Below, in pieces: positions 1 through 64,000 of a stretch of 64,000 nucleotides of DNA. Every line of letters starts with the position of its first letter. The first letter of the stretch is position 1. The stretch lies in the NCBI GenBank assembly GCA_025594325.1, contig JANHCV010000010.1, positions 930,001 through 994,000 on the forward strand. Reading direction: 5' to 3'. The notes beneath the pieces were generated by a model, which had not been told where the DNA came from, did not search any database, and worked only from the letters and a program-made list of their open reading frames with translations. A program made the translations under genes and the position numbers. Source of the DNA: Blastocladiella emersonii ATCC 22665. Taxonomy: Eukaryota > Fungi > Blastocladiomycota.

Positions 1-1435
1 TGCCGTGTCCGAGGCCATCATCAACGGATGGAGGCAGGCCTTCAGCGGATACCTCACACCTGCGGCCGCTGTGACGCGGCTGACCCGCCGGCTCGCGGCC
101 ATTCTGTCCATCGACATTCTCGGACCTCCTGTCGTGGTTCAGTGGACGGACTTTTCCGGGATCGTGACCATCATTGCGTTCGTTATCGCCGAGGTTGTGG
201 TTGTCGCGTCCACGGTGGCGCTTGTCCGCCACAAGCGCTCGGCGCTCGCGCGTCGCGTCTCGTTCCGCTTGCTTCTCTCAATGCTTGGCGGGCTTGCCGT
301 GACGGCGGTGTGGCCGCTGCTCTTCATCGGCCAGCGCACCGGGCTTCAATGTTTCTTGCAGATCGCCATCCTCGCTTGCGCTTGGGCCGTGATTCTCGCA
401 TGCATGGCTGTCCAGGACTTGCGCGTCTATCTCATTGTTTCGAGCCCGCTGCGTCGCGTCGCCAGTGACGTGACTCGAGTCCTGCGCGCATTCATCATCG
501 TCGTCATCTTGCTCCAGTGTCTCGGGCTGCTCATGTGGGGGCTCGTCAGCCCGCCGTCGGCGGCCATGTACGTCGTGGCTGACGAGTGGGAGTACCTTGC
601 GTGCTCGGAAGGCACAACACCCGAGCTTCTCGCGATCCCAGCCTCGGTTGTTGCTGCTCTCGTCGCACTAAACATGTGGCTCGCGTATCGCTCCAAGGCC
701 AGCGAGGTCGTCATGACCAAGCGACAGTCGCCGACGCTTCAGATTCTCTACGCGATTTGTCTCATCACGGTCATCCAGGTACATCTCTCGAGTATGACCG
801 GCCACTCGCTCCCACGGTTGCTGACGTTAACGCGTGTGTAGGGTATTTCCCTCAAGATCCCCCAACTCACACCTTCGGCTTGCTCTCTCATCTTCGCCAT
901 CACCACACTTGTCCTCGTCGCGACCGTGTGCAAGGTTTACATTCTCCACCAGCTGGAGCCGGACTCGGAGGATACTACAAGCCCGTGGCTGGGCATGACG
1001 CGCGCGGGCACCGAATCCTCATTCGGCACTAACGTGGCCTCAACTCCGTCGAGTATCCATGCACCAGGCTCCATGCACCGCGACTTGTCACCAACGAGCG
1101 ACTGCACGCCCTGCTTTTCGATCGCCACAGCCGACTTGGCGCTGCGCACCGCCGCGTCGTCGTTTTTCGTGGAGCTGACGCCCTGTGTACCGTGTCAGCT
1201 GCAGTTGTTCACTCGTCAGGCAGTGCTGATCGCGACCGAGGTCTCGGGCCGCCGGCGTTACCGCGTGGCCATCGCCTTGCGCACGCTCGCTGCGGTGGAG
1301 TTTGCATCCGCGTCACAGACTTGCTTGCGCCTCCAGTTGCGCGGCCGTGTCGTTGACGTGGTCGGACCCACGGCGACGCTCGCGCAATGGAAACAGGCGT
1401 TGAGCGAGTTTGTTCGCGAGGAACCGGGGCATTGA
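1..1435 (+). CDS. Class C (7tm_3, GABA-B/metabotropic-like) GPCR, 5'-partial, with a C-terminal globular domain
   Basis: ORF 5-841 has multiple hydrophobic helices with class C-like features (Cys in QCFLQ, RVYLIV after TM3, MWGLVSPP followed by a loop Cys in YLACSE, WLAYRSK). A 63-nt GT-AG intron at 779-841 joins it in frame (GISLKIPQ...VCKVYILHQ) to the 926-1435 ORF. Confidence 0.75.
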
Positions 1436-1833
1436 TCCCCGTGACGTCGGAGAAAATATAGCATTTATTTCCTCATGTCCGCCATGTTTTGCGCGACCTG
1501 GGTGATGGAAACACCACTATTAGTCTCGTGAACGCGCAACGAATGGTGGTTTGCCGCTCATGGAGTACGTTTAAGCGGTACGTGCAGGTGAACGACGCGA
1601 TTTCCGCCAAAGTACAACGCGTCGCTCGTCTTGCGGTGCCACCACGCAAGGCAGCATCGTGATCAAGACCGGAACGAGCGAATACTGCTGCCACGGGGCT
1701 AGGCACGCAGCAAAGCACCGAACTGCATTTCCAGCGTAAGAGCTCCTTTCACCGTGATCGCAGCTGTTCCCACGAACTAAGCGTATGAGTAGTCAAAACA
1801 GAATTGTATCAACAGCATCACTAGAGACACTCG

Positions 1834-2343
1834 CTACGCGTCATCGCTCAACGAATAGAACGAAGCCTCCGGAATCAGACTTTGGATGAACTCCAACTTG
1901 CGACCGCGGTAACACTTGATTTGCACGTATTCGCGAAACCAGGCGATAACTTGCGCGTCGCCACGCTTGATCAGCCTCTTGAAGATTTTCTCTTGAGTAC
2001 AATTGCTGGGCATCTCCGTGTCCGCGTCAAGCAACGCTGGGGAAGTCAAGGCTGAAGACGGAGCGAGCTGTGGGCGCTGTGAATGAGAGCTCTTCACCAA
2101 GGCGGCGTGCGATACTTGTTCAGGTTCGTTCCAACATTTGGCCGTTGGCTGGGGGAAGTGGTCCCAGTCCTCAGGTTCAATGAACTCGTCGCGGGTCAGA
2201 TTCTTGATGTACCAAGTGAGAGAGCGTGGGTCCGTTTCGGTCGGATCGAGCAAGATGGCTTGGACAAGAATTTCCTCTGTCAGCTCATAGGGCAAGATGG
2301 GTCGACCGCATTGCGACAAGTTTCTGCATGGTTTTCGCTTCAT
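1834..2343 (-). pseudogene. Internally deleted paralog of the adjacent F-box-like/ankyrin gene
   Basis: MKRKPC...LPYELTEEILVQAILLDPTETDP aligns with the N-terminus of 2699-4417. It runs straight into WYIKNLTRDEFIEPED, which aligns with WYWSNLTDDEFICPGD near that gene's C-terminus. The ankyrin core is absent. Confidence 0.7.
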
Positions 2344-2698
2344 TGGTAGTGTGTGGTACATGGGCGGGTTGGGAGCGGCGGTCGATCGCGGCGGAAGGGG
2401 TGAGAAACGTGGCTGTCTCCGATCACATGATTGATCGTCGCGTCTCCTCATGTTCCTCGCGGGCACCTCTGTTCTTGCATCTCCCGCCTCAGCATGCTCG
2501 GCAACGCCCATTGACGGCATGGGAACAAAATAAAGCATGTCAAACAACGGCCGCACGATTGGTCGTCGCGTGCCTTCTCTTTCGTTACGAGTTACGAGCA
2601 CCCCCTCTGTCGCAGTTCTCGCTCAACGTGAAAGTGAAAGCACCCCTTAGCAACCCGTAAAATAAATTTATTAGACAACGCAAAAACAAACCGCTCCG

Positions 2699-4417
2699 CT
2701 ACTCCTCATCCTCCTCCTCGTCATCACCGTCCGAGCCTTCGCAACCATCCGACTCATCATCCTCGTCGCTCGACGGGTAAAACTTGACATCAGGAATCTT
2801 GGCCGCGAGCAGCTCCAACATGGTCTCGGACCCGTCAAACTGCAGCTCGCAGACGTGCGCACGCCACCAGCTGACAAGGGTCTCATCGCACTTTTCAGTA
2901 AAGATGCGGCGGATATCGTCGTATGAGTACTCGAGTTGCAGCCCGGTAGCCAACCACCAATCAAGTCGCGCTATGGCCCGCGCCATCTTCTTGGTCGAGG
3001 GAGCGACGTAGCCGCAATCGCCGGGGCAAATAAACTCGTCGTCGGTCAGGTTGCTCCAGTACCAAGCGAGTGCGGTGACATTGTTGGTTCGGCTCGAGAA
3101 CTTGATGGCTTCGGCCCAGAAATCGGGCTTTTCCGAGTCAGAGTCAGAGTCAGACTCCGAGTCGTTCGGGTCGCAAAGCAAGTCAAAGTTGGCCGTCGGC
3201 ATCGCGCCACGGAACCAAGCAAGCACGTCCGCGTCGCCGCGGGCGATCGCCAGGTGCAAAGCCTTGATCCAGAACTTGCGCTTGTCGTCCTCGTGGTCGT
3301 AGCGGTCGTAGAGAGGCAGGACGTGGTGCTCAAAGTGAGACTGGACGCTCGGGTGCATGTCGAGATCAGGCGGGTACAGGTGGGTTCGCTTGAGGAGGTA
3401 GATGCTGTCGATCTCGGCGAGGACCCACTTCAGGACATTGATATGCTTGTTGCGCACGGCGCCCTTGACGATTCTGTCCCAGTCGATGCACTCGTACCAG
3501 CTGTAGTCGAGGTCGTTGTACGCGACGACCCTGAGGCTCCCCGCCTCGAGCGCGAGCTTGTTGAGATAGTGGCGAGAGCCATCAAACTCCGGAATGAAGT
3601 CAACGAGCCAAAGGACGAGGTCCGCGTCGTCGTTCTCGATCGTATAATGAAGGCTGCTCTCGCTGACCTTGATATCGAGACCCGAGTCCTTCCACCAATC
3701 GAGCACGTCAGCGTGGCCCGCTTGGACCGCATCGTCGATGGCGCGTGCCGTGTAGCCGACCATGAAGCCCGCCTCCGAAAGCCACTCGAGGACGTCGACG
3801 TGGCCGTGAGCAGATGCGACGTCGGCTGGGTGCGGTAGGTTCGGGATCCGCAGGATGTACTGGAGGTCCACGACATAAAAGTCAAACACGCCGACGTGGC
3901 CGTACTTGGCCGCGAGAACAATGGGATGCGGCGACTCGTCCGAGTGGTTCGAGTGGAGGGCAATGTAGCCGCGGTCGAACATATAGTCAAGAAGTTCGTC
4001 ATGGCCGTGGGCGGCGACAATTGAGTCGGGGTGGTAGAGATCGAGGTCCTGCCACAACCACCTGTACGACTCGTAGTCATCGAGCGTCTCTCCATTCGTG
4101 CCGGCAGCACAGAGGAGGCAAAAGTAAAAGATGGCCTCCTCCTCGTCGTCGCAGGCAACGTTCTCGCGGTAGGCGAGCAGCAGGTCGCGAAACTCCTCGT
4201 GCTCCGGGTAGAAGGCGCGCTGCATCCGAGCGTGAAGCGAGTGGCACAAGACGGTGTCGCGCAAGCGAGTAAGGTTTGGGCCGACGCGGAGGAGCGGCAG
4301 CGGGTCCGTGTTGTGCGGGTCGAGCAGGACGGCCTGAATGAGGACGGCCTCGACCAGCTCATAAGGCAAGGTTGGGACTGCGCGTTGCGGCGAGTCGGTG
4401 CATGGTGTTTGATTCAT
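2699..4417 (-). CDS. F-box-like N-terminus plus ankyrin-repeat protein with acidic tail
   Basis: Intronless 572-aa ORF. N-terminal LPYELVEAVLIQA motif; ankyrin-type units AAKYGHVGV, ASAHGHVDVLEWL, AVQAGHADVLDWW; D/E-rich C-terminus. Confidence 0.85.
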   Translation of the reverse strand: MNQTPCTDSPQRAVPTLPYELVEAVLIQAVLLDPHNTDPLPLLRVGPNLTRLRDTVLCHSLHARMQRAFYPEHEEFRDLLLAYRENVACDDEEEAIFYFCLLCAAGTNGETLDDYESYRWLWQDLDLYHPDSIVAAHGHDELLDYMFDRGYIALHSNHSDESPHPIVLAAKYGHVGVFDFYVVDLQYILRIPNLPHPADVASAHGHVDVLEWLSEAGFMVGYTARAIDDAVQAGHADVLDWWKDSGLDIKVSESSLHYTIENDDADLVLWLVDFIPEFDGSRHYLNKLALEAGSLRVVAYNDLDYSWYECIDWDRIVKGAVRNKHINVLKWVLAEIDSIYLLKRTHLYPPDLDMHPSVQSHFEHHVLPLYDRYDHEDDKRKFWIKALHLAIARGDADVLAWFRGAMPTANFDLLCDPNDSESDSDSDSEKPDFWAEAIKFSSRTNNVTALAWYWSNLTDDEFICPGDCGYVAPSTKKMARAIARLDWWLATGLQLEYSYDDIRRIFTEKCDETLVSWWRAHVCELQFDGSETMLELLAAKIPDVKFYPSSDEDDESDGCEGSDGDDEEEDEE

Positions 4418-4569
4418 GGTTGGCCAGAAGGTTCATGGACGAGGAGCGGCGACCTGTCGAGGGTCGAGGAAGAGAGTTCGAGGTGGCGTACGCGCCACTC
4501 ATACCTCGAGCCGAGCCATCTTGGCCTCACGCCTGGTCGCGACCATGAACTCACGGGGTATGTATTACA

Positions 4570-5548
4570 TCAAGATCCCGACGAGAACCGCTTTGCTGCC
4601 ATGGCCTTGAGCGCGGCCATGGTCGCGGCCTCCTTGGCGCGCATCTGGTCGAGCGCCGAGAGTCCCGGCGTCTCGGACTCCTTGTTGGCGCCAGGCCGGC
4701 GGCTCTGCTCGCGCCGTTCGCGTGCTGCAGCCTCGCGGCGCTTCCTACACACACCTCAATCGCGTCAGCATCGCACATAATCACCTCCGCAGCGCGAGGT
4801 TCAGCGTACGCCGCCTCGAGATCCTCGCGGCCGGACCCGAGCAGCACGTCGTCGCCAAACTCGTAGTCAGCCTCGCGCACGTTATCCTGGCGGTGGAAGG
4901 CGGTGGTGGCGCGGCGCTTCTCCATGGCGCGCTCGCGCGGGTTGTCGGGCTTGGGGACGAGCTCGTCGAGCACGGCGTCCTGGCGGCGGCGGAAGTCGCG
5001 CGCCTCGGACCGGTGCCGGTGCCGGTCGCGGTCGCGCAGGTCGTCGTCGTCGGCCGGGTCGCGGCGCGAGGAGGAGGTGGAGGGGCGGTCGCGCTCACGG
5101 TCACGGTCGCGGTCGCGGGTGGATTCGCGGTCCCGTGGCCGGTCGCGTTCCCGCTCAAGCTCGCGTCCGCTGTCACGGTCGCCCTTGCGGCTACGCTCGC
5201 TCGCGTGGTCGCTCGGCAGCAGCGGCTCGTTGTACCCCTACACACTCACCGTCAGCCCCGCACCCACCCCTTCCCTCCAGATCACCCCCCTCGTACCCCG
5301 TTAGCCGCGAACGCCCACTGGTACCGCGTGCCCTGCCCCTTGGCGAGCTTGACCTTATCGTCGTAGTACTCTGCGGGGAGCCGGTCGTCGTTCCAGCGGC
5401 GCACGAACTTGGCAAAGTAGCGTCGCGCGTCGGCGGTGCCGAGCTCGTCGAGGTACTTGTCGCGCTCCTGCTGCAGCCACACGCGGAACGCGTCTGACTT
5501 GAGAAAGTAGTCGGCCTCGGAGATCGGCGTGCGTGCTGGCTTCTTCAT
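4570..5548 (-). CDS. SCI1-like (style cell-cycle inhibitor 1 family) RD/RE-rich nuclear protein, 3 exons
   Basis: Exon 1 DYFLKSDAFRVWLQQERDKYLDEL...ARRYFAKFVRRWN..LP..YY matches the conserved SCI1-like N-terminal domain. The middle exon has RD/RE repeats and ELVPKPDNPRERAMEKRR. The last exon ends AALKAMAAKRFSSGS. Two GT-AG introns are inferred. Confidence 0.7.
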
Positions 5549-5758
5549 GGGTTGGGTTGCATGAGCTTCGTGGTGTGGGTTTCGCTTGAGAGAGAGGGAG
5601 CACGGAGCAGGTGGTGAGCGGTGAGGCGGAGGCCAGACCGCGGCGAGCCAAGCCCGTGCGCGGCCGCAGAACCCCGACGTTTCCTCGCGCGCGCTCGGCG
5701 CTCGATGCCCGCTCTCCCTTCATCGAATCGAACCAAACCAGAAGCACCGAACACTGCA

Positions 5759-6786
5759 ATGAACTCGCCCGTCGACGACCAGCGACCGCTGACGCGGCCA
5801 TCCACGAGCGCGGCGGCGGGCGGCGTGTCGCGGCCCGCGGGGCCCGCGTACGGCGCAACATCGGGGCCGGCTCTGCAGCAGCTCGGCGATGAGGACGACG
5901 ACGACTTCATCGACTACGGTTCGATTGCCGACATGACGCGCGGGCCCATGTTCCGCGGGGTGCCGGTGATCCGGCTGGCCAACTTTGCGTGCCTGGTCGC
6001 GGTGCTCGTCATGAACTATATTGCGGGCAGCACGACGTGGCTCAACGGGAACCGCACGGGCGACGTGTCGCGGCTGTTCCCCAACTACCTGGTGCCCGCG
6101 GGCTATGCGTTCTCCATCTGGCGTACGTCACGCAAACTCCGTCGCCCAGCCAACTCTAACCCCTCGTTTGCGCGGTCGTAGCCGTCATCTACACGTTCCT
6201 GACGCTGTTCGGGGTGTACCAGCTGAGCCCGGCGACGTACAACTCGAGCGCGATCAACGAGGCCGTCGGGTACCTGTTCCCGCTCAACGCCGTGGGGAAC
6301 ATTGCGTGGCTCGTGGTGTGGGCGTACCGCGTGTCGGCCATGTCGGTGATCCTGCTGCTGTGGTCCTTCGGCACCGTGTTTGCCATCTACGCGCGCCTGA
6401 AGTCCAAGTACCCGAGCCCGCGGTGGTCCGTGTACCTCGCCGTACACGTGCCCTTCTCACTGTACGCCGCGTGGTCGCTCGGCGCGTGTGTCATCAACGT
6501 GTACGCCGTCACGACCACGCGCGACGAGGCGTTTATCCCGCCGAGCGTCGCGGGGCTTGTGTTCCTCGCCGCGGTCCAGGCCGGCGTCGCTGTCTGGGCC
6601 CGCGACCCGCTCGTCGCCGGCGTCGCGACGTGGACGCTCATCGGGAACTACGTCCGCAACCACGACGTGGAACTGATCGGCGTCACGGCGCTCATCCTGT
6701 TCATTCTCGCGGCCGTCCTCACCGTCGCGCTCACGGTCGCCAACGCCGTGTTGCGCCGCCGCGGCCGGTTCGTCACACTCAGCTGA
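5759..6786 (+). CDS. TspO/MBR-related tryptophan-rich multi-pass membrane protein, 2 exons
   Basis: LVPAGYAFSIW-AVIY motif across a GT-AG intron (about 6123-6181), followed by several TM helices (NIAWLVVW, PFSLYAAW). Confidence 0.7.
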
Positions 6787-6828
6787 GTCGTCCATCTCAT
6801 ATATACATGTTTATCCGTCGTCTCTCTC

Positions 6829-7356
6829 TCATGGCTCGGGCCCTCGCTGCGCTGGCGGCGGTGGCGGAAGCGGCAACGACATGACGTGAAAGATGCGATC
6901 AACGACACGATACCCTATGGCAACCTGCGGCACGAGCACCGCGAGGTACGCGGCGTTGAGCGCGACCTCGACGGGGGACACGACGCTGTGCGCGTGGACG
7001 CGCTGCAGCACCGCGAAATACGCGAGCACCAGGACCTGCGGGAGGACCGACAGCAGGAGGAACCCGGCGAGGTCCGGGATCCGCTCGCGCCGGTTGCCGC
7101 GCATGCCGAGCAGCAGGCGCACGGGCTCGGCGAGGATGAACACGGCGAGGTTGAACTGCAGCGCGAACCGGTAGAACTCGTTCATCGCGGTGGTGCCTGG
7201 CGTAGCGAGCTTGGCCAACGTCACGTACACCATGGCGGCGGACCAGCACGGGTACGCGCACGACGTGAAGCGCAGGAGCAGGTGCAGTGGAACCGACGCG
7301 AGCATCGGCTTGTCGTCTACACTTACTCGGTTGTGAGCACGCCTCGTCGTCGTCAT
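6829..7356 (-). CDS. TMEM17: Ciliary transition-zone membrane protein, TMEM17/TMEM216 family
   Basis: EPVRLLLGMRGNRRERIPDLAGFLLLSVLPQ matches the family signature E..RLYLGY.GNL.E..P.L.GF.LL...Q; four TM segments. Confidence 0.8.
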   Translation of the reverse strand: MTTTRRAHNRVSVDDKPMLASVPLHLLLRFTSCAYPCWSAAMVYVTLAKLATPGTTAMNEFYRFALQFNLAVFILAEPVRLLLGMRGNRRERIPDLAGFLLLSVLPQVLVLAYFAVLQRVHAHSVVSPVEVALNAAYLAVLVPQVAIGYRVVDRIFHVMSLPLPPPPPAQRGPEP

Positions 7357-7756
7357 TGTGGCCGCGGCCGTGCAGCGAACGTACTCAGGACCAGCGGGAA
7401 CTCGGCGGCCCTCCGCGGTCGCCTTCTTCCGCCCAACGAAGCCTCACCCACGTCATCCTCCTCGCCGCCCTCACTCCCCGCAGACCCGGCGACGTGCACG
7501 CGCAGCTGCTGTTGGCGAAAGTGGTGCGAGAAGAGGCGGTGCGCGACCGACTCGAGCGCGTGGTCCTGCCACTGCTGCGCCGCCGACCGCGTTGTGGGCG
7601 ACTCGCCGGGGCTTCGCCATCGCGGCGGGTCGCCTTCGGGTCGGTGTAGCGCGGTGCGCGGCAGGATCGGCGTGGGTTTCATGGGTTGCTCTTTGAAGGG
7701 GAGAGAGGAGAAGAAAGCGCGTCGCGGATGTGAGACGCGTCGTTGACGACGACGCC

Positions 7757-9007
7757 ATGGACCCGTGGCCGGCTACCCCGCAATGTAAGCTCCGCGACGA
7801 CGCGACTCGATGCAATGGAGGCTGATAATCGACGCGATGTAGCGGACCGCCGGTTCGAGGCCATCAGCGCGGCGCTCGGGATCGAGCGGGAGCAACTGCG
7901 CGCGGTCCCCGTTCAGGAGGTGAGCGCGGACGACGTGCGCCGGCGCAAGCGCGCGAGCCGTGTCGAGCGGCTGGAGCGGGCTAAACGTGCTCGAGGTCCG
8001 TTGCCCGAGTCGTCGCCGTGCTGAACAGGAGCTGACGCTGGCGGGTGTAGTCGCCGCGATCGAGCCGGAGAGCGACGAGCTTGCCGCAGAAGCGGCCCCC
8101 TCCGAGCATGCCCCAGTCGTCCCGGCCGTGGACGAGTCCGAGCGCGTTCGCGACCTCGAGACGGTCCTCGCGCGCGTGCACGCCGCGCCCGTTGGCGACG
8201 CCCTCGACGCACTCGCACCCGAAGTCGCCGAGGGCGTCTCACGCGCCGCTGTGCTCTCCCAGTTCGAGGTACTCCCCCATCCGCTTCTCGCTTCTCACTC
8301 CCGGATCCCTTGCTCACTCATCCCGCGTAGTTTTCCTCAACCCTATCCACCGCTGGCCTCGTGCCGACGCACGCCGCGTGGCTGTACACGACGTGCTCTT
8401 CACTCACCTCGGTCCCGCGGTCGCACCGGCTCGCGCTCCTGGCGCACGTCGCCACGACGGTCGCCGTCTCACGCGCGCCGGTTCCGCGCGCCGTGGCCGA
8501 TCTCACCCGAAAAGTCGCAGGTGAGCACCCGGGCGACTGGGTCGAGCATCTTCTCGCGCCAGCGCTCGCGGCGGCACCCGAAGGTACGCACACCTCGCGG
8601 ACAGATCATGGCGGACGACGCTCACGCGCGTGCGAGGGTGTTTAGATCCCGCCTCGACAACCTGGCTCGCCGCATCCCTCCCCTCCCTCCCCGCAACGCA
8701 CCGCGCGGCCGCCGTGCAGGCCCTCGCCGCGTACCCCGCCTCCCCGCACGCGGCGCTGCACGTCCCGCTCGCGTCAGTCACGCCCACGCTCCCGCTCCTG
8801 CCCGCGACCGTGGTCGCGTGGATCCGCACACTCGCCGTGTCGCGCGACACGGCGAAACCGCTGCGCGACGTGGTGACGCGGTACGCGGCGGGGTTACCGC
8901 AAGAAGAGCTGGGCGAGGTCAAGCGCGTGCTGCACGGCGTGACGGCGTGGACGCACGCGATGCTCAAGGCGGCAGTCAGGCATGTCGATGGGCTGGTGGC
9001 GAGGTGA
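7757..9007 (+). CDS. FANCE: FANCE-like protein (Fanconi anemia group E C-terminal helical domain), multi-exon
   Basis: The spliced C-terminus SRDTAKPLRDVVTRYAAGLPQEELGEVKRVLHGVTAWTHAMLKAAVRHV resembles the FANCE terminus (from memory: [49 protein letters not shown]). About 4 GT-AG introns link ORFs 7743, 7960, 8361 and 8630. Confidence 0.55.
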
Positions 9008-9209
9008 ATAGACGGATGGATGTATAGAGGGTGTAGAATGGGATCAATCAAGGGACGACGAGGGCGAGGAGGGAGGGGCAACACAAAACTGAACAACGGA
9101 TTCATCAACGAGGCGAGGGAGGGGAGGGTATGCGACAATACGATACGACACACAAGACGACGCGCCCGACGCGCGTCCACGACCAGCGACCAGCGAGCGG
9201 GGGAGCAGC

Positions 9210-10094
9210 TTACAGCGCGTCGAGCGAGTGGCCCGACAGGATAAACGTGCGCATCGGGCTCGTTGGCCGCGTGCGCTTCTTGGGGCCGGCGGCCGCGCTC
9301 GCCGAGGTGGTAGTCGCGGGCGTCGAGATGGTCCGTCCGCGCACCATGGGCGCAGCCGGTGCCGTCACGGCCGTCGTGGGCTCCTCGACAATGGTGGTAG
9401 TGGCGACGGTCCCGATCGGCCGGTTGAGCATCGCCATGGCGGCGGGCCCGGGCGCGGCGACGGGCGGCGTGGTGGCGGACGTCATGCTCTGGACGCGGCG
9501 GCGCGCGACGCCCAGCACGTCGGGGCTCGTGGCGGGCGACGTGACCGAGGCGGCGGCGGCGGCCGCGGCCGCGGCGTAGAGCGAGTTGGCGGGGAAGAAG
9601 GACGCCGGTGCGGGTTGTTGCGGGCCGACGCCGGCGTGGACCGAGGGCGCCGAGGCGCGGCGCATGTGCGGCATGTAGAACTGGGTCGGCAGCGAGGCCG
9701 AGACGCCCGGCATGGTGCCGCTCAGGCCCGCGAGCGGCGACGTGCCCGGCAGCCAGTGGTGCGGCGACTCGGGCGGCGAGCGGTACCGCGCCGAGGCCGA
9801 GGCGGAGCCCGAGCCGGCGGAGGTGGCGATGAGCGGGGTGGTCGCGTCGAGCGCGTCGCCGACGGTCGGGAACGGCGACTGCGGCGGCGAGTTGTAGAGG
9901 CCCGACGACATGGCCGACGACGTCGTAGACAGGGTGGGCGGCCAGCCGACGCGCGACGCGAGCGGGATGTCGATGGGCTTGACCGACGGCGGCGGCGCGT
10001 GGTTCGACGACGAGGGGGAGGATGTATGCATGGTGTTGGTGGAGTTGGAGGTAGCGGTAGCAGGGGGCGGCGCAGAGGCAAAGTAGTCGCGCAT
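9210..10094 (-). CDS. Hypothetical S/P/A/T-rich low-complexity protein; 5' end uncertain
   Basis: Long open frame with host-like codon bias, ending KKRTRPTSPMRTFILSGHSLDAL. First ATG at 10094; an upstream exon is possible. Confidence 0.55.
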   Translation of the reverse strand: MRDYFASAPPPATATSNSTNTMHTSSPSSSNHAPPPSVKPIDIPLASRVGWPPTLSTTSSAMSSGLYNSPPQSPFPTVGDALDATTPLIATSAGSGSASASARYRSPPESPHHWLPGTSPLAGLSGTMPGVSASLPTQFYMPHMRRASAPSVHAGVGPQQPAPASFFPANSLYAAAAAAAAASVTSPATSPDVLGVARRRVQSMTSATTPPVAAPGPAAMAMLNRPIGTVATTTIVEEPTTAVTAPAAPMVRGRTISTPATTTSASAAAGPKKRTRPTSPMRTFILSGHSLDAL

Positions 10095-11657
10095 GAGAAC
10101 CGAGACGGCCGTGAGGTGGACGGGGAACTGGAGCGGGGAGAGGAAGAGCGGGGAGGAGGCGGTGCCGCGGCGGGAGCGCGAGGTGGTGGTGCGGGACGGC
10201 CAGAGGCGCAGTCCGAGGCCGAGCAGCGACGCGGACGTGGACGCCAGCGTGAAAAGATAGCGGCGCACGGCGAGGGTGCGCGGGCGCAGGCGTCGGCGTC
10301 ACGCACGGGCGAGCGATAGGCTGAGCTCCGTCAGCCGCGCGCGAACCACAGAGATGGGCGAGATGAGGCGCGGGCGGAGCGCGTGGTCAGGTCACGGACT
10401 GGTCGGTCGCGTGGCTTGGCGGGTGGTGGTGGCGGTGGTGGGTGGCGTCGGCGGGGTGGCGGGACGCGGTGCAGCGTGAGCGACGCGTCGTCGGCGTCGT
10501 TGGTCGGGTTGGCGTGCGGAAGTAGGTCTGGGTGCGCGAGGAAGGCGGGTCCTCGAGCGCGTGTAGGGGAAAGGGAACGACAGTGAGAGGGAGGGGGCAA
10601 GGCGGGCGGGTTGTTAAGAGGAGGCCGAGCCGAGGGGAGCGGGGGGCGCCCAGCGCTTTTGTATCCCTGGCCACCCAGCCGGCGACTTTTTCGTCGACAA
10701 GTGGGAGATGGGCTCGCGCGCAGGCAAGCAAGGACCCCACGCGGGCGACATACGGCGCGCTATCGCGGGCTATCGACGGGTCCCTCTCGGCGGGCGGCAA
10801 GCACTCCAGCCTTGGCCAACGCGTTCGCTCGTTCCGCCGTCCCGTGCCGCGTGCCGCGCGTCGCGTTCCGCCACTCACGCGGTCGAAGCCAGCGCCACCG
10901 CGCCCGGCCACGGGGCCTCCGATGGAATCTCAACGCGCGCGCGCGCGCTTTTGATTGCGAGCGCCGCCACGCTGCGCACAGGCGCGTCGCCGTCGGCCTT
11001 GGGTCCACGGGCCCGGGCGCGCGTGCGCCTGCCGGTTCAGGGCAGAGCGCTTGGTCGCGGACGCGGTGACGCGCGCCGCCGTCACGCTGAGCTCACCGCG
11101 ACCTGGCTTCGACGCGGCGGTGGGAGAGGGCAGAAAGCAGCAAGTCGGTCTGAAAGCCGGTCGGGCTCAGGCGCCCCTTACTCGCGCACCAACCGAGTGA
11201 TCGGGTGCAGCAAGTGGAGGCAAGGGCGCGCGTGCGTCTCCCGGCGCCGGAGCACCGGCAGCAGCGTGCGCGCCCACTGTGCGTCATCGTCGCCCGCCTG
11301 CGTGTCAGAGTGTATCCTTCAAGGGTCGCTGTGGTGTCACCATGGCGCGAGCGCGGGTCAGCTTTGGCTAAGTGCTCGTCACCTCGCGTCTCCCGTAGGG
11401 GGGAGAGCGCGATCCGGGGGTCGCAGTGCACCGAGTCGCACACGCAGGAAAGCGGAAGCGGTGCAGCGTGCGGCCCCGTCCTGTGGAGAGCGACGATGAG
11501 CGCGAGCGCGGCCGCGGAAAAGGGTCGACGGCAGAGTCGTTTCAGTATCGCGTGACCGGTCCCATCGCGCCCATCAGCTCGGCCTTAGCCCCCCTGGCTC
11601 GGCCGATCGCCGCGCGGCCAAGCGAAACGCGCCCCCGCTCCTCCCCCCTCCCCAACC

Positions 11658-12985
11658 ATGTCCTCCTCGTTCCGCCGCGCCGTCCCGGCCCATGTAACTT
11701 CTAGCAATGCATCGACAAAACCCGTGAGCGCGTCCTCCCCGGCGCCCACGGCCCCTCCCGCCGCCGCTGCCACCACGGCCCCGCGGCCCGCGCTCCCGCC
11801 CGGCGTCAAGCTGTCGCCGCACAACGCCCTCGCCCTGCTCTCCACGGGCGTCGGCTCGCTCGACGACCTCCTCGGCGGCGGCCTCCCGCTCGGCACCCTG
11901 CTCGTCATCGAGGAGGACCGCGCCACCGGCTACGCCCAGTTGCTCTTGCAGTACTTTATCGCCCAGGGCATCCAGCACGGCCACCACGTGCTCGTCGCCA
12001 GCGCCGACGAGGACCCGTCGTCGCTCGTCGCCGGCGCGCCCGCGCCCGTCGACCCGGCTACGGCGTCGCGCACCCGCAAGGGCGCCGCGTTCGAGGCCGC
12101 GCGCGCCGCGGCTAGCGTCAAGGAGGGCAGCAGCGGCGCCGCCGCCGGAGAGGAGAGGATGAAGATCGCGTGGCGGTACCAGAATCTGCCCAAGATCGAG
12201 TCGCGCGCCGAGCCGCCCGCGTCGACCGCTGCGGGTGCGTCCGCGACCCGGTATCCCCTCGATCTCGAACCGTGCTGACCATCTACTCCGCAATAGGCAC
12301 CAGCGCAGCGTACTGCGGCACCCTCGATATCACCAAGAAGCTGTCGTACGCCGACCTCGCCGCCGCCGCCGAGATCGTGCATCTCGTCGACCTGCGCGAC
12401 ACGCCGACGCCGCTCGCCGACCTGTACCGGTCCATTGTCGAGACGGTCGAGTCGCACGGCTTCCTCGCCACCGCGACCCCAGCGCCGTCAGCGCCGAACC
12501 AGCGCCGCCAGGCCCTGCGCATCGCCGTGCACGCCGTGTGCTCGCCGCTGTGGCCCGTCTCGCACACGGACCACCTGCGGTTCTTGCACCAGCTCAAGGG
12601 CCTACTGCGCCGCTCGTTCGCGAGCGCCGTCGTGACCTGGTCGTACACGGCGCCCGCCGCGACGCGCCCCGCGGTCCGCGCGCAGTGCGACTTCGCCATC
12701 GCCCTCGACGCCTTCGCCTCGTCTGAGCGCATCCCGGCCTCGCTCCGCGATAACCCGGGCGTCACCGGCGAGTACACGGGCCTGCTCGCCGTGCACCGCC
12801 TCGCCCGCCTCAACGCGCTCGTCCCCGCGAGCGCTAAGGTTACGTCCGGCGCTATCTCGATCGACCGCTCGCTCGCGTTCCAGGTCCGCCGCAAGCGGTT
12901 CTCCATCGAGACGTGGCACCTGCCGCCCGAGCTTGGCGACGAGAGCAAGGGTACGGGCGGGGCTGCGTGTGCTTCGGCGTTTTGA
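11658..12985 (+). CDS. ELP4: Elongator complex protein 4, 2 exons
   Basis: TGVGSLDDLLGGGLPLG...IEED...YAQLLLQYFIAQG, MKIAWRY and FQVRRKRFSIETWHLPP motifs. GT-AG intron at about 12235-12296. Confidence 0.92.
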
Positions 12986-13051
12986 TTTGGCTATTTCTGT
13001 TCGAGCGGCGTGCGGGCCGAATAAATGTCAGCGTGATCGCGAACGTGATGT

Positions 13052-13130
13052 CTCCCGCCCGACTCAGGAAACACTCCCGCGCGATGGAAAACACTCCCGC
13101 GCGACTCGAAAAACACACCCGTGCGACTCG
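13052..13130. repeat. Degenerate tandem repeat, about 20-22 nt unit GAAA(A)CACTCCCGCGCGACTC, 3 full copies plus a partial
   Basis: Units read directly at 13068, 13087 and 13108, plus a partial CTCCCGCCCGACTC just upstream. Lies in the ELP4/separase intergenic region. Confidence 0.8.
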
Positions 13131-13525
13131 ATGAACAAGCGCGGCTGCGCACGCCACGTATCTCGCCGTCGCTGTAGCGCTCGCGACGGACCGATAAGGA
13201 CCTGACGGACGCTGCTTCGTGGGTTTCCGTGCAGTGCTTCGAGGTTACTTTGAAGTGCATCGACGGACGCAGACATGTCTCCTTGCGGGTGTGAGACAAA
13301 GTGACGAGACGTTGGGAAATCAGCTGATGGCGCTTGCGTGATCTCTGCCCCGGCCCTGGCCCCGGCCCCGGCCCCGTCCCGTCCCCGGCGTGGTCTCCAT
13401 CGACTCGAGGACGGCCCACTGCATCACAATGATAAAGTAAACGATCCGCTCTCCATGCAACTTGTACATTGTTGCTCTGGCAAAACAATTCCTGCGACTT
13501 TATGAATCTGGCCTGGCGCAGCACC

Positions 13526-16500
13526 ATGGACGTTGCCGCGATTGCCGTCCGCCTCGCCGACCCGGCCAAGGCGACGCCCGCACTCGTCATCGAGCTACGT
13601 GAGTGGCTGCGCGATACTTTTGGCCCGTCGCCGTCGATGCTTGGACCGCCCGTGCGGCCACGCGACGCCGACGTCGTTGCGGCGTGTCGTATCATCGTCG
13701 CGTGCTTCAGGGCCATGGCGGCGCTGTCCGTGGGACCTGCTCCTGCCGCCACGCCCGAGGCGCTGGCAGCGCACCACGAGCGCGCCGCCTTGGTCTCGGA
13801 CGCTTACGCACTGACCGCCGGCGTGCTCGGCGCCGCCGCCCTCCCCAAGTTTGCCGTCGAGAAGCACATGTCCGACCTCATCGTCCGCTTGCTTGACACA
13901 ACCGTTGTTTCCACTGCGGTCCAGCTGTCCGTCCTCGACCGCTTCAAGACCCACCTCGAGCGCTGCTATGCCGACGCCTTCGTCGCCCGGCTTCCGCCCA
14001 ATCCGTGGATGCTCGTTGCCGCTTCGAACACCGTGCCGTTGCCCGGCCTCGTCCGTGTCGTCGCCAGCTACTTCACGGCACGTCTGCGCTCGCTCGCCCG
14101 CCGCGCCCAGATTGAGCCGCTCGCCGACGACGAGGCGCGCGCTTCACTCGGCGACCCGCTCGTTTGGGCGCAGCACGGGCACGGCGGATTGCACTGGTGG
14201 CTGCGCGAGCTCGAGCGGACCCATGGAGCCGAGGCCGCCCGTGCGCAACGAACAGTATGCGCCAAGCTTCTCGTCCCACTCGCTCCTGCAGGCTCCGTCG
14301 CTGCGTGGATTGTCGAATGGCTCGTCCAAAGCGGGGAACCGCTCGCATCCGTGTGCACGACGCTCGTCCGCCTCAGGTCGCCACCAGCCCCGCTTTTGGC
14401 TGCCGCGCAGCTGCTCGAGCGGCACCCGCAGTTTGTGCAGGAGCGGCTCGCGGCCATGTCGCTCGTCGGAGACTGGCTGTGCGCAAGCGAATTGCCCGAC
14501 GACGGCGGCGGGCTCCAGGACGACGTGTTGCCGTGGCTTGCGTATTACTTCCGCGCCGAGTACCAGTCACAACTAGGCCAAACCGTCGAGTCGCAACGTC
14601 CCGACCACCTTCTTCGTGTCGGCTCTGTCGCCCACGGCCTCGCCCAACGCCTGTTCGACCAAATTGGCCAGACTACCGCCTCGACCAACGGAGCCCGCAC
14701 CGGCCTAGCTGTGCACGTCCAGAGCGGCTCGCTTCCCCGTGGTGTCGACGCATGGACGAATGATCGCGACCGCGGGCTCGCATTCGCCATCGCGATAGCC
14801 AAGGTCGCCGCGGACGCCCTCGAGGTGTACTTGAAGCCGCAGCCGCAGCCGCAGCCGCAGCCGCAGCCGCACGTCCCCGCGACCACCGGCCGCACCCAGC
14901 TCGCGCATTGCTACGAGCTTATTGCGGTCATCATGGTCACGCGCGACGCTTGCGCCGGCCGCACCGTGTTTGGCCGACACTGGCGTGACGCCATGCTCCG
15001 CGCCGTCACGCTGATGCTTGAGGTGCGGGCATGGGACAATCTCGCCGCCCTCGTTCAGCGCAATGTCCGCCGCCAACTCGCTCCGCCCAAGTCCTCGCCC
15101 GCTGCTCAGCTGCACTCGGCTGTCGGCGACACAGCCCCTGCTTCGCCCAGCTACGCGCCGCTGTGCTCGCTTGTCCGCTCGCACCGGGTCTTTGCGCTCG
15201 AGTGGCGCGCGCTCTTCGCGGCCGAGTTCGTTGGCCTCGCTGGCCACATGTTGCAGCACTGGGAGGCCATCACGCAGCCGACGGGACTGCATCGCGCGCA
15301 CCTCCTGCTCTTGCAGATCGCCCAGCGACGCGGGGTCGAGTGCGACCGCGACGTTGCGCTAGTGATCGACATGCTTCTTGAGCCGGTACGTCCTATCACT
15401 CGCTCGATATCGCCCAGATGGGCGAGCAACGACTAACAAGCTCCCTCGCGCTTCTGCTGCGTAGCTGACGGGCGAGACCCGCGACGACAAGGAGTTCCGC
15501 ACCGAGCTGCTCGCCCTTGCGTACTGCCACCATGCCTTCATGCAGAACGACGCGAGTCACCTGGAGAGGGCGTTCGCGCTCTACGAGCGTGCGATCCGCG
15601 AGCAGTCGCTGGTCCTGCGCGACGAGGCGCGGTGGCACCTGTCCGAGCTCGAAGGTCTCCTCAACCGCCGATCCATGCACTCGCACCTCGTCCAGTTGCA
15701 CCAGATTCAGCTCCTGATCGAGCAAGGCGTTGGACGCGGCGACGTGCTCGTCCGGCTTGCGCTCGCCTACCTCGCACTCGGCTTCGCTGATCACGCAGGT
15801 AACTGCCTTGCTGCTTCATTGACCCACCTGGCCGAAGGGCGAGGGCGCGACGCGTGGCGCGCCGCCACGGCCATGTACCTCATTGCCCGCGGCAACACGG
15901 CCAAGGCCGCCGAGTACATAGACCGGACCGACGGCGCCGACCCCTCGGCCACTATCCTTCATCGCATCGCCCACATCCAGTTGCACGAGGCCGAGGGTCG
16001 CGGCACCGACGCACTTCTCCTCGCGCTCGACACGATCAAGCTCGCCGAACGCACCAGCGCCACCGGCGTCACCGTACCTCGCTCGCTTGCGGCGCTCTGG
16101 TTCCAGGTCCTCGCCCATATTGCATTGCGGTTCTGCACCGCTGGCATGTGGCGCGATGCCGACCACTTCGCCGCGCAGGGCGCCTGTGTTGCGCGCGAAC
16201 ATCGAAACGACACCATGTCGTCCCGGTTTGCCGCAATCCAGGCCACCATCGCCATGTACCGCCGCGCACCCGCCGAAGTCCACTGCCTCCTCGAGCGGCT
16301 TCCCACCGCATCCCCGCCTTCATCGTCGTCTCCCGCAGCGCCGTGCCGGTCTCCAGGGCTCCCGCGCAGCGACAGCGCGGCGCACCTCGACCTCGGGCCT
16401 GACGCGGATGACTGGTCCATCGCGGACGTCAAGGGCAACGTGACGCGCATGCTGATCCTGGCCGACGCGGCGCTGCTCGAAGTCGGCCTCGATCTCCCCG

Positions 16501-18870
16501 CTGGGCGCTGCCCGCGCCTGCAGCCCGGCGAGACCTCAACCCTGGATGCCACAGGCAAGTGGGTCCGCGCCGCGCATTCGCTGATTGAGCGACTCGAGCT
16601 GCCGCACCACGTCGTCACCGGTCCCGGCTCGCCGATTCAGCTTGGCAACGAGCAGATGCAGCTTCGACCGTTCGAGGTCGAGCTCGCGCGCGTCCGCGCC
16701 AACCTGGCGTTTGCGCAAAACAACCGGCGCGAGGCCGAGCGCATTGCCGTCAGCGCCCTCAACTCGCTCGCTCGGTGCAGCGGCTCGCAGTACCCGCGTC
16801 CCGTCCACGACGCGGTCGCCATCATGCTCGCCATCGTCAAGCCGCACCTCGACCGGGTCGACGAGCTCGCGCTGCTCGGTGACTCGATCGTCCTCCTTGA
16901 CGCTTCCGAGGTCGGCGCGACGCGCAACCAGCGCGCCTTCCTCGACCCGCAGCTGGTCGCGCGGCTCAATCTGTGCCGCGAGCACCTCGTCTCGACCATT
17001 TCGCGTGCAGCCGACGCCTCGCATCCGCGCGAGCTCGCATCCATGGCGCACATGCTGCTGCACGTACACGCGATCGACCTCGTCGCCGGCTTCGCTTGCC
17101 TGGGCGAGACGGCGGCGTGGTCAGTTCGCGGGCTGCTCGAGTCGGCGTGTCACGGCGTCACGGCACGCCGCACTGCCCGCGTCGTCGCGCAGGTGGCCAA
17201 GCTGCCCTCGTCCAACCCGCTCGCTCAACCCTCGACGCCATTCCACCCCATCGACTCGCGCGTCGTCCCCAACTCGTGGACCGTGTGCCAGCTCGCTGTC
17301 GATCCTGCTCGCGACGCGCTGTACCTCTCCGTGACTCGCGGCCCGCACCACGCCTCGTTGCAACTTTCGTTGCTTCGGACCGTGTCGCGCAACCAGTCCC
17401 CAAGCGAAGCGATCTCTTACGCGACTGTACGAGAACGTTTCGACTCGGTTGTAGCTGCTAACGACGCTATGCTCGGTTCTGATCATCCATTGCGCGAGGA
17501 TGCGTCCCAGTGGTGGAACGTGCAGCGGACGCTTGACCACGACCTGCTCCGCGTCCTTGCGACCATCGATCACGACTGGCTTGGGTGCTTTCGCGGGTTG
17601 CTCGCCGGCGCTGGCGCGCAAATCCTGCGCGACGCCGTTCGCGATTTCATGCGCGCACTTGCTGACTTTGTCGAACCCGCGCGGCAGCCCAGCAACGACT
17701 CAAGCGCGTCCTTCGTCCTGCCTGTCCTTGTCGTCGAGGCGTGGCTCTCGCTTGCGATTGTTCCCGCGACGCCGGACCCGCACTTTTCCACCTCGAGCGA
17801 TTCTCATGCGTTGGCTCCAACCAAGGCCGACCTCGAGGACATGGCGTGCTTCATTCTCGACGAGTGCGCGCGTCAAGGTTTTGGCGTCGCGACGGTCGGC
17901 CGCGAGGTCGCGGGCGACGTCGAGTTTGACTCGCTTGTCGCCTTTCTAGAAGCCAAACTGCGCTCGCTGCGCCACAAGTACCAGGGCTCGCCATCGCTTC
18001 CCGCTGCTGGTGACCACACGGTTCTTATCCTCGATGCACACTTGCACGCTTTCCCATGGGAGTCGACCGCGGCCCTGCGCGGACGGAGCGTGGCTCGCGT
18101 GTCCTCGATCGATATGCTGCACGGTTTGCTCACCGCAGCGGGCAAGCACGGTGGTGCGGTCGCTGACCGTGAATCCGTTTACTACGTCATCGATCCGTCT
18201 GCGAATATCGCGTGCACACGGGCGACGTTCGAACCGATCCTGCGGTACGACTTTGCCCCGTCGCGGCTTCGATACGCCCTGCTGACCCGTACGCGCGCGC
18301 GTGTGTAGCTCGCAGTCCGCCTGGCGCGGTACCATCGGTGCGCCGCCGTCATCTACGGCCGAATTCATCTCCTCACTGGCCGTGCACGACGTCTTCTTGT
18401 ACTCTGGCCACGGTGGGGGCGAATCGGTGTGCTCACCCAAACGGCTGATCGAGCCCCTTCTCACGCGCGACGCTTCCGGTGGCGATCGCGGCCGCGCTCC
18501 CCTCGTCGCCTTTCTCATGGGATGTTCTAGCGGCAAGCTCACCGCTCCTGGCACATTTGACCCGCTCGGTACCCCGCTCGACTACCTGTTCGTCATGCTC
18601 GCGTCGCGCGGCGGGTGTGTCGTTGGCAACTTGTGGGACGTGACTGATCGCGACAACGACCAGCTCGCGGTCGAAACGTTGCGTCGGTGGGGCCTGTTCC
18701 GCTCCGCGGCGTTCGATGAAGGAAATCGAGTCTCGCTGCCCATGGCCGTGGCTGCGGCGCGCAACTGTGGCCGGGGCTCGTTCCTGACGAGTGCAGCGCT
18801 CGTTGTTTACGGGATTCCCGTCCGTCTCGCGCACGCATCCGCGGAGCGTCGTGACTTTGTTGATATGTAA
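13526..18870 (+). CDS. ESP1: Separase (peptidase C50) family protein, copy 1, intact, about 1733 aa, 3 exons
   Basis: Exons 13526-15385, 15465-18244 and 18309-18870 join in frame (5202 nt). Motifs LILDAHLHAFPWE, catalytic YSGHGGG and LMGCSSG, GNLWDVTDRD, AALVVYGIP. Confidence 0.88.
14840..14869 (+). repeat. (CAGCCG)5 coding microsatellite encoding a QP run in separase copy 1
   Basis: Five perfect hexamers read directly; absent at the homologous site of copy 2. Confidence 0.9.
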
Positions 18871-19179
18871 TTCTCTTCTTAACCAGACTGCGCTCTTGCG
18901 CTTTAAATCAAAACAAAAACAACCGGACAGCTTTGCGGTGCGCCATCAAAGTGTCTCGCGGTCGGTGCGAGACATTCGGGTGACGCGTGGGGAAATCATG
19001 TGATTATCAGGATCAGCGTCTCGCTTCGGTGGCTCGCACCCAACCCGCGCATTCGTCCACGGCCCCCCTGTTTCCTCCCACCCCTACAATGCATCAATAA
19101 ACCATCGACTCTCCATGCAACTTGCGCAGCTTGGCACCGGCAGCACGCTCCCTACATAAACCGGGCCAGCCGCGACACC

Positions 19180-22100
19180 ATGGATATCGCCGCGATTGCT
19201 GTCCGCCTGGCCGACCCGACCAAGGCGACGCCTGAGCTCGTTCTCGAACTGCGCAAATGGCTCCGCAGCGCCTTGAGCTTCCCGCCGTCGATGCTTGGAC
19301 CGCCCGCGCGGCCGCGCGACGTCGACGTGGTTGCAGCGTGTCGCGTTGTCGTTGCGTGCTTCAGGGCCATGGCGGCGCTGTCCGTGGGACCTGCTTCTAC
19401 CGCCACGCCCGAGACGCTTGACGAGCGCGCCACTGCAGTCTCTGACGCTTTCACGATGACCACGGGGGCACTCGAGGCCGCAGCGCTCCCTAAGTTTGCT
19501 GTCGAGAAGCACATGTCGGACCTCATCGTCCGCTGGATTGACACGACCCTTGTTCCCGCTGCGGTGAAGCTGGCCGTCCTCGACCGCTTCAAGACCCACC
19601 TCGAATCGAATCTCGACACACCGACGCGCTCGCCACCCGGCTTCCGCCCAATCCGTGGCTTCTCGTGGCTGCTTCCAACACCGGACCGTCGTCCACTATC
19701 GTGCAGATTGCCTGCGTCTATTTCGCAACGCGCATGCACTCGCTTGCGTTCCACGTACAGACTGAGCCGCTCGCGGTGGCTGACGCACGTATTCTGCACG
19801 ATGCCATGCTCGAAGCGGCCCAGCTCGGCCGTGGCGGACCCGGCTGGTGGCTACACGAGCTGGAACGGACCCACGGCGCCGAGGTCGCCCACAGCCAACG
19901 TACCACTTGCGCGAAACTTCTCGTCCGACTCGCGCCTACAGTTCCCGTTGCCTTATGGGTTGTCAACTGGCTTGTGCAGAGCGCGGAACCGCTCTGTGCC
20001 ATCATCACGACGCTCGTCCAACTCGGGCGACCGACCCCGCTCTTGACTGCCACGCAGCTTCTCGAGCAACACCCGCAGTTCGCGCAGGAGCGGCTTGCGG
20101 TCGTCCCGCTTGTCATCGACTGGTTGTGCGCCAATAACTCGGTCGACGATGATCATGGCGTCCTGTCGTGGCTCTCGAACCAGGACCACGAGCTGTGGCG
20201 GCGGCGGTCCGGGACCGATCCGCCGTGCCCTGTTCAGCTCGCCATCCGCCTCGCCGTCGCTCACGGTGCCCTCGTCGCCTCCAGCGGCCCCTTCACCACC
20301 GACGCGGGGCTCGCGATGGGCCGCGTCATCAACTGCCTCCGCGAGTACAACCAGTTTGAGCAGGCCGACTCGGCTGGCACGTCCAGGATGCGGCCTTCGC
20401 GCTCGCAGATTGCCACGATTCTACGCGTTGGTTGCCGCTACGTTCGGGTCACAACTCGCATCACCAACGCGTTCGGCTCCGCTGCGCCCAATGACCTGGG
20501 CGGCGAGTCTCTCGTTGTTGTCCACGACTCGATCTCGATGCTCGTCGCCCGCTTGGCCCCGCACGTTGGTGTTCTACCATCTGTCGGCCGCTCGCTCGTC
20601 GACTGGATCATGTACCTCGCCCAGCTCCTCGACTCGCAGCGCGTCTCGTCCAACTTCACGCCCAATCTCGCACTCGTCCATCGCAACTTCACCACCATAT
20701 ACGCCATCTACCTCCACTCGCTCGACGACTCGCAGCAGCTCGATTGCCTGCTCCGTGTCAGCTCCGTTGCGCGCAGTTTCGCTTATCGCCTGTTTGAGCG
20801 GTATTCTTCGGCGCCACGGTCGCGTCTCGCGTCAGCAAACAGCGGAGAGCCGAACAACTCGAACGCCAGCGCCAACTGGACATGGGGACATGGACCGCGA
20901 TCGCGGACTTGTCGTTGCCGTTGCCATCACCGAGGTCGCCATCGAGGCCCTCGAAGCGTACCAGGGACGACCGCCGGTTCGCGCCGTGCGCCGTGTCCGC
21001 AGTCTGCATCGAGCTCGCGCGGCACTACGAGTTCGTTGCCGACGTTTCGGTCGCCAAGAACGAGCATTCTGCACGCGGCCAGGCGTGGGATGAAGCCATG
21101 CTCCGCGCCGTCACGTTGCTGCTCAATGCGCGTGCATGGGGCGACCTCGCCGCGCTCATCGCGCGCAACGTTCACCGGCAGCTCGCGCCGTACACGACTT
21201 TGCCCGCCGCGCATGAACCATGCACACCTCGCTCCACGTCGCCTAAGTTCAGGCCGCTGTGCTTCCTCGTCCGCTCGCACTGCGTGTTTGCGCTCGAATG
21301 GCGCGCGCTCTTCGCGGCCAGATTCGTTGGCCTCGCCGCTCTGGCATTGAAGCACTAGGACGCCATCACGCAGCCGACGGGACTGCATCGCGCGCACCTC
21401 CTGCTCTCGCAGATCGCCCAGCGGCGCGGGGTCGAGTGCGACCGCGACGTTGCACCAGCGATCGACGTGCTTATTGAGCCGGTACGCCCTATCACTCACT
21501 TTATATCGCCCAAATGGGCGAGCAACGACTAACAAGCTCACTCGCGCTTCTGCTGCGTAGTCGACTGACGACGGCCCTGAAGAGATCTTGCACACCGAGC
21601 TCCTCGCCCTCGCGTACTGCTACCGTGCTGTCTCGCAGAATGACGCGAGCGACCTGGCCACGGCGTTCGTTCTCTTCGAGCGCGCGGTCCGTGGGCGGTC
21701 CCTGGTCCTGCGCGACGAGATTCGGTGGCACCTGCGCGAGCTCGAGCGTCTCTTTGACGGCCAGTCCATGCACTCGTACCTGGTCCAGTTGCACCAGATT
21801 CAGCTCCTCATCGAGGAAGGCGTTGAGCGCGGCGACGTGCTTGTCCGGCTTGCGCTCGCCCACCTCGCACTCGGCTACGCAGATCGCGCTGGAAACTGTC
21901 TTGCTGCTTCATCGAGTTACCTTCCTGCGGACCACGGCTGCGACGCCTGGCGCGCTGCCCACGCCATGTACTCTGTCGCGATTGGTGACCTGGCCAAGGC
22001 CGCCGAGTACCTCGCCCTGACCGGCAACATCGACCCCTCGGCCACCATCCTTCATCGCCTCGCCCGCATCCAGCTGCTCGAGGCCGAGGGTCGCGGTACT

Positions 22101-25100
22101 GACGCACTTCTCCTTGCGCTCGAGACCATGGAGCTCGCTCAGTGCACCGGCGGCATTGGGCCTGTGTCCCTCCGTTTTGAGCTCTACGCCCAGACTGCTG
22201 CACTGTGCTGTATCGCTGGAATGTGGCAGGATGCCGAGCTGTACGCGGCGCAGGGCGCTTGCACCGCGCGCGAGTATGAGAACGCGACTATGCGGTCAGC
22301 TATGCGGTACCGCTTCGCCACTATCCAGGCCACCATCGCCGTGTACCGCCGCGAGCCCAACAAGGTCCGCGACCTGCTCGAGCAGTGTCCCGCTGCATCC
22401 CCGCCACCATCGCTGGCGCCAGCTGCGCTGAACAGACCACCCGGGATCCCGCGCAGCGACAGTACAGCTCATCTCAAACTCGAATTTGATGCGGACGACA
22501 CGTCGACTGCGGACACGGCGGGGCTCAACATCGAGGAGAACGTGTCGCGTATGCTGGTCCTGGCTGACGCGGCGCTGCTCGAAGCTGGGCTTGACCTCGC
22601 TGCTGGCCGCCGCCCGCGCCCGCAGCCCGGCGAGACGTCGACCCTGGATGTCGCAGGCAAGTGGGTGCGCGCCGCGCAGTCGCTGATCGAGCGGCTCGAG
22701 CCGCGGTACCACGCCACCAGCCTGTTCGCGGCCGTCCAGCAGCTACCCCCGTCGCCTCGGCTGCAGCGGTTCCTCGACGCCGATTCGACTGGTGCCGCGC
22801 AGCATGCGGCTCCGACTGCTGCGAGCTCCGCGCTGCCGACCCAGAACGGCAACAAGCAGGTGCAGCCTCGCCTGCTCGAGGTCGAGCTCGCGCGCGTCCG
22901 CGCCAACCTGGCGCTTGCGCAGGGCAACCGGCGCGAGGCCGAGCGCATTGCCGTCAGCGCCCTCAACTCGCTCCCTCGGTGCAGCGGCTCGCAGTACCCG
23001 CGTCTCGTCCACGACGCGGTCGCCATCATGCTCGCCATCGTCAAGCCGCACCTCGACCGGGTCGACGAGGTCGCGCTGCTCGGTGACTCGATCGTCCTCC
23101 TTGACGCGTCCGAGGTCGGCGCGACGCGCAACCAGCGCGCCTTCCTCGACCCGCAGCTGGTCGCGCGGCTCAATCTGTGCCGCGAGCACCTCGTCTCGAC
23201 CATTTCGCGTGCAGCCGACGCCTCGCATCCGCGCGAGCTCGCATCCATGGCGCACATGCTGCTGCACGTACACGCGATCGACCTCGTCGCCGGCTTCGCT
23301 TGCCTGGGCGAGACGGCGGCGTGGTCAGTTCGCGGGCTGCTCGAGTCTTCGTGTCACGGCGTCATGGCGCGCCGCCTGGCCCGCGTCCTTGCGCGCAAGC
23401 TCGGGCTATCCTCGCTTGCCCCGTCTTCTCCCACCGCTGCGCCGCTCAACGACACGACGCGCAATACTTCGGCGTTGCTTTATCGGTCGCCATTCGACGC
23501 GACCGGCCTGTCGGTCCATCGCATCGATGCGCGCGTTCCTGACAAGTGGACCGTGTGCCAGCTTGCTGTCGACCCCGCGCGCAACGTAATGTACGTGTCC
23601 GTGTCCCGTGGGTCGCACCATGTTGCGCTGCGGCTTTCAATGCTTCGGACTGCGGCGCTCACCCAGTCTCCAAGCGATGCGGTCTGCTACGAGACCATCC
23701 GCGCACGCCTGGACACCGTTGTGGCTACCAACAACGCCTTGCTTGATTCCGGTCACCCGCCGCGCAAAAATACTTTCCAGTGGTGGAGCGAGCTGCGGGC
23801 AATCGACCGCGAACTGTTCCACGTCATCGAGACCATCGACCAGAAGTGGCTCGGTTGCTTTCGTGGCATGCTCGGCGGCGCTGGAGCGCAGGTCCCGCGC
23901 GATGCCGTCCGCGACTTTGCACGCGATCTCGGCGCCTTTGTCGAATCCGCTCGACTGTCCGGCAACGATGCTAACGCGCCGTTTACGTTACCTCTTCTCG
24001 TCGTCGAGACGTGGCTCTCGCTTGTTCTCGTCCCAGCGGCACCGAACCCGCGCGCCCCCACGTCAAGTGCTTCGAACGCGTCGCCGCTGACCAAGGCCGA
24101 CCTCAAAGACATGGCGTGCTTTATCCTGGACGAGTGCGCGCGCCAGGGCTTTGGCGTTGCGACCGTCGACCGCGAGGTCGCAGGCGACGTCGAGTTTGAC
24201 GCTCTCGTCGCATTTCTCCAGGTCGAGCTGGACACGCTGCGCCGTCGGTACCAGGTGCCGCAGCCGTCTCCCCCGGCCTCGAATGACCACACGATTCTGA
24301 TACTCGACGCGCACCTGCACGCATTCCCGTGGGAGACGACGGCGGCGCTGCGCGGGCAGAGCGTGTCTCGCGTGTTTTCGCTCGAGATGCTTCACGGGAT
24401 GCTGGCCACAGCAGCGAACCATGGCGGTGCACTGGCCGACCGCGGGTCCGTGTACTACGTGCTCGATCCGTCGCAGAGCTTCTTGACTACGCAGGCCATG
24501 TTTGAGCCAATACTGCGGTACTTCATATCTGCGAGCCGTGTCCTCCCAAGGCTGCGTTTCGCGATCCTAACTTCACACACGCGCGTGAGTAGCTCGTGGC
24601 CGAACTGGCACGGCACCATAAGCGTTCGGCCCTTGTCCTTGTCCCCGTCCGAGTTTGCCGCCTCGCTCGCCGCGCACGATTTGTTCCTGTACTTTGGCCA
24701 CGGTGGCGGCGAGTCGCTGTGTCCGCTCACTAAGCTCGTCGACCAGCTGCTCGCGCGCGACGCGCTCGTTGGCGACCGTGGCCGCGCACCGCTCGTCGCC
24801 TTCCTCACGGGCTGCTCCAGCGGAAAACTCGAGGCTTCCGGCACCTTTGAACCCAACGGGACTCCGCTCCGGTACCTGCTTGCCATGCTCGGCTCGCGCG
24901 GCGGGTGCGTCGTTGGCACCCTGTGGGACGTGATTGATCGAGAGATTGATCGGTTCACGATTGCAGCGCTGCGTCGATGGGGCCTGTTTCCATCTGCCTT
25001 GAGCGGCGAGCAGGTCTCGCTTCCTGTGGCCGTGGCCAAGTCGCGCAACGATTGTCAGCTTCTGTTTTTAACCGGCGCAGCGCCCGTAGTCTATGGGCTT

Positions 25101-25130
25101 CCGGTTCATCTTTCCAAAACACCAGCGTAG
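19180..25130 (+). pseudogene. ESP1: Separase family copy 2: disrupted 5' third, intact protease-encoding 3' ORF (21588-25130)
   Basis: Collinear with copy 1, including intron positions. Lesions: 5-nt tandem duplication TCGAA at 19601-19610 (frameshift), further frame switches at about 20870-21000, and TGG>TAG at 21356-21358. Catalytic YFGHGGG and LTGCSSG motifs are retained. Confidence 0.82.
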
Positions 25131-25210
25131 CGCAAGGCAAGTGGATGATTTTCTTTGAGTACGATATACAGTTAAGCTTTTTCGTCTACCCTTGGCAGTA
25201 ACGATAACAA

Positions 25211-25800
25211 CTCGAGGGCGCCGCCGCGGGCGGTCGTGTCGACGTAGTGGATCGACGGGTCGAGGACGACCCAGGCGCCGCCGCGGAGCTCGCCGTGCGG
25301 GACAATGTAGACGAACACCGGCCCCGGGTATGTGTGCAGCGCGGTGACAATGCAGCTGCCAAACTTGAGGATGTCGTCGAACATGTTGGACTGGCCGCCC
25401 AATAACCCGCGCCAGTTGGCGAAGTTGAGCAGCGGGAGGCCCACGTGGCCGAGGTCGCGGATCGCCTTGCGCCGTCTTGTACGCGGACGCGAGCGTCCAC
25501 ACGCCGGGCGGCTCGACAACCGTTTGCTCGGCCGGGTCCAGGTTCGCCGGGTCGGTGGGGATCACGGCCTCGACGCCGCGCGTCTCGACGGCGATCGCGC
25601 CGATGGGGACTCCGCCGAGGCGGCCGTGGCCGACGACGACCGTCTTGCTCCACCCGTCCATGGTCTCCATCCACGAGCCGCGGTCGAAGAACCCGCCGAC
25701 CCACGCGCCCGTCTCGTCGTGGTGCCCGTGCAGCATGTGGCGCGGGTCGTACGGCGACTTGGTCGGCGCGAACCCAATGCCGCGGTCGGCCTCGTCGAAC
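25211..25800 (-). pseudogene. ACC1: Acetyl-CoA carboxylase carboxyltransferase-domain fragment
   Basis: [88 protein letters not shown]. One-nt frameshift at about 25467; truncated at both ends. Confidence 0.88.
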
Positions 25801-27475
25801 TGGTACGATCGGTTCGCCGTCTCTGCGCTTCACCGCTGGGGCCTGATCCCGTCCGCGGGTTGCCACGGGGACGATTTCGACGCGCTCAGTTTCTCCATGA
25901 GCGACACGGGTCCATTACCTGTTTCGCTTTGCGGGCGGTAGCGAGTCGCTCGGTTCGGCCGCGGCGGCAGTCTCGCTTCCAACCGTTGTCGCTGTGGCGC
26001 GGGATGACGGCATGTTCCCGTTACTGACTGGCGCAGCGGTTGTCGTGTACGGGATCCCGGTCCATCTCGCGGACACGGCGGTGCAGCAGAAGTGAAGATT
26101 TTGACCATAATAGTACTGTTCTTTTTGTCCACACAGTGCTCCGCGATTCAATTAGCCTCGAGGAGTGTCAAGGAATGCGGGACCGCTGACGACAGCTTGC
26201 GTGCCGCTACATTCGGTTCGAAGCGACCCGCGCGTGGCGGAATCCTCCGTAACTCGCCGCGTGTACGCGCGCCCCATGAGCCGAACTAGGGTCGGGTCGC
26301 CGAGACATCGCTGCCCGAGCAAGCACGACGAGTCCGTTCAGCACGGTGGTCGCACAGTCGACCGAGGCTACGGAGGCAACGTGATAGTTTAACGCATCGA
26401 TCGTGGTCATCCTAAAGTAAAAGATCGCTGGCACGGAGCTCTCCATGCGCTGCGCATCTGGAGGAGCAAGCTGCGCCAGGTTACGAAGAGATCCCGATCA
26501 GCGGCGCGAAGCGAACGCCATCTCATGCCGCAGCAGCGGCGGCGAGAAATCGTCGCGCAGCGCAACGGGCATCTCTGGTAGCGATCTGACCGTGTTTGCT
26601 CAGATCAACGGCGTCGCTACGGCTTCCGCATCCGCCAGTGACGTGGCCGTGCGGGCCGGTCACGGATTGCAGCGAGAGACCGCTCGCCGACGCGCGAAAG
26701 TCCTCAGTCGCCATCGAATCCGTTGCATCAAGTTGCGGGGACTTGAGTTTCATGGTAACAGGTTCTCATTGCAGTAACTGAGGCCGATGCAGCAGCTCGT
26801 GCTGTGCGTGAGAATTTGGGCCGCTCGTTTCGTGGGGTCCGTTTACGCGGGAGCCATGTGAGCGTGACCTCACCTGAGCGTGTCTCGCGGGGCGCGGTGA
26901 ACAAGCAAGCACGGGCGCGGCGCGGCGCGTCTCGCGGCCACGCGAGTTGCGGGGGGAGACACGGCGACGCGTCGGACGTGTTCGCTCCGCACGCTCGGGC
27001 GAGACGCGTCGCACCGCCTGCCGCCATGCACGAACAACTCTGCGACTGCAACTGCGACTTGCTTGATATAGACAGTGCACACTCGGCGACATCCTCCTCC
27101 TCCTGCGGCGCGCTGCACGCGATTGCCTCTCCCCTCCTCCCCCCTTCTCCCCCGCACCCTTCGACTCTCGAATCCGCTCGCGGCACCGCGCGCATCTACA
27201 CAGCCCTCCCGCGCACGCGACGACGACGGCGGCGACGACGCACACATCCCTAGACTTGCACATCCCCTCCCTTTGCCTCGACTCGACTCGACTCGCGACA
27301 CTTGCGCGGTTGCACCGTCATCATCTTCATCTGCTCGCCGGCTTCGCCCCGCACCACCCTCACCCGCACACCTTCCTCCCGACCGATCGACTCGTCCGAG
27401 GACCGCGCTGCACCGCCCCGACCCGACGCCCATGCCCCGCCGACCCCGCCCCCGCCCTACCTCACCCGTGCGACC

Positions 27476-30176
<2,701 letters not shown>

Positions 30177-30266
30177 CATTGACGGGTGTGTGGAAGGAGG
30201 AAGAAGACGAGGTGGTGACAAACCGTTTTATACATACATGCGCGCAACTCTTTTTCTGTCGACTAC

Positions 30267-31130
30267 TTACTGCAGAAGCTGGGTGAGAGCAATGAGCCGT
30301 GGGTCGTTCTCGAGAGTGGAAGCGAGATCGACCGCGGCCGTCCACGCGGGCGAGCTCTGCGGAAGCCACGGGTCGCGCAGGCACGCGAGCAGCGCGGCGT
30401 GGAATTTGGAGCGAGGTACGGCGGGCTGGACCGCTTCCAAGGCCCAGGACTGTTGCGTGAGCAGAACAAGCCAAAGGGCGGCGCGAGTTTCGTGGGCATC
30501 GTCGAGCGGCGGGAGAACAGCAAGCCAGTCGGGTTCGTCGGTCGCGAGCAAGACGCTGAGAACCGGATCTGAGAGTGCAAGCGCCCACGATTGTTTCGCT
30601 CGCACCGCGCGATCGACGTCTCGCCACGTAACCAAGATCCGGGCGACTGCGGCTGCGTCATCCTCGATACGCGGTCCGATCGTATCAGCGAGCGCGGCGA
30701 GAGCGGAGCGGTACAGGCGCCAGTCTTCGGCGACCGCCGTCAGCGCAGCGGGCTTGAGTGCGAAGAGATCGAGAAGCAGTTGGTCCATGTCGACCGCGTA
30801 CTCCCGCGCGTTTAGAATGGTCGCGAGAGCCGTTGACTGAGAGCGAGCGGACGGCGAAACGTGAGGCGAGTCGCGAACAGCTTCCACGGCTTCGCGGAGC
30901 TCGCCAACGCCGCTGTGTTGTGGACGGTCAACGGTCGTCGAGAGCCAGCTGGTCAGCTGGTCGAGAGACTCGTCAAGCGTGGCATCAAAGAAAGCTTCTT
31001 CGTCGTAGCCGAGTGCGCGGACCCATGCGAGAGCGGTCAGGTCGGTCGCGCCGGGGCACGCGAGCGCGTGTCGGATCCGGAGCGTCCCGGCGGGTGTCTG
31101 GGTTTCAGTTACATGGTTTACAGTGTTCAT
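30267..31130 (-). CDS. Hypothetical helical protein, 287 aa
   Basis: Intronless ORF with ATG start and protein-like L/A/D/W composition; no family recognised. Confidence 0.65.
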   Translation of the reverse strand: MNTVNHVTETQTPAGTLRIRHALACPGATDLTALAWVRALGYDEEAFFDATLDESLDQLTSWLSTTVDRPQHSGVGELREAVEAVRDSPHVSPSARSQSTALATILNAREYAVDMDQLLLDLFALKPAALTAVAEDWRLYRSALAALADTIGPRIEDDAAAVARILVTWRDVDRAVRAKQSWALALSDPVLSVLLATDEPDWLAVLPPLDDAHETRAALWLVLLTQQSWALEAVQPAVPRSKFHAALLACLRDPWLPQSSPAWTAAVDLASTLENDPRLIALTQLLQ

Positions 31131-31803
31131 TGCATCAAGTCCGGGGCTGTGTCGGTCAGCAGCCGTGGATGGGATAGAATGCGGAAGCGAAAATGAGGAC
31201 GAGCGGCGGGCAGAGCGAATCGGTCACGCTGTGGCGCTACGCGTTATCGCTGCTGCGGTTCGTTCACGATGCCTTCCCGTCGATCAAGTGCTTTTCTGTT
31301 AGCGAGGGCTCAAACAAAGTGTTAAGTTTAGCCTCTACTCCGCAGGCGTTCTCCGCAATGGCGAGGGAGCGGGCCTTCGCACAAGCGTAGCTTCGGAGCC
31401 TTGGGGTCCACTTCCTCAAGCGCCTGGGCACAAAACACCTTGACCTGTGATATGCGAGAGGAATGAGGAAACATCGCACAATGACGTCAAGACCGGCCTG
31501 ATGCACTCTCGTGGCGCCTCGGCCACGGACGCCAGAGTTCGTCGGCGCGCGAGCCGCGATCGTCACGCGTGCGCGGATAAAGACTTTTAGCACGCAGAAC
31601 CGCTTCAAACTGACTCAAAGAGAGAATGTGTGCGGGAAGGTGCCGCTGTATCGCCACTTTTCCGATGCACGTCGCAGGAAAGACACGGCGAGACGGACGC
31701 AGTGCGAGACGCGTCGCGGTATCATGTCGGGAGACATTTCAAGTTTATCTCGCTGGGCAGCTAGTCTGATCCACTCTCTCGAGTGAATTGTTAGGTTCAT
31801 GAC

Positions 31804-33668
31804 ATGAACACACACATCATGCAACCGATGAATATGCACCAGCAAAAGCTGCCGGACGAGATCATCGACGCGATCCTGATCCGCGCGGCTCGCATGCACG
31901 CGTCATGGGACTTTCGCGGGATGGCGGTCTATCTCCGCGTCCTGCCTCGTTGCCGTGCGCCCGCGGCCACCCGCGCAGTCGCACGCCGCGTGCGCTCGTC
32001 CGTCGACGTCGGATATGCCGTCAGTAGCGGAAATGCCAAGCTGCTCCAGTTCTTGCGCACCGCCGGGATGCGCCTTTGGGTTGATATCAATGATCTCTCC
32101 CGCGCTTTCAGCAAGGGCTTTGACGAGGTCTTCGCAGCTTGGCGCGGCATGGAGTGCGAAATCGGGTTCGAGCCTTACTTTATGCGCCTTCCTTGCATCC
32201 GTGTTGCAATTCAACCCGACGTGACCCCCGGGCTGGGGCCTGGCGACGCCAAGCTGGCGCAGATGGCCGAGGGCATTGCTTCTGGCCGAGTGCAATCGAT
32301 CACGCTCGAAGCCCAGCGGATCTCAGACGCTGGCGTCGAGCTGCTCAATCGCGCGCTCGCTTCTCCCAACCAGCGTGTCGCCGATCTCGTTTGTTCGCTG
32401 CAACCTCGGCGCGCTCCGTCGTCACCGCCTCCGTCTCCCCGACACGGTCACCAAGCTTGACCTGTGCGAGAACCGACTCGTCCGCCTGCACGCGATCTTG
32501 GACCGGGTTCCGCGCGCGCTAGCCGAGATCGATCTCAGAGACAGAGAATGTGGCATGCCCCCTGACTGCATCCTTTCTTTCGCAGATCACTTCCCGCCGA
32601 CGCTCAAGAACATTGCCCTGAGCCACTGCAAGATGAACGAAGCTGCGGCTACGACGTTTGCGCGCACGATTCTGCGCGGCCTCGAACGGCTCACGCTGAC
32701 TTGATGATTCGAGACTTCTTCCGCAGCGCAGGTTATCATCGCGAACATACCGAACAACCTGCTTGCGTTTGCGCTTCACGGGGTTGAGTTTGACGCCAAC
32801 GTTGTACATACATTGGATGTCAAGTTGAGGCAGCTTACTCGGCTCGAATCCTTCAGCTGTATCCCTTCTACATCGCTGTTCGAGCTTGCGAAGCGTTTTC
32901 TTCTGAGCCTCCCTCCATCGTTGCAGTCTCTCGATCTCTCCCGTAACGCCTTGAATGCCGATGCCATTGCCGCGCTCGCTTCGGCATACTTTCCCCGAGC
33001 TCCGCGAGCTCAAGCTTGATGGTGGAAGCACGCATCTCATGTTTCTTCACAAGTTGAAGAGCGACTGCTTTCCTACTCTTTCACACCTTAAAATGGGTGG
33101 CGCTTTTGAAGCGACACTGGTTGTCTCGTCCGTGCGGGCCATGGTCCACGCGGCACCTCGTCTTTCTTCGCTCATCCTTGACGGGACAATGTTTGACAAG
33201 GCCAAGATGGATGACTTGGCTCGGTCTCTGCCGCAGACGCTGCGCAGGCTGTCGCTCGAGGAATGCAAAATCTTGCGCGGGGGTGTGGTCGCGCTTCTCA
33301 AGCATCTCCCCGCGCATCTCACCCACTTCAATCTCTCGTTCGTCACATTCAATCTTGCGGGTGTCACCGCCCTCGTGGCATGGCTCAAGAAGGCGACGGC
33401 CCTCCAGCGCCTCGAGCTGGCGTCGTGCGGACTCACCATGGAGTGGATGAAGAAGATTGTGCCGGCGCTGCCCGTGACTCTCGAGTGCCTCAATCTTTCA
33501 CGGAACACGGTCGACCCTCAGCTTGCGGTACTGGTCCAGTCGCGTGCGTTCCCGGTTCTGACCTCGCTCTCGCTCAACGGGGAGCTCGACCCAGAAGAGG
33601 CCAGGTGGAACCTCAAGGAAGTAGAGCGGGCTCGCAGCAACAAGAAGAAGGCTCCCAAGCCTCAGTGA
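31804..33668 (+). pseudogene. F-box-like plus RNI-like LRR gene, disrupted
   Basis: N-terminal LPDEIIDAILIRA; LRR units VTKLDLCENRL, LQSLDLSRNAL, LECLNLSRNTV. Frameshifts at about 32390 and about 32990; in-frame TGA TGA at about 32702-32707; no suitable introns seen. Confidence 0.78.
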
Positions 33669-34185
33669 GGTAAAAAAATATATGTTCTGATCGAGTTTGA
33701 TTCACGTCGCTCCTAGACCTTTGCGCGCGAGCGGGGTTGGTCTGATGAAGCTGTGATGCAAGTCACGCTGTGGCGCAACGCGTCCACCAAGCCCTGTCGA
33801 AGGGAGGCCGAGTCTGAATGTAACCCCTAGCTGCGCTGAATGAAGTGATGCGTATCGACGGATCTAAGAGAGCAGGTGTAGTTGTCATACTTAAAACGTG
33901 AGCAAGTTGGCTGCTCCTCAAACCATGCTCCCCAGTCGTTCGACACTCGATGATGCGGTGAAAGACGCACGCGATGATGGCACCGCGGCGATATCGACAC
34001 CCGCTGCAATTTTGATTGTGACTCGCTTGGTCAGTGTAAACCGCTTGGGCGACGTGACGCGAGCCATGAGCTCACCGTCGACCTTTGACCGGCCGACGTA
34101 ACTCTCAACGTCCTCGCTGCTACTCATGACGTGATTCGGGGCGTGATCGGTGCAAGATTGAGATGTATACATTGGTATCCAGCAC

Positions 34186-37100
34186 TCAGAAGAGCATGCT
34201 GAGCAGCGACGCAATCGACCACTCGTCGCCTCGTGCCTGCGGCCGCGGGTTCGCCGGCATAAAGTTGACGGCGTAGTCGGCCGCGACGAGCCCGCGTTCC
34301 GTCAGCGTCACGGCGACCCAGTCGGGAACGCGCCGCAGCACCTCGCGGTACAGCGCATACGGCTCCGTGGTCGAGTTCTGGCCGAGCACGCCGTCGTTGG
34401 AGTGCACGCGACACTGCAGCGACCACTGCGTCTCGAGCCACGCGCGCGGGAGGTACATGCGCAGCTCGACGGGCGCCGAGTGCGGATCCGCGTGCAGGTA
34501 CGTGAACCGGTTGCTGCGCAGCGGAATGGCCTTGGGTCCCGCTGCGGGCACGACGAGCGTCGCCACCGAGTTGTCGCCCGCTAAGCTGGGCGGCGCGATG
34601 CCCGTCGTCGAACACGTCACGAACCCAGCAGGCACAGTCATGGTTAGCTCGGCCATGGGCGCCTCGCCCGACGGGAGCTGCGGCGCCTGCGAGCCGGCAC
34701 GACGCAGCGCAAACGTCGCGGCGGGCCACGTCACGTTGGCCGCCGCGCCGAGCGCCGACGCGGGGTACGTGCACCGCCGCGTGCCGAACCGGTACGGGTT
34801 GCACGCGTCGGGCTTGACGCCGTCCCCCAGCAGCGCCGCGGGGTCGACGGCCTGGCTGCCCGCCGCCGGCATCATGGCGAGCGAGACGGTCGGCGACGCG
34901 GCGGGCGGCGGTACCATGGTCAGCGGGATGGTCGACCCGGTGCCCGCGAGGAGCGACGCGAGCGTGTCGCTGCCGACGATCGTGTTGGACGCGGTCGTGA
35001 TGGCGAGCTGCAGCTTGAGCGGCGCGGCGGGTGTGAACGGGAACAGCACCGCGGCGAGCGAACACAGCACAAACACGACGGCGGAGAGGGTCAGGACGAC
35101 GCCGCGGAGCGTGCGCGGCGAGAGCGCGGCAAACACGACGCCCGTGTTGAGCGCGACAGGACCCGCCATAAAGGCGACGAACGCGGCGACGACCCAGCCG
35201 GGCAGGCCCTCCTGCGTCGAGAAGGCGAGCCCCATGACGTAGTTGAGCGCGAGGTCGAGCGTCACGAGCAGCGGCCACGCCGACGCCGCCGCGAAGAGCA
35301 GAAGGTAGCCCCACGCGCGGCCGCGGGACCGCTGCGGCGTCAGCAGTGCGCGGCACACGGCAGCCGTCGCCGGGTCGATTTTCGGGACGGCGACGGGGAG
35401 CAGAGTGGTGCGCTCGTCGTCGTCGTCGTGACGGTGGGGTGACTCGGTGGCGGTGGTGACGACGACCGTGTGGCCGAGCAGGGCGGGTCGAGTATTCAGG
35501 GCGGTCCACGCGAGCGCGTCAACGGCGAGCGAGGCGCCAAAGAGGCACACAGCGAACCACAAAAAGTGCGAGAGGAACGCCGTTGTCGTGGCCGTGACAC
35601 CAGCGAGCACGAGCAGGACGAGCCACGCGCCGAGGGTGCCGCGCTGCACGCGAACGTGGAGTCGGCCGACGCCGAGGTGACTGGGTGGACCACCGCCGTA
35701 ATCGGACAACACGTGTGGTGCTGCCCACGCAGCTGCAGCAATCAGAGTGAGCGCTGAGACGAGCAGCGAGGTGGCGATGCCGAGCACGAGGATGAGACCG
35801 GGGCGACCCGACACGGCCATGGGCTGCACCCACGTCAGCAGCGACCCGAGGACCAGCGTCGTCGCGACGAGGTTGGCGAACAGGGCGCCAAGTACCGCGA
35901 GCGTCGACTTGGTCCACGCGCGCAGCCGCACGCCGAGGACGTGGCCCGACCACGGCCGGATCGAGACCCGCGTGGCGGCGGAGCCCGTGACTGCGAAGGC
36001 GGCGGACCACGCGGCGGGCACGAGCACGAACACGGCGGCACTCGCGAGCAGCACGACGGCGAGCCCGCGGTACCCAAGGACAAGCATCGAGTGACCCGCG
36101 TAGTCGGTGAACACGACGGCGTTGCGGCGCTCGGGCAGGCGGCGGACGTGCTCGATGCCCACGGTGTCGATGCCGCGCATCAGGCCCAGGATGTTGACGC
36201 CGAGGTGCGCAATCGACTCGTCCTCGACCAGCGGGAGCGCGTCGAGGTCCGTGTGGTACACCCATCGGCGATCGTCTACACGTCGCAGCTGTGAGTGGCT
36301 TCGCTCGAGCGGGGATGGTCGAGTCGCGGGCGTACAAAACGCAAAATCGACGCCCGTCACGTTGTGCCGCCAATACACGGAGCTACAGAGCGGGTATGAG
36401 TTGGCCGCAATCACGAACCCGTGGCTGAACACGCACTAGTCAGTGTCGCTCGCAATGAGGCCCGCGTCCATGAGCTCCTGGCCGAGCACCGATGCGTGCG
36501 GGTACGGCGCAAACTGCTGGAATATCTCGACCATCTCGCGCGACGTGGACCGGTACAGCAGCGGGCGGCCCGTCGGACACACCGAGTCTACGCACGAGGC
36601 GGATTAGCATCAGCGATGAGAGCTCGACTTGCTAGCAGTTGCATACCAATGTTGATAAATGCAGCCACGTCTCGCCACAGCGGATCGCGGACAGTCGCCT
36701 GCGCGCCGTACAGGCCCGTCTCCTCGGCATTGTTGAAGTTGAGGAGCACCGAGTATGATAGCGCGGTCGGGGACTCGATGAGCACGCGCGCCAGCTCAAG
36801 CATCGCAACAACACCGAGACCGTCGTCGCCGACCCCGCGCGACGTGGCGACCGAGTCGTAGTGCGACGAGAGCATCAGCGAGGTGCGGTCACCGCTCTCG
36901 CGCTCCCGCTTCCCGGGGATGCGCAGGTACAGGTTGGACGACTGCATGACGGTCACGTCGCCTGCGCTTATGTCGCGGAAACTGAGCAAGTCTACAGAGT
37001 AGGGTGTGAGTGGGACGCAGGTCAAGACTCAGGAGCGGACGAGTCAAGTACCGTCCGCGCGAGAATCGACGACGTATCCCGTCGATTTGACAAGGGTCAC

Positions 37101-37544
37101 ACCACGAGACTGGCCCGCCGGCGAGGATGCGAGGTCGCCGAGCACCGTGGCGAGGTAGGCGCGCACGTCCCAGTTGGCACGCGACGGCGTCGGGTGCTCC
37201 GTGACGGTGATGCGCTCGAGGTGATGGCGAGCGCGGGTTGCCGAGAACCCCGTCAGGTACTCTGCACCGGGCACCGAGGGTCTGGCAGTGGAGCGCAGCC
37301 CCAGCGTCACCGCGGTGACAAGCGCGAGGAAGGCGACCAACACCACGAGCGCGACCTGGTCGGGCTTCCGCCGCAGGAGACGCAAGATGGTGGCGCTCAC
37401 AGTGCCACGATAACTCTCGACTGGTTGAGAAGCATAGAACTCGTCGCCCTCGGGTGCGTCGCCGTGCGACTCCTCACGCCGCCCACGCGGAGGCGGCCCG
37501 TGTGCATCAGGAAGTGCTTCATTTTCTCGTTGCATCGAGTCCAT
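34186..37544 (-). CDS. M28 family multi-pass membrane metallopeptidase (ERMP1/PFF1-like), multi-exon
   Basis: SSHYDSV, GDDGLG, NNAEETGL.GA, AFINI, SDTDYSVY (across an intron) and YHTDLD motifs, followed by about 8 TM helices and a C-terminal luminal domain. Confidence 0.88.
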
Positions 37545-38221
37545 TTGCTGTTGTATTCATGGGACGGTTGGTGGGGAGGAGTACGCGCACGGGCGGCTGT
37601 CGTCGGTGACCCGGCCGTTCCCGGGTGGCGCTCGGTCACGCCGACGTGAGCGACGCGTCGTCTCTCCATTTCCGCCATGTCCGGACGCGGGTCGCGGCTT
37701 GCCGTGCCCCCTTTTCGGCTCCGACGACAATGCTCCAACTTGGTAGGCGACCTTCGCTCGCGGCCGACCTCGCCGTGTCCCCAGTTCCACGTTTTTCGAG
37801 TTTCGAGGCAGTTGAGCCGGGTCGGTGGTCGGTCCTCATCTCGCGGCCTCATTTCACGGCTGCAGGTAAGTTTTCCAAGGTTGGGCGTAGCGCGTGCACA
37901 GCGGCGGGCGGGGCAGCGTGGGCCACCCAATACCCAATCTGGAGATCAGAAACAACTTTTGCACGCACGCACGCGCGCGCTGCGCCACCGACCAACTCGT
38001 CACTGGATCCTGCGCGTCACCGGGTCCTGCATATTGGAGTCGGCGGTCAGCGGTCGCACCCGAAGCGGACACAGGATCGGCAGGTGCGACCCACTCGTTG
38101 TGGCTCACTTCAACCTGCAATCTCGCCGCTGAATGAGGCCGTATCGAATGGTCCGAGTTGAAGCGACGCGTCGCGCCGAGCACCGTCAAAAGCGAGCGCC
38201 ACGCACCAGCAACTGCGAGAG

Positions 38222-38227
38222 TATAAA
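38222..38227 (+). promoter_or_regulatory. TATA box candidate for the small secreted protein gene
   Basis: TATAAA about 95 nt upstream of the ATG at 38322, in GC-rich context. Confidence 0.5.
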
Positions 38228-38321
38228 GAGCAGTCGCGTCCCCCGCCCTCCAACCGTCTGATCCTCACCAGCCGACCAAGCCAGCTTCTCTCAACAACCC
38301 AAGTCCCCCTCAACCACCACC

Positions 38322-38732
38322 ATGAACGCCGTCGCCTTCCTCTTCGCCATCGTCCTGGCCCTCGTCGCCACCGTGTCCGCCGCCAAGGCTCCGTTCCCGG
38401 TCCCCGCCACCTACAAGGTCAGCAACACGCACTCGGCGACCTTCGGCGCCGACGGCAAGCTCACCGTCAAGTCCACGATCCGCTGCACCCGCATCCCGTG
38501 CCACGAGGCCGGCGGCGTCGGCACCTGGTCGTACGACGCCAAGGCCGACACCATGACCGTGCGCATGGCCATCAACCCGTCGTGGACGGTCGCGCAGACG
38601 TGGTCGTGCCCCGCCAAGTCGCGCGACATGAACGTGTCGGTGCTCGGCGGATGCAAGCTCGTCAGCTTCTCGGGCGCCCAGGCCGACAAGGCCCCGCTGC
38701 CCGCCAACGCCCCGACCTGGACCCGCCAGTAA
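38322..38732 (+). CDS. Small secreted protein, 136 aa, 4 Cys
   Basis: Signal peptide MNAVAFLFAIVLALVATVSA; CTRIPC motif; strong C/G third-position bias; CACC-ATG start context. Confidence 0.85.
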   Translation: MNAVAFLFAIVLALVATVSAAKAPFPVPATYKVSNTHSATFGADGKLTVKSTIRCTRIPCHEAGGVGTWSYDAKADTMTVRMAINPSWTVAQTWSCPAKSRDMNVSVLGGCKLVSFSGAQADKAPLPANAPTWTRQ

Positions 38733-38948
38733 GTCTCGGCGCGACTTTTTCTAGTCGTATCGCATCAAGGTCATTCTCCGCATGTTAGTCGGTGTAACAA
38801 AAAGAGTGTATGGGTGGTTGTGTGACGGTGAAGCTGCAAAATCAAACGAGTAAATAACTCTGGTTTCCGCAAACATCAAATTTATCGCACACGATGCTGA
38901 AGAAAAGAGAGCGACGCGATCACCCGAGCAGACAGGACCGAGCTTCCG

Positions 38949-39776
38949 TCACGTCATGTTGGAAACGTTTGACTTGAGATGGGCCAACCGTGCAGCCGAC
39001 ACAACCGTGTTTGCAAGCTTGATTTCCGTGAGCTTCGGAAGCCGTCGGTTCACGAGCGCGCTCAGGAGCCCGTCATGCACAACGTTTGAGGAAAAGTTGG
39101 CCGAGACGAGCGAATCGGGCAGCGCGTTCACAACGCGGATAAGCGCAGATTGCGCCAACGCAAGTATGCCGAGAGACATGTCAAGGAGGGATGTGGCATT
39201 TCCTAGCCACAAGACCATTGCTTGAACGTCAGGCGCGCCGAAGGTGACTCCATCCATGGTCAAGCTGTTGAGATTCCCTGGATGAAAGCGCTGGAAGAGC
39301 GGAACCCATGCGCCCGCTGGATGCTGGCAAACTGTAATCTCGAGCCTACGTAACGTTGCCGGGATCAAAGTACCAAGGCGGGCCGGGCTAAGCATTTGTG
39401 CGAACAAATTGCGCAACTGAAGTGATAATACGCCGGGACGGAGAAGCAAAAGCGTCTCGAGAAATGTAGCCAGAACCCTTGGTTCGCTAAGAAACCCAAA
39501 GATTTCTACGGTGGACGTTGCCTGGGGCAGCGCAGAGACAAAGTCGTGGACAAGATTGGCGTCGATGCGTCCAAAATGCAGCTGGAGAGTGTTCAGGTGA
39601 GGAAGTTGGCGGTTGTAAAACGCGTGCACCAGGTTACGAGTTGGATTGAAACCACCAAGAAGAAGGGTGCGGACCGAGGCAGGGAGCTCGAGAGAGCTGG
39701 AACGCGTTTCGGCGCTGACGGCGAACTGGGGCAACCGGACCTTCGCTGCGCAACGGCAAGCCAGCGACCACCTCAA
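38949..39776 (-). pseudogene. RNI-like LRR fragment, paralogous to the C-terminal part of 31804-33668; start not evident
   Basis: IPATLRRLEITVC, LNSLTMDGVTF, ALPDSLVSANFSSNVV and LPKLTEIKL align with SLPQTLRRLSLEEC, ALPVTLECLNLSRNTV and FPVLTSLSL. No ATG at the 5' end; visibly lower GC. Confidence 0.6.
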
Positions 39777-39851
39777 AACGCACTCGTGTTATACATCGTG
39801 GACAAAACAGGGCATAATCGTACAAGGCCACGCGGCTCGAGACCCGCTTGC

Positions 39852-41143
39852 TTACAGAGCGAGGATCGCGCGGCGGCCGGCCTCGATGAGCGACCCGCGG
39901 CGGTCACCCGCGAGGTCCCAGAACGCGACGCCACGGAGGCCGTGCTTGCGGGCGATGGTGGCCTTGGCGGCGACCGAGGTGACGGTATCGATCGAGTACC
40001 AGTCGCCGCGGACCGTGTGCCAGAGGGCGGCGGCGACGGCGCGCTCGTCGTAGAGCGGGAGCACGCCCATGGCGCGCGGCAGCGTGGCCTCGATCTCGTC
40101 GGCGGCGACCACGGTGGGCGCCTTGCCGTCGGTCGACGCGTGCGGCGCGGCCTCGTGCACGCCCGTGAACTTGAGGCCGTACAGCGGGAGCGCCGCAATG
40201 AGCTTGTCGGCGGCGACGCCCGACTTGACGAGGGCTACGAGTGGGGAGACGCGTCAGTCAGAGGTGGCTTCGCGAATGTCGTGTAGAGAGCGAAATCGTA
40301 CCATCGACAGCGTGCTGGATCAGGCCACCGGGGGCGTTGTGCTCGGTGGTCTTGGCGTCCTTGGCGGCGAGACCCTACGCAGCGCCGAGCATGAGGTGAG
40401 CCACTCGACGACGCGCAGCAACATGCGCGAGAGCGAACGTACGACGGTCTTGAGGTTGATCCAGTGAGCGTGGCGCGCGAGCTCGACGGTGTCGACCTTG
40501 GCAAAGGCCGCAGCGTGGCCGCTGATGGTGACCGAGACCGAGAGCGGGGTGGCGCGGTTGTGCCACTGCGAGAGCACGTCGAGGCCCTCGCGGACGTTCT
40601 TGACGAGGCGGCCAATGTTCTCGGCGTCGGCCGCGGCGAAGGTGGCCGAGGGCTCGATCTCGAGGTCGAGGCCGTCGAACTTGTGCTTGGCGAGGAAGTG
40701 CAGGGCCGAGGCGGCGAACTTGGCGCGCGAGTCGGCCGTCTTGGCGGCAAGCACGAGGCGCGCGGCCGCGTCGGGCCCCGCCACGGCGAGGATCGCCTTG
40801 AGGCCGCCGTTGCGCTGGCGCAGCGGGCTGTCGGCAGCGGTGAACAGCGCCACGTTGCCGCGCACCTTGCGGCCGTCGGCCAGCGCGTACTCGTGGTCAA
40901 AGTCGACGGCGCGGTCCGTCACGTCTACACGCGCGCGAGAGCGGGCAGATGCCACGATCAGTCGTGGTCGTTTGCGTGGCGTCTCGGGCGACGTGTACCG
41001 AGCTCGCCGTCGTTGTTGATGGCGCCGTGCACGTAGTAGACGTGGGTGAGCTTCTCGACGGGCAGGTCGAGCGGCGTGAGCTTGCGCTGGAGGGCGAGCT
41101 CGGACGAGGGGTCGTAGTGGCCGGCGACGACAGAGACGGTCAT
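39852..41143 (-). CDS. GH18 chitinase-like protein with degenerate active site and no signal peptide, 4 exons
   Basis: GH18 barrel motifs LTHVYY, RAKFAASALHFLAKHKFDGLDLEIE, DKLIAALPLYG, LRGVAFWDLAGD. Three GT-AG introns. Confidence 0.85.
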
Positions 41144-41379
41144 GGTTGGGCGATGAAAGCGTGCAACGAATGCGACTAGTGTTCGTAGCAGGGGAGAGAG
41201 AGAAGGGGGCGCGGGCGAAGCGAGAAGACAAACGCGTCGCCCGGCCGCCAGCCACGGCCAACGTCGAAGGGTGGCTCGCGGCAGAGTCCGTTCTCGGACC
41301 TCCCTCGCGCCGCAGCTCACTCTTCTCGCTCTCTCTGTCGGCTCTCTGTGCTGGAATGGACGGATGAGTTGTGCATGTA

Positions 41380-42383
41380 TTATCGGGGTGCCCGCGTGTA
41401 ATCTTCGGCAAAGGTCTCGATCTAGCGAGCGGGAGTCGCGTCGTCAGCCGAGCCCGCGGGCGCGAGGGAGGGGAACAGCGTACCGTGAGCAAGCTGGCGT
41501 CGACCGTCTTGAAGGCGACGAGGCCGACGGGGCGCGACTCCTTGATGGCCTGCAGGTCGGGGACCTCGGAGCCGCCGGGGATCCACATGTCGCCCTACAA
41601 CGGCGAGCGTGAGTTGGGCGCCCTCGCGTCGCATGGTAAAGAGGCCGGATGCGAACCAGTGGTGCGACCACTTCGCCCGGCTTGGCTTGCTGGAGCTTGC
41701 GGAAGGCTTCCGTAGTGAGGTCCGCGGCCACGACGAAGGTGCAGTCTAGAGCAAGCAACGCGTTAGTTGACCTACGCGACGACGCGATGTAAATGAGGGC
41801 GACGCACCGGATCGATCGGGAGCGCTGAACTCGGTTGGACCGATGGTCTGCAGGCGCAGGAGCGTAGCCTTGAACTCGGTCTCGAGCGAGGCGAGCGTAA
41901 TGGGTGCTGTGAGGCTGCGATCAGGGCCACGCGTCAGTCAGAGAGGGAGAGCGTCTAGGAATTGCAAGGCGTCCGTACTCTCGGTGCGGGGTCCCGCTTC
42001 GCAGCCCGAGCAGCAGATCGATGGTGGGGCGAACGCGGAACACGATGCGCTCGAGCGGCTCGCCGGGCACGTCGGGGTTCACGACGAGGAGCGAGACGGA
42101 CTCGATGGTCATCTACAGAGGGAATCGATGAGAAGAGAGCTGCTTGGCCGTGGATTCGACAACGGCAGCGTACCGCCTCAAGCGCGGGCCGCAGCGGTTC
42201 CAGCACCGACCGCACGTATCGGATGACGGCGGGGCTGCGGCACGCCTTGACGGCGACGCCGTAGATCTGCGCGTCGCCAAAGATGTGCGGCGGGTACAGG
42301 CGGCGGGCGTGCAGCACGACGTGGATGGCGGCCTCGAGGAACTCGAGCGTGCTGCTGAGCACCTGCGGGAACGAGAGCAGCAT
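41380..42383 (-). CDS. REV7: REV7/MAD2L2 HORMA-domain protein, multi-exon
   Basis: LEFLEAAIHVVLHARRLYPPHIF...YGVAVKACRSPAVIRYV, PLERIVF, LETEFKATLLRL, DCTFVV, MWIP, and terminal IETFAE. Confidence 0.88.
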
Positions 42384-42507
42384 GTTGCCTCGGGTGCTGC
42401 TACGAGTCACCGCGTTACATTCAAGGGTGCAATTGCATCGAGTCCCACGTCGAGGGCGGCGGCGAAGCGGGGCCGGACGCGACGGCGAGGAAGCGCAGAG
42501 TCTCGTG

Positions 42508-43578
42508 ATGGGCGCAGGGACTCACGGTCCGGTCCGCAGACGCACCGCTGCTGGCCTCACGCTCAGCCAGGTGCTCGCCGAGGCCGACAAGCTCGAGGTC
42601 CACGGCTCGGTCCAGGTCCCGATCCCGGGCGGCCGTGACAAGATCGAGTCGCACAAGAAGAAGATTGTCATCCGCTACGGCCAGCGCATGTTTGTCATTG
42701 ACGCCGGCGTGCGCGACTTCCTCACCGGCTTCGTCGTGCCGTTCGAGCTCGCGCGCCTGTTTCGGCGGCTCCAGTACCTTGCGTACTTGGCGGCGCAGGG
42801 TGGCGACGGCCCGTGGTCCGAGGTGCTCAAGGCGTACATTCGGTCGGCGGTCTCGCGCGTCGTCCTGACTCGGCCGCTGTTCCGGTCGCTGTCAAGTCGC
42901 GAGTTCCACCACCACGTCGGCACCGACCAGGCTCGCGAGCAGCGCAAGGCGTCGCGCGTCAAGGCGGGCCTCGTACCAGGCGATGCAGCGCACTCGTGCG
43001 TTGCCGGCGACCACCGCGCGGTCGCTCGGGTCGCCACCGAGTACATGGAGGCCAAGGTCGAGGAGAGCTGCAGCCACGGCGTGTGCAGCACCAAGTTCAC
43101 CAACGAGGGCCGCCGCAAGGCGTACTGGGCCGACCTCGCCCGCGCGCTGCGCGGCCACGTCGTGCTCATCGGCCGCAACTTCTCGGGCTTCGGCATGATC
43201 TCCGCGGCCGACAAGGGCCCTGTGGTCGAGATGGTCAAGGAGCTGCGCTCGCGCGGCGTCACCGTGTACGCCGTCGACGAGAACTACTCGAGCAAGTGGT
43301 GCGCCGCGTGCGCCATGGCCGACCCCGCCGCCGCCAAGGCCGACAAGACCAACCTGCTCGGCAAGACCAACAAGAAGGTGTACCAGACGCGCGCGTGCCG
43401 TCGCTGCGGCGTCCGCGTCCAGCGCGACCGCAACGCGGCCGTCAACATCCTCTCGTTCGCCATCAAGCAGCTCATCTTCGAGGACCAGGCCAAGGACGCG
43501 GACGGCAACCCGCTGCCTGCCGCCCGCCCCAAGCACCGCTACCACCGCAAGCGCCGCACCACGCCCACGGTCGAGTAG
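42508..43578 (+). CDS. Compact TnpB/Fanzor-family RuvC nuclease, 356 aa, N-terminal REC/WED lobe largely missing
   Basis: RuvC-I FVIDAGVRD (Asp 42700-42702); VVLIG...GP..EMVKEL; RuvC-II VYAVDENYSSKWCAAC (Glu 43279-43281); second CxxC CRRC; RuvC-III QRDRNAAVNI (Asp 43426-43428); basic tail RPKHRYHRKRR. Confidence 0.85.
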   Translation: MGAGTHGPVRRRTAAGLTLSQVLAEADKLEVHGSVQVPIPGGRDKIESHKKKIVIRYGQRMFVIDAGVRDFLTGFVVPFELARLFRRLQYLAYLAAQGGDGPWSEVLKAYIRSAVSRVVLTRPLFRSLSSREFHHHVGTDQAREQRKASRVKAGLVPGDAAHSCVAGDHRAVARVATEYMEAKVEESCSHGVCSTKFTNEGRRKAYWADLARALRGHVVLIGRNFSGFGMISAADKGPVVEMVKELRSRGVTVYAVDENYSSKWCAACAMADPAAAKADKTNLLGKTNKKVYQTRACRRCGVRVQRDRNAAVNILSFAIKQLIFEDQAKDADGNPLPAARPKHRYHRKRRTTPTVE

Positions 43579-43860
43579 TGCAAGCCGTCCTTACCCTTCT
43601 TCCCTCACCATCCACCAGCTGGGTTGGAGCGTGTGACACGCATCGTGTCCGCACGTCCGTGCTTCCCTTGCCAAGACCACGAGCACGCGCTATGCTTAGG
43701 AGTCAGCGGCGGGGCGGTGGCTCGAATAGTAGCAAGCGAGCTCAGCTGCGAGGTGCCCTTGCCCTGCTGGGCCGGGTGACCCTCGTTCGGCCGCATCGTC
43801 GGCCGGTGCACTTTACCTCCAATTTTTGTTGTTTGATTGTAAACGCACCGCTGCTGTCTC
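43579..43860 (+). ncRNA. Candidate omega-RNA / structured 3' flank of the Fanzor-like ORF
   Basis: Hairpins GACACG-cat-CGTGTC (43635-43649), GCAC-gtcc-GTGC (43651-43662), GCTCG...CGAGC (about 43720-43741), and CGGTGC..TTTAC...GTAAA..GCACCG (43804-43850). The position matches that expected for a Fanzor guide scaffold. Confidence 0.3.
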
Positions 43861-43997
43861 AGTCTCGGGGCCTTCGCTCTCTCCCCTGCCCGCATATATT
43901 AAAGGAGTTCCCGAGCCTTACCACTCCGGGCAATGTAATCTGACCGGTTTCCTGCCGAGCCAACTTCTGCGAGCACGATACCCGTCATTCCCACGCC

Positions 43998-48821
<4,824 letters not shown>

Positions 48822-49149
48822 TCAACGACGGGGGCGGGGAGGGTACGAGTCTTATACTGCCCGCTGCTGCCGTCCTGCTGCTGGTACGCGACCGCGACGC
48901 GTCGCTCGCTCGGGGGCGACGTGGTGGCGCAGATCGGGGCGCGCACGCCCACACGGGAAACGCCAGCAGCGCGCGTGCACGCGTGGAGAGGGTAGGTGAT
49001 GAGGCTGAGCAGGGCAGGCCGTAAACGCCAGCACCGTGAACCGAGTCACTTCACTTGGGCCGTGGCTTCGCGCCGCGGCGTGTCGCCCGCGCGGCGCGGC
49101 GCGATCGCGTCGACCGGCGGGCGTGTCGTTTACCTGGAAGCGTGTCTCC

Positions 49150-49176
49150 CCTCGGACCTCGGACCTCGGACCTCGG
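49150..49176. repeat. (CCTCGGA) about x4 heptamer repeat
   Basis: Read directly in the ARF1/S1P lyase intergenic region. Confidence 0.8.
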
Positions 49177-49635
49177 CTCGACTCGATGCATGGCGGGTGG
49201 TGGTGTGGGTGGCGTAGCAGCAGGCGCGCGCGCGCAGCAGGACAGCAGGCAGCAGTGCGGGCGAGGGGAGGCGATACGGACAGGTTGCGACAGGTGGCGG
49301 GCACGCTGGAGGGGGGAGAGCGGGCGTGTTGAGAGAGAAGTCGGGGCGCGTGCAGGAGGGACGCCACGGCCGCCGAAAGAGTTGGGCGCGCTGTGAGGGC
49401 GGCGGCGGCGGCGCGCGGCGGCGGCTGCGAGTGTGGCGAAAAGCGCGCGCGCTCCATGCCTCCCCGCCGCACGTGCCCTCACGCGCACCGTGTCTCGCGT
49501 CTCCGCGCTTCTCCTCGCGACGCGTCTCCCTGCGCGTCTCCCGCTTGCCTCTCTCGCGCAAGAAGTTTTCAAACTGCAACTCGCGCTTCCAATTCTTTCC
49601 AGTTCCACTTTCTCCTTCTCCTCGTCCCGCCAAAA

Positions 49636-51318
49636 TCACGGCTTGAGGCACAGGTCGAGGTACCCGACCACAATGTCGTTGACGATCGACCGGTCGGGGA
49701 TCGACGCCGCCATGCCGTAGATGGCCGCCGACCCCTTGGTGTAGTTGTCGGGGTTGGCCTGCACCTCGGCGACCGCCGCCTTGAGGTCGCGCACAAACTG
49801 GTCCGCCTTGCCGACCGTCAGGTACGTGCACGCAATGTGGAGCGCCTCGGGGTACTGCAGCGCGTTGAGGTTCCACCCTTTGCTGCCCATGACGTCGTTG
49901 ACCGAGAACACGTTGAGCGACCGCGTGCGGAACGCGACGACCGACACCTTGGGGTCGCCGAGCACCTCGATCTCCGGGATCTCGCTGCGGATCCGGGACG
50001 CGATCTCGCGCGCCGTGCCGACAATGTCGCGGGTCGCGGCGACGTACCCGTCGCGGCCCATGGCGAGCATCGTGGCCCAGCACCCGGCGATCAGGGCGCC
50101 GGGGCGCGACCCGGCGATCGACGGGCTGGCGTAGATTCCGCCGACCCAGTCGGGCGCCAAAAAGTACTGGTGCTTGCGGAACGCGCCCGACCGGTACATG
50201 ACGACCGACGAGCCCTTGGGCGCGAACCCGTACTTGTGCGTGTCGACCGACATGGACGTGACGCCCGGCACGCGGAAGTCGAACGCCGGCACGTCCCCGA
50301 ACCCGGCCTCGCCCATGAACGCCATGAGGAACGACCCGAGGCAGCAGTCGATGTGCAGCGGCACCTTGTGCTTGAGGGCGAGCCGGCTCAGGCCCTCGAT
50401 GTCGTCGATGATCCCGTGCGGGAAGTTGGGCGTCGAGCCCGCGATCATGATCGTGTTCCCGTCCATGGCGCGCTCGACGAGCTTGAGGTCGACGCGCAGG
50501 TCCTTGCCGAGCGGCACCTTGACGAGGCGGATCCCGAAGTAGTGCGCGGCCTTGTCAAACGCGGCGTGGATCGTCTCGGGGACCACCATGTTGGGCTCAG
50601 CGACGCCGCGCTCGACGCGCGCGAGCTCGCGGTACGCCTTGCACGCCATGAGGATCGACTCGGTCCCGCCCGACGTCAGGTTGCCGCACCCGTCGGGCCC
50701 CGCGTGGTACAGGTCGAGCACCATGCGCACCACCTCGGCCTCCATCTTGCGCACGCCCGGGAACAGGTCCGGGTGCAGCGGGTTCGAGCTCGAGAACTGC
50801 GCGTACGCGTCCACCACCACCGCCGACAGGTCGTCGCCGCCGTGGTACACGGCACCGGACACCTGGCCCTTCTTGTAGTCGATGTGGCCCAGCTTGCCGT
50901 ACCGCGCCAGCTCGCGCTGCACCGCCTCGCGCGGCATCCCGCGCGACGGCAGGCTCGTGTACGGCGCCGGGTCGCCGGGCGCCGGCGGCGGCGCGATCGA
51001 GTGCGCCATACTCGCCAGCGTCTTGTCGATCTTCTTTTGGATCAGCGCGTTGGCCGGCGTCGGCAGGCTGCGCACCGACTGCAGGAAGATCTGTGAGGGG
51101 GCACCGGGGGTCAGTACTGGCGCGACGCTGTGCGCGAGAGGACGTACCCGCGAGGCGGTCCACAGGGCATGCCGCACGCTGCCGGCGAGCCCGCGGAACA
51201 CGAGCGACCGGTACGCCGTCTTGGTGATGCGCAGCACGAACAGCAGGAACAGCACGTTCTTGACCGCGCGCAGCGGCCGCGGGCCCGCCTGCGTCAGCGC
51301 CGTCGTTACAGACTCCAT
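49636..51318 (-). CDS. DPL1: Sphingosine-1-phosphate lyase (PLP-dependent)
   Basis: GQVSGAVYHG, SNPLHPDLFPGVRKMEAEVV, TSGGTESILMACKAYR, FPHGIIDDI, HIDCCLG, SVDTHKYGFAPKG. One in-frame intron at about 51094-51150. Confidence 0.96.
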   Translation of the reverse strand: MESVTTALTQAGPRPLRAVKNVLFLLFVLRITKTAYRSLVFRGLAGSVRHALWTASRVRPLAHSVAPVLTPGAPSQIFLQSVRSLPTPANALIQKKIDKTLASMAHSIAPPPAPGDPAPYTSLPSRGMPREAVQRELARYGKLGHIDYKKGQVSGAVYHGGDDLSAVVVDAYAQFSSSNPLHPDLFPGVRKMEAEVVRMVLDLYHAGPDGCGNLTSGGTESILMACKAYRELARVERGVAEPNMVVPETIHAAFDKAAHYFGIRLVKVPLGKDLRVDLKLVERAMDGNTIMIAGSTPNFPHGIIDDIEGLSRLALKHKVPLHIDCCLGSFLMAFMGEAGFGDVPAFDFRVPGVTSMSVDTHKYGFAPKGSSVVMYRSGAFRKHQYFLAPDWVGGIYASPSIAGSRPGALIAGCWATMLAMGRDGYVAATRDIVGTAREIASRIRSEIPEIEVLGDPKVSVVAFRTRSLNVFSVNDVMGSKGWNLNALQYPEALHIACTYLTVGKADQFVRDLKAAVAEVQANPDNYTKGSAAIYGMAASIPDRSIVNDIVVGYLDLCLKP

Positions 51319-51588
51319 GATGTTTCGTTTATCGTTGTTTTGTTGGGGAGCAGGAAAGGGAGAGAGGAAGGGTTGTGGCGGGCGGCAGCAGCATCGCGCG
51401 AGCCGCCACACGCGCGTCGCCGCCGACTCGGCCGATGGCGGCGGCCGCCGCTCGCCCCGCTTCTTCTCCTTCCGCACGCGCCCCTTGACGGGTAAATAAA
51501 TGAAGTCAGTGCCATGTATTCTTCATCACCGTCATCGAGTGCTCGCCGTGGCCCACGCTGGCCGCCTTCACCCACATGGGGCAGGGGC

Positions 51589-54500
51589 CTACGCCGTCGC
51601 CGCTGAGGGACCCGGCGCCGCGGCTCCTCCTGCCGCTGCTGCCGCTGGGGCCTCGCCGGCCGCGCCCGGGGTTGTTCCTGTGGCGGCCGCCGCCGCGGCC
51701 GGGTCGCCCTTGTTGGTCGGCATGATGAGTCGCTCGAGCAGCGCCGTGCGCTCGCGGAGGATCTCGGTCACGGACGCCGATGCCGACGTTGCCGGGGCTC
51801 CGTCGAACGCGTCGTCGCCGAGCGCGTCCATCGGATCCGCGGGCGCCCCCGCCATCCCCGCGGCGGCGGCGTTGCGCTCCTGCGGCGTGAACAGCTGGAG
51901 CCGGCGCAGCTTGTACACGTTGACGGACCCGGTATCGTCGCCCGTGACGAGGACGGGGGTGGCGACGCCGAACAGGCAGCACATGAGGCGCTGGTCGAGG
52001 ACCGAGTGCACAATGGTCGGGTCGAGCACGCTGAGCGACAGGTCCCACACCTCGATGCGGCCGTCGAGCGAGACGCTGGCCAGGACCGTGGGCGAGTGCG
52101 GCGACCAGTCCACGTCCATGATCGCGTCCTTGCCCGAGTAGAACTTGAGCCCCATGGCCTCGGCGTCCTGGTGCCACAGCCCGACCGACCAGTCGGCGCT
52201 GCACGACGCGAAGATGTGGGGGGAGAAGGGCGACCACTTCACGCGGTGCACGGGGCCCGCGTGCCCGAAATACGTGCTCAGGTACTGCTCGTTGTACGAC
52301 ACCGAGCACTTGTGCACCGTCCCGTCCTCGGTCGCCACCAGGTACGTGTTGTAGTCGTTCGGGTTGAAGTCGAACCCGAGCCCGCCCGCCGACCGCGAGA
52401 TGAACGACGACTTGACGCCGCCGCCGCCCGCGTTCGAGCTGCTGCTGCTCGCCTTTCCGCCCTCGCGGCCCGTCGCACCGCCGCCGCCACCCGTCGCCTT
52501 GCTCTCCTGCGCCTTGACCGTCTTGAGCGTCATGAGATCCACGCCATCGAGCCCCTTGCGCAGGAGCCATTGGCACACGCGCCCGTCCGTCGAGATCGAC
52601 ACCACGGCCTCGGCGCGGGACTGGTGGTCGCCGATACTCTGCTCCTTGTCGACCCATTTCACCTGCCACACGGGGTCGCGGTGTTTCGTCGGCAGCGACC
52701 CCGAGTCGATCCCCGCGTCGCTCGTCGCCTCGTTGCGCACGTCGTAGATGGCGATCCGCCCGTCCACGAACCCGACCGCCAGCAGGTTCGGCGACGACCG
52801 CGAGAAGTCGAGCGACGTCACGGGCGACGTGCACTTGAACACGCGCGACGGGTACTCGGGGTTCTTGAGCGACCAGCAGCAGATCAGGCCCGGCGACGCG
52901 CCGAACAGGTTGTTCCCGGCTGCGGCGGCCGCCGCGGCCGCGGCTGCAGCTGCTGCAGCGGCAGCGTTGGCCGCCCCACCGCCGCGCGGGTTGGTCGACG
53001 CCCCGCCCCCACCCGACGCCGCGGCTGCCGCCGCCGCCGCCGCGTCGACGACGGCGGACCGCGGGAGACCGTACCCGACGGCGAGAATGTCCGGGTTCTG
53101 CTTGTTCCACGCCATGGCCATGACGCACCGGTCGCGGACCATCTCGCACCGGAACGACCACAGGTAGTGCAGCGAGGGGATGTGCGACTCGAAGTTGTCG
53201 GTGGCGGCGGCCGCGGCGGCCGCGGCGGCGGTGATGGCGTGGTTGTTGTTGCCCGACAGGGACAGCTGGGTGCTGGTGGCCGGGTTCAGGTCTCGGTACT
53301 CGAGCAGCCGCGACGCGTAGATGGACTCGAGGACCGCGGATTCCATGACGCGTAGGGATTCTTTTAGGTTCGACTGGTACAGCTATACGGTTGCGACGGC
53401 GCGGTGTCAGTGAGGCGTGGGTGAGTGAGGGTGGGAATGGACGCACCGACTGCAGCGTCACCTCCTTCTCGAGATACGACGGGACCACCATGTCGGCGTT
53501 GGGCTGCGCGCCGCCGGCGCCGAACCCGCCAAACACGGACTGGGTCCCGCCAGCGCCGCCGTCGGCGCCTGCTATGATGCTCGACTCGATGGTGTTGACG
53601 GCCGACGAGATGAACGAGCTCGAGTCCAGCATGTTTCCGACGGTGCCCGTCGCCGACGACATGGCGCCGCTGAGCGTCGGGATCGCGTCGGTGCTCACGC
53701 TCGACTTGCTGTTGGCGCTACACACACACGACGATTCCGCGCGCTCGCGTCAGTCATCCGCGGCCATGAAAGCAGCGCCGCGAAAGCGTGCCTGGTCAAG
53801 TTATCCGTCCCGACCTCATGCGCGGGCCGCGCCTGGTACTCGTCGAAGATGGACCACTCGTTGACCTGGGCCTCGGAGTGAACGGGCTTGACGAGGATCG
53901 CCTGCACGTCCTTGGTCTTGGTCGCGCTGTTGTACGTCTGGGTCGACCGGTGCGCAAAGTTGTTGCTCGACTTGCGCGCCTCGAGCACCTCGGCGTACCG
54001 CACGTTGGCCGCCTCGACGCCCGCGACCTCGGCGTCGTCGCCCGCCACCGTCACGCTCGGCAGGTCCAGCAGCGTCATGGTCTCGGTCTCGCTCAGCGTG
54101 ATGTGCAGAACGCGGTTCAGGTCCGTCTCGGTCAGCTCGCGCGGCGCCGACGACGAGGACGAGGTGTTGCTGAGGCCAGGGTACGCGCCCGACTCGCGCT
54201 TGTTCATTGGTCCGCGGCCGTGTGCGGCGGCTGTCGCCGGCCCGCCGCCGCGCATCCCCATGCCGTGGCCGCCGCCGCCGTGGTGCCCGTCCTCGTCGTC
54301 GAACGAGCGGTCGGACGTGATGGACGCCGTGTCGTCGTCGCTGCGGTCGTCGAGCGACGCAGACACCTTGGACCCGCCGTAGCTCATGAACGACTTGCCG
54401 AAGTTGAGCGACGAGAACTGGTTCAGCGTCTGCGCCTCGAGCGACGTGAAGTAGTCGAGCGCCGACGACTGCGCGGACGTCGCGTTAGCACCGTGTCCAT

Positions 54501-54872
54501 CGCGACGTCGCACCGCTCACGTACCGGCACCATCCGACTCCCACCGACCTGCGACCCACTCCCGAGCGAGTCCGCGCCGATCGACCCGCCGCCGACGCCC
54601 GCCATCCCTCCGGCGCCCGTCTTTCCCTGCGCCTTGGGCGGCGCGAGCAGCGGCGCGGGCGTGACGTCGCGGCCCTCGTCGTCGTAGATGCGCACGTCCT
54701 GGCGCGCGGTCCCGTTCGCGTTCGCCCCATTGGCGCCGAGGTTGGCGTTGGACCCGCGGTGGCGGAACGCGCCGCCGCCCGCACCGAAACCGTACCCGGA
54801 CACGCCGTCGTACCGGCCGCGCGCGTTACTCGCGCCGCCCGCGCCGCCGCCGCCGGCGACGCTACGCGACAT
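51589..54872 (-). CDS. DNAI4: Axonemal dynein intermediate chain, WDR78/IC138 type, multi-exon
   Basis: YDDEGRDVTPAPL, ITLSETETMTLLDLPSVTV, QTYNSATKTKDVQ, WNKQNPDILAVGYG, WSLKNPEYP, KHRDPVWQVKW, SISTDGRVCQW, HKCSVSYNEQYL. Confidence 0.88.
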
Positions 54873-55222
54873 GTTCACGCTCGTCGCGGTTTGGGATTTT
54901 GGGTTTCGGCTACATGGGCCCGCGAACGGATCAGGGGTAGGTCAAGGCGGTCGGTTGCAAAGTGCAGGGTTACCTGCGCATGGTTCATTCGTTTTACGTG
55001 ATAGCTTATGCTGCTGAAGAGATTAGACAGCGACGAAGGCGACGAGAAGCGAGTCGGGTTTCCTTCCCCTGACCGATCGGCGCGACGAGAAACGCGTCTC
55101 GCACGCGTCACGCTTGCTCGCGTGATTTCATGGCGCGACGCGTGAGACATTTGTCTCCCACTCTCAGCCCTCTCCCTCTCTCACACGTTTGGTTTTTCAC
55201 CCAATCACATCGTATTCCGCGC

Positions 55223-56287
55223 TCAGAAACTCGGCGGCGGCGGGGGCGGCGGCGGCGGCGGGAGGTTCCAGTCCGCGTCGTCAAACGTCATGGGCGGCGG
55301 TGGGGGCGGGAGGGAGAGACTCGGGAAAGAGCCGTAGCTGTCGGCGGGCGGAGGAGGCGGCGGGGGAGGAGGGAGGGCGCCGAACGCGGTCTCGTCGAAC
55401 GATTGTAGCGGGGGAGGGGGCGGAGGAGGGAGGCCAAAGTCGCCACCGACGGCGAAAGACGGCGCGGCTGCCGGGGGAGGTGGCGGTGGGACGGCGAACT
55501 GCGCGGGAGGAGGAGGGGGTGGTGGGACGGCGAACTGCGACGCCAGGGGAGGAGGTGGAGGCGGCGACACAGCGTCGACGGGCGACCCCATGTCGCGGCT
55601 GTCGGCCGTGTTCATCGAGAAGGGCGACGACAGCGCGTCGAACGCCGCGAGCGACGGCGGCGGCGGCAGCGTCACGGCGAACCCCTGGTCGGCGCCCGGG
55701 ATCGTGTCGAGGATGGTCACGGGCGGCGGCGGGTCGTCGTGGCCGCTGTTGCTGCCCGGCGACTGCGACTGCGACGGTGGCGAGGGCGCCGATGCCGCAG
55801 CAGCCGTGTCCACGGTCGAGTGCGTGGTGCGGCTCGTCGTGATGCGGTGCAGCGTCGGCGCGCCGCTCTCCGAGTGGTCGAGCAGGTCGCCCGCGCTGTA
55901 CGCCGCGAGGGCGTCCGGGTCCAGCGGCTCGTTCGGGTCCGCCGTCACGGCCGACATCTACAACCGGACCGCGCGAGCGGTTAGCGACCGGGGGGCCGGG
56001 AGCAATCGGCCGCGATGCGTACCCTTGCGTCGAGGAACTGGGCATGGCGCTCGAGCCGGTACAGGTGCGAGTGGACGCCCGCGAGCTTGGACGTGGCCTG
56101 GTGCTCTACGCGTGCGTGTCAACGGGCGGGTCAGCGCGGTGGGACCGAACATGGAACCGGCGGGCGGGGGCAGCGGCGTACCGAACGTGTTGAGAAAGAC
56201 GGCGAGCTTGGCGATCGACGTCGACAGGTCATCCACGACGCGCCGGAGCCGCGTGGGATCCTCGGGCGTCGAGTTGGCGACCGGCAT
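55223..56287 (-). CDS. WASHC3: WASH complex subunit 3 (CCDC53)-like coiled coil with polyproline tail, 3 exons
   Basis: Spliced N-terminus IAKLAVFLNTF...SKLAGVHSHLYRLERHAQFLDARMSAV matches the CCDC53 pattern FLN.F...KLA.....++E....LDA+LS. The C-terminus has multiple P5-P10 runs. Confidence 0.6.
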
Positions 56288-56888
56288 GGTGGCGCGGTGC
56301 GGTGCGGGCGGGGAACGGGTGCCGAGACGCGCGGGCAAGTGGATGGATCCAGTTGGGGCAGGCAGCGCAATCGATGGCACGCGCGGCGGCGTCGGTGGGC
56401 GCTCGCCGTACGCGGATCGCCTTGTTCGGGCGCCCGGCTCCAAGTCGGAGGGGAGGGCGCGGGAAACTGGTGCCAAGTCGTGGCGCAGCCGTGTGAGGGC
56501 GGCCGACGACGGCTGCTGCTTGCGTGTGCTTCGAGTCGCCGTGAATTCGGCGCAGCGCAGCGATGAGGCGTGGGGGGTGAGCGACGCGACGTTCATCGGG
56601 CGTGGGAAGGCGGTGGCGAAGGCTCCACAGGTGGTCCCACGCGACCGCAGCGACGCGTCTCTCCCGCTTGCTCTCCGAATTCGGCCAGGCGAACATGCGC
56701 CACCCGCGGGCGCGACGCGCGCCTCGTGTCTCCCGACTTGTTCGCCTGCTGTGCACGCTCGCCGTGCTTGTTTTCGCACTCGCTGCCTTGGGTCCCGCTC
56801 CCCTTGGCGCCATCGCCGCCGCACGCGCGACGCACACCTGCCCTCGGCCCCTGCCGCGTCCCCTGGCGCTGCCGCCGTCCTCGTGCCC

Positions 56889-56894
56889 TATAAA
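56889..56894 (+). promoter_or_regulatory. TATA box candidate for the chitinase gene
   Basis: TATAAA in GC-rich context about 230 nt upstream of the ATG at 57124. Confidence 0.45.
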
Positions 56895-57123
56895 GCTGCC
56901 CGGCGTCCCTGCCCTCCTCCCTCCGCTGGTCCGTACTCCCTCGCGCCTCTTGCCTTGCACGCTACGCATCCCCCCGCCGCCACGGGCTTCGGCCTTGCAT
57001 GCAACTCAGACTCGATACACCAAGACGGATCGACTGATCTCCTGCGCCCGCTCGCACACTCCTCTCCCTCTACCCTACTCGCACCCTTGCACACGTACTC
57101 GCGCGCCCGTCCTTCTCCTCGAC

Positions 57124-59016
57124 ATGGCGCCGATCACCAACACCAAACGCGTCCTCACGGCGACGCTCGCGCTCGTCGCGTCGTGCCTGCTCGCCGCCGC
57201 GGCCCCCGTCGACTACCCGGGCGTCGTCGACACGGCCGGCGTCGCGTGGTTCCCGACCGTCTCGCCCGGCCCTGGCCGACCGCCCAACCCGCTGCTCACG
57301 TCGGCCCTCGCCGCGCGCCCGCGTACCTCCACCACGTCGGCCTCGACGTCGACGCGCGCCCTCACCACGACCACGACCACGTCGACGCGCACCACGACCG
57401 TGACCACGACCGCGCCCGCCGCCACGACTTCGACGACGGCCCGCCTCGACTCGTCGACGTGCACGCCCGTCACCATTACCGTGCCCATCACCGAGCAGAC
57501 GGTCATCATCTGCACGACCATCGTCACCACCTTTGTCCCGCAGCCCAGCACCACGTCGACGCGCGTCACGCTCTCGCCCACGGCCACGGCCACTGCCACG
57601 TCGACTGTTCTCCCGACCTCGACCGCGACGACCACCACCACGACTACGGTCCGCCCGACGAGCACCTCGACTTCGACTTCCTCCTCTTCCTCCTCGACTC
57701 GCACGGCGACCTCGACCTCCACGATTCCGCCGCTCCCGACCACCATGCCCAACCGCAAGTTCCTCGCCTACTACACGTCGTGGTCGCAGTACGACGCCCG
57801 CGGCTTCCTGCCCATGATGCTGCCCGCCGAGCTGCTCACCCACGTCAACTACGTACGCCTTCTCTCACTATCTCTCTCGACACGAACATTCAACTAACCT
57901 TCCCTTGCGCGTCCACAGGCCTTCGCCAACATCGTCAACGGGCAGATCGCGATCGGCGACTCGTGGGGCGACATCGAGCGGCCGTTCGTGGTGCAGTACC
58001 AGGGCCGCGACATCACGCTCAACGGCGCCATGGCCGTGCTCAACGACCCGCGGTCGCCGCTGCGCCAGCGCAACCCGAAGCTGCGCTCGCTCATCAGCAT
58101 CGGCGGGTGGACCTGGTCCAAGACCTTTTCGAGCACGTCACGCACGCCCGCGAGCCGCGCACGGTTCACGTCGTCGGTCGTCGAGTTTGTGCGCACCTAC
58201 GGGTTCGACGGCGTCGACATTGAGTACGCCTTCGCGCTTTTCGCTGCGTGGCCCCTGGCTCGAAGCCGTGTCACTGACTCTCCCACGTGTGTGTGTGCGC
58301 GTAGCTGGGAGTACCCGGGCGCCGAGGGCGATGCCGGCAACGAGATGGACCCCAACGACCCGGCCAACTTCATCCTGATGCTGCAGTCGCTGCGCGACGG
58401 GCTGACGCAGCTCGCGGCGACGTCGGGCCGCGCCGAGCCGTACCTCGTGACGGTGGCCACGTCCGCGTCCGAGTCCAAGTTCGGCCTGCTCGACATGGCG
58501 GGGCTCGCCCGGACCTGCGACTGGGTCAACGTCATGACATACGACAACGCGGGCCCGTGGTCGCCGCGCACCGACCACCAGGCCTCGTTCCCGTTCATCC
58601 AGGCGGCCATCGACGGCTACGTGCGCCGCGGCCTGCCCGCGAGCAAGTTCAACCTCGGGATCCCCTTCTACGCGCGCTCGTTTGCCGGCGTGCCCGCCAA
58701 CTCGGGCGAGATCGGGCTCCCCTACACGTCGATCCCGCAGGGGACCGTCGAGCGCGGGATCATCGACTACGACGACCTCATGGCCCGCTACGCGCCGACC
58801 TACCAGCGCGCCGTCACGGCGCCCTACAACGTGCCCGTCTACTACAACAACGCGGCCGGTGTCTGGATCACGGCCGAGGACCAGGACTCGGCTGAGCGTA
58901 AGGGCAAGCTTATCCGCGACCAGGGGCTCGCCGGCGCCTTCTGGTGGGAGGCCTCGGGCGACAAGAAGTCGGAGCTCACGCGCGCGCTGCGCAAGGGCGC
59001 GCTCGGGTCTGCGTAA
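57124..59016 (+). CDS. Secreted GH18 chitinase with Thr/Ser-rich N-terminal linker, 3 exons
   Basis: Signal peptide; long T/S tract; AYYTSWSQY, LTHVNYAFA, LISIGGWTWS, FDGVDIDWEYP (across an intron), NVMTYD, KFNLGIPFYAR, GAFWWEASGD. Confidence 0.93.
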
Positions 59017-61733
59017 GACGGCGGCCGGCTCGGTTTTGATGGATCATCGTTGTCGTTGTCGTTGTTGTTGTAACCCCCGCACTCTCATCGCACTCGTCCC
59101 TTCCCTTCCCACGTTTCCGCTTCATAACAAAGACGCACTTCACCTCGAACCACCACGTCATTGTCTCCACCCGGCTTGCTCAGCGAGGGAGAACATCATC
59201 GATAGACCGGCGTCCCCATCGCCGTAGACTCGACCCACGGACGGTTCGCGTCGCTCATAGACCTCGCGCGCCCGTCCCGGCCGCCCACAGCTCGCGGCCG
59301 ATGTGCCTGGAGCCCGTTGCGTAGAGTGGCGGATCGATCGCGATCCCATTGTGCGGGAGGTGCCGACAGAACCCCTGGTGCCGAGCCGGAGCGCCGAATC
59401 TCAGATCATGGATGATCGAAGCCGCGGTCGGATGGTAGGGAGTCAATCACTTTCAGGCCTCACTTGCCCGGCGCGTTCGCGCAGACGGTCCTCGCTCTCC
59501 GCGGCCCGACTGCGATGAATGACGCACAAGCTTGATGATGAACACATGGAATCACTTGGGCTCGAGCGAGACTTTGCGGCCCCGAGGCGAACGCTTGGCC
59601 GGGCTGCAGACACGGACAGCCGCGGACGCTGAGATGTGAGACTGAGCGAGCTGTCTAGACTGTGGGCTATGGTCCGCGCCATGTTCACTGAGGTTCCACG
59701 AAACCCACTTGCCTCGCAGCTCAAAGACTGAGCTCCCGGGTGGATGGCGCTGGTCCAGAGCGACGCGGCATCGCGACATAGCGCTCCGACTGCATCCCTC
59801 GCCTGCTTGGCCGAGCGCGGCGCTCGTCTTCGAGATCGTGGACACTAGACGGCCGTTGAGCGCCCTCTCTAGTGCGGGCTAGCCAGCTTTGAGCGATGAG
59901 CCGTCACTGCGCCATGCTCCGAAGCCATGTGCGGCTCAGAGCGCAAGTACCGCTCACAGTTACCTCGATCGCGTCGCGACGCGGCCGAGTGCGCAGCTGT
60001 TGCGAGTCGTGCGGTGCACCCCAGGTCGATGATACCTCGCACATAAACGAGAGCAGCGCTGGCAGCTCGCCCGGCGTCACGGCGGCCCCACAGCGAGAAC
60101 TCCTGCTAAACCTCAGTTCCCATCTCTGGGACCATGGCCCATCTCCGCTTCTCCCGCGACCTCATAGCCGCGGATCGTTGAAGTCCTAGCTTCACGGGTC
60201 ACAGCTCGTCGCAATAGCACGATCGGTCGCTGATCACGCTCTCCCAGCAACGCACCACGTGATCGGATCAACACCTTCGAAACCCTCAAAGAGCCGCTCT
60301 CTCCGTCACCAAGATTGACACGTTTAACGCCTTAGGATGCGGATTATCGATTAGTCTATCGGACGCGTTGAATGACGCACAACTGCTCTATCCCTGAAGG
60401 CGCGCACACGGTCGAACCGACCCTACGTTGCTGCTTTATGTGTCCTGGAACGGTCGCGAAGGAACTTGTCGACGCTCGCGCGTCGTGAAGGAAGGTGGTC
60501 TAAGAGGAGAACATGGCCTAGCGCTCGCTCACCGAAATCTCGTCCAGCGACCTTCGACCAGCGACCACCTCTGCCTCAGTCCGCTTATCGCTCGCAAAAT
60601 CCGTGATGGACGACCCCACGGCAACGCTCCACGTGATCGAAACAACGCGCGTGTCTAGGACATGCGGGCCTTCCGAGCCGTGGCCAGCCCTCCATCGCCA
60701 ACGCACATCGTTTTCCGCAGCTTCGCGAACCCACACCAACCATGCATCGCTACATGTCATCGCAACTCATGCCGGACGTCGCCCGACCACCCGCGGATCG
60801 CCTCACTGCGTGGCGGCAAACGCTATTTCGCGCGCGAGTCCCTGCCCTCGGTTCCCACCACGCACACGCCCGAGTGTGTCCTCGAGGACACTGAGCCACG
60901 TCATTTCCGGTGCCCGGCCGATTGCACCCGGCCCTTGCATCCTCGTGTTCTCGCGCCGGTCCGTCGCCACAATGTTCGCACCTGGAGGTCGTCGGCCCCG
61001 CGAGGCAAGCGATCGCGTCTCGTTCGTCCCTTCCTCGAGCCTCTCTGGCTTGTGCACGAGCGAGGATCAAACAGGCGAACGTTGCTACTCTATGACACTG
61101 ACGACCTCGGCGACGAAAGCGGCGACATGCGCGGGGAAACGACCTTCACGGTACGCAATCGCACCAGCTCGCCAAGCGGATGATACGCGTGTCGTTCCGC
61201 GAAGCGGTCGCTCGCGCCGATGTGGGCCCGCACCCGCCTTGTCTTCCCACGGCAGGTGAGGACACGATAGCCACTCGATCGCTCCGGCGCCCGTCAGCGC
61301 CGTGTCTACGCCGCGGCGGCCATCGTGGGGCCCCACGGTGGGCAGCCGCGCGGCGCCCGCGATCGAAAAGTTGCGTGCGTGCCCTGTGCTTCGCGCAGCG
61401 CGGCTCGCGCGTCGGTCCCGCCGGGCGGCCAAGAACCGGCCCCGTGGCGGCGGCGGCACGCTTCGGGCGAGTGGACGCGCGCACAACACACGGCCGGCCG
61501 GCCGGCTCGCTCGGCCCGCGCGCTCGTGCCTTGTGTGTGTGGCGAAGAGCGGGCGTGAGCAACGCGCGCGAGGCAGGGGCCATTGCCATTTCACGGCCAC
61601 GCCGCCCACTTGTTCTCCTCACCTGTCGCCATCTTCCTGTCCTGCCTGCTCATCATCCGTGTGCGCCCGCGAGACAGCCAAGCTTTCGCCCCAAGTCCCA
61701 CCACCATTTCCGCCCCGAATTCGAGCTGCCAAG

Positions 61734-62237
61734 ATGTCAAGCGCCACCGTCCCCACCCACTGCTCGTATTCGGCCTACGACGGCGACCAGCCGGGGACCC
61801 CGCCGCCGTCCTCACCCGTCGTCTCGCCCGTGTCGGCGGCAACGCCAGTCGACCACTCGCCGAGCTCGATGACGGCCCTCATGCACAGCGCCGTCGTCAA
61901 CCAGGGTCTCGCGGTGCTCAAGACGTCGCGCCCATTGTATCTCTTGGCTCATCGCATCCAGAGTACTTCCCCGTACCCCATCGAGCCCGAGTCAGACCAG
62001 TACCCGGCGATCCTCGCGTGCATCGAGAGCGCCGCGCTGGCCGCGGCGACGTGGGACGGCACGGCGTCGACCGCCGTCGTGTGCCACGTCGCGCACCAAG
62101 TCCGCGGCGCCGTCAAGGGCGCGATTTGGTACGCCAAGCGCGTCGCGGCCGACGACCCGCGTCTGATCGTGAGCTGCCGCGCCCTCGAGGCGGCCGAGCG
62201 GAGTTTCTGGCACATGGCCAACATGGCGCTCATGTAG
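61734..62237 (+). CDS. Hypothetical protein, 167 aa
   Basis: ATG at 61734; S/P-rich N-terminus and helical C-terminus; host-like codon usage; convergent with the next gene. Confidence 0.6.
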   Translation: MSSATVPTHCSYSAYDGDQPGTPPPSSPVVSPVSAATPVDHSPSSMTALMHSAVVNQGLAVLKTSRPLYLLAHRIQSTSPYPIEPESDQYPAILACIESAALAAATWDGTASTAVVCHVAHQVRGAVKGAIWYAKRVAADDPRLIVSCRALEAAERSFWHMANMALM

Positions 62238-62398
62238 CCGACGTTGACGGCGACGCGGCCGCGGCGCGATCGGCGCGCGTCGCGTTGCGGCGAACACCCG
62301 GCCTGTACATTCTTTCTCGGCCGTTCTGTACATTCTTTATTTATGTCGTGCAACTGTACATCCCATCCTTGCTTCTCCTCACGCCTCCGAGTCGTCTA

Positions 62399-64000
62399 CT
62401 ACTGAGTGCGGCAGTCGCCCGCCGACCCCTGCCCCGCCGCGGGCTCGAGCGGGAGACTCGCCTTGAGGTCAACGCCGCCCTTGGGCAGGATCACCACCTT
62501 GCTGGGCGCGCGCGGGAGCGTGCGCGGCCGGGCCGGCGTCGGCGCGGGCGTGCTGCGGTGGTGGTGCGGCGCGTGCGCGTTGCTGCCCGCAGCAGCAGCC
62601 AGCGGATTGTCAGGCTCCCACGACCCGGGCGTCGTCTCGCCGGGCTCCATGAACCGGCCCGCGGCAGCCTGCGCGTCGAGCCGGATGACGTGCGGCGTCG
62701 CGGCGCGCTTCTTGCTGCCGCCGTTGTTGCGCGCAGCGGGCACCGGCGATGTGATGGCCGTCAGGACCGGCGACGAGGAACGCTGGATCGGCGGTGTCGG
62801 CGACGACACGTAGTGGTGCGGGTGCGCGTGCGGGTGCGTATGGTGGCGCGACTGCGGGAGCGGGGTCCACTCGGACGCGGCGGAGGCGGGGGCGGGGGCA
62901 CTAGTGCTGATCCCGGCGGCCGCGGCGGCGGCGGCGGCGGCAGCGTGCATGGACCCGGCGCGCGAGGGCGTGGCGGCGGCGCGCGACGCGGGCTTCGGGC
63001 AGTCGCAGTTGGCCTCGAGCTCATCGATGCGGAACCGCAGGCGCGTGATGGTGGTGTTGAGGCGTGCGAGCGCCGTGTCGCGCTGGTACACCTCGTCCTC
63101 GACGGCGCGCAGCTTCCACACCTCGTGCTGCCGCATCATCACCGACGTCTGCATCTTCTTCTTGGCCTGACGCAGGTCCGTCTCGAGCTGCTCGACGCGC
63201 ATCGTCAGGTACCGCACCTTGTGCTCGGTGACGGCCGAGTCCGCGGCCGAGGCATTGTTGGCGCTGCTTCCGCCGTCCACGTCCATGGCGGTGCCCGGGC
63301 TCGCCGCCGCCGTGGCGGTGCGCTGCATGTTCTCGAGCTCGTCGACGCGGAACGCGAGCTCGCGGTTCTCGGACTGCAGTGCGGCGAGCTGCGACTCGAG
63401 GCGCTTGATGTGATCCGTGTGGGCGCGGTCGCTCGAGAGCTGGGTGAGGCGGTACACCTGGCGGCGCAGGCGCTCCGACTCGGCGATCTGGCGGTGCAGC
63501 GTGCGCTCGTGCTCGCGCGCGAGCCGCGCGTTGCGCTCCTCAATGGACCGGCGCTGGTCGTCGACCTCGGACAGCAGCGTCTTGCGGTTGGCCGGGTCGT
63601 CGACGGCGTCGGCCTCGCCGTCCACGTTCTCGTGCAGGGCGCGCTGCAGCGAGCGGATCTGCTCGCGCGCGTCCTCGAGCTGCCCCGTCAGCGTGTCGAC
63701 CTGCAGCTGCGTCTCCTGGTGCTCGGTGCGCAGCGTCGTCAGCTCGTCCACCTGCGACTCGAGCACCTCGACGCGCTCCTCGAGCAGCTCCGCCTCGGCG
63801 TTGCGCGCGCGCGCCGCAGCCACCGCGTCGTCGTACTGCTGCGCCAGCTCGTGCAGCGCGGCCTCGAGCTCGGCGTTCCGGTCCGCGTACTCGCCCACGA
63901 CGTCGGCCGACGCCGACAGCTCGTTGCGGTTGCGCACCAGCGCAAGCTTGTCCTCGGCGAGCCGCTGCTTCTCGGCCTCGAGCTCGGCCACGCGCGCCTT
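62399..64000 (-). CDS. SPDL1: Spindly-like dynein adaptor, 5'-partial
   Basis: Long coiled coil with KTLLSEVDDQRR (Spindly-box-like, cf. GNSLFAEVEDRR), followed by RLRRQVYRLTQL...IKRLESQL; low-complexity tail ending in CAAX-like CRTQ. Confidence 0.7.
   Translation of the reverse strand, partial: KARVAELEAEKQRLAEDKLALVRNRNELSASADVVGEYADRNAELEAALHELAQQYDDAVAAARARNAEAELLEERVEVLESQVDELTTLRTEHQETQLQVDTLTGQLEDAREQIRSLQRALHENVDGEADAVDDPANRKTLLSEVDDQRRSIEERNARLAREHERTLHRQIAESERLRRQVYRLTQLSSDRAHTDHIKRLESQLAALQSENRELAFRVDELENMQRTATAAASPGTAMDVDGGSSANNASAADSAVTEHKVRYLTMRVEQLETDLRQAKKKMQTSVMMRQHEVWKLRAVEDEVYQRDTALARLNTTITRLRFRIDELEANCDCPKPASRAAATPSRAGSMHAAAAAAAAAAGISTSAPAPASAASEWTPLPQSRHHTHPHAHPHHYVSSPTPPIQRSSSPVLTAITSPVPAARNNGGSKKRAATPHVIRLDAQAAAGRFMEPGETTPGSWEPDNPLAAAAGSNAHAPHHHRSTPAPTPARPRTLPRAPSKVVILPKGGVDLKASLPLEPAAGQGSAGDCRTQ

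Follow-up and report, generated by a model that had tools for sequence, protein, structure and literature searches.

The window analysed here is a 64,000-nucleotide stretch of the Blastocladiella emersonii ATCC 22665 genome (assembly GCA_025594325.1, contig JANHCV010000010.1, positions 930,001 to 994,000 of the forward strand), and all coordinates given below are those of the window. Positions 42508–43578 of its plus strand hold an uninterrupted open reading frame (ORF) of 356 codons and a stop, which is an annotated gene in this assembly. The ORF is flanked upstream by a REV7-like HORMA gene on the minus strand (41380–42383; 230-aa model) and downstream by a CtIP/Sae2-like gene on the plus strand (43998–47941). 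The ATG of the former lies at 42383, 124 nt before 42508, the distance given in a preliminary description of the locus, and the name REV7 used there is plausible, with a weak HORMA match in the first exon (E 0.006, under the cut-off). The CtIP assignment made for the downstream gene is borne out by a match to the C-terminal SAE2 domain (PF08573, E 8.7e-9).

The ORF encodes the residues expected of a RuvC nuclease, all of them on the plus strand and all supported by an alignment of 12 family members. The RuvC-I catalytic aspartate D65 (42700–42702), within VIDAG, and the RuvC-III catalytic aspartate D307 (43426–43428), within QRDRNAAVNI, both occupy invariant columns. Between them lie Gly222 (43171–43173), in the motif LIGRNF, at the position of the canonical RuvC-II glutamate, and the alternative RuvC-II glutamate E258 (43279–43281), within VDENYSSK, which is invariant in two family alignments. 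A TNB zinc ribbon formed by C265/C268 and C297/C300 (43300–43407) follows, in which C265, C297 and C300 are invariant and C268 nearly so. D65 and E258 are separated by 193 codons, E258 and D307 by 49, and the ORF ends in a basic, NLS-like C-terminal tail. The preliminary description had listed the RuvC residues, the split CxxC ribbon and the basic tail with these same spacings, and all are present; its remark that third positions are mostly C or G also holds, GC3 being 0.94 in the Fanzor-derived codons as compared with 0.69–0.82 in the neighbouring genes. This high GC3 is a trait of the whole repeat family described below and not of the REV7–CtIP locus.

The ORF belongs to the TnpB/Fanzor family of RuvC nucleases, as had been proposed, and profile, motif and fold agree on this call. 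Residues 247–314 match PF07282 (Cas12f1-like TNB) with an E value of 1.4e-10 and 41.6 bits against a Pfam cut-off of 26.3. The NCBIfam model guided_TnpB matches the C-terminus of the ORF only, with a score under the model cut-off, and a profile-to-PDB sequence search returned Fanzor1 as a marginal match (E 0.01–0.02), matching to the PDB by sequence alone being limited to the zinc-ribbon/RuvC-III segment. The superfamily motif defined by Bao and Jurka (2013; PMC3627910), D-X(125,275)-[TS][TS]-X-X-[C4 zinc finger]-X(5,50)-RD, is found in the ORF as D65 ... S261 S262 K W C265 xx C268 ... C297 xx C300, five residues, and R306 D307. Fanzors have been described as carrying a rearranged RuvC-II, in which the canonical glutamate is replaced by glycine or proline and an alternative conserved glutamate is present (PMC10530073); in the 12-member alignment Gly222 is nearly invariant and E258 invariant.

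An AlphaFold2 model of the 356-aa product (pLDDT 79) was compared with known structures. The best Foldseek match was SpuFz1, the Fanzor1 of Spizellomyces punctatus (PDB 8GKH; E 4.8e-6), followed in the PDB ranking by the Parasitella Fanzor1, Cas12 relatives, the mimivirus Fanzor2 and ISDra2 TnpB; Foldseek probabilities were 1.0 for SpuFz1, Cas12f, TnpB and ApmFz2. VIA-align Z scores were 13.8 for SpuFz1 (222 aligned residues), 11.6 for PpFz, 10.1 for ApmFz2, 9.8 for ISDra2 TnpB and ~8–9 for Cas12f, and the order of the first three favours a predicted fold closer to Fanzor1 than to Fanzor2. Fanzor1 is also set apart by its carrier, which is a eukaryotic transposon and not IS607.

Copies, ends and insertion footprint

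Most of the ORF lies within a multi-copy repeat. A 1.29-kb block at 42553–43843 on the plus strand, delimited by blastn and by contig word depth, is a 5'-truncated copy of a Fanzor1-like element consisting of RuvC/TNB coding sequence and a 3' tail, and it shares 94–97% nucleotide identity with at least five other copies in the genome (blastn identities of 96.4–96.6% to L001 and L002, 96.1% to L004 and 94.7% to L003). A protein search likewise returned four B. emersonii paralogues of 88–95% identity and up to 580 aa in length. Comparison of the window copy with the five fetched loci L001–L005 revealed a single common 3' terminus in all six copies, ~265 nt beyond the stop codon, after which the flanks are unrelated; the 5' ends, each inside the gene, are different in all six. 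L001 is the longest, L002 and L004 begin 278 nt and 78 nt upstream of the window copy start (42553), and L003 (start 42628) and L005 (start ~43080) are shorter, so that three of the five other copies extend further 5' than the window copy.

Contigs from three sequencing runs on DNA of this sample gave the same picture through their word depth and loose ends. Word depth is ~161 on both flanks and 600–2500 over 42548–43843, a 4- to 15-fold step. Contigs have loose ends on the 5' side at 42553, 42628, 43082 and 43258, the last being a seventh 5' end, and on the 3' side at 43835–43842. Both junctions of the window copy are spanned by contigs, one of them, of 4845 nt, crossing the right junction. 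The near-identical family comprises at least 6–8 copies, and a second, 70%-diverged subfamily follows the same pattern, in that L009 and L010 share their 3' end while L009, a copy of L010, is truncated at the 5' end. L001 was ruled out as a full-length master, since the exon and the ORF in its upstream part come from the unrelated multi-copy family of P0020, P0022 and P0023, and homology to Fanzor is first seen near L001:10538. Among the annotated proteins, none was found to be a full-length intact partner of the window-copy subfamily.

The wider clade was surveyed by a phmmer search of 1.8 billion representative proteins with P0001 as the query, which returned 22 matches, 20 of them from B. 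emersonii. Sixteen of these 20 cover the Fanzor-derived part of P0001; the other four are P0001 and, with matches confined to its unrelated first exon, P0020, P0022 and P0023. The remaining two are a metagenomic protein and a protein from an orchid, annotated as a serine racemase, whose match, made up of six short stretches, is probably spurious. At the sensitivity of phmmer the clade is real, very divergent and largely restricted to B. emersonii, which would make this fungus the host of a diversified, almost species-private group of Fanzors.

The window copy also carries the footprint of its insertion. A 14-nt target site duplication (TSD), ACGCACCGCTGCTG, is found at 42540–42553 and is repeated exactly at 43843–43856, a spacing of 1303; it is the sole exact 14-nt direct repeat in 42000–44300, and its two copies sit exactly on the two boundaries of the repeat. 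Its length is 12–14 bp, since the first A and the last G could also be bases of the element. The insert is 156 nt away from the start codon of REV7 and 141 nt from that of CtIP, and its removal together with one repeat leaves ~310 bp between the ATGs at 42383 (minus strand) and 43998 (plus strand). The copy thus landed in a ~310-bp divergent promoter shared by REV7 and CtIP, duplicating 12–14 bp of target in the process, and the simplest account of its two DNA-repair neighbours is coincidence, namely a chance insertion into that promoter. The preliminary description had concluded from the closeness of REV7 that there was no room for a REC/WED lobe, a view that has to be abandoned: the insert itself makes up ~1.3 kb of the 1.6 kb between the two genes, and it is the insertion that was cut short. 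That description was right to report neither transposase nor terminal repeats, as no transposase gene was found near the ORF and no convincing terminal inverted repeats surround the window copy or the fuller paralogue in L006. TSDs are absent from five of the six copies and from L009 in an exact and local-alignment search reaching up to 1.5 kb upstream.

The missing N-terminal half and the 3' tail

The WED and REC domains of Fanzor and TnpB proteins bind the omega-RNA and the guide-target duplex. In the window copy they have no counterpart: residues 45–324 of the AlphaFold2 model align only with SpuFz1 362–623 and ISDra2 TnpB 182–378 (VIA-align), and an N-terminal block, WD..L...TDGY..RV..YKGG, that is conserved in the 12-member family alignment is missing. 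The fuller paralogue P0006 (639 aa) overlays SpuFz1 49–623, which suggests, at low confidence given a pLDDT below 50 in the N-terminal half of the P0006 model, that the family as such possesses WED and REC. Their loss would be a defect of the window copy and not of the family.

The start of the ORF has a different origin from the remainder. Homology to the other copies begins at 42553, and the ATG at 42508 with the first 15 codons (42508–42552) is flanking DNA outside the repeat, codons 16–356 being the Fanzor element. Codons 1–15 have a GC3 of 0.60 as against 0.94 in the remaining ORF, and upstream of 42553, where contigs have a loose end, the longer copies carry different coding sequence. 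An open frame running into the flank is unremarkable, because 37% of 90-codon frames sampled at random from this window, whose GC content is 67%, are open. The WED/REC part was accordingly never copied, leaving a product that consists of RuvC lobe, zinc ribbon and basic tail only; the frame stayed open by chance beyond the element, in GC-rich flanking DNA, and an ATG found there 45 nt before the element mimics the start of a complete 356-codon gene.

At the other end, the element extends beyond the stop codon through a non-coding 3' tail (43579–43843, plus strand), a candidate omega-RNA scaffold or element terminus that is common to all copies and ends at the same last base. TnpB and Fanzor genes are followed by a structured omega- or fRNA, encoded 3' and reaching the right end of the element. 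The tail occurs in two subfamilies, A (window copy and L001–L003) and B (L004 and L005), which are 99% identical over the last 140 coding nt, 43–64% identical over most of the tail and 100% identical over the last 20 nt. This mosaic of coding sequence and tail is compatible with template switching. Two elements of the tail are conserved across the divide. A hairpin at 43629–43656 (plus strand), with a stem of 11–12 bp and a 3-nt loop, is kept in both subfamilies at 43% identity and includes five compensatory pairs, and the terminal 21 nt, TTTTTGTTGTTTGATTGTAAA (43823–43843, plus strand), are identical between the subfamilies and mark the 3' end at which every copy stops. Conservation of the hairpin and the terminus suggests a functional RNA or DNA end, either an omega-RNA scaffold or an end used in transposition. 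The fold of the whole tail is no more stable than that of shuffled sequences (z = -0.01), the compensatory pairs of the hairpin being the one point in favour of a folded tail, and Rfam gave no meaningful match over 43300–43950.

Function, age and decay of the window copy

The ORF very probably represents the last two-thirds of a gene of Fanzor1 type. It came to lie between REV7 and CtIP as part of a 1.29-kb copy, truncated at its 5' end, of a mobile element present in low copy number. Because WED and REC, with their contacts to the omega-RNA and the guide-target duplex, are absent, the 356-aa product alone should not be an RNA-guided nuclease, and the remnant is most likely non-functional, judging from its sequence. 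The window copy has 10 private substitutions (four synonymous, four non-synonymous and two in the UTR), and it is among the youngest of the family, because its private changes are fewer than those of any sister copy. Sister copies show decay: L003 has a frameshift, L004 extra stop codons, and the gene models P0001 and P0004 are chimeric. In the window copy both the ORF and the catalytic triad are intact, a counterpoint to its description as a dead remnant.

Pairwise dN/dS among the copies is 0.26–0.65. The private synonymous rate of the window copy is 0.027 per site, 2.6 times the UTR rate, and its non-synonymous rate is close to the UTR rate. A ratio of 0.26–0.65 is expected from a selected master element combined with hypermutable GC3 sites and is no proof of neutrality. 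The preliminary description had set a dN/dS near 1 against domestication. The values obtained here, among paralogous copies, lie below that, but between paralogous transposable-element copies the ratio is uninformative and cannot show selection on the window copy; it was discarded as a test of domestication.

Two functional readings have to be weighed against that of a dead fragment. The preliminary description had left open whether the ORF is a recently truncated Fanzor remnant or a domesticated minimal RuvC nuclease, and of these the former stands. The latter, a nuclease without WED and REC acting in a guide-independent or retargeted manner and perhaps tied to its DNA-repair neighbours, could draw on the intact ORF and catalytic residues, a GC3 of 0.94, the NLS-like tail, the status of annotated gene and pairwise dN/dS values below 1; it is scarcely credible nonetheless. 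A domesticated gene would be a single copy at a fixed locus with its own start codon and no insertion scars, whereas here at least 6–8 near-identical copies exist with different truncation points, the flank supplies the ATG together with residues 1–15, a 14-bp TSD marks a recent insertion and only 10 private substitutions set the copy apart from its family. The copy-number search suggested earlier bears directly on this question, in that it returned copies of 94–97% identity, three of them longer at the 5' end, which counts against domestication. The high GC3, moreover, is family-wide, and the REV7 and CtIP neighbours are explained by chance insertion. It is also highly unlikely, in our judgement, that the truncated copy is expressed from the REV7–CtIP bidirectional promoter with some side effect, which may for example be a dominant-negative action on full-length Fanzors, the supply of omega-RNA in trans or a disturbance of REV7/CtIP regulation. 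The short distances to both ATGs (156 and 141 nt) and a 3' tail that is complete and retains the conserved hairpin and terminus speak for such a role, but the tail folds no better than shuffles and the annotated proteins include no full-length intact partner of the subfamily.

We therefore favour the truncated remnant, and what resembles a miniature Fanzor between two DNA-repair genes is best corrected to a transposon fragment whose start codon was borrowed from the flank. The ORF at 42508–43578 provides no evidence for an RNA-guided nuclease lacking WED and REC, nor for domestication.

Spread of the family and comparison with known Fanzors

The copies agree in their last base and differ in where they begin, so that copying would be anchored at the 3' end; the constant 3' terminus, the 5' truncation to varying extents and the length of the TSD together point to such a process. 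The closest precedent on record is the one-ended rolling-circle process by which Helitron2 elements with Fanzor1 are copied. In Chlamydomonas reinhardtii, CRe-1/2/3 are non-autonomous Helitron2 elements carrying Fanzor1, in which 5' truncation is frequent and the 3' end nearly always intact; truncated copies have variable TSDs of 7–19 bp, and older families have few TSDs (PMC3627910). That truncation at the 5' end, an excess of 3' ends and TSDs of variable length occur together is thus already known for Helitron2 with Fanzor1 (PMC3627910). The genes called next to the fuller paralogues yielded neither RT nor RepHel nor transposase domains, and no full-length master, RepHel partner or RT partner was identified among the fetched loci and their called genes. 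Roughly weighed, rolling-circle copying falls somewhat short of an even chance, and retroposition and some other route each receive a smaller, equal share.

Retroposition, in the form of target-primed reverse transcription driven by a non-LTR element of the genome with an affinity for the 3' hairpin and tail, is a possible but doubtful alternative to Helitron2 rolling-circle copying. Its footprint would be no different, with one 3' end for all copies, 5' truncation of varying extent and a TSD of 12–14 bp, and the mosaic of coding sequence and tail is compatible with template switching. Retrocopies mobilised by LINEs are recognised by a poly(A) or simple-repeat 3' tail, or by a tail shared with an RT-encoding element. 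The copies in question end in ...TTGATTGTAAA with no A-run or simple-repeat tail, the 3' tail was not found elsewhere in the window or the fetched loci, nor was an RT element sharing it, and five of the six copies are without a TSD. Fanzor1c has been reported near LINEs (PMC10530073), but a footprint identical to the present one is documented for Fanzor1 within Helitron2 DNA elements (PMC3627910). The broader proposal that the Fanzor1 families of B. emersonii spread via an RNA intermediate, through a non-LTR RT recognising the 3' hairpin and the 21-nt terminus, seems to us unlikely. If true, it would explain both the graded 5' truncation and the 12–14-bp TSD, and the nuclease gene with its guide-RNA scaffold would be a passenger of retrotransposition and not of a DNA transposon.

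Comparison with known proteins places the product of the window copy closest to SpuFz1, with which it shares a RuvC fold interrupted by a C4 zinc ribbon, the glycine and alternative glutamate of the rearranged RuvC-II (..E.YSSK..) and a basic C-terminal tail, although sequence identity is just 15–17% and no counterpart of SpuFz1 residues 1–361 (WED/REC) is present. The RuvC and TNB core is also that of bacterial TnpB (ISDra2, PDB 8H1J) and Cas12f. The canonical RuvC-II glutamate of these proteins is, however, replaced, and the RuvC domain contains a long helical insertion; compared with TnpB the window copy further lacks residues 1–181, resides in a eukaryotic host and uses GC3-rich codons.

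At the level of the element, the B. emersonii family repeats the Chlamydomonas pattern of 5' truncation and TSDs described by Bao and Jurka. Like CRe-1/2/3 it shows 5' truncation with 3' over-abundance (six 5' ends and one 3' end among six copies) and, in the window copy only, a TSD that at 12–14 bp falls within the 7–19-bp range. Non-autonomous Helitron2 elements with Fanzor1 are further recognised by termini (ATIRs, 5' and 3' hairpins) in common with a Helitron that encodes RepHel, and by a T-rich target. Unlike CRe-1/2/3, in which a T-rich tetranucleotide is found, GCAG precedes the left TSD copy, a point against the Helitron2 reading; the 3' flank begins with T or C in five of the six copies, and the shared part of the B. 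emersonii copies is without introns as compared with CRe-1/2/3. A clean 14-bp TSD on so young a copy provides a useful data point on the mechanism by which this pattern of truncation and target site duplication arises in Fanzor1-carrying elements.

Tail subfamilies and their junction

The window's Fanzor family falls into two tail subfamilies, one comprising the window copy and those at L001–L003 and the other the copies at L004 and L005. Comparison of the 3' tails (window:43579-43843 versus L004:12153-12411 and L005) showed that the end of the coding region is 99% identical between the two and the final 20 nt are identical, while the tails themselves are only 43-64% identical, with the switch point about 15 nt 3' of the stop codon. 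This combination of near-identical ends and divergent tails points to element lineages having recombined or undergone template switching.

Gene models and surroundings of the truncated copies

The P0001 gene model is a chimera (L001:8684-10267 and L001:10001-11959), in which a predicted intron connects an unrelated first exon to the truncated Fanzor copy. This exon and a 527-codon ORF upstream belong to an unrelated multi-copy B. emersonii family that includes P0020, P0022 and P0023 and has no Pfam domain. P0004, a truncated copy of the window's family (L004:11051-12411, + strand), likewise has an N-terminus that is unrelated and coiled-coil-like. The L003 copy (L003:10001-10983) carries a 1-bp deletion at the window equivalent of 43218, which the annotated model P0003 masks by skipping the segment with the catalytic Glu.

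P0004 is one of two Fanzor-like genes at L004, which are oppositely oriented, 7 kb apart and carried by the contig that also contains the window. The second, P0007 (505 aa; L004:19090-20631, − strand), is a divergent paralogue with about 30-45% amino acid identity and its own AT-rich motif, ...ATTGTAAATA, about 225 nt 3' of the stop. At its 5' junction, the truncated L004 copy is adjoined by a 244-nt repeat (L004:10814-11057) that recurs 10.8 kb upstream (L004:47-290; 95% identity) and represents either a local duplication or a repeat family of its own, unrelated to the copy.

Conserved termini and a predicted helix

A second Fanzor subfamily, P0008/P0009 (L009:3974-4881 versus L010:5042-5944; 93% nucleotide identity), repeats the window-family pattern of a 5'-truncated copy and a common 3' end, here about 119 nt past the stop. 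Its terminus, ...GTGTGGAAAGCGCCC, differs from that of the window family, and no target-site duplication was seen.

In the window copy, RNAalifold pairs 43456-43472 with 43826-43842 in a predicted 15-bp closing helix that shows no covariation; the partners are a purine-rich ORF stretch encoding ..FAIKQL.. and the invariant T/G-rich terminus. The modeled helix may act as the stem that closes an omega-RNA-like scaffold, or may have arisen by chance.
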